Of a stretch of DNA of 64,000 nucleotides, positions 1 through 64,000 are shown in pieces. Both the position numbers and the translations under genes were made by a program. This DNA is from Rhynchobatus australiae (taxonomy: Eukaryota), in the NCBI GenBank assembly GCA_034780895.1, contig JAUZTB010000135.1, forward strand, positions 44,886,781-44,950,780, in the 5' to 3' direction. The notes below the pieces were generated by a model that saw only the letters and a list, made by a program, of their open reading frames with translations, searched no databases and was not told the origin of the DNA. The first letter of the stretch is position 1; every line of letters starts with the position of its first letter.

Positions 1-499
1 ATAATCTATTTTACCACCTCCGTGAGTAATGTTTATCTCCATAAATACTTAACAAGTATAAACGTTTTGTATATGTACCAATTAGCACTGAATTAGCAAA
101 ACATCAGTTCACAAGATATGAACTGGATTGTCTGACAGATTATTAAATGAGTAATTTGCAGTAGTTACCTTCATTTCTGGTGGTATGACTGTTGGATCGG
201 CAGAGTCTTTCTTGAATGTTGTGTCCCCATATAATTTGCTCAAAATAGCAGCTAACAAGACAAAGGTAATTTGGACAAACAATGTAATGAAAAACAGCTT
301 GTCCAGAAATATTTTTTAAAACAGTGAAAATATTTTTTTTCAAATTCCTGCTTCTTCCTGGGTGGTTGCATTGGAAATGTTGGTGTTGTTTCACAGCTGC
401 GTCCTCTTTTGGTGTGGCCAGATGAGGAGGGGGAGGGAACTTGAAGCCACCCCCTTCCCCAAGAAAGGACATAGTCAAGACACATCACCAAGGATTTGT

Positions 500-1430
500 G
501 GGTCAGTCACATCTAAAATGGAGCAAATTACATCATCGGCACCCTCTAGGTGGCAGTGCAGGTTGTGAGGAGGACTTAGAGAGACTTTGAATTAGATGGT
601 CAAAGACGTGGCAAGAAGAATATAATGTGGAAAAATGTGTGGTCATCCACTTAAGCAGAAGTAATATAAAGGTGAAATACTTTTTTAAAAGGTGAAGATC
701 AAAAAATGTTATATGAACTTGCATACCGTTGTACACAAATCACTGAAAGCTACACTGCGGCTTCAGCAGGCAATTAAGAAAACAAATGCTGTGTTAGACT
801 TTGTTGTAAATAGGTCTGGGTATGAGTATTGAAATGTCTTCCTTCAATTGTATACCTGGTGAAACTACATCTGGAATATACTGTACAGATCTGGTCTCCT
901 TACCTAAATAAATATATGCATTCGATAGAGGGAGTGTAGCAAAATTCACCATAATTCCTCGCATGGTGGGTTTGTTGCATGAAGAGAGATTAGCAGTCTG
1001 GATTTGTATTCTCTGGAGTTTAGAGCTTAGAAGAATGAGAGGTGATCTTATTGAAATGTACAAAAGTCTGAAGGGCTTTGACAAAGTAAGTGCGGAGTTG
1101 ATGGTGAGGTGTCTGGAACCAGGGGTCACAGTCCAAAAATAACCAATTGTTGCTAAGGGGGACAGAAGGCACAGAAATAAAAGAAGGTACTCCAGGTTAT
1201 TGAAGTAACAGAAGGTACCCAGAAATTTCTTTGCACAGAGGGTAGTGAGTCTTTGGACCTTGCAACCCAAGAGGGTTGTAGAGGCTCAGTATATTTGTGA
1301 AAGAGATTGATAGATTTTTATATTTTAAGGTGATCAAGGAATATGGGGCTAGTGAAGAAAGTGGTACCAAGATCTAATTGAATAGCAGAGCAGGCACAAG
1401 GGACAGTATAGCCTCCTCCTGTTCATATTT
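500..1430 (+). mobile_element. CR1 LINE, 5'-truncated, decayed
   Basis: CR1 ORF2 C-terminal pattern (gaatataatgtggaaaaatgtg…agaatgagaggtgatcttattgaa…ttctttgcacagagggtagtgagtctttgg) plus 3' tail. Confidence 0.85.
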
Positions 1431-2906
1431 TTTGATGTTATTCTATCCTTGAGAAGAAAGAGTAAAACTTCATTGAGTTCTTTCAGACAATTAAAACTAC
1501 AATGTGACTATAAGCCTGTGCTGATGGTTCAAAGACTTAGGCCAAAAACTACAAATGTTTTTAAATCAGAGAAATTGTTATTAATAGTTTTCTAGAGATG
1601 GTTATGCATTGCTTTGCAATTTCTGTAATGGGTTCTGGCATCTCTGTATCAGCATTTTGGCTGCAGGCAGTGAGGACTGATTATTTACAGACTGACAATT
1701 GACAATATTTCAATGCATAAAACTTTTGATTTGCATATTCATCCAAAGTTTGATTAAAAATTCCAGATTAGAAGCAACTACTTTCAGCAAAACCACATTG
1801 GGAAGGATATTTTTCCTTTTTTAACTGAGGGCATTCTGTTGATTCTAGAAAAAATTCTCTTTTTATTCTTTAAAAATAAATGAGGCTTCAATGAAAGTAG
1901 CATCAGAATTAATGATATTCAAGGGCATAAAGAACAACATATTTCTGGATTTCGAGGAGCCATACAATTCTGCAAACCGCTAATCTATATCAATAATGTT
2001 AATTAGGTTATAAAATTATACAGGAGCTGACCTGGAGTTGTGTTAATCTGGCAATGTGCATCTCCATTAACTGATAGGGTTTCACCTATTTTGCTCTGTA
2101 TATTGCACTCTTTAGACCACTGTCAATAAGCCAGGTGAGGGAGGAATGGAATAGCACTTCCCAGTAAGTTGAACAAGGTAGTTTCCGTGATCCTTTCTGT
2201 ATCCTCAACTATGCTCCTTTCAGTGCTTTCTCTTAACAAGTTCAGTGCGTTTCCGCATTGAGCCTGACTGAAATACTGAGCAGGAATGCTACCAAACACA
2301 TACACGCTGCTTCAGAAGAATATGTTTTTTAAACAGTTCAGTGATAGTGGCTTGGAATAAAGTTAAGGGAAAGGATTTCTGCTCTAGTAACAAAACAATT
2401 CCCTGTACCCACATGTGGATAGTTTTGCTGGCTTTTTTCTGCCCTAAATTTTCTTATTTTCCACACCTCATGATAGAATTATTTTTCCAGAGGAATTTGT
2501 TTCTCTGCATTAATCCTCAAGGACCAATTTAATGTCATAAAGATAAAAATAAGATATGAGTAATCAGAAATGGAAAATCATCACTGTGAATGACACACTT
2601 GAATTGCATGGTGGTACTATATCCTTCAAATTGTGTTGTGTCTCCTCTTAAGGATATCTACCATATTTAAATCTGTATCCATTGTATTTCCTGTTCAGTC
2701 CTGGTTCTGAGCATTGTTGCAGTGGCCTAGACACTCAGTACTAGGGACCAAGAAATTGTGGAGCAATGTGGATACTGAGGAATGTGTTGCTCAGCCACTG
2801 TTGCAAGAGGGACGAATAGAAAATTCAATGGGGAAAATTATTCTCCAATAACCACTTGTCACCTTCTTTGATATTGGAGTGGAGCTAAAGTTGAAAGAGT
2901 TACTGC

Positions 2907-3898
2907 TTACTCGTGTTGGAGGAGCTGATCCCTTGCTTTTTGAATTTTGGCCACCGACTCCCTATCGTGAGCAGCCAGGCTGCTGTTGTCGCTAGATTCA
3001 TCAGGGATAACAGTGAAGTACTCCTTACTAATCACTGCACATGTACCACCGTCCGCAGCAATAGGTAAACCAAGGCCATCCGTTTCTGAAGGGCTACCAG
3101 CCTGACAGCAGCCAGCTCCACTGCCGTCCTCGTTTCGTCAGCCAGCGTCTGGAGCACGCTGGTCATTTGCATGACCTTACAGGGCAGTCAGGCTGTGCCA
3201 TACGTGGGGAAGGCTATCATCCAGAAGCTCCCCGCCTCCGCGATGGCCTTCCTGTTTCTGTGGCCGTTGCATGCCGGGTTCTCCCCAACTTCCTCCAGAG
3301 CGTGGATACAGAGCACCACTAACGCAGGAAAGCAGCAGCTGCACCAGCTCTTGCAGAGCCACCGGTAGGCAAAGTAGCCGCAAATCCAGTGGTTCCCGTT
3401 CAAAGTGCAGGGAGCCCCCAGCTTAGCGACACCACCGGCAGTGGTCACGGAGGCACTTTGATACCAGTTTCGCTCACACTCACTATGACCAACTGAAGCA
3501 GTGGAACTGTATTCATAGTAGAGTCTGCACCAGCATTCCCGTGGCTTACTCAGCGTCTGTGGGATGGCTCTGAGGGTGGGGACTTGGGTGGACGTCAGAT
3601 TGTAGGAAGGGAAATACAAGGTCCTGAAACACCCACCCCATCGGGAATCCCTGGAAGGACTTTGCTGCAGTGGTGATGGGAGTGGTGTGGAACTGCCATC
3701 CGCCCCCTCGACGCTCCAAACTGAATTATTGAATCCAACAGGCGCAAAAGGAAAAGGAAAGCCGATGGAAACAGTTTATTCGAAGAGTATCCAGTGGAAT
3801 CTATATTAGTGGTAGAGCTTCACCGGCGTGTGCTGGGGTTCGGACGCAAGGACCACAGTCTGATTCATTGGAGTGCTGGCGAATTCATAAGCAGCTCT
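2907..3898 (-). pseudogene. Endogenous retrovirus env remnant (gamma-type SU-TM), disrupted
   Basis: NESDCGPC (CXXC, 3860-3846)…LPLI*IPL; NGNHWICGYFAYRWL…W…C; RNRK/AI furin-like site (3259-3248); fusion peptide FWMIAFPTYG; ISD LVALQKRMALVYL, then a frameshift, then AADGGTCAVISKEYFTVIPD (decayed CX6CC, 3041-3015). Confidence 0.88.
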
Positions 3899-4110
3899 GC
3901 GCCCTTGTATCTTCTACCAGAGGCTCCATTCGGCGACTGTATCACTGGCTAAGACCTGCAATTCAAAAGGGGCACCTGCCTGGCGGGGAGCAAGTGGCAG
4001 TGGTTGTTCGACAGCTTAATTTGCTGCTTCAAAAGCGGCCTGTTATTCGGGTCCCCATAGGAATGTGGCTGTGTTACGAGAGATTAAGCCATGGCAGAAA
4101 GGGGCTATGA
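3899..4110 (-). mobile_element. Endogenous retrovirus pol fragment (RT connection/tether), ERV-L/ERV-S (class III)-like
   Basis: One frame: RNTATFLWGPE*QAAFEAAN*AVEQPLPLAPRQAGAPFELQVLASDTVAEWSLW*KIQGRR. Matches the class III pattern FEWGPEQ…ALPLGP…PMxLEV…AVWSLWQ. All three stops sit at expected Gln codons. Confidence 0.8.
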
Positions 4111-4396
4111 ATATCTAAATCTACACTGCATGCCAAGGCTTGTCCCGACGCCCTGCAATGGCCTCAGTGGTATCTAGGCATCNNNNNNNNNNNNNNNNNN
4201 NNNNNNNNNNNNNNNNNNNNNNNNNNNNNNNNNNNNNNNNNNNNNNNNNNNNNNNNNNNNNNNNNNNNNNNNNNNNNNNNNNGTCTCCACTCTCAGTCCT
4301 GTTGCAAGGATTCAACCCAAAATGTCAACAATTCCATTCCTTCCACAGATGTGCCTGGCCCGCTGAGTTCTTCCCGCAGATTGTTTGTTGCACTAA

Positions 4397-4975
4397 ATGA
4401 CACTATGTGGTAAGATTTTGTTTGTTCCCTGGCGTTATGAAGGATGGGCCTGGCCACATAACAGAACATTCAGCTGGACCACACTGCACTACCTGTCCCC
4501 CGTAGAAAGGTTTGTGCAGAAGGACGCCTTTGACCACAAGCCAATCAATAAATACATGATCCTGCAGGAAAAGGAGATGGTGGATACTCTGGGATGGTTT
4601 CAAGAGTGGATCATCAACAAACACCAAGACCTTGCTTGGTTGGTGGTGAGAAGGGTCCTTCCCCCAGTCAGAGCCTTCATGCATGAGAGTCTCAGTCACC
4701 ATATTGCCCTTAAGACTATCAGCCATCTCCTTCTGGAGTGTGGGTTGCCAAGAAGATATGGAAAGTGATTTTGGGTCTTTTGCTGAGGTTCATTCCAAAC
4801 AGGCTCGTCCCTCCTGAGGTAAATATTAACTGCTCCTGGAAGATCACTGACTTGGTGAAAGGCACTTTGGTCTGTCTGAAACATGCTGGTCACAAGAAGT
4901 TCTTCACAGCTGTATGCTGCAGGTTGGTACATTCTGATTGGGGTAAAAAATTCAATAGATTCTTTAAACTCTAAG
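4397..4975 (+). mobile_element. Tx1/L1-clade LINE ORF2 C-terminal fragment
   Basis: NKHQDLAWLVVRRVLPPVRAFMH…TISHLLLEC, the zf-RVT-type region of Tx1 elements. Confidence 0.75.
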
Positions 4976-5260
4976 TGTAATTTCTCACCATGTGACCAAC
5001 CCCTCATCGTGATACTTATGCCCCTTGTTTCTAGATTCCCCCATGTGCGCATCTTCTACCTTATCATGCCCTTCAAAATTTTTTATGCTTCAAGACCTCT
5101 CAGTCTTCCAAACTCCAGAGAGTAGAGGTCCAACCTGCTCAACCCTTCTCATAATGCAACACTTTCACCTCAGGAGAAAGCCTAAGAGGTTTTCTCTGCT
5201 TTGTTTCCAATGCAAATATGTCCCATCCTTAAATAAAGAGGCCTAAACCAGGAACAAGTA
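4976..5260 (-). mobile_element. CR1 fragment
   Basis: Reverse complement of the CR1 3' ORF2 pattern (ctactctctggagtttggaaga…). Confidence 0.6.
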
Positions 5261-6609
5261 TACCTGATGGTCTTATTACAGTCATGATGAGAGTTCCATC
5301 TTCATTGCAAACATATCATTTCATTTAAATAATATTCTGCGTTTCTTTAATTTTATATACTGTTGTCCAGAAAGTGGAAGTAAAGCTGGCCGAGATAGGA
5401 TCTTGTGAGATGGACTCAAATGCACTCAATCAAGGATAGAGTAGAGTTTGGAGTGTTCTTTCCAGTGGCCCCTCTCCCTCTAATGAGTTCAGCCCCATTC
5501 CTGTCTCTCAGTGGAGTGAGGCTTTGTGAGTTGCAGCTGTGGATGGCTGATCCTCCTCCGAAGTACCACACACATCATGGCTGTTGGTACACTGATAGAC
5601 CTCTCTCCATCCAATATGTTTTTTAGGTCCCGGATTTTCTACCCATTCCTGTAAAGCTGTCTCTTTGACCGAGCTTTTGATCATCTGCCTTAATAGCTTC
5701 TCGTGCAGCTTATTTTTCAATGCCTCAAATCTATATAGTGTGTTAAAGCACAATATAAATTCAAGATTAAGTTGTTATTAGATGGTAGAAAGAAACTTAA
5801 AAATGAGGGGCACCCTTTGTAAAAAGAACTTTTTTAATCTTTCAAGTCATTGTCTTTTCATTAAGGAAGTGATGGGTATGAGGGACCAAAAGATTGTGGA
5901 GTAAATCCAATGTACCCTAACCCTTAATAAAGGCAATCAAGATATAGACATGTATAGATAATTAGAAATATGTATAAAAGCAGTGAGAAGTATGAAGGTG
6001 GACACATAACACAAAATGAAAGGAATGTCCCCTTCATTCCACACTTGAGGAAATGTTCCTCTGGAGGATATGGGTCTGCAAGTCCTTCCTGGCAACTCAA
6101 AGGTTCAGCTGTTCTTGTTACTGCTGTTTTAGCTGTGAAACCATGCGTATAATAAATGAGTTTTCACTTCAGGTGGCAGTCTTATAGCTGGGTCCTTTAG
6201 CAAATTGTAGCTGTCCAAAATCATGACCCCAGGAAGGAAGGGAAAGAGATTAGACACGATGTACTGAAAGTCTGCTAGTGGCACTGGCCCTCTCTGGTGA
6301 GTGACACAGATGGGAAGATCAGCCCTCCAGTCGCAGAAGTGGGGAAGCAAAGACTTGCCACCACCACATTTTTCTTTGCAAATTATGCAAACTTCATCCC
6401 ACAACAGAAACCATGAAAATCTTAATACTGGCCAGCTCCAAGTGCAATGTATAGTTTCAGATAGTATCATGCACTAAGAAAGCAATGGCAAATTTGTATC
6501 AGCACCATATATATATATGTNNNNNNNNNNCCTGTGCTTAAACCTGAAAATATTTAGGTTCAATCATAACTGAACTAAAACAGGTTCTATCCCCTCTTCC
6601 ATCAATTCT

Positions 6610-6820
6610 TCTGTTATCCACCAAAACCAGAGGTAATTTACATTAGCTAATTAAACTACCAGCCAGCACATCTTTGGCATGTGGGAGGAAACCAGAGCTC
6701 CTTAGGGAAACCCACATGGCCACAGGAAGAATGTTGAAATTCCATCAGTCAACACCCAAGATTGAAATAAGGTCTCTGGAGCAGTGAGGCAGCAGTGCTA
6801 ACTGCTTCATCGCTATGCCA
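6610..6820 (-). mobile_element. HE1-like V-SINE
   Basis: Reverse complement has a tRNA-like head (gcactgctgcctcact) and V-domain (ggtttcctcccacatgccaaagatgtgc). Confidence 0.8.
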
Positions 6821-7289
6821 CCCATTTTGCAACTCAGATATGGAAATTGTCTGTGAACTAGTTTCCCAACTTATTTCAGTGTGGAATGTCTTGCACAGGA
6901 CCAGTTTCATTTGGGGTCACACTCTTCTGTATTTGCAGAACGTAAGTAGAAAAGGCCATTCCTGGGGACTGTTGAGAGCGCTCACTGAGAAAATGGCCAG
7001 GATTTCCCATCCAGAAGCTGTAAACCCACCACTAAGTTATGATTCTAAGAAGATTGATGGAGTTGAACTGAATTCTTATCTTTTTAAATTACGAATTTGG
7101 TTCCATTAAATCGTGTGTTGATGATTGAACAAAGTGTTCTTTCCCAGACATCTTCAATGCATGTTCATGCTTCCCATTCAGTTCCAAGTAGTCACATCGT
7201 TGCAAACCTTCTGTGTAGAGAACAAGCTGGTAAGGATGCAGAGAATAGCCACAGAAACACTCATCTTGTCTAACATGGTTGAGTTTTAC

Positions 7290-7400
7290 CCTCCAATGTG
7301 ATGTGGAGAATCTACCAACACCACAGAGACAGCACCAGGATTGAACCCAGGTTGCTGAAGTTGTGAGGCAGCAGCTCTACTCACTATGCCATTGTGCCAA
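7290..7400 (-). mobile_element. HE1-like SINE 5' fragment
   Basis: tRNA-derived head: ggcacaatggcatagtgagtagagctgctgcctcaca…ctgggttcaatcctg. Confidence 0.65.
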
Positions 7401-7962
7401 CTATATTTATTTGATAAACCAGGCAAAATACCAAGTGATGCATATGGTCCACAATGCATCATGTGGAAGTCAAGCATTTCCTGCTGTCTACTGCAGAAAT
7501 AATATTGTCCTCAGAACATGAAACAATAAATTCAAATGAGCATTAAATTGGTTAATAACCAGAGACATCTTACAGCATTTGAAGTCCAGGGTGTTCCTTT
7601 GAAATAACTTTTCAATGGTTACAGAATCAATCAAACACACAGGAATTCTGTGGGCGAAAGATTTTAAGCACAATTCCCTTCACTATTCCATTAGTGTAAT
7701 CCATTACTTTTGGAGCCTTCTTCCAGTGAGATTTAGAATGAGTGACATTTTAATCCTTTAAGCAGCCGTCACGCCATTTGTTGTGTTTGTGAAATCTCTA
7801 CTTATTCAGCACGTAGGATTCAGCAAGTATCTCTGTTTACAGTGTATTTCCAATGACAATCTTAAACAGGGAGCTCTGGACAGCTTTCAGACTACCCAGG
7901 ATTCTTAAAAATTAATGCATATTCAATCTTTTTCTCTTATAGTATCATTCCAAGTCAAGATA

Positions 7963-8246
7963 TACTCCAGCAAAATTACAGGATTATTGCAGTTTCCAAG
8001 CCGTTATCACCACAAATGGCAGTGATTTTCAAATACCAGTCCCTGGTTCACACTTGAGAAATGTGCAGATCGTGGTACCTGCATGAGCATTGTGCATCAG
8101 TGATCTGGCAAGGTGCCAGCCAATCCATGTTCCACTGCCACATTTTACAGGTGTGAATCAGTGGAGCGGTATTTGAAAACTACTTCTGTTTCTGGTGCTA
8201 AAGGTTAGGTCCTGCAACAGCTTGAAAATGTGTTGGCAGCTGGAGA
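7963..8246. repeat. MITE-like long imperfect inverted repeat
   Basis: gattttcaaataccagtccctggttcacact pairs with ggtgtgaatcagtggagcggtatttgaaaact; arms extend about 100 nt. Confidence 0.7.
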
Positions 8247-9798
8247 AAATTCAAATAATTAAATAAGTCAGGAAGCAAAAAGCTGTTACCAATAATGGTG
8301 ACCAGAGAGCTCCCAAATTATTGTTAAAAAGAACATTGATTCACTAATGTCCTTCAGGAAAGGAAATGTGCTATTTTTACTCTATTTGCCTTCTATGTGA
8401 CTAAGGCTACCAATGATGATGATTCCTAACTGCAGGGATGATTGGGGATGGACTGTAAATGGCAGTATTGTTGATGCCGATATGCAGTGGACGAGTATAT
8501 TCTGTATTTATGATTGATGATGCTGAAAGGGTAAGTATTGGCCTGGGTTGACTAGTCCTGCCTCTCTGTAAGGTGTCGTGGGCTCTTGTACTGTGCCACA
8601 CAAAGCTGCATCTGAAACCTCAGCATCCTATTGGAATTCTTCCAGCCTCTTCACACATCATCCTACAGCCCCACACTCTTCCTTTCCTACTTTAGTAGTG
8701 GAAAGAAAAGATCTTTTCCTGTTGAGTTTCTGGGAATTGTAATAAGCAACAGTAACATCCGACCTTTCTTTCCCTTCATGAACAGCGAGCATCCTTCGGT
8801 AAGCACAATTCACAATGGCAGCTCTCCCGGCTCGTGAGTGTGACTAGTAAGCCAGAAGAGACTGACTTACTCACCTTTTCTCCAACCCATTCCACAAGGC
8901 AGCCATTACCTTCACCTCACACGGGATTTGGGCCATGGAAGTAAAATTGATCCCGCTGTGTTAAAATACGGGAGTGTACATGAGTCATTCCTAAACCCAA
9001 AACAGTCTGAATATAGGAAAGGGAACAATACAGTGCAGTATCTTTCCACTCCAGGCACACTGGCAGGGAGGAGAAATATCAGAAAAAGTTATATTAATAT
9101 AACATGCAAGAGCCAGGAAAAGCTGTGACAAAGAAAAAAAGTTATCAGATCACAAGCTTTTCCTTGTACTGTCAAAAGAGTAGCATTTGAAGCAACTTCC
9201 AGGATATTGAAGTTGTTCAATTTTTGGTCAGAATTGACCTTTAAGTTGAGGTAACGTCTGCTGCAAAGAAAAGTGTTGAGATAGATTCATGATGGAGATG
9301 GAATGGGACAGAACAAAATGAAAATAAAATCCATTGAAAATAAGCACTTGAAGCTGTTTGAGAGCATTGAAAGATTTATCACCACTATTGTTGCCTTTGA
9401 TGGTCAGTAAAATGAGGGGCAGAAGATTGCTTGCCTTCTTTATAAGTTGTTTTATTTTCTTTTCCATTGAAGCCATTCAGAACAAGACATGGCAGAGGTA
9501 CTACAATTGTAATGCTAATGTAGCAGAAAAGTGGTTGAGATTGAAACATCGCTAAACTAATCCCAGTGTCCTGCTCACTTCTGATGGAGAAACCAGAGCC
9601 ATTCAGCCCATTGTATTCTGCTGGCTCTTTGCTAAACCAGGACAAAGGAGGTCAATCAAATCAAATGAGCTTGTAAATTTAGAGGGACCACAAATTGCTC
9701 TGTCAGTGCTGAAGTCGATATGAAATCTATAAGAGAATGAAATTGTCATAAAAGCAAGAACAGTTTTTAAAAGTTGTTTCTTTTTCTCTCCCCAACAG

Positions 9799-9938
9799 GG
9801 AATGATTTAAACTTGACAAAGGTTCCTCGAGCACAGACCTTCCCTAGCTACATCTCAGAACAGAGTCATGAGCACCAACACTTATTATCTCCATCTAGTG
9901 GCTATGGATCAAGCTACAGCTCTGGGCTGGCCCAGTGA
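9799..9938 (+). CDS. DOK6: DOK6 (docking protein 6) last coding exon; upstream exons not found in window
   Basis: Polypyrimidine acceptor tttttctctccccaacag, phase 1. Reads (G)NDLNLTKVPRAQTFPSYISEQSHEHQHLLSPSSGYGSSYSSGLAQ*, matching the DOK6 C-terminus (…SRAQTFPSYAPEQSEE…SSSYGFSYSSSLIQ*). Tail-to-tail with CD226 as in other vertebrates. Confidence 0.92.
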
Positions 9939-12145
9939 TGTGCACCGAACAATGGGAGGAGTCACTGTGAGCTGGGCCATGTGTACTGAGAGAAGCCTGA
10001 ATGGGTAACAGTGAGAGGGCAAGGACTAAATACAGGTGAAACAAAACAAGACTTGGATGGCTTTTGCTGTACTTGAAGCATTCAGGTGATAGACTGAATA
10101 TTCATAGGCTTAAAAATACATCTTTTTTTAATATTAATTGGCTCCCACCTGCTGATAACTACATACCTCCTTGGGAAATAGAGTTTGATGTATAAAAAAT
10201 GCAATGTAGAGTATTTTTAAAATCCAGCTGCTGTAAAACATAGCTTCTGTGTGTAAAACACAATTGTTTGGATAGGTCTAAAAGTGATTGAGTCAAATTG
10301 TCTGTGTCTGCGACAACTGTCAAACAATGCTTCTGTTTCTAATACTAATTCAGGTATTGCTTTCAGATCTGCTCGGCAGTTATTCCCATATATCAAATGG
10401 TTTTTCTAGGAAAAAAATTACCCAGGACTATTTTTTTTTCAACATCAGGTTGCAGTGTTGTTTGATGCTATCTATTTTGTTTATTAAGGTGAATTTTCCC
10501 TGCTGAATAAGGGCTCAATGGTTCAAGTTTGCTGAGAGTTTACTGTGTCCAGGGAAAGGGTGGTGAGGGGTGATGGTGGGTAATGGGGAATGAGTGAGCA
10601 GTTTCCACAGGTTGAATGTGAATTATCTAAGTGGTTTTAAGCTTGCAACAGTTGACAACTACACAAATGAAGAACAAAAGAAGTAAGTCAATTGATAATT
10701 CACCTGATGACAAATGAAAATACATCCTTAATCTGAGTGCAGTACTGTGTCTGGCAAATGTTGGAAAAGCTCTGATCAGAAATGTAGTCTCTTTGTAACC
10801 ACAGGTCGTTACATGTTCTCATTAGGAGAGATTTTTTACTTCAACACTGGCTTTCGGGTAACTGCATCTTTCATCCAATTGGACCGAGAACGTTTAAGCT
10901 CTNNNNNNNNNNNNNNNNNNNNNNNNNNNNNNNNNNNNNNNNNNNNNNNNNNNNNNNNNNNNNNNNNNNNNNNNNNNNNNNNNNNNNNNNNNNNNNNNNN
11001 NNNNNNNNNNNNNNNNNNNNNNNNNNNNNNNNNNNNNNNCAAACTCTGTGAACTGGAGCTAAAAAAACTACTGCTGAAGAGCAACTTATTTACAGTGTGT
11101 TGGCAATAAAACAGAAGCATAAAATTCTGGCATACCCAACAGTTCAAACAGCAACTGCAGGCAGAACCAACAAGTTAGTTTTGATTAAGTGGCTGCACCC
11201 AAAACGTCAACCATGCCGCTTCTCTCCATTGATGCTGCTTGAACTGCTGAGTGTTTCCACCTTCCACTGTTTCTGGCTCAGATTTCCTGGATCTGCAATA
11301 ACTTGCTCCTTGTATATGCTGGGCTTGATCATTATCAATCCGACCCACAGCTGCAGTCAGCCCGACACGAATCTGCAGTTGCAGTTACCTGCTGGGGCCT
11401 GCTGTCCGTCACCCTCACTACTGTCAAAGGCATTTTCACTATTTTTATCTGTCCATAACATCCAGAAATATTTAAAATCAAATTCAATGGGTTGATTTTT
11501 TTACATTCATCCATTAAAAATAATGAATTTAGTTCAATTAAATTAAACTATGTTAAATTAATTTAAAAATATACAAAATGAAATAAAGATAAGTCAACAA
11601 AAAGCTTAATTTGAATTTACTTTCTTTAATGTAGGTTATTGACCCTATTGAAATGAAAATGGTCACTGCCCAGACAGCAGTTTTGGCTGGCATGAAGCTG
11701 AGAGGCCAAATGTGAAGTGTATCTGGCTTCTGGACTCCACAGTGAGTCCAGTAGCAGAGTGGGCAGCAGTCAACTTACAGCATGCTTCCAACTTCCATTT
11801 CGCCATGTGCAGATGTGGAAGCCAATGACACACTGAACAATGGAGNNNNNNNNNNNNNNNNNNNNNNNNNNNNNNNNNNNNNNNNNNNNNNNNNNNNNNN
11901 NNNNNNNNNNNNNNNNNNNNNNNNNNNNNNNNNNNNNNNNNNNNNGTGGAAGCCAATGACACACTGAACAATGGAGGGTGGAGCTCAGCCATGTACCTGC
12001 ATCACTAATGCTAGCAGTGATTGGCTATCAACAATCCCTCCTGAACGCATGTAGTGACTTTTGTTTATAGGAATGTGCACTGCTGCACCTACATTAGTTG
12101 AAAAGAACTGAATTTAAGGATTTACAAGATGGCCTGGAAGATGGA

Positions 12146-12352
12146 GACACAAGAGACTGCATATGCTGGAATCTGGAGCAATAAACAAACTGCTGGAGAA
12201 GCTCAATGGGTCAGGCAGTATCTTTCAAGGGAAATGGACAGTAGACCCTTCATCTGGACTCTGATGAAGAATCTTGATCTGAAACGTTGACTGTCCATTT
12301 CCCTGTATAGATGCTGCCTGACCCATTGAGTTCCTCCAGCAGTTTGCTTGTG
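12146..12352. mobile_element. Penelope-derived fold-back repeat with hammerhead-like core
   Basis: Arms 12186-12242 and 12290-12346 are reverse complements. CTGATGA (12261-12267), then a short stem, then GAAAC (12281-12285). Confidence 0.75.
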
Positions 12353-12584
12353 GCCTGGAAGATGATTAATTCAGGTCACATTTGATATAAATAAACATGC
12401 AGGCCACACCTCCTCACTTCACATATCAGATCACAATTAAAATTTAAATATTCATTATAACATTAAGGTTGATGTAAGACAATCAAAGAACCAAGGAATT
12501 CCTGATATTTTTACACTGCAACCATACAAGAACATTCTACAAAGTGTTACGGACTAGGACTATTAGTGAGTGTCCCTTTTAGAT

Positions 12585-12702
12585 TGTGTGTGTGTGTGTG
12601 TGTGGGGGGGGGGGGTGTGCCTATGTCAACAGAAGATAAAGAACATCATGACGTTGTTGAAACAACCAGTAGGAGTCAGTCTGAAAGAGAGAGAGAGAGA
12701 GA
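12585..12702. repeat. (TG)n + poly-G and (GA)n microsatellites next to a gap
   Basis: Directly visible. Confidence 0.95.
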
Positions 12703-13290
12703 CAGAANNNNNNNNNNNNNNNNNNNNNNNNNNNNNNNNNNNNNNNNNNNNNNNNNNNNNNNNNNNNNNNNNNNNNNNNNNNNNNNNNNNNNNNNNNNNN
12801 NNNNNNNNNNNNNNNNNNNNNNNNNNNNNNNNNNNNNNNNNNNNNNNNNNNNNNNNNNNNNNNNNNNNNNNNNNNNNNNNNNNNNNNNNNNNNNNNNNNN
12901 NNNNNNNNNNNNNNNNNNNNNNNNNNNNNNNNNNNNNNNNNNNNNNNNNNNNNNNNNNNNNNNNNNNNNNNNNNNNNNNNNNNNNNNNNNNNNNNNNNNN
13001 NNNNNNNNNNNNNNNNNNNNNNNNNNNNNNNNNNNNNNNNNNNNNNNNNNNNNNNNNNNNNNNNNNNNNNNNNNNNNNNNNNNNNNNNNNNNNNNNNNNN
13101 NNNNNNNNNNNNNNNNNNNNNNNNNNNNNNNNNNNNNNNNNNNNNNNNNNNNNNNNNNNNNNNNNNNNNNNNNNNNNNNNNNNNNNNNNNNNNNNNNNNN
13201 NNNNNNNNNNNNNNNNNNNNNNNNNNNNNNNNNNNNNNNNNNNNNNNNNNNNNNNNNNNNNNNNNNNNNNNNNNNNNNNNNNNNNNNNNN

Positions 13291-14310
13291 ACTGAAAGCA
13301 AAAAGGATCCAAGGGAAAATGGCAAAATGGGTCCAAAACTGGCTCAGCAACAAGAAACAAAGGATAAATATTTGACAGGTGTCTTTGAATGGGAAGCCTG
13401 TTACATGTAGGGTTGCACTGGGCTCAGTTCTCCATCTTTTGCTGCTTGCTACATATAGAAGCCATTTAGACATATATGTAGCTAACATGATAACAAAGTT
13501 TGCAGGTGATACGAAAGTTGGCCATGTGTAGACTGCAGGAAACTGCTGATGGTTTGGCCAGGTGAGTACATAAAAAGGCAAATGAATTTAATCCAGAGGA
13601 TTGTGAGGCAATGCACTGGCAAGGTGCAACTAGGCAACCAAGAGAATTTGAGCGGTATGAAGAAGCAGAAGGGTTTTGGAGTGTATGCACACAAATCATT
13701 TAAAGTGCAGAACATCTCAATAAAATTGAAGAGGCAAACAGAATGCTTTCCTTTACTAGCCAAAGGTGAGAATATAAAATCATGGAGGTTATGCTTGAAC
13801 TGTACATGATGCCAGTGAGACCACGGATTGAGTACTGCATAAGTTCTGGTCACCACATTACAGGAAAGATGTGATTTGCTGGAGAAAGTGTAGAAGAGAT
13901 TTACAAAGGTGTTTCCAGGGCTTGCAAATTGTGGCCATGAACAAAGACGGGATAGTCTGGGGCTGTTTCTTTGGAAGAGAGGAGTCTGAGGGAAGACTTA
14001 ACTGAGGAGTATAACATTACAGGTAGCATAGATAGAGTGAGGGAGCATAAAGTATTTGGCAGTAGAATTAGAATACAGATGAGCATTTTATTTTTCACCC
14101 AGAGGATGGTAGTGGCCTTAAACTCACTGACTGAAAGAGAGGTACAGGCAGAAAACTTTAGTGCATTTAAATACTTATTTTAAAACAGTGATTGAAAAGT
14201 CATGATGTGTGGGGCTACAGGGCAAGTGCCGGATGGTGGGATTAGACTGGAAGCTTTTTTTTGACCGGTGCAGATAAAATGGGCCAAATCACACGTTTTC
14301 TATAATTCTA
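13291..14310 (+). mobile_element. CR1 LINE (RT to 3' end)
   Basis: IQGKMAKWVQNWLSNKKQR…GVALGSVL…KFAGDTKVG. Confidence 0.88.
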
Positions 14311-14574
14311 GGATTATCTGCAGTCAGGATCTGACATCAAGTATCAACAAAAAGCCCACAGTTATCCAGTCAACAATCTAAGTATAGGGGAAAATAGAAA
14401 CTATCCAGTATAAATGCTCCTGCTGGCAAAAGTGAAGCAGACATTTGTCATCAATAAATAATAGCCTGAGATAGTATATTCTGGACTTGTTTAGAAGTAT
14501 GTTCACAACATGGTAAATATGAAAATGCAAACAGTGAAATATCTGGTAGGTTCCAATACAATAAATTGGAGTAT

Positions 14575-16255
14575 CCTCACCTTAAGGCATCAGGACATCA
14601 CCAGTACCTGTTGTCCATTCTCAAATGCCATTGAGGGGTTGCTGGAGAGCCATATTCTTGAATGCAGTAGTCCATCTGGTGAAGGTTCTCCCATGGTGCT
14701 GTTGGGAAGGGACACTGGGATTTAGACCCAGCAGCGATGAAGGAACAGTGGTGTACTTCCAGATCAGGATGGTACACAGCTTGGAGGGGAACATGCAGGT
14801 GGTGGTGGTGCTATATTCCTGCTGCCCTTGTCCTCCTTGGCGTTAGAGGTTGCAGACTTGGAAAGCACTGTAAGAGTGGGTTACTAGAGAGCCACAGTGT
14901 ATTGCTAGTGAAAGAAATGAATGCTGAGTGGTATATGGGGTACCAGTCAAGTGGGCTGCTCGATCCAGAATGGTGTCAAGCTTTGTAAAAATTGTTGGTG
15001 CACCACTCATTCAGGCAAATGGAGATTATTCCATTTCTCCTCTGACTTGTACCTTGTGAATGATGGGAAGGCTTTTGGGCATCAGGAGGTGAGTTATGTG
15101 CAGCAGGATACCCAGCCTCTGACCTGCTATCAAAGCCAGGGCATTTATTTGGCCGGTCCAGTTGAGTTTCTGAGCAATGGTAATCACCAGGATATTGATA
15201 AGTGGGGGACTTGACAATGGCGATGTCACTGAATGTCAAAAAGTAGTGATTAAGTCTCTTTCTTAGTTGGAGATGGTCATTGTCTGGCATTTTTGTGGCA
15301 CAGATGTTACTTCCAACTTAACAGCTCATGTCTAAATGTCATTCAGGTCTTGCTCCACGTGGGCACAGACTGTTTCTCATTGAGGAGTTGGGAATGGAAT
15401 CGGACATTGTGCAATCATCAACAAACATTTCTGTCTCTGACCTTATGACAGAAGGGAGGTCATTGAAAAAGCAGCTGAAGGTGATTAGTCCCAAGACACT
15501 ACCCTGAGGAACTCCTCTGGGATAATTGGCCTCGAACATCCACAACTGTCTTCCTTTGTGTTAGGAATGACTCCCACTAGTGGAGTATTTGCACCACGAT
15601 GCCAATCGACCTCACTTTTACCATGGCTTCTTGATGCCACGGTCAGTGAAATGGTGCCTGGATGTCGTGTTGTCACTATCACCTTGCCTCACCCCTAGAG
15701 TTCAGCTCCTTGCTCCATGTTTGGACTGAGAGTATGATGAGGTTTGGAACTGAGCGGTGAAATCCAAACTGGATTAATGAGTAGGCTTCTGGTGAGTAAG
15801 TGTCACTTTATGGCACTCTCAACAACAACTTCCATTGCTTTGCTGATGATTGAGAGTGGACTGATGAAGCTGGATTGGATTGACCCTGCATTTTGTGAAT
15901 GTGACCTATCTGGGCAATCTTCCACATTATCAAGTAGATGGCTGTGTTGTAATCATACTGGAACAACTTGGTTAGTGGTAATATTCATTCGGAGTTGCGG
16001 GTACTCAGTACTATAGCTGGGGTGCTGTTTGGTACCATAGCCTTTGCTGTATCCAGTGTTCTCAGCTGTTTCCAATATGTGAAGTGAATCAAATTGGCTG
16101 AAGGCTGACTGCTGTGACGGTGGGGATCTCAGGAAGAAGTTGAAATGGATCATTTGCTTTGTACTTCAGTCTGAACATGGTTGTGAGTGCCTCAGTCTTG
16201 AATTTAGCATTCAGCCCCATTAGCTGTTTAATTGTCCACCACCATTCACAACTAG
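14575..16255 (-). mobile_element. CR1-group LINE (RT and 3' region)
   Basis: GVPQGSVLGLITFSCFFNDLPSVIRSETEMFVDDCT RT motif (ORF 15339-15545). Confidence 0.88.
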
Positions 16256-16289
16256 TTGGTACTTTCTGAGCCCTTAGGGGAGGTGGGAA

Positions 16290-16590
16290 TGGGATATCTA
16301 TTCCCATTCAACCCACTGAGTCTGCGCCAGCCCAAAGAGTAGTCCCATTCCTTCATTAATTTTCCTTGCGACCTATTATCTAGATGTTTCCATCTTAGCC
16401 ACACTAGGAGCAATTTACAATGGGCAATTAACCTACCAACCTGCATGTCTTTGGGATGTGGGAGAAAACTGTAGCACCCAGAGGAAATACAAGCAGTCGC
16501 AGGGTGAACATGCAAACTCCACACAGACAGCTCCGGAGGTCAGGATTGAACCCTGGTCACTGGAACTGTGAGGCAGTAGGTCCACTGGCC
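16290..16590 (-). mobile_element. HE1-like V-SINE
   Basis: tRNA head + tgtctgtgtggagtttgcatgttcaccc + tttctcccacatcccaaagacatgcaggttgg + CR1-like tail. Confidence 0.85.
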
Positions 16591-17189
16591 CAGCTGTAGA
16601 GTTTCCATCTCGTCCTTTGGTTGTGAAATCACTTAACTCTGTCTATGCCTACTACTTTTGCTTTATAGCATGTATGTCTATGCTGTTGATGTCCCAGTGT
16701 TGATCACAGAGTATTAAAATGTTGAAATGTGTTCAATCAAACCAGCAAAGCTGCTTGAGTCTACCAAAAACAATGTATCCAGGGTAGCAAGGGAGCCTCA
16801 TTTCAGAACTTAGAAACAGCTGTTTCAGAGCAATGCATGGACAATCATGGATATCCTGTTTAAGAACCAGAGGAGAAATAAACATTACAAAATAATCCTA
16901 GATGGATTCACAGGAAACAAACATATCCATTTCTAGTTAGATGGAAATGTAAGAGCTCCAATAGGAACTGAGCAAATTGTAACTGCCAACTACTGCTCAA
17001 CAATTTGCCAATAAACTGGAGAGGGAAATTGTGTCCAAAGACAGGACAAGTGCAGTGGAAAATGTATTAAGATCAACAGCAGAATTTTTAAAACATTTGA
17101 AGAGCAGGAGGTAATGATAAATTGAAGATGGATAAAATTATTTCCACATAATCTTTGAAAATCTTCTTCAAGTACAAGAGAAGGTAGTT

Positions 17190-17385
17190 ACTTTTAAAGT
17201 GGAAGTGGTCCTGTTAAGCAGATTAATGCAGCCTCCAGTTTGCACACAACAAGGTTCCACAAACAGCAAATGAGCAGATAGCTTGAGGGAATATTGACCA
17301 GAACATTGGGCACACTCAAATATTGGTATGGGATCCTTTACATCCAACAGGTGAGGCCTTGGTTCAACAAATCAAGTGAAAGAGG
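17190..17385 (-). mobile_element. Deu-domain SINE (SacSINE1-like) remnant
   Basis: gcacacaacaaggttccacaaacagcaaatgag…tgagggaatattgaccagaac…atgggatcctttacatcca pattern. Confidence 0.6.
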
Positions 17386-19269
17386 GAAGTGAGGACAGGT
17401 GAAGTTCAAAGAGAAAGAAATGCAAAAGTCAGTAGGAAAAAGCAAGGAAAAGAACTAAAGCGACGATGCGGAGAAATGGAAGCTGGAATGAAACAAAATG
17501 ATCGCAATTGCAAAATTTAAATTTCTCATGAGGAAATTAAAATGGTAAGCCACAGCAGAAATAAGATACTCTGATTTGCATGGTAGTGAAGTTGTGATAC
17601 AATAACTGTTATGAGAACCCATGCAAGGGCACTAATTTTCCTGTCTCTTTTCTTAGGAAAATCTATTTGACTCTGTAGGAGAGATAGTCAGTATGCCAAT
17701 GCTGAAACTGCTTACAGATGTCTGTTAGCTAAAGACACTGGGGGGGGGGGGTGCAGAATGAGTAGAAAGCTCTTCACCATTTGGAAGAAGAAATGATAAT
17801 GGGAAAATCCAGATAAATGAAAGAAGTGGATGTTTGAACACATTGTCAAAAAGAGAGGTTGTAGGAATGAGTGCTGACTGCAGAATTCTAACATTTGTTC
17901 CCCATGCTAACGAGGTACCAAGATAAGTCAATTAAAATGCTGAGGAAGCAGATCCAATAGTCATCTTCAAATGCAGATAAGCCTCCTCAAGAATCTCTGT
18001 GACAAATAGAATACGACATTAAGAACACTTTGTGTATTTGAAGCAGAAATCTGGATTAACAAAAATTTGGAACTCTGTTCCCAGATGTTTGAGTCATGTT
18101 TGTGAAGGAAGCATAAGACCAGAAACAGAATATTTACACTCTGATGTGTGCAGGTAAAAGCTGAAAGTAAGAGAGTGGCAGCTATGAGGGGGCAGACTGA
18201 CTATGTCAAAGCAGGGGCTAAAGGGCCAAATAGTGACGGTTAGATCTTCCTCTGGGTCCTTTACCTCAAATCTTTACATCATAACTTTTTTGAAGTGGGA
18301 GCTGATAATTTCATCATGAGAGCAAGAGGGTGCAGCTGTNNNNNNNNNNNNNNNNNNNNNNNNNNNNNNNNNNNNNNNNNNNNNNNNNNNNNNNNNNNNN
18401 NNNNNNNNNNNNNNNNNNNNNNNNNNNNNNNNNNNNNNNCAGCTGTGAGCTAGGTGAATCAACAGTGTATTTCCTTAACGGGTAAGATTTCAAGACTCAG
18501 GAAAGAAATGGAAACAGGACGGAGAGGATTGAGAATCAAAGTAGAGGAAAAGAAAAATCACATAGTGATAGAAAAAAAAGAGAAGGAAAGGTAAAATATG
18601 AAAAAAAAGAGATTTTAAGTTTGAGGTTTTTAATATCTTCTGTAACAATTGATTACATGCAAAAACGAAGCTGAATTATTTACATTGTTTCCTCTTAGGG
18701 ACAAAGATGATTGGCTGTATTAACACATTGCGTCATTAACAGCATCCTTGTGCTTTTAATTACCACGTTTGTCTGTGGCAAATTTAATGGGCAATTAAAA
18801 TGCAAATCCAGCAAATTCTTAAAAGTAAAAGGATGGCTAAGGGTGAGATGTTAATGTGTGAGTCAACTGGCAGGGCTCTGTAAATTAACCAGCACATTCA
18901 AGNNNNNNNNNNTTCAAGAGTTTCATGATGCACGGAATATCTCTTTCCCCCCCCCCCCCTATATTTATTCACTGAAACTATTCTTCATTTCACCAGCAAG
19001 ATCTTCGCAGTGTTACTTAGCATGACATTGGTTGGAATTAACATACAAATAAAGGATCAAGTCACTCTGAGTGAACCTTCCAGCTACCCTAAAACTACAG
19101 AAAAAAAACACCAAAGAGGTGTTTAAGCTTGAGGGAACATTGAGAAAAGAAAGTAAGGAAAAGAATCTCATTATTTAAGCATCGTGACTGAGGGACTGGA
19201 GGTCATGAAGACAATTAAACAAGGAGCATGAAAGTAACGTAGAAGATGAAAGTGGAGATGAAAGGAAGT

Positions 19270-19527
19270 CACACTGGGAACAGTAACAGTACACCACTAG
19301 GTCTTTTGGACATTTCTCCTGGTGCATCGGTTTCTTTCCACATACCAAAGATGTGCAGATTGCAGGTTGATTTACTACTATAAATTGTGTAAATTGCCCT
19401 TAATGTGCAGATGAGTGATAGAATTTGTGGGGTGAGGGGCGCTTTGATGGGAATGTGGGGAGAATAAAATGGGTTCGGATAGGATTAATGGCTACCTGAT
19501 GGTCAGCATGGACAGTGGGCTCTCTAT
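19270..19527 (+). mobile_element. HE1-like V-SINE
   Basis: ggtttctttccacataccaaagatgtgcag V-domain and tail. Confidence 0.7.
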
Positions 19528-19913
19528 ANNNNNNNNNNNNNNNNNNNNNNNNNNNNNNNNNNNNNNNNNNNNNNNNNNNNNNNNNNNNNNNNNNNNNNNN
19601 NNNNNNNNNNNNNNNNNNNNNNNNNNNNNNNNNNNNNNNNNNNNNNNNNNNNNNNNNNNNNNNNNNNNNNNNNNNNNNNNNNNNNNNNNNNNNNNNNNNN
19701 NNNNNNNNNNNNNNNNNNNNNNNNNNNNNNNNNNNNNNNNNNNNNNNNNNNNNNNNNNNNNNNNNNNNNNNNNNNNNNNNNNNNNNNNNNNNNNNNNNNN
19801 NNNNNNNNNNNNNNNNNNNNNNNNNNNNNNNNNNNNNNNNNNNNNNNNNNNNNNNNNNNNNNNNNNNNNNNNNNNNNNNNNNNNNNNNNNNNNNNNNNNN
19901 NNNNNNNNNNNNN

Positions 19914-20054
19914 AAGAGACTGCTAGATAGGTACATGGAGCTAAGTAAAATAGAGGGCTATGGGTAAGCAGAGTAATTTCTAGGGTAGGGACATGATTGG
20001 CACAGCTTTGTGGGCCGAAGGGCCTGAATTGTGCCGTAGTTTTTCTATGTTCTA
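19914..20054 (+). mobile_element. Young CR1 3' end
   Basis: …tgtgggccgaagggcctg…ttctatgttcta tail; close reverse-complement copy at 48975-49087. Confidence 0.8.
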
Positions 20055-21914
20055 ATTTATGAAGAAATTAATCAACAAACAAAAAAAGCCTGACAGCTGG
20101 AAATCTGCAGAGGTAATGCTCAATGTTCTTGATTGGGTGTTGTCAATAAACTAAAGATTGTGGGAATCAGTGTAATTCTGAATGGCTTTTTTTGGTGTAC
20201 TTGTGGATGGAAAAAATGGCCATTTTCTCATGATGTAGGTGAAGAGCTTGGGCACTACCCAGCCAAAGATTATTTTCGGGGTCAGGCATCTTAATTCTAC
20301 CACTATGAACTGGTGATCTCTCTCTTTGGAACTTGCCATGTGTGGTTCTAGTGAGTTGGGAATGATTTCTGTGAAGGTAAAAACATGCTAAAATGTTTGA
20401 TTTCCTCCTAACAGAAGAGAGACCAAGAATAGATCCATTTCTTTATCTAAAGCTCATCAAATAGCTGACATAGTGTGCCAACAAAGATTAAAAAAAAGAT
20501 GGGAGAAATCTGCCTCGAACACTTGCAGATCCATAATTGATACATGAGGAATACACTGAGTACTTTATTGAACTAATCATATGATTAACATTACTTATAA
20601 AGTTATGCAACTTTTATCATTGATACTATTGCAGAAAAGTCATTGCTCCAAGGATTAATGTTGAATTGAAATTTTCTCTTACAGCTCTGCTGTATTCTAA
20701 TTAATCTGCAAAGCCTTACTGAAAGAGGCTCCAGTTGAGTTTCTTAAATCCATTGTCAAGACCTTCAAAATCTTATCTTAATATGCCTATGCCAGGAATC
20801 TATCTGAAGAAGCCAGTGGCATTTATAAAGTTACAAAAATTGCAGTTAGTAATTAGAAACTCCAACCAGAGAGCACATATCAACAGAGCAATAACACTGG
20901 AAATGGTGTGTGTTGAGGTAAAAGAGTAGAGAATGCTGGAAATAACATGCAGCTATAGCAGCATCTGTGCAGAAGCTCTTTTGGGAGAAATGTGTATGGA
21001 GACTGATCTATCCCCTTCCCGCTGCAGTGTGAATCCATTTGTCTAATCACCTGGTAGTTTAATTTTCATAAACGATATCACACTGTTACCATTAGGTAAA
21101 TGCAAAAATTAAAAATTATCAGCATTCTGTTTCCCTGCAAAGGCATGAGTGGTTGGAAAATGTAAAAAAAAATGAAATTAAGATAGCAGTATTTGGGACA
21201 GTCTCTTTCATAAAACAGAGGATAATTATCCCCAGCAAATTTGTTTGAGAGAATTGCTCAAAAGCCAAAACAATATTGTGAATATTGATTACTGAACTTA
21301 CATTTTTCAGAGAACTTTATTAGAACTATTATGTACATTTGGCCTTGAGACTGCATGTAATTATTGGTGTGTGGGGTGTGGAAATCTTCAGCATCAGTGT
21401 TAGATCAGTATTAATTTGCATGTTTGAAGCAATGTCAGGTCTTGGTGATGATTGGTATTTCCTTTCTTTCTATTGGATACCTTAGCATCCATTGAAGAAT
21501 TTTCAGTGTTTCCTAATTGTATATTAATATATTCCTGATTTCTATATGTGAGGGAGCAAAAACTGATTCCTACAATATTGTTGCAATATTCAGAATTATG
21601 ATACTCCAGCATGTCATTGAATGTGGTGTGGCTTTGACCTGGTTAGAATGGAAATTAATGTGAAATGATACATTTTTACAAAGGAAGGGGTTCATGATGA
21701 AAGACAATGAATTGTGCTTCAGTCAATTGGCTTGCTTTTGCTGACAACAGTAAAGAAAATTGTACAGAACATTCTCAAATTGAATTATTCAGCTCAGAAA
21801 CAATTGGAAAAGCTAAACAATGCAACTAGTTACCCTAGATTTTGATCTAATAATGCATTGAAATGCAATGGAGGTTAGATATTGGCAATCTGGATTTTTG
21901 CAATTAAAGATAAA

Positions 21915-22080
21915 CAGAAAGACATGCATTTATATAGCAGCACTCCTAACCTCAGGATATCCTAAGGCACTTTACAGACCATTCACAAGCAGCTGTGTGG
22001 TAATCATCAGATTATCTGTTTTAATGAGTGTTGACTGAGGGATAACCATTAACTAGGGCACCATGGATAATGCCTTTGCA
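21915..22080 (-). mobile_element. Deu-domain SINE with L2-type tail
   Basis: tgcatttatatagc…cctcaggatatcctaaggcactttaca…ttgactgagggataa. Confidence 0.6.
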
Positions 22081-22544
22081 GTGTACTACTATTTATAACA
22101 AAATCGAGCATATAGGGTATCAAAGCTGTAACAGCAATGATCCTTTCAAAATCTCAACTGATAAATGATTTGTTGCCCCATCTCCAGCACATCTCATCTT
22201 GTCCAGATGGCTTTAATACATTAAATGCAGCCATGCCCAAATCAGTTCCACTTAAAGATCCCAAAACTGATGCAGTGAGCAGTAATGCTGTTTAATCTGC
22301 TTTCTGAAGTACTTTATCCAACCCTTTCATTGTCCCAGTGCTGATCCATTATAGAGGCAGAGTGCAGGCAGTGCCAGTCACAGGAGTTTACTGAAAGATT
22401 CACCTGCCTTTGAAATTGTGCTGAGAAAGCAATTGGGCCAAGACATATGAGTAAATAGAAACTTTGGGGATATGGTGTTTCTTATCCATTTAATGCCAGA
22501 CAGATTAAACGGGGGAGTGTCAGTGGCAGCCTGTCCAATTTCTT

Positions 22545-22706
22545 TCCTAAACCCCTCCATCTCTCAACCTCTCTCTTCCTTAAATTCCACCTCTTTGACT
22601 AAGCTTTACTAAATATTTTGTTTAGCTTTGGTGTCAAATGTTGCTCTTGTGTAGCACCTTAGGATATTCAATGCATTAGAAGTGATATATAAATGCAAGT
22701 TGTTGA
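22545..22706 (+). mobile_element. L2 LINE 3' end
   Basis: cctctttgactaagctttt…gcaccttaggat…tatataaatgcaagttgttg tail. Confidence 0.6.
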
Positions 22707-22719
22707 CATTGAATTGTCT

Positions 22720-23830
22720 TGGCTTCAGGGGTAATGGCATCTGGAGCTGATGGTCATTTACCTGATAAATCTCATTTGAATATTAACTATAATTTTACAG
22801 TTCAGTGGTCGAGCCAGACATTTGGCAGGGGTTGCAGAGTGTCCTGCCATCATACCTCATTATATTTGTGGAATGCTTATTCTAATTTACAGGTCGTTCT
22901 ATGTTATACAATGGAAAGTGTTTACTTTTTCATCTGTGGATCAGGCATTTCATCTTCTGTGGTTTATCAGATACAACTTAGAGTTAACCACAGACATTAG
23001 GGATGATCAAATCCAGGGACCCTCACTATTGGATCTATCACATGTTGTTTGTTTCGATGTGAATTCCATTCGGTTTTCCAAACTTCATTAGGATTAGAAC
23101 CTAATCCTAGGTTTCAAGTCAAGTTGTCAGTCCAGAGGGCTTGTGAATCTTAAGTGTCGGTGAGGGGTCTTGTTGCAGTCCTGATGTATGGGGAGATATT
23201 TGTTCTCGTTAATGTGTTGGACTTCCCATCATGTTTGGCTTTTACTGGTTGGAATGAGGATCAATATCTGAGAGCTTGGGCAGCCAGGGTGTTGAGGATA
23301 ACCTAAGGAACCCAGTGATACCTTGCATTGCAGTGTATCATTGTTTGTCAATCGTGTGATTATTCTGGTGCATCATACTCTGTACACAGTACTCAAGAGC
23401 ACATTTTGTAGTCTGTAGCACTGATGCTGATGCTCCCCAAGTTGTGCTTGCTGGGGGTTTCTGGACCAGTTTGATCTTTGTCTTCTTCTTAACAGCCTCT
23501 TCTTCAGGGTGGCCTTGAAAGATTAGTATGTAGTCAGCTTTTGGGATAAGCTTAGCCATCCTGTAATCAAGATGGAATGCAGTGACTTTGTTTTGTGTGC
23601 TGGTTGGTTTGAGTCTCCATTTCTAGCTACATTCCTCCATGGTATTTAAATCAATGGATTTGATGTCACTGATACTTCCATTACCATGGCAAAGTCATTC
23701 ACATCTGCACATTTGTGAGTCTTTGTGGCAGCATTCTGCCTGTACGCTTTAAAGAGGATTGGTATGAGTACCTAGCCTTGTGCTAATCTAGTGTTGAGGA
23801 GCTAGAGTGAACTGACTTTGGCACCCAAGT
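22720..23830 (-). mobile_element. Vingi/Ingi-like (I-group) LINE, decayed RT and C-terminus
   Basis: LAQG*VLIPILF…WRLKPN…STTWGASASVLQT…ALEYC…AMQGITGFLR…PWLPKLSDI. Confidence 0.7.
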
Positions 23831-26800
23831 AGGCACATTGCTGCCCATTGCTCTGCATTGTCCATAGCATACAGTTGGAGGCAGGTCACTGCAAGTGTTA
23901 CTAACTGGGCACACAATTACTGTAAGAACAGTAGGAGGTGGGAGGGTGATATTTCATGAATGGAGATATTTTAATGCTGAATCACTGCTTCTGTTGATCT
24001 GTAAACCAGTTATTCATTCTGACGAGTCAAATAAGCAGTACCATACATTTCCTCTGTATTTAAGTGCTGGTTCCTTCAGACAATTAGTCAGTTGAGAAAC
24101 TGAAGTTGTTTTAATTATAAATTGATGTTTTAAATCATGAAAGGTATACTCACAATATGTTAAAGTTATTGAATCATACAGACCTTTTGGCCAATTGTCT
24201 AGCATCCATTTACACTAGTCCTACATGAATCCCAAACAGTGTTACAAATTCCACTCTGAGATGATCCAATCATTAAGTGGATCCAGTGCAAAAATAACTG
24301 GTAGAGAATATTATGTGCAAGTACATGACTCAAGCTTAGCTAGTCTGAGCGCCTGAATAAAGTTAGACATAGTACACCCCAATCCATCGGAGATCATTTT
24401 GACTTTGAACAGCAGTACAAAATGGGCAATATCAACTCGCTCACATTAAACACCTCTCTAGATTTTTATTTTCAGTGGAATTAATAGGACAGATGGTTGA
24501 ATCAATATTGCCAATTTTATACAATAAATCAAGATCACAAAAATTTCCACAGTTAAATAGGTCAATGCAATCCTTAAAAAAAATTGCAAAGTCTTGTTCC
24601 TTAAAATGCAGTCACAGAACAGGAACTGCTGGTTCAGATGTAATTTGGAAATGAAACTTCCAAAATGGAACACATTGTCAGGATCAAAATGTCAATGTGC
24701 ATATTTATCTAAACAAATCAGCTTCACCAAGATTGTTGTCATATACAGTGGTTGAAGTGTCATTTGCAATGAAGATTAACCACATTTTACATGATGAAAG
24801 TATCATTATTTCATAGACAACTAACATTGTTATTAAGGAAAGAAAATAAGCAAAAAAAAGTTTTAAATTCTCTTTGTTGGAGCTGATGAGTTCCATTCTG
24901 GAAATTGCTTCCCTGCTCTCATAATCATGCACAAGACTGATTCTTTTCCCCATCCAAAATGTTTGCTCACAAATGTTGGCCATCACTCTCTTGATGTATG
25001 CTGGTCACAGATTTCTTTCCAATTACAGTACTCGACTTCATCCAATGAGTCAGTTGTCCTGGACTAGAACCTTGTTGGATGGGAGGTCAACAAGATATCA
25101 GCCTAGTCTCCCTATCCATGATAACTTCAATTCTTAATTTTAATAAATATGTTATTTCTTGAAGACGCAGTGGATCATTGATCAAGGTATCCATTGTAAC
25201 TGAATTATGTGTCCTTGGGTACAGGATTATTTTGTGCTTGACCACATGTTACAGAAGTGACACCAACCATTGAGTANNNNNNNNNNNNNNNNNNNNNNNN
25301 NNNNNNNNNNNNNNNNNNNNNNNNNNNNNNNNNNNNNNNNNNNNNNNNNNNNNNNNNNNNNNNNNNNNNNNNNNNNNNNNNNNNNNNNNNNNNNNNNNNN
25401 NNNNNNNNNNNNNNNNNNNNNNNNNNNNNNNNNNAATACCTTGGATGTACTCTGAATCACAGTGGAGAAGAAACAAATGAGTGCCCTTCTAGAAATGATC
25501 AGGCAATGGAATCTCATTGATAAGACCTAAAGAGTTCCCTAATTAATGGTATAAACTCGCATCTCTCTCCAGAAGTGAGATAAGAATGAAATACTCTGGA
25601 GCATTCACCATTGATTAGCAGCACAATGTGGCTTTGTTTCATTCATTATTTTACAGTGCAACTTGAGGACACAGCTCCAGTAAGCAGGTGACAGTCCAAA
25701 CAGAAACCAGCAGTCACTATTCTTTTGAGATTTTCCTTCCATAGATATAAAATATAATCATTCCCAATCTGTTTCAGAAGGTTAACAAGGTCTCACATAT
25801 TAAACATTAAATTATTACAAATGCTTTTTTCACTGTGATGTACATAACTGAAGAATTGAAATGGAGATTGGTACTATCTATGCGATTTTTCCATAGTGTG
25901 CTGTTTTTGACATGCGTTTGATCATGATTATACTTATATTTATGGGTCTTATTTAATTGTAATTAGAACTTCCTTTTTCCAGCTCCATCCCTATGATCAT
26001 AATATCTGATTCCCAGTTGTTGTCAAGCTTTTTTCCTTCAACATTTCCTGCTCTGTTACTCTCTTCAATGCATTTACATTATTTTTGCCATCCATGCATT
26101 CAAAATGTTGCTTGTTGTCAGTCTGAAGAGCTCTTGAGATAATCTAGAGTGTCGATGCAATCTGATGTACTTTTAATCTTTAAATCTTGTCTAATGACAC
26201 AGCAGGAATTTCAAATGTTGTAAATCATGGGCTTAGAACACGGACATAAAATTAATTTCAAGCAGAGTTCACTGATATCCGTTGTGTTAACACTAGCTTC
26301 AACCTGTGAATGCTGGTTCTTTTCAGAAATGTGAATGAATGACATTGGGAATTCACTGAGTTAAATGAAATCCCAAAGTCTATTGCTTCCTAGGTTAGTT
26401 GAAAAAGTCCACTATTTCAACAAAAAGCCTATAGAGCGCAAAGCTTGTTCAATCTCCTTCACTGTCTCTTTTTCTCTGAACAAAGACACATTCAGTCTTG
26501 TGGCAAATTTGAACTACATTCTGTTTATATTTATGATGCATTTTGAAAAATAACCTTGTGTCATGGGTTGCAATTAAAAGAAAAGTCCTTTGTATGTGAA
26601 CTCTATCGTGGTCTTGTCCATTCTGTTTACACTTTAATCCCTGCTGTCACCATGGTAACATGTCTTGTAAATCATTTTAACAGGTTAGCATACTGAGTTT
26701 AGTGTGATCAGAAAAGTAACAACCACCTCCCTGATTGCATCTAATGCTACAAAAACAAAGGTAATATCTGAAAACTACCTTGCAAATATGATCCATTATT

Positions 26801-28697
26801 GTTTTAATTAGAGCATCAATCAATGGAGTTTTGTTGTAGCAAGGCTTTAATAGATTTTTCCAAGGATTGAGTACCTGCCTAGAAATGTCCTAATATGGCA
26901 ATGTTTCCCCTTAATGATGGATGTGAAAATATCAGTCTGCACTCTGAAACTGCTTAGATACAATAACTAGCAGTTAGTTTTGTTTTGTACAAACCAAGTA
27001 GAGTGAAAAATACCGACCTCCAGTCCTGTTTTTAGTTTTCTCTTTGTTGTTTATCTCATGCACCTAATGACAGGAGCAATGTGTTGAAAATGAGGTACTG
27101 AATTCTAACCAAATTCATCAAACTGGTTTATATCTGTATCCAAAGGAAATTTCTATCCTCGTCATTATTATCTCCTGTCCTCTATTTATCTCATGCTTCA
27201 CTTGTATTTCTGAGTATGGTTTTCAGTAGATGTTATTTTATGTTGTAATTTATGGGTCTATGTGATTGCTCATGGAAATAAATTATTGGCTTTATCAAAC
27301 AATGAGTTTAGATCTGTGTCTTTTTATTTTATACACAATACTTTTGCCTAATATATGATGAACTACAAAAAAAGTTGATTATGTACAAACAATTCTCTTT
27401 AACACACTATATAAAAGTATCACCTTTAGACCTCAGTTTCTCAAATATCTACATTTGCCTGATCATTATGAAGGTATTCAACATTACGTACCATTGCCCA
27501 ATTAAATTAATTAATTTCAGTTAAACATGTTTGATCCGCAAGGTTTTGGAAGCAAGCCAAATAAAGCTGTTTGAAAGTAGAACAACCATCTTCACATTAC
27601 TGCCCCTGCTCCACTGAGAGATTATTCTGTTCAGCTACTGTGAATTTTAAATGCTGGTTAAAAAAAGAATACAAAGGCACCATGTAGTACTTGGGATTGC
27701 TTAAAGACTATGTGCAACAAGTCTTGGGCATGCTCATTTAAAATGATCATACAATGTTCTTACACATGAGATGAAGTAAAATGGGTGAGGTGATGTAAGG
27801 GGGAAGGAGGATTGTGATTGTAAGCACTAGTATAAATCTGTTGCACAAAAGGCCAGTTAATGTGTTGCATTTTCTTAGTAAGTTGCAAAGGAAACCTTCT
27901 CCCATTACTCCCAGAATTGGATCTAAATTTTTGGAACCTGATTTGAAATCCTATTCTTAATTTGTGTTTTACACCCAGCATACCTACACAGATTGGGAAA
28001 TGCTTGGTTCATTGTGTTTGATGAAGAGAGAAAGAAAATTATCCTACACTAACTTACTTTTCAGGTGTCCTTGCTGGTAAGGCAACAAACATGGCTCTTT
28101 GAGGAGTCACATACTTTCATTCACTAACCACCATCATGAAAAATTTCAAAGTTACCTTTCACATGATTGCACTGGCCCTGAGTTCCACACTCTGTCTCTT
28201 TTATCAGAAGTTTTTTTATTTAATTGCCTTAATGTTGATGATCCAAATAGATTCAGACTAAATATTAACATACTATTGCTGGCTACTTCCAACTTCTCCA
28301 AGCATTTTTGGCCTACAATGTTCCAACTCAGATTAAGCTCAAAATTTACATCAGGTTTAGCCTTCTTCCCCATATCCATTCCATCAGAAAGATGTATTTC
28401 TTTCCCCTCCAAAAATTTGTCCGCCTCCACATCTATCTCTTTCCCAGTGAAAAAATAACAATAGTATGAATGATAATCACCTACAATTTGGTTAAAATGC
28501 CTAATTTTGTCTTTTCTGAAGTAAGATGATAAACCTTAATTTCTCTGGGCATCTAAAAGTAGTTAATGAGATGTGATCCAAATAGCAAAAAGTGTTGTTA
28601 CAAAAAGTAAAATCCAGTAATCTTTGCATCCAAATTTTGAATAATGCTTTGAGCTTTTTAAGAACTAGGTTAGTATAGTTTCTTAGAAACAAGGTAC

Positions 28698-28703
28698 TTT
28701 ATT
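28698..28703 (-). promoter_or_regulatory. Candidate CD226 polyadenylation signal AATAAA
   Basis: Minus-strand AATAAA about 275 nt after the stop codon. Confidence 0.4.
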
Positions 28704-28977
28704 CCCCATCATGTGCATTGGTAAGTTCATAATTTAAGTAAATTCCAAGTATAGAAATATACAATTGCCATAAACAAAATTTAACTGTTAAAAATAATGG
28801 TCATAAGATATTTAATATCAAAAGAAATTGAATATTTTCAAAATCTGAAGAGTGGAAAATCACAGTAAGGCTCACTTTTCAGAGGTGGAACTAATCACTT
28901 TGTTATTGAAGGAAATGAAAACACAAACAAAGAGCAGTTTGTGGTGATGAAGGTTGGTCCAAGTTCTGTTAATGACA

Positions 28978-29118
28978 TCATTGATAGGTCCTTGGTCTGC
29001 TTGTCTGTGTTGGTTTCGGCAGGTTAGCATAAACGGCTTCCTTCTGCTCTTCCACAGTCCTAGAACCTGTTCGTTCAGAGGCAGCAGTAAGTGCGTAGCT
29101 GTTTTGGTTGACTCTCTG
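28978..29118 (-). CDS. CD226: CD226 last coding exon (cytoplasmic tail, ITT-like YxN motif)
   Basis: Acceptor ctctttactaacag, phase 0; QRVNQNSYALTAASERTGSRTVEEQKEAVYANLPKPTQTSRPRTYQ*, versus human …REDIYVNYPTFSRRPKTRV*. Joined CDS is 335 aa without, or 362 aa with, the 81-nt exon. Confidence 0.9.
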   Translation of the reverse strand, partial: QRVNQNSYALTAASERTGSRTVEEQKEAVYANLPKPTQTSRPRTYQ

Positions 29119-29439
29119 CTGTTAGTAAAGAGTTCCATTAGAATTGTTTTGCAGACCAACAAATACCAAACAATGTCTGTACTTTGTTTTTATAAAATGA
29201 ATAATTAATATCTATGAATAGTCAGTATTCATTATAGGGAACACAAACAATACTGAGAAACTGAGAGACAGAAATCATTTCAAGCAAAGAGTGAGTGAAT
29301 CTTTATTAAGTTTGGGTTGTACTCCAATCATATTCTTCCAGTTAATCTATTCTTTTCTGAGAGAAGGATTTATTAATGTAATAATATTAAGAATTTGTGC
29401 AATAATTGTTGTCCATGCAATTTAAGGAAAGGTTAGAAG

Positions 29440-29755
29440 AGGAGGCGCTTTGTGCTACGTTAATTCCAAATGTCACAATATCATTGTCACAACCAATTCT
29501 GACAGTGAAAATTTCTTCTCGTGGTGGGTGGTGACTCTCCATAATTCTCCACTTTAGAGAGTTATGAATGCTAATTCATTAGAAGTATGTAAAGCAGAGC
29601 TAAATGAATTTTTCAAAGACTGGGCGATTAAAGACAATGGAGATCTTATACAGGAGGAGTTGGGGCCTGAAGTAAATCAGCCATGATCATACTGAATGTT
29701 GGGACAGGCTTGAGGGACCTAGTGCCTATCTCTGCTCCTATTTCCTTGTGTTCCT
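29440..29755 (+). mobile_element. CR1 3' fragment
   Basis: atttcttctcgtgg…tcagccatgatcatactgaatg…tgctcctatttccttgtg tail. Confidence 0.7.
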
Positions 29756-30989
29756 GAGACCTTGCTTAACATCGATACAGCTGTACTGACAGTGGGGTTT
29801 TCTAGNNNNNNNNNNNNNNNNNNNNNNNGAAGGAGTTTGTCCCACTAACTTTCTCAGAAGTGTTGAGGTATTGCAGCTAATTCAGCATAAATCAGGGTAC
29901 AGATAATGAACTACCTCAGGCAGATGAGCAACCAAGATAGCCAATGCTTCATTCCATTGATAAAAATGATAAGAGCTGGCCGTTGTTGCCTTTTGCCTGA
30001 CGGTACGTCAACTGCTCATTGCATTCCATCATGTGTCATCTGACCCTTGGATTCAATTACCTTTTCATTAAGTTCTACAGCTCACATGGAGGGCAATATG
30101 GTTGCATTTCAGCCAGAAAACAAAGATTCCATTAAAGAAATAGATGAGTGTTTTGTGGACCCTCAAGACAATGCAGTTGATTCCAGTATGAGCTGCTAAA
30201 GGTAGAGTGCAGTTTGTTCTCTCTGAGGCTGAGATTAATAGCTTTGGATAGTCAAAGGACACAGGGATCAGGTGTTAATGTGGATGAAGGGAAAGAACAG
30301 TCTTTGAATGGCAAAGCAAGCTTGTGGGGTTGTGTTGCCTATTCTTGCTTCTATCAGTTATGTTCTCATGAACAGTGCATTCCACTTCAGTCTTCCAAGA
30401 AGCTTCATTGTAACTGCACTAGTGTATCTCTCTATTCCTGGCATCTGCATGGGCTACCAGAATCAAATGCACAATCTGTCTTTCCATGTAGTTGCTATTA
30501 TAACCAGATATTCAGNNNNNNNNNNNNNNNNNNNNNNNNNNNNNNNNNNNNNNNNNNNNNNNNNNNNNNNNNNNNNNNNNNNNNNNNNNNNNNNNNNNNN
30601 NNNNNNNNNNNNNNNTCAGTGAGTGCAAAAGCAGGAACATTGATTGGTTTTACCTCCATGAGCAACCAGGTAAAACCAATGTTTATTCAAGGAAGTATAT
30701 AACCAGGGAAACGTTATTTAGTAAGTCCATTTAATCTTTGAGAAGAACATTCTCACTGCTTTTCAAAGGCAAACTAACTGTAGCACACCAGAACAAATCC
30801 TCCCCCATGCCCTAAAACTGTCCACCTTAAGGTACCTTTGATCAGTTTCCATGCCTGTGATGTGATTGTTCTTCATGGAACATGTTTGCTGCTTTGTAGA
30901 TTCTTAACACATCCTCACAACCCAACAATCCACCTAGCTCTTTTTTTTTAGAACTTATTCAATTAATCAATACAGCACCAGCTGAGAAT

Positions 30990-31195
30990 TAATAAAAACA
31001 GAAAATGTTGAAGATATTAGCAGGCCAGGTAACATCTGTGGAAGAGAAAAGGACCATTTCAAATCAATGACCTTCAGAACCAGGACATTGACCTGAACCA
31101 CTGATTTAGTGGTTCTTCCACAGATACCTGCTCAGTATCACAAGCATTGTTTCTGTTTTTATTTCAGATTTCTGGCATCTGTATTTTTTTGCCTT
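30990..31195. mobile_element. Penelope-derived fold-back repeat
   Basis: aataaaaacagaaaatgttg…catctgtggaagag versus cttccacagatacctgctcag…ttctgtttttatt. Confidence 0.65.
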
Positions 31196-32360
31196 ATCTG
31201 GGGGTTTGTTTTACATATGGTTAAGCTACTGTCAAAAATATTCCAGCTTTGGAATACCACTGAGCCATGCTAGGATCAAGCCCAATATTGCTGACCCACC
31301 AGAATCTGCGATGCCAGTGGTACATCACCTTGTTACCAAGGGGTAGACCAGTGAAGTGGTACTTCAAAAGCACCCCTGGTGCCAACTTCTTTATGCCCAC
31401 CATAAACTTCAACAGCAAACCACCCTTGATGATTTTGCCTCAAGTCCCCATGCGTCCATCCAGAACTAAGCAGATTCTCCATTTGTAACACACTTAAAGA
31501 ACATAATAAGATTAGACAGAACAGATTATATCTTGCATGATAAATGTTCTGTTGCAACATAGTCCAATTAACACCTGGTCTGTGATATTTGCATNNNNNN
31601 NNNNNNNNNNNNNNNNNNNNNNNNNNNNNNNNNNNNNNNNNNNNNNNNNNNNNNNNNNNNNNNNNNNNNNNNNNNNNNNNNNNNNNNNNNNNNNNNNNNN
31701 NNNNNNNNNNNNNNNNNNNNNNNNNNNNNNNNNNNNNNNNNNNNNNNNNNNNNNNNNNNNNNNNNNNNNNNNNNNNNNNNNNNNNNNNNNNNNNNNNNNN
31801 NNNNNNNCTCTACCATTTTCATGAGAGTCTCCATACTATGAGATCAATGGAACATGGTCTCTTAACTTTTAATATTTCTTTTAAGATAATCTACCTCAAT
31901 GCTCATGTTACTAGCTGTGGGTTTAAATGCTTTTAACACTGAGAAAACTTTATCAAGTCTCTTCTTACTCAACATTTTGATGATTTAAACAAACGTGCTG
32001 TTTGGTGTTAGGCACTAACTGGATCTCCCCTAAGATTCTTACAAATATCAGTGATAACAATTAATCTCATTTGTATTTCAATTTGTTTAAAAATTGAAAC
32101 GGCAGCACTTTACCCCATTGCCTAATTTCCAATTTCAAAGGATACCTGCTGCATAAATAGGAGGATTAGGAACAGAGTGCTTCTTGTGCCAATAGTTGAG
32201 CATTTTTTTCAATCATTTACATTAAGAAACTCATATTCTTGCATTATAAATACTAATTCTAAGCTGATGTAGTTCATCATTAGATTTACATTAACAGGTA
32301 ATGTAGTAATGTTTACTGAATAATTTAACTGTACAGAGGTTGTCTTGCCTGATTTCTTAC

Positions 32361-32409
32361 GGTGCTCTTGCTTTTAAACTGCCTTTTGGCCCTTTTCCAT
32401 TTCTTTTTC
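32361..32409 (-). CDS. CD226: CD226 basic juxtamembrane exon
   Basis: Acceptor ttcttttcatcag, donor |gtaaga, 49 nt, phase 2-0; (R)KKKWKRAKRQFKSKST, equivalent to the human RRRRERR segment. Confidence 0.88.
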
Positions 32410-32550
32410 CTGATGAAAAGAATAGTATACCTTAGTATGATGCAGATTAATCATTTCGCTAATCTATTAACCAGGCACAATTTATAAAAATCACAGAATA
32501 AGGGTCCCAATACAGACCCCCGAGGTATACCACTNNNNNNNNNNACATAC

Positions 32551-32632
32551 CTCCACACGCAGACAACAATAATGATTATTGATAAAAGGATTCCTAGAGC
32601 AACCCCACCAATAATTGGAAACATTTTAAAGT
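32551..32632 (-). CDS. CD226: CD226 transmembrane exon
   Basis: Acceptor ttttatcttcatttacag, donor AG|gtatgt, 82 nt, phase 1-2; (D)FKMFPIIGGVALGILLSIIIIVVCVW(R). Confidence 0.9.
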
Positions 32633-33765
32633 CTGTAAATGAAGATAAAAATAAATTAGCATGTCAAGTTTTAACTAAGTGGTGGAAGGTACTACTTGAC
32701 AAATAACAATAATATTTGATTTGCTAAAGCTGTCGGCTTTTGTTTTTACTGTGAGCTTTTACTGTCGTTCCAGCTCCTACAGAATAATTAAATCATTACA
32801 ATTGAGAAGTTACTGTGCAAATAGTCCTGTGGCAGTACACACTGTTATTCCAACAGCTCATATCATGGAAGGGTTAGCAGAGGTCAAAGTCCCTCAATTT
32901 TGTCAAGTGCTATGAAATTCCATTCTGTTCAGGTGAATACTTATCATGAAAATGTCTTAAGATTATACATATGCAAGTACAAAGGCCTGTTAAGATCTTC
33001 TATTCAGAATAATAGATGCATAACACTGCTCCTAATCTATCTTGCTACGTTCCATTGCAGTGTTTTACTTTCCCCTTTCCTTAAAATAATGGACATTGTG
33101 CGAACCGTGATGATTACAGCAGCAGCAAGGGTAAGAGATAGCTGTTGTTTAAAATGAATCAAATCATTTACATGGATTTGAGTATCATAATACATTTCCC
33201 CTCCACCCCCTCCAAGGGGATTAAATCATCGTGGGAGAACCTGTGAGTTCTTACGTTCTTACTTAACTGTAGCAGGATCGTGGATTGGAGAATTAAGAGA
33301 GGATGGTTAGGGAAGGCTGCAGGAGCATGAAACATTTTGCCTGTACCACACTGAGTGAACAGAATTGGCCCTTCTATTTTGATGCTTGCAATTGCCTGAA
33401 TAGGTTATTATCTAACTCCTGCATCCCAAGTAGCGAGCAGATGTTCTGATCCAGTGCTACATCAGTGCTTTTCTTCAGACATTAATATCAACTAAACGAT
33501 TACTTGCCTCCTAGTTTTCTATACATCTGGTAAGATATCTGGCTTCTTCTGTAAAACCCTGGACCTAACTGAGTGTGGGGAACTGGAAGGTCTTTATACA
33601 CTCATTACTGTGGCTCCATCAAACCTCGATCAAATACTTATTTGTCTGGTCAGAAATTTGTAGAATGTGAGGCAAAGTGCTACTACACTTGTCAGACACA
33701 AAATGATTACTGATAATAGCAGGAATGAAGTGCATATCAGTTTGTTTAAAGTGAGGTCTAAATCC

Positions 33766-34305
33766 TGTAGAACGTGTTGGGAAAAGAAGAAATCAACCNN
33801 NTACATAGACTCCTGGCCTGGTATAAAGAGGAAGTGGAACTAAGCAGCTGCCTCTGATTGTGAAAGATTGCTCAACCTCATAGGAAGCCCAGACCTCTAA
33901 ATTAAGAATGGAAAAAGGTACGATGACCTCAGAGTCATGACATTCTGGGCAGAGGTGCGTCAATGAACATTCTAGAAGATTAGAAGAAACAGGATAAGAG
34001 GGCCATCGTGACATTGGTGGCGATAACCTGTGAACAACCATCACAGAAGGAAGACTCTGAGTTTGGAACTCAGAGAAGATTACAACCCCAACAGAGTGAA
34101 TCTGGCCAATTCACCTCCCATGGGTAGTATTTAAGTCCGAGCTATGAGCCTTGTGCTTGAGCATAATGAGTGATCTTAGAACATATGGAATTACTGGAAA
34201 TTAACAGTAAGCTGACATATCTAAGTAACTTGAGTACTAGTAAAGACTAAGTTGTACTAAACTTTAGTTGAGAGTTTTGTTTGACATGTCACTTGATACC
34301 CTACA
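33766..34305 (+). mobile_element. Putative solo LTR
   Basis: Bounded by TGTAG…CTACA with a TATA-like gtataaaga inside; no TSD seen; small internal gap. Confidence 0.35.
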
Positions 34306-34619
34306 GAAGTAATGGGGTCAACATGCTGTGGAGAAGGAAGCTGAGCGGAAACCACACAATGTGACCACAGAGGACTGACAAAGACAGTTTCAAAATTTCC
34401 AGTGAGATAATGAACTTATTCTGTTCAATTCTGGCTTTAAAAACAATATGATACAACGTGGCTTCTGATTCATCTGCTGTCATGCAGAAGTTGACATATG
34501 CTCTCAGGGATTATGGATCCTGGGCAAGATAGTGCAGCAGCTTCACAAATTAGTTAGTTAATTGTAGACATTGGGTAATTGTCTGATATTAACATTCACA
34601 GTAAAGGAAGAGGAAAGTA

Positions 34620-35820
34620 TGATAGACAGGTCAAAAAAGTAAATATTGAACCCAGGATTCCGCAGGAGTAAATGGCTTTTATCGCAGGGCTTTAAAGCAG
34701 GCAGGTGAGAATGTGACAATGATTTTCCAATGCTTTCTCATCCAGGAACCATTCCTTTAGAAAGGAAATGTGCTAACACTACTTAAGAATCGTAAAGAAG
34801 TCGGGGAATTACAGATCAGTTTGCTCTTCATCTGCTGTTGGAAAATTACTGACATCTATAATTAAGGATAGATGAGCTGAACACATTGAATATTTGCAAC
34901 TTTGCACATTGAAACTTTGCAAAATTTGTCAGGATGGATTTATAAAGTATAAATTATGCTGAATAAAAAACTTGAAGTGATAACTAAGTTAGCAGATAAG
35001 AGAATGTCTATGGTTCTTTTTAAGGACTCATTGAAGGCATTTGTTAAAGTTGAAGCATGCAGAATTGAGGTCAAGTTATTGATAGGAGGAGAAAAATGGT
35101 TAAGAAGCAAGAGACAGAGATTAGGAAACAAAAGACAGATACTCAAATTGGCAAGGAGTGATAAATTGCACTCCAGAGGAATTTGTTTGGGGCCTCAACT
35201 AATCCCAGTTATTCTTCATGACTTGGATGATTGTATGGAGATATAGATGATCAAAGTTTGCTTGTGACACCAGTAAGTGTCCAAATAGATTAAGTGGATA
35301 GACTACAATGGGATCAAGGAGCATGGGGAGAGCATCAAATGTGAAGCTAGCCAAGATTGAATGAACCCTGATCTTATTGAATGAGGAGCAGTCTTGATGG
35401 GCTCATTGGTCTACCCCTGATCCTTGTCCTAATGTGGGAAACTATGCAAAATGGATATTAAAAACAGAAATATGATCTCATCCTCTTCAATCCAAAACAA
35501 AAGGATGTAGGAGAGTAGTTTCTAAATGGTTCAATGTTAGAAGCAGTGGGTACATTAAAATTCACAGACAAGTATGGAAAAATTCAAAACTGGACTTTAA
35601 ATATAAAAGGTTCTAGAAAAGAAGGGGTTTGAAACTGTAGTATTGGTTGGATCTCATCCTCGAGAGCATTGTTCAGCTCTGGACACCACATCTTATGAAA
35701 AATAAATTGGTCTTGGAAAATGGTATTGGAACGCCAAGCATTGAGCAAAATAGGGTTTTCTGCCTTGTGATTTAGAAGATAAATAGATGAGTTGATCAAA
35801 GTTCTTGATGTATTCACAAG
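34620..35820 (+). mobile_element. CR1 LINE, decayed RT
   Basis: KAFVKV…WLRSKRQR…RGICLGPQLI…DLD. Confidence 0.75.
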
Positions 35821-35829
35821 TTCTATTCA

Positions 35830-36355
35830 TTCATAGGGTGAGGACATCCTTGGCAGAGCTAGCATTCGTTGCTTATCCTGAATTGCCCTTGAGAATGTGG
35901 GGGTAAGCCATCTCCTTGAACAATGGCACATACGAAGACAATTCACTAATGTTATTAGGTAAGGAGTTGCAGGACTACACCAAGCAACAATGAAGAAAAG
36001 GCAAAATGCTGAACCTAGCGGGGAGTATGCAGTTAATGGTGTATCCATGTGCCTGCTGCCCTTGCCCTTNNNNNNNNNNNGGAAGGATCAAATATTTTGG
36101 AGGGCTAAGAAGCCTTTGTAAGTTGTTGCAGTGTATCTGGTAAATGTTAAATACTACAGGTGCAGTGCATTGGAGATGGAGTGAGTGCATGTTAAATGTG
36201 ATGGATGAGTTACAAATCAAGTGGAGTACTTTGTCCTGAAGTGTAATAAACCTACTGAGTTGGAGCTATACTCATCCACGCAAATGGAAAGTATTTCATC
36301 ATACTTCTGACATATACTTTCTAGATGGTGAAGATACTTTGGGGAGTCAGGATTC
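35830..36355 (-). mobile_element. CR1-group 3' region (same family as 14575-16255)
   Basis: Shared ttgcccttgag…tccttgaac…gtatccatgtgcctgctgcccttg text. Confidence 0.7.
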
Positions 36356-36399
36356 AGGAGGAGAGTTAGACTTTGCAGAGGTAAGGCCCGGGACCTATT

Positions 36400-37420
36400 T
36401 TAGGATTTGCAAATAAAAACTTGGATATTAAATATAATTTGGAAGAGAAGCAAAAGATGTAACCAAACATCATGGCAGTGACACTTACTGCAAAAGCATA
36501 TGCAGCCAGCATAGTTTCTGAATTTGGGCAATGGATATGGAAACATTTGAAGGTCAAAAGTGGGTATGACAAATGTGTGGATAACAATGACAATGGTGGT
36601 AATGTAGCGAAGGAGCAGCCACTGTTGCTTAGTTACACAAAAGACAGCTATGAACGTGTGACAAAGATCAGCTAAAAAATTAAATAGAACCCAAGATGTG
36701 CACCATCAAAATGAAATCCTGATGTAGGGGGTGGAACTGAGAATTTAGGCACACTCTGTGGAATGGGGAACCAAAAAGGATGACTTTCATCTTGTCCATA
36801 TTATTTTTGGTTCTTTGCAAGTTGATAACTGACAAGAACCCAAGAAGATCATTGATGGTCAAGGGGACAAGGTTGGAAAGGGTAATCTATTGACAAAAAA
36901 AAGGGAGGGTCCATGGGTGGAAAATTGGTCAATCCTGAAATGACTACATGCAGGCAAGAGGAGAACTCATTGGAGAGACGTCCATTTTAAAAGAAGTAGG
37001 ATTGGAGCCAAGCAAGATCATTCGTTTAAGGTACATGAGGGATGAATGTGTTAAAGAATGTGTTGAACTCTGTGAGAAGGGTAGAGAGGGATAATGTTTA
37101 ACAACTGCAGTCCAGTGGAATGTAATCATTAACCTTGAATATGCAATGTTTTACCTTTAGAATGAGAGAAATGGAACAATATGAGTCCATACAGAGGACA
37201 GTGGAAGAAAGAAATCTGCCCATTCTCAATTTCAATGCATTCTTGGTTAGTTAAAATAAGAAGATTAAAGTCCTGCTGGGGATTGAAGAGAACAGTGGGA
37301 TTGAGAGTGTTTTGAGGAGGGAATTGATGAGGAAGGAAATTTTAAAGGGACAAAGCAGTGCCCGGGGAAGGAAACAAAATGTCAGGAGGCCTTGAATGCA
37401 GAAAAGAGACAGATGCAGTC
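36400..37420 (-). mobile_element. L2-like LINE RT remnant
   Basis: Degenerate QG-ILG-type motif and L2-like composition. Confidence 0.45.
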
Positions 37421-39409
37421 AGGAGCTAGGCTAGGCTTGGTTGAAAGATATAGACAAGCTAATTTACTGCTCCAAGTAGAAACTTCATGCAGAGAATTCA
37501 CTGAAACATGCAAGTTAAATGTAAACAGGAACGTCTTATTCAAAGCATGGCTCTACTTCTTTGATTTTCAGACATTGAACAACATAAATCTCACTCTGGG
37601 GATGTTACAAAAGCTATTAACATCCTTTTATCTTGAGGACTGAAACTAAGCACTCAACTGCCCTAGTTTCCTCTTCATTCCCAAAACTCTAGTCACTCCT
37701 TTCCAGAAGCAAGCCTTGACTGCTGATCACTCGATGCTCATCCAAAATCAGAAACACATGCCAATTTTCCCCATTAACGTGTTACACCAAAATTTACTAT
37801 GAATCATTTGGAATTTAAAAAAAACCCAAGTAGATGAGAAATCATGAGCTTGAGGGAAGAGCTGAACATATATTCCTTCTTTAAGTTAAAACATGAAGAC
37901 ATTATATTATTATTCATGCACATTAGGCACAGCATGTTTAACAAAAATATTGGTGGAATTGCTTTGAGTTCGAATACAAAATTATTCAGATGCCATTAAG
38001 ATTCATTCAAAAATATGGAAAATTGTAAGTTTCAGCAAAATTTCTTTTTAAGATCACTAATGAATAGTTGGCGCAAACACAAGTAATGGGACTTGGAAAT
38101 TTAGAAAATTACAGAATTGGCATCAGTTCAGGAAATATGCATAAGCTGTAATTTTGTATTTTAAATGCAGTGGCAGATGCTTCTTTTAACAGGGATTTGT
38201 AGAACGAACATACAAGTTTGAGTCAATGTGGACATAGAACATTACAGCACAGTACAGGCCCTTCAGCCCACAACATTGTGCCGACATTTTATCCTGCTCT
38301 AAGATCTATCTAACCCTTCCNNNNNNNNNNNNNNNNNNNNNNNNNNNNNNNNNNNNNNNNNNNNNNNNNNNNNNNNNNNNNNNNNNNNNNNNNNNNNNNN
38401 NNNNNNNNNNNNNNNNNNNNNNNNNNNNNNNNNNNNNNNNNNNNNNNNNNNNNNNNNNNNNNNNNNNNNNNNNNNNNNNNNNNNNNNNNNNNNNNNNNNN
38501 NNNNNNNNNNNNNNNNNNNNNNNNNNNNNNNNNNNNNNNNNNNNNNNNNNNNNNNNNNNNNNNNNNNNNNNNNNNNNNNNNNNNNNNNNNNNNNNNNNNN
38601 NNNNNNNNNNNNNNNNNNNNNNNNNNNNNNNNNNNNNNNNNNNNNNNNNNNNNNNNNNNNNNNNNNNNNNNNNNNNNNNNNNNNNNNNNNNNNNNNNNNN
38701 NNNNNNNNNNNNNNNNNNNNNNNNNNNNNNNNNNNNNNNNNNNNNNNNNNNNNNNNNNNNNNNNNNNNNNNNNNNNNNNNNNNNNNNNNNNNNNNNNNNN
38801 NNNNNNNNNNNNNNNNNNNNNNNNNNNNNNNNNNNNNNNNNNNNNNNNNNNNNNNNNNNNNNNNNNNNNNNNNNNNNNNNNNNGAAACCATTCCCCATCT
38901 ATTTATATTTACTCAATCAGAGCCCAAATTGAACAACATTACATCTTAGTTGATGCCTCTGCAGCACTAATCAAATGCATGGTAACTGTTTGTGCTATTA
39001 GAGATTGCGAGTTCATACAATCAAAATTAATTGCTGAAATATAAAGTATGCTTTCAGCAAGTATCACAAAAGCTGACTGTTAATAATTGGCTATTTGTTA
39101 AATGCATTAGTATCTTTGATTTACAAGGGGTAATGTACCATTCTGGCACATTCCTAGGTTTGTAGCATCAAATAGAATAACACTTTTACAAGAGCTTAGC
39201 TTTACTTGTTGGCTCACTAAAAAAATTTGGACTGCAATTTAAAAAATTGAATTTAAAAAAATCAGATTTTAGACATACTGTCAGCAAGACCCACAAAATA
39301 CTCCTGTCACTGGTAAATTTAGATTTATAAATACAATCTCTTATCTAGCACAGTATACTTACTGCATAAAATGTAACATTCTTTATTCTAGTGGGAAATA
39401 GAAATTTTG

Positions 39410-40130
39410 ATTTAAAAATAGAAAATGCAGGAAATAAGCAGTGTCAGAGAGCTATGGAGAGAAGAACAGAGTTAATGTTTCAGATCGACAGCTTTTTATC
39501 AAAACCGGGGAAGTTGGACCAAAGAAATTTTAAGCAAGCTTCAGTTCAAGCAGATTAAGAGACAAAGGAAGATCAGAGGGAAGAAAGAATGAAAGGGAAG
39601 GTCTGGGATGGGGGAAGACAAAGTTAATGGTGGTGGGCCAAGGAAAGAAACGAAAGGTGGTTTGGAAAAGGCACAAATAGGAAATAACAGGATCATGACC
39701 AACAGTTTTCATCCAAGAAAATGGTGAGTGTGGTTATGATCTGAAAGAGCTGTACTCAGTGTTGAGTCTTCAAGGGTGAAATATACAATTCCTCAAGCTT
39801 ATGTTGAGTAATCACACAGTCTGCAGTTGTTCTTCCCAGTGTATGGGGGACATTTGCAGTGCAGCTTACTGAACCAAATGTGGTACATAAATTGCTATTT
39901 CACCCAAATGAAATGGTTTGAATTTCGGAAACTGAGAGGAGATAAAAATATTATGATGGGGGGGGGTGATTCAGGAGTCATGAAGGGAACTGATCATTTG
40001 AAAGATTTAAAGGAAGGAGGGCATGATATGTGTGCTGGTTTCATAAAGCTGGAAGTGGTAGAAATAACAGTGCATGATCATTGAATATAGTGAAGGTGAG
40101 GACAAGGGGAACCTTATCATAGAAATCCAA
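39410..40130 (-). mobile_element. Penelope-like element remnant
   Basis: Terminal repeat text (aaaaatagaaaatgcaggaaat…agaacagagttaatgtttcag) followed by GIY-YIG C-terminal-like sequence. Confidence 0.55.
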
Positions 40131-40269
40131 TCCCTCTATCCTGCACAAGGGACTATGTTTCTGTCTTAAATTAAGATTCTATCTGCCACCATAGACTGTC
40201 TGGCTGAACTTTTTTCCTGTATCCTTCTTTCCCTGTCTGTTGAATGTGATTTGTCACAAAGAGAAAGAG

Positions 40270-40800
40270 ATGGGCAACACAAGTTCTTAACGTACTGGGT
40301 GCTTAGACAGTGCAACTTACTGATGTATCAAGTGGTCAAGGCAAATAGCATGGAACCATTTCATGGGGCATCATGGTAAGCATGCGAGGGAGAAAGGAAA
40401 GGAAGAGAATGCTGAAAGGGTCAAATGAAATAGGCTGCGAGTAAGCTTGTTTGGACCATAAATGCTGACATAGACCAGATGGATCAACTGCCCTGTCCGT
40501 TCTTTAAATACAAACTGCATGAAACGAGGGAGCATAAACAAAGGTTTGTCACCCCACAGTTCATATATAGATGAAAAATTTCTTTACACGAAGAGTGGTG
40601 AATAAATGGATGTCGCTGCCACACAGTGGAGTCAGTTAACATCAGTACATTTGCAATGAGACTTCATTGGAATAGAAGGTCATGGGTGGTGAGCAATGGT
40701 AGACTTGAAGGAGGTAATTAGAGGGCGAGGAGGCCTGTGTTGAATATAAGCACTGCACGAGGTGCATTAAACGGCCCACTTCTATGTTGCAGATTCTATG
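40270..40800 (+). mobile_element. Two adjacent CR1 3' fragments
   Basis: ttctttacacgaagagtggtgaat…tctatgttgcagattctatg tail. Confidence 0.6.
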
Positions 40801-41094
40801 CAAGTCTTTGTTTTTGATTGGTTCTAGGTATCACACCATTCTCAATGGCTAGAGGAAAGCAAGCCGATAAAGGCAGATTTTTATTAATACAAGATATTCT
40901 TGCTCATCCAGTGATCGCTAGACATGCCTTACCTAAAAGACACACCGAAGTTTGATGTCTCTTTCCAAATCTGCTGTTACATTCAAACAAAGAGGAATTC
41001 CATATTTTTTGGTGCTGCTGTCTAACACATGTTTATGCCAATGATATCATCCTATTTAAGTGATAGAAGGAACATTCCTCTGCCACGGACTCAC

Positions 41095-41175
41095 CTGCCT
41101 TTGTTGGGTAGTTCTGTCCTTCAGTAAATACTTGGAAGTTGTCATGAGGTCGTAGTGATGGGATATCTGACTGGT
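41095..41175 (-). CDS. CD226: Candidate extra stalk (cassette) exon of CD226
   Basis: Acceptor ttttccttttatataag, donor CAG|gtgagt, 81 nt, symmetric phase 1-1, open: (D)QSDIPSLRPHDNFQVFTEGQNYPTKA. No homology support. Confidence 0.5.
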
Positions 41176-44100
41176 CTTATATAAAAGGAAAACAGTGGAA
41201 CTGGTAACTATTCTATTAAAGATGATAAGCCCAGCTACAGTCCAGTACATACATGCATATATTAAGCAGAAGGTGCACAAGAGTTAGTTGATTTAACAAT
41301 CTTTCTCTATAATTTCTTTTGGTTGACCTGTTAAAGATTAACTGCAAATATATTAGTATCAGTCAGTCTCTCATCGCCAAGTACACATTGAATGACACTT
41401 CCTCCAGACTAAAGTACCACAGAGTCCAAACTATGTCAGTGGAAATAACCAGTGAGATAGAGTGATTACATACAACAAAGAAAATAACATTAAAAAAAAG
41501 GACAGGATGTTACTGGTAGTAGCAAGCTGATATTTTAAAACGATAAATGAGAAACGTATTCAGTGATGTTTGCAACAAAGAATTTTACTACATCAAAATA
41601 TAACAAAAGGTCATATATTTTCATGGTGAACCAATAACAAAACATATGTGGAAGGAAAGCGTATTCAAGTGTATGGCTTTCCTGTTGATAGTGACTTGCC
41701 TTGCAGTAGGTTTGGTTGTGGCCAGGTCTACTATCAGTCAAGTCTAAGATTGCAAAACATTTTTCAAAATAATCATACATCATTCTGACATCTAAAGCTT
41801 TTTCTAACACTTTTTATCTCACATAGATAGCTTAATGGCAGTTTTTCTAAGCCAGCTACCTTTCCTACAAGCTGACATGTAAATCATTTTACTTACACAA
41901 TCTGAACATTAACAATTAACTGTGTTCAAAAGCAACACCTAGTTTAACATTTGAGAAGATATCATATATTCACACCGTTGGATAATTGTTCAACAGTCAA
42001 AGCCAATGGCCAGATATATCACAAATAACCCAATTCACCGAAGCAGAGACGGGGCAAATTACAATTTACTACACACAGTAATTTATAATCCAGTAATGAA
42101 GGCAGGTTTAAAATAAATTATATTTATGCAGTCTCTTTCACCAAAGTCTGAAAATGACACATTCCATAAAATTTAGTTGCTGCTTAAAACTTCATGTCAT
42201 GTTACTTCTCCTCAATATAATTGCTAAATGCTGTTATTCTTAAATTTGAAGACCACTTTTTTCTTTGAAATCCAAGCAATTTCTTTAATTATAGTTTATT
42301 ATTATAAACACCATAGCAGCATTGTCACATCACAATCCAAATCCCCAAGCATAAATTTATGAAGATCCAGTTACTCAGTCGGATTNNNNNNNNNNNNNNN
42401 NNNNNNNNNNNNNNNNNNNNNNNNNNNNNNNNNNNNNNNNNNNNNNNNNNNNNNNNNNNNNNNNNNNNNNNNNNNNNNNNNNNNNNNNNNNNNNNNNNNT
42501 TCTGCTTCAGTATAGATTAAACACAAAGTATTTTTAACAAATCCCACAAACATCAGCTTTCCATGTGGCTTGTACTTCACAAACAAATGCTACCATGGAA
42601 TAATGGACATTTCATAAAGACATCCCAGAATCATAGAATGGTCCAAAACATGGAGTTAGCAAGATGATTAAAAACTTAAGTCAATCCAAGAAGTATATTC
42701 CTATTTTTTTGTTACAGGAATGTCATTAACCGACTCAATCATTTTATTCCACCTGGCCCACAAACTCGCTGTGTCCCACACCAAACTCAGGTTAGGTGAA
42801 TAGGACACACAGCTTCTATTAGAGTGGAGTTGTCTCTTAACCAGATAACTCAATATCACATTTTGAAAACAGTTTGTTTCAAGTTTAGCCAAGACTGAGT
42901 ACTGGGTTATTATAATAAAACTTTAAATCAGCTGAATTTTTATTATTCAGTTTTCAATTAGGGAAAAAATGTGTTTTCTAAATATAGTACATTCAATAGG
43001 ACATTGTCCATGGAATATAGAGTTTAACAAGTGCAATAAAAATATAAAATTGCTCTTAACATTTCCTCTGACTCAGTCCATTTTCTTTTCCGCCCTAGAA
43101 TTGGTCTATGCTGTCCTATAAGGTTTCATTCTGTGAACCAGATCACGAAGCCTTTTCATAAATAGGTTAAAATGGCTGAATACAATAACTGAGGGCTTGT
43201 TGACAAGTAACTGAGTGGACAGTTAGTTTACATATGAGACCAACGTGGTGGATTTGGGATACAGTTTTATGACAAATGCATTCCCAAATTCAATCTCCTG
43301 ATACAACAATCTGTCACATAGAATAAGTATGAACTATGTTTGAAATCATTAAGCTGCTTTATATTTTCCCAAGACATAAGAAGATTTATTTTTATTAAAA
43401 AGATACTGATAGGCATGAAGATCTATTAAAAAATGTCTTGAGTGGATATGAAAATGAACTATCTCCACAGAAATGTGATCATTTCTGGTTCAGGGAAGCC
43501 CACAATCCCATTCTAGTCGTTAAAAGAATATAAATAAAGAAATAATTAAATGTTTAGTTGAGTTGCTGACCATACTGAGTAATATTCCAGCAGTGAATGA
43601 GGGGATGTTCAATTTAATGCCTTACTATTATGAAATTTCATAAGCCATTTTATAGTTTTCTTTCAAAACTTATGCAGCCAAGAAGAAAATATAAAACATA
43701 ATTTTTAGTGGGTATAAGACAACAGTAAGTCACAGGATTCTGTGTGGAACACAGGGAAAACGAAAAGTATTTGACCTGGGACCTTCATATATACCTCCAT
43801 GAGATTGATAAAGGTCCAGCAAGTGGATATCTGTCCAATCCTTTACTGTGCAGTACTTAAGAAGAGGGGAAAAAAAATATCCAGAAGACCAGAATGACAA
43901 AAACCTTCTAGCACAACAAAAACAAGCCACCCCCACCCCGACCAACCTAAACTATCATGGACTTGTATTGCCTTCTGAGAAATTCCTTCCTGATCTCTGA
44001 AGGCAATAAACAAAATCAAAGTATACATCTATTTATATGTCTTCACTGTACATCCCAGGCTGGTCAAGGCACCACACACTTCCTCACTCCACAGAGCTTC

Positions 44101-44452
44101 TGCTTAGCTTCTGCTCTACTTAACTTTTAACTTCCAATCCACATGAGGCAAAAAAAAATCCATGCATCTTGATCCATTTTTATTTTATTCTTATGACCTC
44201 TGGTTCAGAATTCACAATCCGAATTAAATGATGTGTTTTATCTCTGTGCCTGTCAGTATTTAAAATAAAATCTATATCATTTTTTCATCACTTCTTTCTC
44301 TAATAAAAGTGAGTTCAGATCTACTGGGATTTTTCTAAATTAGAACGAGAAATGACAATTACATTCTTGAATTATCCCTGCCACAGAAGAGCTGGGGAAG
44401 GAGAAGCAATGGCTAAAATGGATAAAAATAGACTCTTTATCTTAACGCTTAC

Positions 44453-44797
44453 CTCTTCCCACACCGACGTCAAAGACTTTGGTCCAGTTTCCATCATTCA
44501 TGATAACTTGACAGTGATATCTTCCCATATCATTTGCTGTCACATTCTGTATGGTCAGACTGATGTTTGGAAAGTGTGAGCAGCTACACTGGATTCTTTC
44601 CTTGTAGTCATAGCCAATGAATAATGATGGACTTGTGAAGTCTTGATGAAATATTGTGTTTATTTCTTCTTCAGTCACTTGTTTCCACATCACCTGTTGA
44701 ACATGGCTCCCATTTGGATTTTCACAGAATAAGGTCATATTGCTCCCTGGTACCAATCGTATGTGAGTGTCTGCTGCTCGACCTCTGGAAAATTTTG
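44453..44797 (-). CDS. CD226: CD226 Ig domain 2 exon
   Basis: Acceptor atatttttaaag, donor G|gtaagc, 345 nt, phase 1-1. …LVPGSNMTLFC…VQQVMWKQ…CSH…ISLTIQNVTANDMGRYHCQV…; canonical C-W-DxGxYxC. Confidence 0.92.
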
Positions 44798-45059
44798 CTT
44801 TAAAAATATTTTAAAAAGGCAATTAGTAGAACACAATTTGATATCTGGTATCATCATGTTCAAATTTTGAGTCAGTTTGAAGTGAGCTAGATTGCTTTAG
44901 TTCACTGCATCATTGTCAGCAGATGGTTAGCTTTGAGTTGGAAAAATGCACACATTTTTTCTAAAAAAAAATTAAAATATTGGAGAACTGTCACCTATGG
45001 CCTTCTCAGTAACCAATGAGCTGGCAGTTTCAATCACTTCAAAGCAACAAGATGTTCTG

Positions 45060-45770
45060 AAGTCATAAACTTGCCAGTTGGTACTAATTAACAATTTGAT
45101 TGGATTGGTGCAACTGCATGACTACTTGATGGTAAAGCATCAGGATTGGAATATAACTTTGAGCAGAACATTGTATCTCATATACTTGCTGGAATAGAGA
45201 ATTGTTGAATTCAATGTTTGGTCCCAAGGACTGCAGCATGCCCAGTTGGAAGGTGAGATGATATTCCTCAAGTTTCGTTAAAACAGAGGAACTCTGCATT
45301 CCTAATTTCAGATAAGCTGCCTTCTGTGTTTGAAGACCCTCATCCTGTAATTTTAACTATTTTTTTCTCTCCCCACCATTGCAGCTGACATAAGAATTTC
45401 CAAAACTCTCACTTTTATTTCAGATTTCCAGCAACTGCAATGTTTAATATCTCACTATTCTATGACTTTTTTCTCTCTCCTCTGTCCATTTTCATCTTCT
45501 TCAATCTAAAGAGCAACTGCAATGAACAAGCCCCCACCACACTCTTACAACCACAACTATGGCATTTACTCTGGTATCTACCCTATCACAGGCATTCCCT
45601 TTGACTTCTCCACCTCTCAAACTTTTCTACCAGGTAAAGCATGTTTAATTTCTAAGGTATTTAGTTCTGATGAAAGATCATCAACTTCAAGCACTAACTC
45701 TGTTTCTCTCTCCACAGATGCTGTCCGACCTGCTGAGTATTTCTAGCATCTATAGTTTTATGATTTTAGA
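45060..45770. mobile_element. Penelope-like element pieces in inverted arrangement
   Basis: Minus strand KLEEYHLTFQLGMLQSLGPNIEFNN (PLE C-terminal EQHLIFRLGTLQPxGLN). Plus-strand terminal repeat ttctgatgaaagatc…ctctccacagatgctg. Confidence 0.7.
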
Positions 45771-45799
45771 TTCCAAGACTTCTCTGAGAATTACCACTC

Positions 45800-47230
45800 C
45801 AGAGTCATGGATAAATAGTCCAATTTGTCAGATTACTGGTCCCATTCTGTTCTTCCTGACATAGATGGTCATCTTGTCTCAATGCCTTCTCTTATTATAG
45901 TTTTATGTTCCCACACTTTGGTTGATACCTTGGTCAACTAGTATTTTACTATACCTAAATTCTAGTGCCTTCTCCAAATACTATTCAATCATACACAGCT
46001 TTCTATTGGACCTAAATTGTGCACCCCTATCTCCAAGTCCTTTATTCCAAAAGTAAGCTCCCAATGCTTTCTTAAATCCTTGAACCTTTGTCCAGATTCT
46101 TAATGAGCATTGCAAAAACCCAACACCCTTTCCAATTTTCCATTAGGACATCATCACATTGGCCTGCACTTGTTTATCGACTGGCTTTATGTAGCCCTTG
46201 CAATCTTCTACCCTGAAGAAATGAGCTATCCTTCAACTTGTTCAGTGGCTTGCACCCTATCTGCTTTGATTTTTGCTGCAGTGTTTTTCCACTGTGTCTA
46301 TGCCGAGCACCTTTCCCATGGCCACATCCTTTCTGTGATTTCACTTCTGACCCTCTCAGGCACTTTCCATCTCACCTTGTACCATTGGTTCACTGTGTTA
46401 TCCCTTTTCCCGGAGGTCAGGCATCTGTCCCTCCTTCACTTCAGTGTACCAAATCAAAAGCCAAGCAAATAATCCTGGAGTAAAAGGAGACCTGCCTGAC
46501 TGCTCCTACACATTTTCCACTCCACCAGTCATGGAGCTCAAACAAATTTTGCTTAGTCCAAGTACCCTAATCCAGTCCCTTCCCAATATCATTGGTTTCT
46601 GGATGTAGTCGGCTACAATTATCAGCAGCTCCACTGCCTCGTCATTTTGAGCTGCTGTACATCTTGGTGTTCCCCATATTCATCCAAAATACGTGCACAG
46701 TAGGACAATGGCTTTAGCAACTACTTAGATAAAGTAGTCTCTCACACAATTACTGATTTTTCTGCTGTAGTATCTCTTAATTTAAATTTCCTTGTCTTCT
46801 CACATGAGCACCAATCAGCATGCATTCCTTCATGTCTTTATTCATTGCTATTATTTAAGGTACCTCTTGGGCTTTGGTCTGCAACTTTGTTTCCCCAGTC
46901 TGTGAGGCATACGCAGACTGTAAATAGCCATATTTTCTTTCTGCTCTTGCAAACTTCTGCTACGTGTCCTGTTTTATTGCAATTATAACAGCAGGCTGTT
47001 TGGAATCGCAAATGGTGGTACAAATGCACCCTTAATACCATGTGCTTTGAGGTTTTTCACCTTCAGAGTCCATGTGGTTTGTTGCAGTCCTTGTTGGCTT
47101 TCATGTAACCAGGGTCCCGTGAAGAAGACATGGTTAATGTGCCCATTATTGCTGCTGTAACACTGTGCAGTGCTCTGATATTTGCATCCTTAGCTGACCT
47201 AAGCTTTCTGTCATTAGTCAGTTCCACTAC
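45800..47230 (-). mobile_element. Ty3/Gypsy LTR-retrotransposon remnant (gag zinc knuckle, protease)
   Basis: RFQTACCYNCNKTGHVAEVCKSRK (CCHC) and KPMILGRDWIRVLGL (protease LLGRDW). Confidence 0.7.
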
Positions 47231-47689
47231 AATGTTAATTCTATGTACAATAGTAAATCAATAATCAAGCACCACAGCCATTACCCTGTGGCAAGGATAC
47301 TGTATCACTACAGGAGCAGAAAATACTCATTGCCATAAGATTATTTTTTATGGGTAGATTAGTTATTACTTCTCCATAATTACATTTTATGTGCCTTTAC
47401 ATTCCCTTGCCCTCTATCTTAATGTATCTGATGACAACTCACTTCTATATTCTAACATGCTTTAAAGGAACAGATTGATGATGTCTGAATCGCAGTAACA
47501 GAGACAGAAATAAATGAGAATGCATTAATGGCAATAGTGGGCATCAGCCACAAATGGAATTGAATCCCATTCCCCTAATTCCTACAAATGTAATGTTTTA
47601 CTTCATTGCAAATTATTCACAAAGCCATTTCATGCACCCAGTGTGGATTCTTCCAGAGGATAATTGTACCCAGGGAGGATAAAAGGGAA

Positions 47690-48100
47690 ACTCGTGTGGG
47701 GGGAAAAAAAAGCCTGAAGGAACTGGAACCAATTCCACTGGATCCAGAAGACCCAAGATGAAATGTAATGGAAGCTTTTTAAGTTATAGAAGGTATTGGT
47801 AAAATATGGAGAGAAAGGCCATCCCCTCTAGCTCTGAGTCAGTAACACAGGGCCATCAATTTAAAATTGATAAGAAAAAGGAGAAGGATTAAGAAAAACT
47901 GTATATTCCTGAAATTAAGTTTTTAAGAGTAAGGAATAATTTACCAAAATGAATGATTGAGAAGTGACTATTCAGACTTTTGGGGGAGAGAACAGAATAA
48001 ATCTTTGAAGTAGTTGAAGATGCAATGATATAGGTGGCGAAATGGGAGGTGGAGTTAGTTTTTGATTGCTTTATCAAAGCACAAGAAATCAAACAGCTCA
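47690..48100 (+). mobile_element. CR1 3' fragment
   Basis: gagtcagtaacacagggccatcaatttaaaatt pattern. Confidence 0.55.
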
Positions 48101-48166
48101 CCTCTCAATCACCACCACCCTCAGCATAGAAAAACTGATTCTATAGGTTGAAGCATTGTATCTTAC

Positions 48167-48499
48167 CTGGGTTCATTATTTCAATTTTTTTCTGCAATGT
48201 CCCAGCAGGAAAAGTATTAATGAAACATTTATAAATGCCCTCATCTGCTGCTGATGCGTTCAACATAATATCTCCATTGATGAATGGTGACAAAAATTTA
48301 ACACTGTTGTTATATGCAGGAGATATGCTCTTTCCAAGTTTAGGGTGAAATACAGCAATGCTCTTCTTCCAACCATTTACATTCTTCTCCCAGGACAGCT
48401 GGGTCAACTTGGTTGTCTGAGGAAATGCACACCTCAGCTTGATTACATCCTGAAGTTTAATTGTGGAGTCAATATTCTGGTGCTCTTTGCAATTCACAC
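48167..48499 (-). CDS. CD226: CD226 Ig V domain 1 exon
   Basis: Acceptor ttgatatttcag, donor G|gtaaga, 333 nt, phase 1-1. …KLRCAFPQTTKLTQLSWEK…IAVFHPKLG…DEGIYKCFINTFPAGTLQKKIEI. Carries PVR/nectin-family signatures LTQ, AX6G and TFPxG. Confidence 0.93.
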
Positions 48500-48659
48500 C
48501 TGAAATATCAAGAAATTAGAAGCTTACCACAGGGAAACTGCAATGTTCAGTGTAATACATGCTTCACAATGCCATTACTGCCTCGTAAACATCAGGATCC
48601 AGATTCAGAGTTGTTATTTTCTACTCGGTTCCAAATGGAAGGCTCATGGGAAATTACAA

Positions 48660-49460
48660 ACATTGAAAATGCTGGAACTATCAACAATATCTTCACCTGG
48701 TCCAGCCACATAGATGCTATGGCCAAGGAAACATCAGTGCCTCTACTTCCTCAGAAGCCTAAGGTAATTCGGCATGTCCCTAAGGACCCTCTCCAATCTT
48801 TACAGACATACCAATAGGAAGCATCCTATGTGGATGCATCACAGCTTGATAACTGCACAAGACTGCAACAAATTGCAGAGAGCTGTGAACACAGCCCAGT
48901 CTATCATGAAAACCAGTCTCCCCTCCATTGACTCGATTTATATTTCCTGCTACCTAAAGAAAGTAGCCAACATGGAACAAAGAACGTCGAAAACCTACAG
49001 CACAATTCAGGCCCTTTGGCCCACAAAGTTATGCCGAACATGTCCCTACCTTAGAAATTACTAGGCTTACCCATAGCCCTCTATTTCCCTCCGTATAATA
49101 ATAAAAGACATCTCCCACAATGGTCATTGTCTCTTCTCTCTCCTTCGATCGGGCAGAAGGTACAAAATCTTGAGAACACAGACCACCAGGCTCAAGGACA
49201 GCTTCTATCCCGCTCTTATAAGTCTCTTGAATGGACCTCTTGTACGAAAAAGGTGAACTCTTGACCTCACAATTTACCTCATCATGGCCCTTGCACCTTA
49301 ATTGTCCTGCACTGCACTTTCTCTGTAACTGTAACACTACATTCTGCATTGTTATTGTTTTTCCTTTTATACTACCTCAATGTACTTATATTTGGAATGA
49401 TCTGTTTGGATGGCATGCAAACAAAGCTTTCGTTTAATGTGACAATAATAAGCTAATTAC
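48660..49460 (+). mobile_element. Rex1/Babar LINE with nested CR1 tail (48975-49087, -)
   Basis: LQRAVNTAQSIMKTSLPSIDSIY…; accaccaggctcaaggacagcttctatccc; gtgacaataataa tail. Confidence 0.8.
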
Positions 49461-50189
49461 TAAATTACCATTTGCCAACGATACAGACAAAGGTATATCT
49501 AGTTCATCTTTCAATAACCTTATATAAATGATAACTTTTATCAATTAATCTTCATCAAATCAAAAATTGTCAANNNNNNNNNNNNNNNNNNNNNNNNNNN
49601 NNNNNNNNNNNNNNNNNNNNNNNNNNNNNNNNNNNNNNNNNNNNNNNNNNNNNNNNNNNNNNNNNNNNNNNNNNNNNNCCAATTTGCATTTGAAAGAATC
49701 AGTATAAATTGCTTCCATTTTCTTCCTGCGGACTCTGTTCCGTGAGAATTTGTTCACTGAAATAGCGTTTCTGCAGAAAAGATTTGAATTTACACCCAAC
49801 CATCACTTCCCCATTGATTAAGCCCATTAGTTATTTAAATATTTTACATGCAGGTAGTTTTTTTTGTTCAAATTAGAGCTTTTCAGTTTCTCCAATCAAG
49901 GTCCAAACTATTTGTGCTTCTCAGTTAGAGACAGAAAAAAAGCAAAGAAAAAAGTAACTCCATTAAGACCGTGATATCCACCACTTTCAGCAGCTGTGTA
50001 CAGTTCACGATATTATATTCAGCGTGAAAAGGGTCAGAAACAACTTTTGCTGATGCCTGAAAAGAAACCTGCTTAATTTATATGGGTAATTTCAATGTTC
50101 ACATTAATCTGGAAATGGGCGATTTCTCTCTTTTCCCAGGCACCTCCTCTTAGCAGACTACTTGAGAATTTGGACCTCTTTTGCTGCTA

Positions 50190-50465
50190 GCATGGAACAT
50201 AGAGCAATACAGCACCAGAAGACATCCTTTGACCCATAAATTCTGTGCTGAACATAATGCCAAAATCTCTTTTGCCTGCACATGATCCAGATACCTCCAT
50301 TGCCCACATATTTGTGTGTCTATCTCAAAGCCTCTTAAATACCACTAGCGTATCAGCTTCCACCAGTACCCCCGACAGCCTATTCCAGGCACCTATCACT
50401 CTCTGCGTAAAATATCTTGCTCCACACATCTTCCTTAAACGTTCCCCCTCTCACCTTAATTGCAT
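50190..50465 (-). mobile_element. CR1 3' fragment
   Basis: gaacatagagcaatacagcac…attccaggcacctatcactctctgcgtaaaa. Confidence 0.75.
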
Positions 50466-52384
50466 TGAAGATGTATTTTTCCATTAGAATAAAGCATGAG
50501 GTGTGAAGTCAGTCTCCTTCTCGAGAGTCAGTCACTCATGCCTCTGGTGAGCCCTGACCAAGTACCCTGCATGTGGTGGTCTAAGATACTGTGGTCAGGA
50601 GAAGGAGAGGAGGGGAAAGTTTATGGAGCAGTTGAAAATGACAATGGATCGATTTCTCTTCATCCATACCAAGGTAATGGGAATGAAATTGTTAATCCTG
50701 CAACTGAGCTATTGCTTTTTCCTAATGCTAATAACTGTCACTTCATGTTTCCATGGAAATGCAGATGAGAATGCGATTAACCATTAATTGAACTTCTGGT
50801 CCTCTGACCCTCTGGATCGACCTGATTGGATAAGTCCCAGATCGAGTATTCATCTTGTATTGATCTGGAAGAATTCTGTGTTTTTGATGATGTTTTTCTA
50901 CCAGCTTTTCACCAGTTGAATATTTCACCAACTGGTGCCCTGCTTTTATGGTGATGATTGCATCTTTATTCTCTCAGAAGTCTTGAACTAACATTTATAC
51001 TTATGCACAAGTTTAATTGGGACCTGGTCTTGTGAGGATAATTATGATGTGATTACTGGGCAGGGTGCCTCCCAACTTTAGCTTTTTACCACTTTTGTTT
51101 TATGGTCCCCAGCTTTAGGCCAAGACAGCCATTCAAATTTTGTTTAAACAACTTGGCCATCTTTTGTGAGATTTGGAATTATCAATATCATATCTGGTAT
51201 CCAAATGGGCTTTCCTATGCATAGGGTGAAGTGATTGTGTTTTCTGCAAAATATCTACATCCAAAACAATATCAAAAATTATCTTTCTGTAAGCATGTTC
51301 AGGAAGCAATATTTAACTACTACTGCTAATCAAACTAATTCTATCCAGCAAGTTTATTTATGGCACTTCAAAGAGAGCTTCCATTAAAAAGCACAAAACA
51401 AATTCAGCAGTGAGAATGGAAACACAAGAGACTGCAGATGCTGGAAGCTGGAACTGAGTTCCTCCACTCGGCAGTGAGGATGTAGCATCTGAGATGCACA
51501 GCCAGGCCCTCCACACTGTACTCTTATCTCGAGAAATGTGCAGAACAGCTATTTTCCTATCTTACAAAATGTCATGTAAACTGCATGCAACTCTAGCCCC
51601 TGAGAGGGAAAGAGAGCACAGCAACTGAACACAAGCTGAAGCAGGGACAAAACATGCCAGCAAGCAGCACGATGGGAAACAGATCTCCAGCTGTTAGACA
51701 GATGCCCTCTGTCGTGTTAGCACTGGGCAACTCCCAGCAATCACAGGCAGCCAGCAGGCCATGAACCCCGCAGCCAGCTTACCACCATCTGCGTTGCCGA
51801 CCAATCGGCCACATCTGTAGCACCAGGTGATAGTGGAAGAGCACTGGTCTGTCTCAGTCTCTCTCTGCCCATAGATACTGAGCAGAGATGTACACAGGGA
51901 TCTAAATCTGCCTGCATTTGGAGGGGTGCATTAGACAGGCACTTATTTTATGGTCATAATATAGAGAGACAGGTGTGAAGCTGTGCTCCTGCTTACTCAC
52001 CCTTATCCTCTGCATGTTTACACTGCTGGGCCTCGCTAGCATTTTTTCTCATTATAACCAGCAGCTGCAGTATTTTATTTCAGGATTATGGGAACAGTGG
52101 CAGCACTGGGCATCTTCACCCGTACAGGAGTGGAAATGAGAGCAATGCAAGATGAACTGTCAGCTTTCACCATAAACCTCCTGATCAAAATAGAACTGAG
52201 AGTCTGAGGCGTTCTCCAATCAATTCCGCCTGCTTGTCCTGTTCTGATGGGGGGGGTGGGGGGATTCACTGACCTGAAACATAATGTTTGCTTCTCTCTG
52301 CACAGTGAAATGTCTTGCTGAGTATCACCAACACTTTCTATGCAGATATAGTTGCTGCAAGAGAGGAAGGATGTCATTGAACTG

Positions 52385-53056
52385 AAAAGGGTGATGAAAG
52401 GATACACTGGGATGTTACTGGAGGGCTAGAGTTATAAGCAGAGACTGGATAGGCTGAGACTTTATTCCCTAGAGTGCATGAGGATGAGGGATGACCATAT
52501 AGAGATATGTAAAGTCATGGGGGGCTTGAATAAGGTGAATGGTCATAGTCTTTCTCCCCAGGGTAGGGAAGTCTAAAACTAGAGGATATAAATGTCTCAA
52601 CATTCTCCCCGTAACCCTTAACCAATCTAGGATCTATCAGTCTCTGCCTTAAATATACCCAATGACTTGGCTTTCACAGCCCTCTGTGGCAATGAATTCC
52701 ATAGATTCACCACCCTCTGGCTGAACTCATCTCGGTTCTAAAGGGACATTCCTTTATTCTGAGGCTGTGCCCTCGGATCCTAGACTCTCCTACTAATGGA
52801 AACATCCTCTCCACATCCACTCTATCCAGGCCTTTCAGTATTCAGTGAGTTTCAATGAGATCCCCCCCCTTATCCTTCTGAACTCCATCGATTACAGGCC
52901 CAGAGACATAAAACACTCCTCATACATTAAGCCTTTCATTCCCGGGATCATTCTTGTGAACCTCCTCTGGACCCTCTCCGGGGCCAGCACATTTCATTAG
53001 ATACAGGTCCCAAAATTGCTCCCAATATTTCTAATGCGGTCTGACCAACGCCTTAG
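52385..53056. mobile_element. Two CR1 fragments in opposite orientation (52385-52590 +, 52600-53056 -)
   Basis: gagttataagcagagactggataggctg…; ctctgtggcaatgaattccatagattcaccaccctctgg. Confidence 0.8.
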
Positions 53057-53544
53057 AAAGCCTCCAGTCTTTTCCAATGCAGACCTATATGTTCCCATGC
53101 TTGAAGACAGCCAGAATACCTCATCCTTTGAACCCTTTTCCTCCTCTGTGAAATAGAACCTTGGATTGGTACCTTCAGCTGGTGACCTGGCAGCAGTAGG
53201 TGTGTGAGGTCTGTGAGGTCTGTTGGTAGATGAGTGTGTAGAATGGAAGAATTGGGAATGGCCCTAGTAAGTCTAGGTACTGTGTACCTGTTCAAACATA
53301 TTGAAAGACTGCAGTAGGCAAAGCGGGCAGAAGAAAGAAGAATTAACTAATATGTATAGACCTGAATATGTTCCAAGGTCCAATCTGGTGATTGCAGTGA
53401 CTTATTGAAAGAAAAAAGTAATTTGTGCAAAGTGAGGAATTTCTGTAAAGCTCAACAGGTTTATCACATTGTCACGTACAATTCACAATATATCATTATA
53501 CACAAAAGAGGCAAGTACATTTGAATATTATAGAAATAAAGTTA

Positions 53545-53820
53545 TAAAGTCAAAGTCGAGATTATTGTAATACGCACTATACGTACAGGTGCAATGAAAC
53601 ACTTACTTGCAGCAACATCACAGGCACATACCGTCAGATAAGTAGCATTCACAAGAAAAACATAAATTAAACATAAAAATTGTGTATAATTTACAAGAAA
53701 GAACACAATTAGAACAAAAAAAAGAGTCCATTTTTGTGTAAAGTGATCAGAGTGTTGCTAAATTGTAGTGATTAAGGTTTTGCCAGTTGGTTCCAGAACC
53801 AAATGTCTGAAGGGAAGTAG
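53545..53820 (-). mobile_element. Rex1-like 3' end
   Basis: aaagtcaaagtcgag tail; related in reverse to 57650-57869. Confidence 0.7.
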
Positions 53821-55238
53821 CTATAGGGGCACTTCAACAAAATAAGCTTGGCAAAGATTTTTAGAAATGACAAAGAACAGGAGGAATTATATGTTTCTTT
53901 TCACTGTCGAAGACACACAAGTGACATGGCGATGAATTTTCATGCATATCCTACTCCGTACACAAGGAGAAAATCGATTGCTAGTCAACTTTCTTTTAAA
54001 TGCAGAATGCATTTGCATGGTCTCTACCTAGTGCATTCTTTTGCTTTCTGTCCAGCATGTAATGCCCACAGCTGCATCCCCACTGGACTCTGCCAAAGGT
54101 ACCTCAAACATAAGCACCAAAATCACAAGCTTTGTGCGAGCATCAGATTTTATTCAATAACCATTTGTGTAATTAGTTTATATCTTTACCACACACTAAT
54201 TTTAGAATTTTAACTTCCCCCCACAAAACTCTGTACAGGTCCTGTCATTTTACTGTCGGCATGCTGCATTGATCTTTATGGTGCGCAAAGAATATTCAAG
54301 ATGAGAGTTTCTGCTTTGGAGAATATCAACAAACTTTCTGTAAATTGCACATACATCTGAAATTAATCTTGTGGGCAAAACAATCTACAAACCATTGCAA
54401 ACAGCCAGTTCTTTTTAAAGCATGTTTTCTTTTGAAAAATCAGCATTAAAAATATTCCATATTGCTTTTGAGCTTGATGTAGCCATATCAATGCAACTGT
54501 AGCTCAGTTTATTGCAGCACACCCAGTCAACCATCCGTGAATAGTTCAACTACAAATAACTAAAAGGGGCATTAAGATTCAGAATTATTTACTAGTTTAA
54601 GAATACATGGCACTTAGTTTGCCTAGCAAATTAAAACAAGGAGAAGCTTTTAAATTATGCATTTTAATGCCATTGCTCCTAGCAAAATTCAGCTTTGTTT
54701 TAAGATCTTTTATGAAGACTTGTAAAAGAGTCAACCAAAACTGACCATGGAGATTAATTCTCTTTGTGGGCATAGTCAGATTCTCAGGCAGAGAAGACCT
54801 ACAGGACTACATTCTTTAATCTGATACAAAAGATGGCAGAAACCTATTTTCGCTTGGATCGACTTGCACTTGAAATCCTACAATCTATTGCCCTGGACTG
54901 GCCAATTAAGATTGACGTTCAGCATTGTCAGTCAGAAAATCCAATGCACAACTTCTAGTTTTATTTCTTGCTTTCCTCGCATTGGATGTGCACATGGTGC
55001 ATTTGACTGATTTGGAAAATTAGACGTAAACGACGTTAACCAAGCACCTTCTCTCTGCAAAGCACCTGTGAATCCTGCTGAATGACATTTTTTGTCAAAA
55101 ATAAGATTTTTTTTGGCTGCACATTTTTTGTATTTGCCTATTTGACAAAAGAAATGGTAATAATTGATAGAGCTCAAAAGAAACCTTTTGTGAAATTGAA
55201 TTGTCAAACTAAATATGAAAGATAAATGAATTGAATTT

Positions 55239-56239
55239 GATCTGGTCACCTTAATTATGTTTGAAACCACTGAGCCAGAAAGATTTATACTTTTTCACTC
55301 TTCTTTTCCCCCCAAATGAAATATAAAATGAGGTCGACCAAGATTAACCAAGATGGTGATCTTTTAACAAAAACAGTCAGGAATAGATTATCCTTATAGA
55401 CATCATGTATTAATTGTGATTGGCCACTTTTCGGCTTGCAAATTTTCAATGGCACTACCATTGTAAACTTCCTCACCAACAATCTTCCTGGGGTGCCCAT
55501 CAGCAAGAAATTCAACTGCACATGTTAAATAGATGCACCGGAAGCCCATTTTTTCTAGATCTTGCAAAAAAGTCATCAATCCAAAGCATTAACTCTGATT
55601 CTCCCTTCACATTTGCGGTCTGACCTGTTGAGTACTTCCAGCATTTTAGATTTGTATTTCAGATTTTCAGCATCCGCCTCGTTTTGCTTTATGTCATCCA
55701 GAACAAAGCAGCCAGCTTCATCCAGCACCACGTCCATTATCATAAACTCTCATTCCCTCCATCACCTCCAACTTATCCACAAGATGTGCTACCTACAATA
55801 TCCCCACCATCAAGGGTCTAGTAGAATTAGATTGGATCTTACATGCACTTATTTACCTGGACTATTCTAAAAGCACCTCTTAAACCCTCAAGCTTTACCA
55901 CCAAGAAGGACAAAGACAGCTGGCACATGGAGATACCCATCTTTAGGTTCCCTTCAAGACACACACTATGCTAATGGATCTAAATGCTGGCGTGAATGGG
56001 CATTGCAAGAAGATTATCAGTGAGGGAGTTTGCAATGGTAATGACATTGAAAATTTTCAACCACAAAAGTGGTCAATCACAGTTAAAACATGTCTATTCC
56101 TGATCGTTCTAGCTGAAGGATCACTGTCTTGGTTAATCTTGATCTACCTCAGTTTTCACTTCACTTGGGGAAGAATGAGAGTGAGAAAGTACTAATCTTT
56201 CTGGCTCGATGGTTTCAAACATCATTAGGTGATCAAATC
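55239..56239. repeat. ~250-bp diverged inverted duplication (55239-55500 / 55996-56239)
   Basis: ccaagattaaccaagatggtgatc versus gatcactgtcttggttaatcttgat; ttgaaaccactgagccagaaagatt versus aatctttctggctcgatggtttcaaa. Confidence 0.9.
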
Positions 56240-56390
56240 CTGGACTTCCCTGCTAGTGATTGTTTTCACTAGAAGTATTGCAGCAGTTCAAGAATGTAGC
56301 TCACCATTGTCTTCTAAGAAGCAACTAAGGATGGGAAAATTAATGTTGGTATTGGCAGTAACACCCATATCCCATAAGTACATTATTTAA
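55690..56390 (+). mobile_element. CR1-group 3' region interrupted by the inverted copy
   Basis: atccagaacaaagcagcc…ccttcaagacacacactatg [insert] aaatcctggacttccct…gcagcagttcaagaa…cacccatatccca. Confidence 0.75.
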
Positions 56391-56759
56391 TAGAAATTAA
56401 TGAAGTTTGAAGCGGGAAGAGCAGACATGAAATCTGCAGAAGTGGTGCGAGTTAGATATTGGTTATTCTGATGGAGGATCTTTCACCTAAAACATTAACA
56501 CTATTGCTCTTTCCACAGATACCGCCTAACCCACAGAATAGTTCCAGCACTTTCTGTCTTTATATTAGAGATTATGGGGTTTGCTTGATTATCTCTGGAA
56601 TTGTGGATGGCCTATAGAAGCAATGGTCTATGTAAGGATTATCTTGGTGTTCAAATGATCTTTCCTCATACAAATTTTTGTGGTAAGTTTTACTCCTGTG
56701 GTAAATAGTGTGTATTTCTGAAATGTTTAGTTCCNNNNNNNNNNACTACGTATCTTTGC

Positions 56760-57430
56760 TGCAAAAGAAAGGCCTCTCTCAACCTTTTCCCATTGTTCAA
56801 CAACAACCCATGACAATAAAAGTTCATGAACACCCATTGAAATATGTGGAGCACTTCCCATATCTTGGGAGCCAGCTCTCAGCAAAGGCAGGCATCAATG
56901 ATGAAATCTAACATCGAGTTCAATGTGCCTTTACAGCCTTTGGCCATTGGAGGACAAGAGTGTTTGTAGATCGAGACGTCAATCCCAGGACAAAACTCAT
57001 GGTCTATGAAGCAGCACTCCAACATCCTTCCAAGGCTTGGACTACATTCAGCAGGCACCTTAAAGCACTTGAGAGGTGCTCCAGAATCCTCTAGATCAAC
57101 TGGCAAGATAAGCAAACGGACATTAGCATCTTCTGCAAAGCTAACATCCCCAGACTCGAGGGTCTAATTATATTCAGTTAGATCTAATGGGCAATCCATG
57201 CCACTTACATGCCTGATTTTAGACTTGCAAAACAGAACCTTTGTTATGAACCCTGTCACTGGCAAGTGATTCTCAGAAGAACAGAGGAAATGATTCAAGG
57301 CTGTTCTCAGAGTCTCTTTGAAAAAGTGTACCATCTCTACTGATTCATGGGACTCCTTCACTACTCAAAATGAAGAAGAAATGTTTGGGATGACAATAAG
57401 AACCTTGAGTCTCCTCATCAGGAGCACTTA
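56760..57430 (+). mobile_element. RTE-clade (BovB-like) LINE fragment
   Basis: VEHFPYLGSQLSAKAGINDEI*HRVQCAFTAFG…TKLMVY. Confidence 0.85.
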
Positions 57431-57439
57431 GTTTGAATT

Positions 57440-57869
57440 TGAATGCACAGGAACGTAAGAAGCTGTGGAGAGTCGTGGACTCTGCCCAATACATCACGGG
57501 CACATCCCTCCCCAACATAAGTAGTATCTACAGGAAGTGCTGCCTCAGGAGGCAACATCTATCATCAAAGATCACTGCCATCTGAGAAAGTTATGATTCA
57601 AGAAAAGAAAATACCAGCAAAACCCTGATCACTACAGTTTAGCAGCACTATGAGCACTTTGCACTAAAATGGACTTTGTTTTATCTTGTTCTAGTTGTGA
57701 TCTTTCTTGTAAAAATTGTGTATAATTTATTTAATTCATGTTTTTTTCTTGTGAATGCTGCTTATACGGTGCTATGTGCCCGTGATACTGCTGCAAGGAA
57801 CTTTTTCGTTGCACCTGTGCATACATGTACTTGTGCATATGACAATAAACTCAACTTTGACTTTGACTT
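57440..57869 (+). mobile_element. Rex1-like LINE 3' end
   Basis: gagagtcgtggactctgcccaatacatcacggg…gacaataaactcaactttgactttgact. Confidence 0.75.
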
Positions 57870-59614
57870 AAATGCTCACAGTAAGTGATGGAAGGAATGC
57901 TCTACCTCACGGTCTATCCATCCTGTCTACCTCCTGTCCTAGCCTAGGAAGAGTCTGCAAGTTTCACATTGACCCCATCAGCCATTTCAGAAATGGAGTG
58001 GAAGAAAATTATCCTCAACCCCTTAAGAAGATGTACTTTTTTTATGTTAATACAGCCAATGCAGAATTATCTTNNNNNNNNNNNNNNNNNNNNNNNNNNN
58101 NNNNCTACTTCAGGCTGTCATTATATCAAAACTTATGGAGCAATGTGAAGTGATCTGAAGTGTGTGTTGGTATGGAACTGGGAGTGTTAATTACAACACA
58201 GCTCAATCAATCCACTGCTGAGTACATTAGATCAAGAAATATGGTACTGCCACCAAGAAATAATCTCATACCACGGAGATCTAATGCTGATTGAAAAGTG
58301 CTCGAGTCTGCTGTTGGAACTTTTTGACATATGCTGTGGCTAGTCACTTACGCTCACACAATGTTACAAATCAACTCCTCTGTGTGGAACTCGACACCAT
58401 CAGTGACAATAACAGTAATCAGAGGTTCAGGCACTACAGAGAAATCTCATTTGGTGTCTCAACTGTACTCATGATCTGATAACCAAAAAGAATTCCTGTG
58501 AGAAGTCAGTGATTAGAAGTGATGTGCACATTGTTTCCCCTGTGGGGAAGAGACAAGTCAATGTGAGTAATAGGAGTGGGGTGCACAAACGGAACATTAA
58601 TGACTTCAACAGCACTTTTTCCGAAGACTTCAAACCGCTGATTACCAACCTACATGATTTTTATAATGACCTAAACATCTGTTTTAAATATAACTGGTGG
58701 GATAATCTCAGACTAATCACTAGAATCTCACGTTATGTGGTTCCCTCAACGTTTAATACCCTCAAGGTTAACTAACTATAACAACGCGAGAGATTTTCTT
58801 ACCATAAACACAAAATATTTTAGAGGGGGTGCCATGATCGATTTCTGTTCAATGAGAACTTCTCCATCACAGAATCAACTATACCTCAACAATAACACCA
58901 GGAAATTTTTGTTGCAGGAAAAAAGTTTAAAAGTTGCAGCTAGATGTATATTTAGGTATTCTGTAAAATACACGTGGAGCAAAATTCTAATTGGCACTCA
59001 TTAACACCAGTAAATATAAATCCATATTTGATAAAAGAANNNNNNNNNNNNNNNNNNNNNNNNNNNNNNNNNNNNNNNNNNNNNNNNNNNNNNNNNNNNN
59101 NNNNNNNNNNNNNNNNNNNNNNNNNNNNNNNNNNNNNNNATCAGATTTTATCAGATAGTTTTCAAACATGATTAATGAGTCCTTGGAGAACCTGCTAATT
59201 TTAAAGTTAAATTGAATTTTTTAATTATGCTCAACTATTCTCTTTAAAGTTTGTATTAATTTAAATTTTAAAAACTTAATTTTTATATAACATTATTTAA
59301 CATGATGAGTGACATTTACATGAACTGTTACAGCATTCTCAATTTTGTAACAATGTAAGGTTGCAGGAAGAAATTCTCTTTTTTTTACTTATCCATCCAA
59401 ATGGATGTGGGTGAAGAGTTTAGTATTTACTTAGTAATCAGGCTAATTTTATTCTGGTGAAAAGAAAAATCACAAAATAATCCACTAATTGTTCACAAGA
59501 TGAACATTCAGCACAATTTACTCACATTCAGAGCTGGGCCTACAGCTCATACAATATACACTGAATGAGAATGACAAAAAACACATTTAGATATTGAAGT
59601 TGGTTTGTACTTAC

Positions 59615-59672
59615 CCTTCTGCAGTTGAATCAACCCAGTAGAGAGAAGGAGATAATGTGCTAACCGTGACAT
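59615..59672 (-). CDS. CD226: CD226 first coding exon (signal peptide)
   Basis: caccaccaATG start; MSRLAHYLLLSTGLIQLQK+G, 58 nt; phase-1 donor G|gtaagt matches the phase of the IgV exon. Confidence 0.8.
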
Positions 59673-59760
59673 TGGTGGTGATGTGAAAAGGGACAAGTAC
59701 TAGTTCCAAACAGACAGCAATGCGTATAATGGAGAGGTTCATTAAATGCTTGGGTCAGCT

Positions 59761-59768
59761 CATCCGGT
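59761..59768 (-). promoter_or_regulatory. ETS-type motif ACCGGATG near the CD226 start
   Basis: Consensus match about 90 nt upstream of the ATG; motif only. Confidence 0.3.
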
Positions 59769-60259
59769 CTGTTTCTGTCTTGTTTAGAGACAAGTAAACT
59801 ACTTGTTTAGAGCCTTCTGCAATCAGNNNNNNNNNNNNNNNNNNNNNNNNNNNNNNNNNNNNNNNNNNNNNNNNNNNNNNNNNNNNNNNNNNNNNNNNNN
59901 NNNNNNNNNNNNNNNNNNNNNNNNNNNNNNNNNNNNNNNNNNNNNNNNNNNNNNNNNNNNNNNNNNNNNNNNNNNNNNNNNNNNNNNNNNNNNNNNNNNN
60001 NNNNNNNNNNNNNNNNNNNNNNNNNNNNNNNNNNNNNNNNNNNNNNNNNNNNNNNNNNNNNNNNNNNNNNNNNNNNNNNNNNNNNNNAGAGCTGATTCAT
60101 TGGTAGAATGAACAAATTAGAAGCAGTGGTTAAGAAAAGGCAGTAAAGAGCGGGAACAAACAATTTTTTAAATGGTGAGGAAGAGAGAGCAAGAAGGGAT
60201 AAGAGGGGAATGAAGAGAAATCACTTGAATTGGGCAGAAACCAACTAGATGTTAGATAT

Positions 60260-60745
60260 ATAAAACAAAAAATGCTGAAATACTCAATACCTCATGCAGC
60301 AACTCCAGGTAATTTTTCATCTGAACATCTGATGAAAAGTCATTGAGCTGAATCTTCACAGATGCTGCCTGACTTATTGAGGACTTCCAGCATTTCTGTT
60401 TTAATTCAGCTGGACGGAAATGGGAAGAAGCCTGTCTGCTTTGAATAGCAGGTGAAGAATGGTACATAGCATTGGGATAGGGAGAGAAAGGAGAGATCCA
60501 GCTAGAATAGGGATGGGGTGTAAAGTTATTGAACTGGTTGTGGGGAAGGAGGAGTGAAAGAAGAATTCCAGGTTAAAACAAAAGCATTGGAAAAGCTGAG
60601 CAAGTCAGGGAGCATTGATGGAAAGAGATTCAGATCTAATATCTTTGACTTAGATGTTTCTCTCTTCTGACCTGATGAATATTTCCAGCATTTTCTGTTT
60701 TTATTTCAGATTTCTAGCATTTGCAGTGTTTTTTTATTTTCAGTT
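60260..60745. mobile_element. Two Penelope-derived fold-back repeats
   Basis: aaatgctgaaatactc…tctgatgaaaagtc…cacagatgctgcctgac; second copy at 60575-60745. Confidence 0.6.
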
Positions 60746-61299
60746 GAATTTGGTAAGGTGGGGAGAGAGGGAAATATTGAAAGTTTAAATTACATTAAAA
60801 TTCATAAACTTGGGGACATAAACAAATTTACCACCAGCCTTTGTGAGAAATTTGCCCAATTCTACCGTTAATGTTTTTACCTTTGACTCTGATAGTGCTG
60901 CTTTCAATTAGATTTGGTTCAAACCTGCAACATGTTACTGGCCTTTTCCTTAAAGTAAAGTAATTGGATCTGTCTTGTGGCCGTTACGTGCACATTCACA
61001 TATACAAAACTGCATCAAGGCGCACATGTTCATTTCTGGTATATGTCACATTACACACCACGTAGATGACACCATCTGTGCAGGAAAAATTAACACCCAA
61101 CAGAAGTGAAGAGACTTATGGGGTTAGTTGCCAGTTGATTTTTCCTTGCTGTTATTGAAGTTCCACAGGTACTTCTTCATTTCTAGAGGTGGTTCAATGT
61201 GCAGGGGCTTAAGTGAATTGGAGTGACTGAAAAGCTTTNNNNNNNNNNNNNNNNNNNNNNNNNNNNNNNNNNNNNNNNNNNNNNGCCTTAAATATCATT

Positions 61300-61670
61300 C
61301 TGCTTGTAATATAGCCTGACCAGGGATATAAGCAGAGAGCACACTGAGGAGGACAAGCTGCTGAAAAAATGAAGAAGTAGAGTGGGCGTGATGGTAGAGG
61401 GTTAAGGGTTCTGAGCAGGAGTCCATTTCCGCTGAGGTGTGGGTGTGATGCTTGCAGCAGTGCTCAGTATGTGAGCACGGTGGAACATATGAAAGTTGGG
61501 TAACAGTTCTTATTGAAGTAGATTGTTGGCAGGTGAGTAATGGGGATGCGGTGAATTGAGTAATCCCTAAACTATTGATGTTGATTAGCAGGATGCAGCA
61601 TTTGAAGATATACTCACTGACTTTAATCACTCCTGTAATGTTATTGAACTGGATGCACCACATTTACACA
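61300..61670 (-). mobile_element. L2-like LINE remnant
   Basis: Decayed endonuclease/linker-like text; weak. Confidence 0.4.
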
Positions 61671-61689
61671 ACAATCACTAGTGTCATGA

Positions 61690-62505
61690 AAAGTGCAGAG
61701 GATAATCTCAGGCTATAGAAAGATACTGATCAAATGGTGCACTGGGCAGAGCAACGGCATATTGAATTTAATCCTGTGAAGTGCAAAGTGCTATATTTTG
61801 CGAGGTCAAATAAGGGTGGGATATGCACGATGAATGGGCCTCAAGTAGTATTAAGGATGCTCCAAGAATATAAGGATGAGAGGGACCTTGATGTACATCC
61901 AAAGATCCCCAAAGGTGGCNNNNNNNNNNNNNNNNNNNNNNNNNNNNNNNNNNNNNNNNNCTAGCATTCATTAGATGGCACACAGAATATAAGAGCAGGG
62001 ATGTTATAAAACAAATTTACCAAAGGTGATTTACCAGGATGTTACTTGGGCTGGAGCGTTTCAGTTACAAGGAGAGACGGGATAGGCTGGGTTTGTTTTC
62101 CTTGTAGCAGAAAAGGCTGAAGGGCAACCGGACAGAGGTGATGAAACTATGAATGGTATAGATAGGGTAGACATTAGTCATCTTTTCCCATAGTAGAGGT
62201 GTTTATTAATCAGAGGGTGTAGGTTTAAGGTCAGGAGTAATACTGGATGGTAAGGACTAAGAGATTTAGAGGTGATACAGGAAGAATTTTTTCCACCCAG
62301 AGGCTGGAGTTTGGAACACACCTGCCCAAATGGAGGCAGAGACTCTCACATATCAATAAATAGTGAGATGAGCAATGGAATCACCAAGGCATAGGAGGCT
62401 ATGAACCAAGTGTTGGTAAATGGGATTTGCATAGATGGAACTTGTCGGTTGGCATGGACAGAGTGGGCTGAAGGGCCTGCTTTTGTGCTGTACGTCTCTA
62501 TGAAT
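61690..62505 (+). mobile_element. CR1 LINE 3' part
   Basis: WAEQRHIEFNPVKCKVLYF…ERDLDV; tail gggctgaagggcctgcttttgtgctgtacgtctctatg. Confidence 0.85.
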
Positions 62506-64000
62506 CTTGATTATATCCAGATCTTGGGGGCTTGATTCCCATCACTAACTTTTATGGCTATCTGCAGCTACTGCCTTCTGATTTTTTGGAGGACCTCCTG
62601 CAATTTTTTTCCTCCTCTCTTCAACCTCCTTTACCTTCAGTACCATTTCCTAAAACCTCAGATCCCCAGGCTCTCCCATGTCATGCCATTCTTCACATTT
62701 TCCCAAGTCAGATTTTTTTTGAGGAAATTAGCATGGAAGAAAGCAGTGTGGCCCACTTAGTCTATGTCAGTTATCGTATTTCTGCCAGCATCCTCTCCAG
62801 CCATAGTGTACCTCTCCTTTAAGAGGTGCAGGTCCCTTTAAGGAAGGCACCGTAACTTTAGCAGGTAGTTACCATTTATTAGCTTCTGGTGAATTGTCCA
62901 GTCATTGCCAACAGGGTGATTTCTGCCTACATTGCACTGAAAGGGCAAAAGTCAATCATACATCATGATCCTTTTTAACGGAATTTAGCTCGCTTTGATT
63001 TATTGTTTTCCAGTGAAAGGATGTTATTTGCTACTGTAGGCAATGTTTTAAAATATAAAGAAAATTAATTGCTTCCAAATGACAAATCAATAAAACTGAG
63101 CTGGGTTTCCTTGCTTAATTGCCGACAAAAATATATTACGCATAGTTATAACGGATACCAAAATGCCGGAATCAGCACAATATGGAGTCAGTGGAACCAG
63201 AATTATAAGTTCAACCTATCTGAGGACAAATTTCCAACCCATTAAATCTTGAAGATGAATATTCATATCACCCTTCAGGTATTTGTACAATTATGTTGTT
63301 TTTTTGTGTTAGATGAACTAAAACTTGATATCTTCCAGTTTGTTATGCAGCTGTTCCCCTTCTCCGCACCACATTCCCAATATAATTGGGAGTCTAGATG
63401 AGTCAGAGGCTTCACGTGCGTTTGATATGTAAAAACTAATAATTACACTGAAAGACCTATTGCTCAATATGTTTGATAGTTTGATAGCCAGTCTTCTTTT
63501 GAAGTTAATGGTCAGTGTTTGCTTGCTTTCTCAATTGTCATGTATGCAATTGACATAAGTGATTGTGTTCTGGGGGAAATTATCCAGTGTCCTTAAATGT
63601 TTCTCAGAAATGTGACATCAGCTAAAGACTGTGGCTGGACCGACATCTGCTTTAGTAATAGATTGTAGCTAAATCCTAACACTCAATTATAGTGAGAAAC
63701 TACAACATAAAAATTATCTGATGCACAGATCATTAGCTAAGGCCTTTCACTGAATGCCCTTCATCATTTCTTTAAGGCATGAATGTGATTAAAACACAAA
63801 TAATTAAAACTTGTTATGGTTAACTCTTTCTCTCTCAGGTTTTTTATCCTATGAGATTTCTCATTATCACCCACCACTCCTTAACTGAGAAAGCAGATAC
63901 TTGCTCCTCAACAAGTTTACTCACACTTCAGTTTTCCCTGAAAGAGAAATATTTACCTTTGGTTCAACACCTCCCCTTAACATCTCACATAATGTTGATT

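Follow-up and report, generated by a model that had tools for sequence, protein, structure and literature searches.

The remnant of an endogenous retrovirus (ERV) in the genome of Rhynchobatus australiae raises the question of whether a class III (ERV-L/S-like) pol and a gamma-type env belong to one virus of cartilaginous fishes and whether that virus is an undescribed elasmobranch lineage, as had been proposed from the letters of the DNA before any database search (hereafter the sequence-only reading). We analysed the locus within a stretch of 64,000 nucleotides of contig JAUZTB010000135.1 (the window) and compared it with proteins, reference loci and public reads. The remnant very probably derives from a batoid ERV of the ERV-L/XtERV-S branch that is present in many copies and carried a stutter-type gamma Env; the copy in the window is dead and internally deleted. 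Judged by trees and motifs, the pol scraps are assigned to class III and the env to the gamma type, each belonging with stingray sequences, and the family has many copies, some continuing into full pol and some sharing the deletions of the window copy.

The remnant is composed of retroviral pol scraps followed by most of env, both on the minus strand (Table 1). Its likeness to ERV relatives is far above chance, with seven relatives giving 39-237 bits on 2911-4182 in tblastn searches and at most 24.3 bits in 50 shuffles. The same stretch has a GC content of 0.54 and a CpG observed/expected ratio of 0.56, compared with 0.37/0.18 and 0.41/0.19 in the two flanks, in agreement with the CpG-richer island of the sequence-only reading, whose motifs (WGPE, WSLW, CXXC, WICG, the cleavage site, the ISD and GGTC) are also found at the claimed places on the minus strand, some of them as remnants. 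The element had been placed at 2907..4110; it does start near 2911, but runs past 4110 through RT scraps at 4085-4165 to an assembly gap, which it meets at 4183 on its 5' side, while its 3' side is cut within env. No LTR, LTR-like repeat or second ERV copy was found in the 64-kb window.

Table 1 Features of the ERV remnant and its surroundings, in window coordinates
Feature	Positions	Strand	Basis or remark
Whole visible ERV remnant	2911..4182	-	tblastn; read-depth step and loose ends near 2911
TM loop (GGTC 3039-3050, other frame) and heptad 2	2911..3058	-	69% to Hypanus P0040
TM heptad 1 (one stop) and decayed ISD (3071-3091)	3059..3205	-	
Decayed SU/TM cleavage site (3248-3262) and fusion peptide (3206-3226)	3206..3262	-	
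Env SU C-terminal part with WICG (3377-3388)	3263..3667	-	
Env SU N-terminal part with CXXC remnant, frameshift-broken	3747..3895	-	
Deletion junction, pol to env	3890..3900	-	alignment switch
RT thumb, then the beginning of the tether, a degenerate RNase H-like domain; three stops	3896..4084	-	
RT scrap, motif B region	4085..4115	-	FCHGL at 4085-4099; by-eye match to P0005
RT scrap beside motif A	4124..4165	-	matches P0005 377-390; weak by itself (E 2.5)
Unsized assembly gap (100 N), hiding 5' continuation of ERV	4183..4282	.	
Terminal coding exon of host gene, DOK6-like	9799..9938	+	acceptor and open frame
Two Ig V-set exons	44442-44810 and 48141-48515	-	

The position that had been proposed for the ERV, antisense within the last intron of DOK6, is consistent with the terminal exon at 9799-9938, of a host gene that we take to be DOK6 from the C-terminus of its protein; an atlas search with this exon gave no match. 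The two Ig V-set exons fit CD226, presumably the downstream neighbour of DOK6. Beyond the gap and outside the ERV, a 123-codon frame at 4397-4768 (plus strand) has no Pfam match and resembles what we assume to be the 3' end of a Tx1-type LINE. At 12178-12354 lies an inverted repeat with 75-nt arms, 83% complementary and 27 nt apart, possibly the remnant of a small DNA transposon.

The window copy retains about 100 pol residues out of roughly 1,100, and the catalytic site, RNase H and integrase are gone. The main piece corresponds to residues 346-410 of the 1,108-residue Pol P0042, matches Pfam RT_RNaseH_2 at E 0.003, under the curated cut-off, and contains WGPE at 4046-4057 and WSLW at 3917-3928. 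The region of P0005, a Hemitrygon akajei protein, that aligns with the motif-A scrap corresponds to residues 158-179 of P0042 and the counterpart of the motif-B scrap to residues 209-220, and the motif-A scrap is covered at family read depth. YIDD, the class III form of the RT catalytic motif (PMC8278194), is deleted from the window copy and present in the sister protein P0005. At the junction with env, the remainder of the tether, RNase H and integrase are missing on the pol side and the leader is missing on the env side. The env had been described as lying directly after pol; the two do adjoin, an adjacency created solely by deletion of the remaining pol sequence and of the beginning of env.

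The env remnant begins with an SU segment (3747-3895) that matches residues 40-84 of the Pristis Env P0004, as well as P0009, P0011, P0015, P0017 and P0034, and whose CXXC remnant at 3846-3857 lies in another frame. The stretch at 3059-3607 is 61% identical to Hypanus P0003, itself a Pfam TLV_coat protein (E 5.6e-15). Heptad 1 carries a 12-codon deletion, seen as a gap against P0003, P0040 and P0004, and other family copies have additional letters at 3130-3133. A frameshift occurs near 3060 and env stops short of the membrane anchor; a single cysteine of CX6CC is kept and the CC pair is lost, and the heptad-stutter glycan site present in P0003, P0040 and P0004 is lost as well. The window copy is dead and decayed: stops interrupt the pol piece three times and TM once, and frameshifts occur in SU and near 3060. 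The Env hallmarks of the sequence-only reading thus hold for a gamma-type family, while CX6CC, the ISD and the cleavage site of this copy have decayed. In mid-SU, the sequence at 3659-3808 is unlike that of most other copies, with low read depth and loose ends on both sides; it is perhaps a variable region, with several env variants in the family.

A captured, functional env of syncytin-like type would be of interest in live-bearing rays, and relatives of the window env do bear names such as syncytin-B-like, while XtERV-S-type Envs are described as grouping with some syncytins (PMC8278194). Those names are automatic, however, and the end branch of the window env in the Env tree is 0.49 compared with 0.06 for its sisters. 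A stop, two frameshifts, the 12-codon deletion and the missing leader and anchor refute this function at the window locus, and the explanation as a whole is scarcely credible.

A HMMER scan of 1.84 billion representative proteins returned 37 matches, 34 on the env side and three on the pol side. Six of the scanned env-side matches are Pfam TLV_coat proteins, a seventh is the gene model P0012 described below, and all three pol-side matches have RT or tether domains. A word-based protein search with the window env let through none of 1,947 candidates, and a PDB search with the window translation gave a single chance match (E 1.2). The nearest named pol proteins are from stingrays, P0005 (Hemitrygon akajei, 67%) and P0108 (Hypanus sabinus, 65%), to which the pol piece scores 90 and 87 bits, compared with 50 bits for the ERV-L-type P0050 and 42 bits for the XtERV-S-type P0060. 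Among the 40 loci compared, gammaretroviral genomes gave at most 26 bits, and snakehead, foamy, epsilon and delta genomes gave no in-register match. A search with the RT of P0005 found 340 proteins, and the 120 that were listed include relatives from frogs, a caecilian, newts, killifish, bichir, lungfish, a turtle, a lizard and many birds. P0050 and P0060 served as stand-ins for ERV-L and XtERV-S, the former as the only listed relative that combines the ERV-L motif (PMC8278194 Table 2) with a dUTPase after integrase and the latter as a Xenopus tropicalis protein that has the XtERV-S motif and the peptide beneath one of the primers of PMC8278194. We assigned the names ERV-L, XtERV-S, snakehead, gamma, epsilon, foamy and delta to the references ourselves, from the motifs of PMC8278194 and from genome length and sequence, and they are not database names; the reference retroviruses so labelled fell into clean clades.

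The RT tree of 37 rows combined 20 selected listed proteins, 16 of 34 reference loci and the window piece, with HERV-S and Gypsy left out of the RT trees. The window row comprises 64 residues, or 19% of the tree columns, and the full RT comes from the sister protein P0005. The window and the two stingray sequences group at 100/99, and this group is sister to ERV-L, XtERV-S, Polypterus, lungfish and other sequences at 96/87, with all ERV-L-related rows split at 100/100 from snakehead, foamy, gamma and epsilon. When those references were removed and P0108 was dropped as too short, a mixture-model tree of 38 rows recovered the same group at 96/90. On these trees the pol piece is assigned to the ERV-L/XtERV-S part of class III, as had been claimed. 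A class I pol is rejected for the window, since the RT tree sets it apart from gamma and epsilon RTs, and a snakehead-like origin is rejected because the RT tree shows no grouping with snakehead retrovirus, represented by a long-branched locus (L003) that we take to be that virus. Scores only reject a Gypsy/Ty3 origin: P0005 reaches 70-73 bits on Ty3 and 149-151 bits on MLV-type RT, with 123-126 bits on foamy RT. Against its 21 best relatives P0005 scores 369-434 bits, in a different library and region.

In P0005, an ERV-L-type gag piece lies right before RT (E 0.001 to P0046), and this layout, taken from a Hemitrygon gene model, is another sign of deleted copies. P0108 ends inside integrase, and many sister lineages have a dUTPase after integrase. 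A separate, well-supported class III clade (P0042, P0044, P0046, P0047, P0049, P0052 and P0053; 100/99), many of whose members have a dUTPase after integrase, mixes frogs, a caecilian, a newt, a killifish and owls on short branches and looks like cross-class transmission.

The nearest named Env proteins are Hypanus P0003 (61%) and P0040 (58-69%), followed by P0004 from Pristis pectinata, which is 46% identical to P0003, so that the nearest named proteins come from Hemitrygon and Hypanus for pol and from Hypanus and Pristis for env. These proteins support a cartilaginous-fish host and by themselves would narrow it to a batoid, most likely one of the stingray group. In an Env tree of 45 rows, from which seven scan matches were left out (pol, chimeric, short or duplicate), the window groups with the two Hypanus Envs at 100/99 and P0004 falls near but outside this stingray clade. 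A 36-row group that includes the window is split at 100/100 from gammaretroviral and delta Envs, and most of its rows have a heptad-1 glycan site, by a rough pattern search, together with the XtERV-S-like form of the ISD. CXXC in SU and the ISD and CX6CC in TM are present in P0003, P0040 and P0004. The tree and these hallmarks place the window env in the non-mammalian stutter subgroup of gamma-type Envs and not with MLV-like Envs, so that its gamma type also stands. A viral contig collection, which supplied the reference retroviruses, held no env relative in 16 stretches, and the pol alignment drew only two weak integrase loci from it; a metagenome scan yielded four env loci in 114 stretches, none with a pol match.

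Several env relatives are of interest in their own right. P0004 (421 residues, Pristis pectinata) and P0006 (419 residues, Scyliorhinus torazame) are Envs with leader and anchor; open stutter-type env frames therefore exist in elasmobranchs, either as captured genes or as young proviruses. P0012 is a gene model of NACHT-LRR type whose last part is an env fragment of the family (residues 828-930, 53% to the window), which is either an insertion beside an NLR gene or a gene-model artefact. Residues 1-64 of P0003, a Hypanus gene model, form a gag-like start with a weak match to class III gag (E 0.064), which suggests another deleted form of the family in which gag is joined to env; an atlas search with this start returned no usable match.

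A rival explanation is a chimera of two families. In this view an ERV-L-like element lacking env was joined once, by recombination, nesting or co-packaging, to a separate class I ERV that had a gamma-type env, and it was this joined and deleted form that spread, so that no intact class III virus would ever have had a window-type env. Most anamniote gamma-type Envs are reported to accompany class I pol, with frequent recombination between env and pol (bioRxiv 2021.11.23.469661), the gag-like start of P0003 resembles class III gag only weakly, and no intact provirus links the halves among the 40 loci, none of which has window pol and window env together. However, the nearest relatives of both halves come from the same hosts at like distances (65-67% for pol and 61-69% for env), the pol half and the env half have similar read depth, and their order and strand are as in a provirus. 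In its N-terminal CXXC, its stutter and its length (some 420 residues for P0004), the env layout matches XtERV-S, and class I pol appears in 0 of the 37 HMMER matches. We therefore consider a chimeric origin quite improbable.

Further copies were sought in four public runs mapped on 2300-4182 at 80% likeness, whose organisms may differ from the window species. Raw reads of run X14 cover the flank at a depth of 0-2 and the element at 21-197, a contrast that indicates tens of copies or more in the family; the number is rough, as 1,047 of the 1,341 X14 reads fit partly and the flank depth comes from a handful of reads. Since 1,073 of these 1,341 reads are less than 90% alike to the window, either the family is old or the window copy has diverged strongly. 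Longer copies exist, as 36 X14 reads and three X1 contigs depart at the pol/env junction with sequence that reads as continued pol, and past 2911 other copies continue into env.

Contig results were drawn from 24 of 2,827 pieces, the longest ones. Listed contigs that are 13-19% diverged bridge the RT deletions in all three contig runs, with X2-16, X5-24 and X1-8 crossing the RT cut near 4084. The pol/env junction is bridged in one of the three by a 31-letter rule: X5-22, at 19% divergence, is the sole listed contig that bridges it fully and thus carries pol and env together in another copy, and X1-6 crosses by just 23 letters. Flank contigs of the same runs differ from the window by 0-6%, so the bridging contigs represent other copies and not the window locus. 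Because diverged copies share the deletions, the deleted layout was copied after it arose, which suggests a non-autonomous subfamily with env retained.

The same contigs bear on the possibility that the family is real but that short-read assembly wrongly placed 2930-4182 in the DOK6 intron, or that the segment is polymorphic there. Two flank contigs from two organisms, X1-1 (0 differences, 2390-2929) and X5-17 (2300-2929), both stop matching at 2929, inside the env frame, and continue with 138 and 1,289 unmatched letters, respectively; no public run contains half of the sampled window words, and the window has 24 gaps. Yet the env frame crosses 2929 without a gap against P0040, X2-15 is identical to the window over 3578-3843 at about flank depth, and the listed contigs are the longest pieces only. 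The stop at 2929 may reflect a polymorphism, a mis-join or an unlisted piece, and the 3' join of the window copy is provisional. An artefact appears improbable, and it would concern the site of this copy while being compatible with a real ERV family.

The closest described system is XtERV-S (Yedavalli et al. 2021), which combines an ERV-L-like gag-pol containing YIDD with a gamma-type Env that has CXXC (CWIC) near the SU N-terminus, a heptad stutter glycan, the ISD and CX6CC, and which is accompanied by 19 internally deleted copies (PMC8278194). The stingray RT is about 50% identical to Xenopus P0060 and sister to the group containing it; the likeness of the Envs is drawn from the published description of XtERV-S. 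XtERV-S is intact and young and lies on a separate branch in another host class, in contrast to the dead window copy. What the deleted Xenopus copies retain is the 5' end of gag; the window form retains most of env. Likeness to MuERV-L/HERV-L lies in the YIDD-containing RT of P0005, the tether and the ERV-L-type gag piece of P0005, and the stingray RT is 52% identical to P0050; ERV-L is described as lacking env (PMC8278194; bioRxiv 2024.03.17.585361), however, and the window element, having env, is not a strict ERV-L. Among mammalian elements, HERV-S and ERV-S.1-Dbi are described as class III gag-pol with env, the latter with an alpha-like Env that has a captured receptor-binding domain (bioRxiv 2024.03.17.585361), and the likeness to HERV-S is taken from this published description.

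Snakehead-like elements form a further point of comparison, with the env-bearing CmiERV lineage I reported from the elephant shark (Han 2015, PMC4422223) and class III in the wide sense (clade Huo) reported from all major vertebrate lineages (PMC6001957). Snakehead retrovirus RT is 31% identical to P0005 and falls outside the ERV-L-related group, and its reference locus L003 has no match to the window env. One 'SnRV-like' clade has been reclassified as ERV-L-related (PMC12287698), so this label is loose. As judged by the trees, the window ERV probably works like, and groups near, XtERV-S and ERV-L, and is neither ERV-L proper nor snakehead-like.

The sequence-only reading knew the pairing from amniote viruses, but it is also described from frogs, where XtERV-S and a second case, AnERV8 (bioRxiv 2024.07.05.601823), combine the two genes, and from a screen of anamniotes. 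In that screen of 974 fish and 19 amphibian genomes, Chen et al. report ERVs with gamma-type env in six cartilaginous fishes, and ERV-SA.a-Ppe is described, with XtERV-S cited, as a class III Pol with a class I gamma-type Env (bioRxiv 2021.11.23.469661). Its pol is termed SnRV-related there, whereas the stingray pol does not group with snakehead retrovirus. The main text of that preprint does not contain the word 'Pristis' or spell out Ppe. We tentatively read Ppe as Pristis pectinata (sawfish), an unconfirmed reading prompted by the origin of P0004, the nearest non-stingray Env, in this species; no paper in the literature searched pairs 'Pristis pectinata' with 'retrovirus'. Given ERV-SA.a-Ppe and the six cartilaginous fishes, an undescribed elasmobranch lineage is doubtful for cartilaginous fishes at large, and the claim may hold for the stingray family, on which no paper was found in a literature search that lay outside Dfam, Repbase and most subscription journals. 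The pairing is thus not new, and the stingray-affine family seems little described in rays.

Gene order, the matching host affinity of the two halves and the XtERV-S parallel lead us to infer that an enveloped class III ancestor entered the batoid germ line and that a shortened derivative, stripped of the RT core, RNase H and integrase, may have been copied in trans by intact helpers, as a parallel to the deleted Xt-S4 to S22 copies in Xenopus. The window copy then decayed, as its stops, frameshifts and lost env 3' end show, and it would make no protein and persist as neutral antisense intron DNA.

As the window locus is a dead fragment, its main value lies in pointing to the family. Through this family in rays, the known range of the pol and env pairing reaches the jawed vertebrates that diverged earliest, and paired RT and TM trees gain a branch; the shared deletions make the family a dating marker in rays. 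Env-bearing relatives of ERV-L are the best handle on whether ERV-L lost its envelope or never had one. A bolder reading, which we regard as unlikely but worth stating, concerns the ERV-L group as a whole: the stingray family, as a deep branch, would indicate that its ancestor already had Env, and the deleted form that keeps env would be a non-autonomous element of an unusual kind. If Env was carried from the start, a stutter-type gamma Env would be ancestral for the ERV-L/XtERV-S group across jawed vertebrates, and mammalian ERV-L would represent a later loss of env in place of a late gain by XtERV-S. In addition, the most-copied form may have shed RT, RNase H and integrase while retaining env, whereas the usual spreader is one that lacks env; such a form could have provided Env in trans to env-less helpers.
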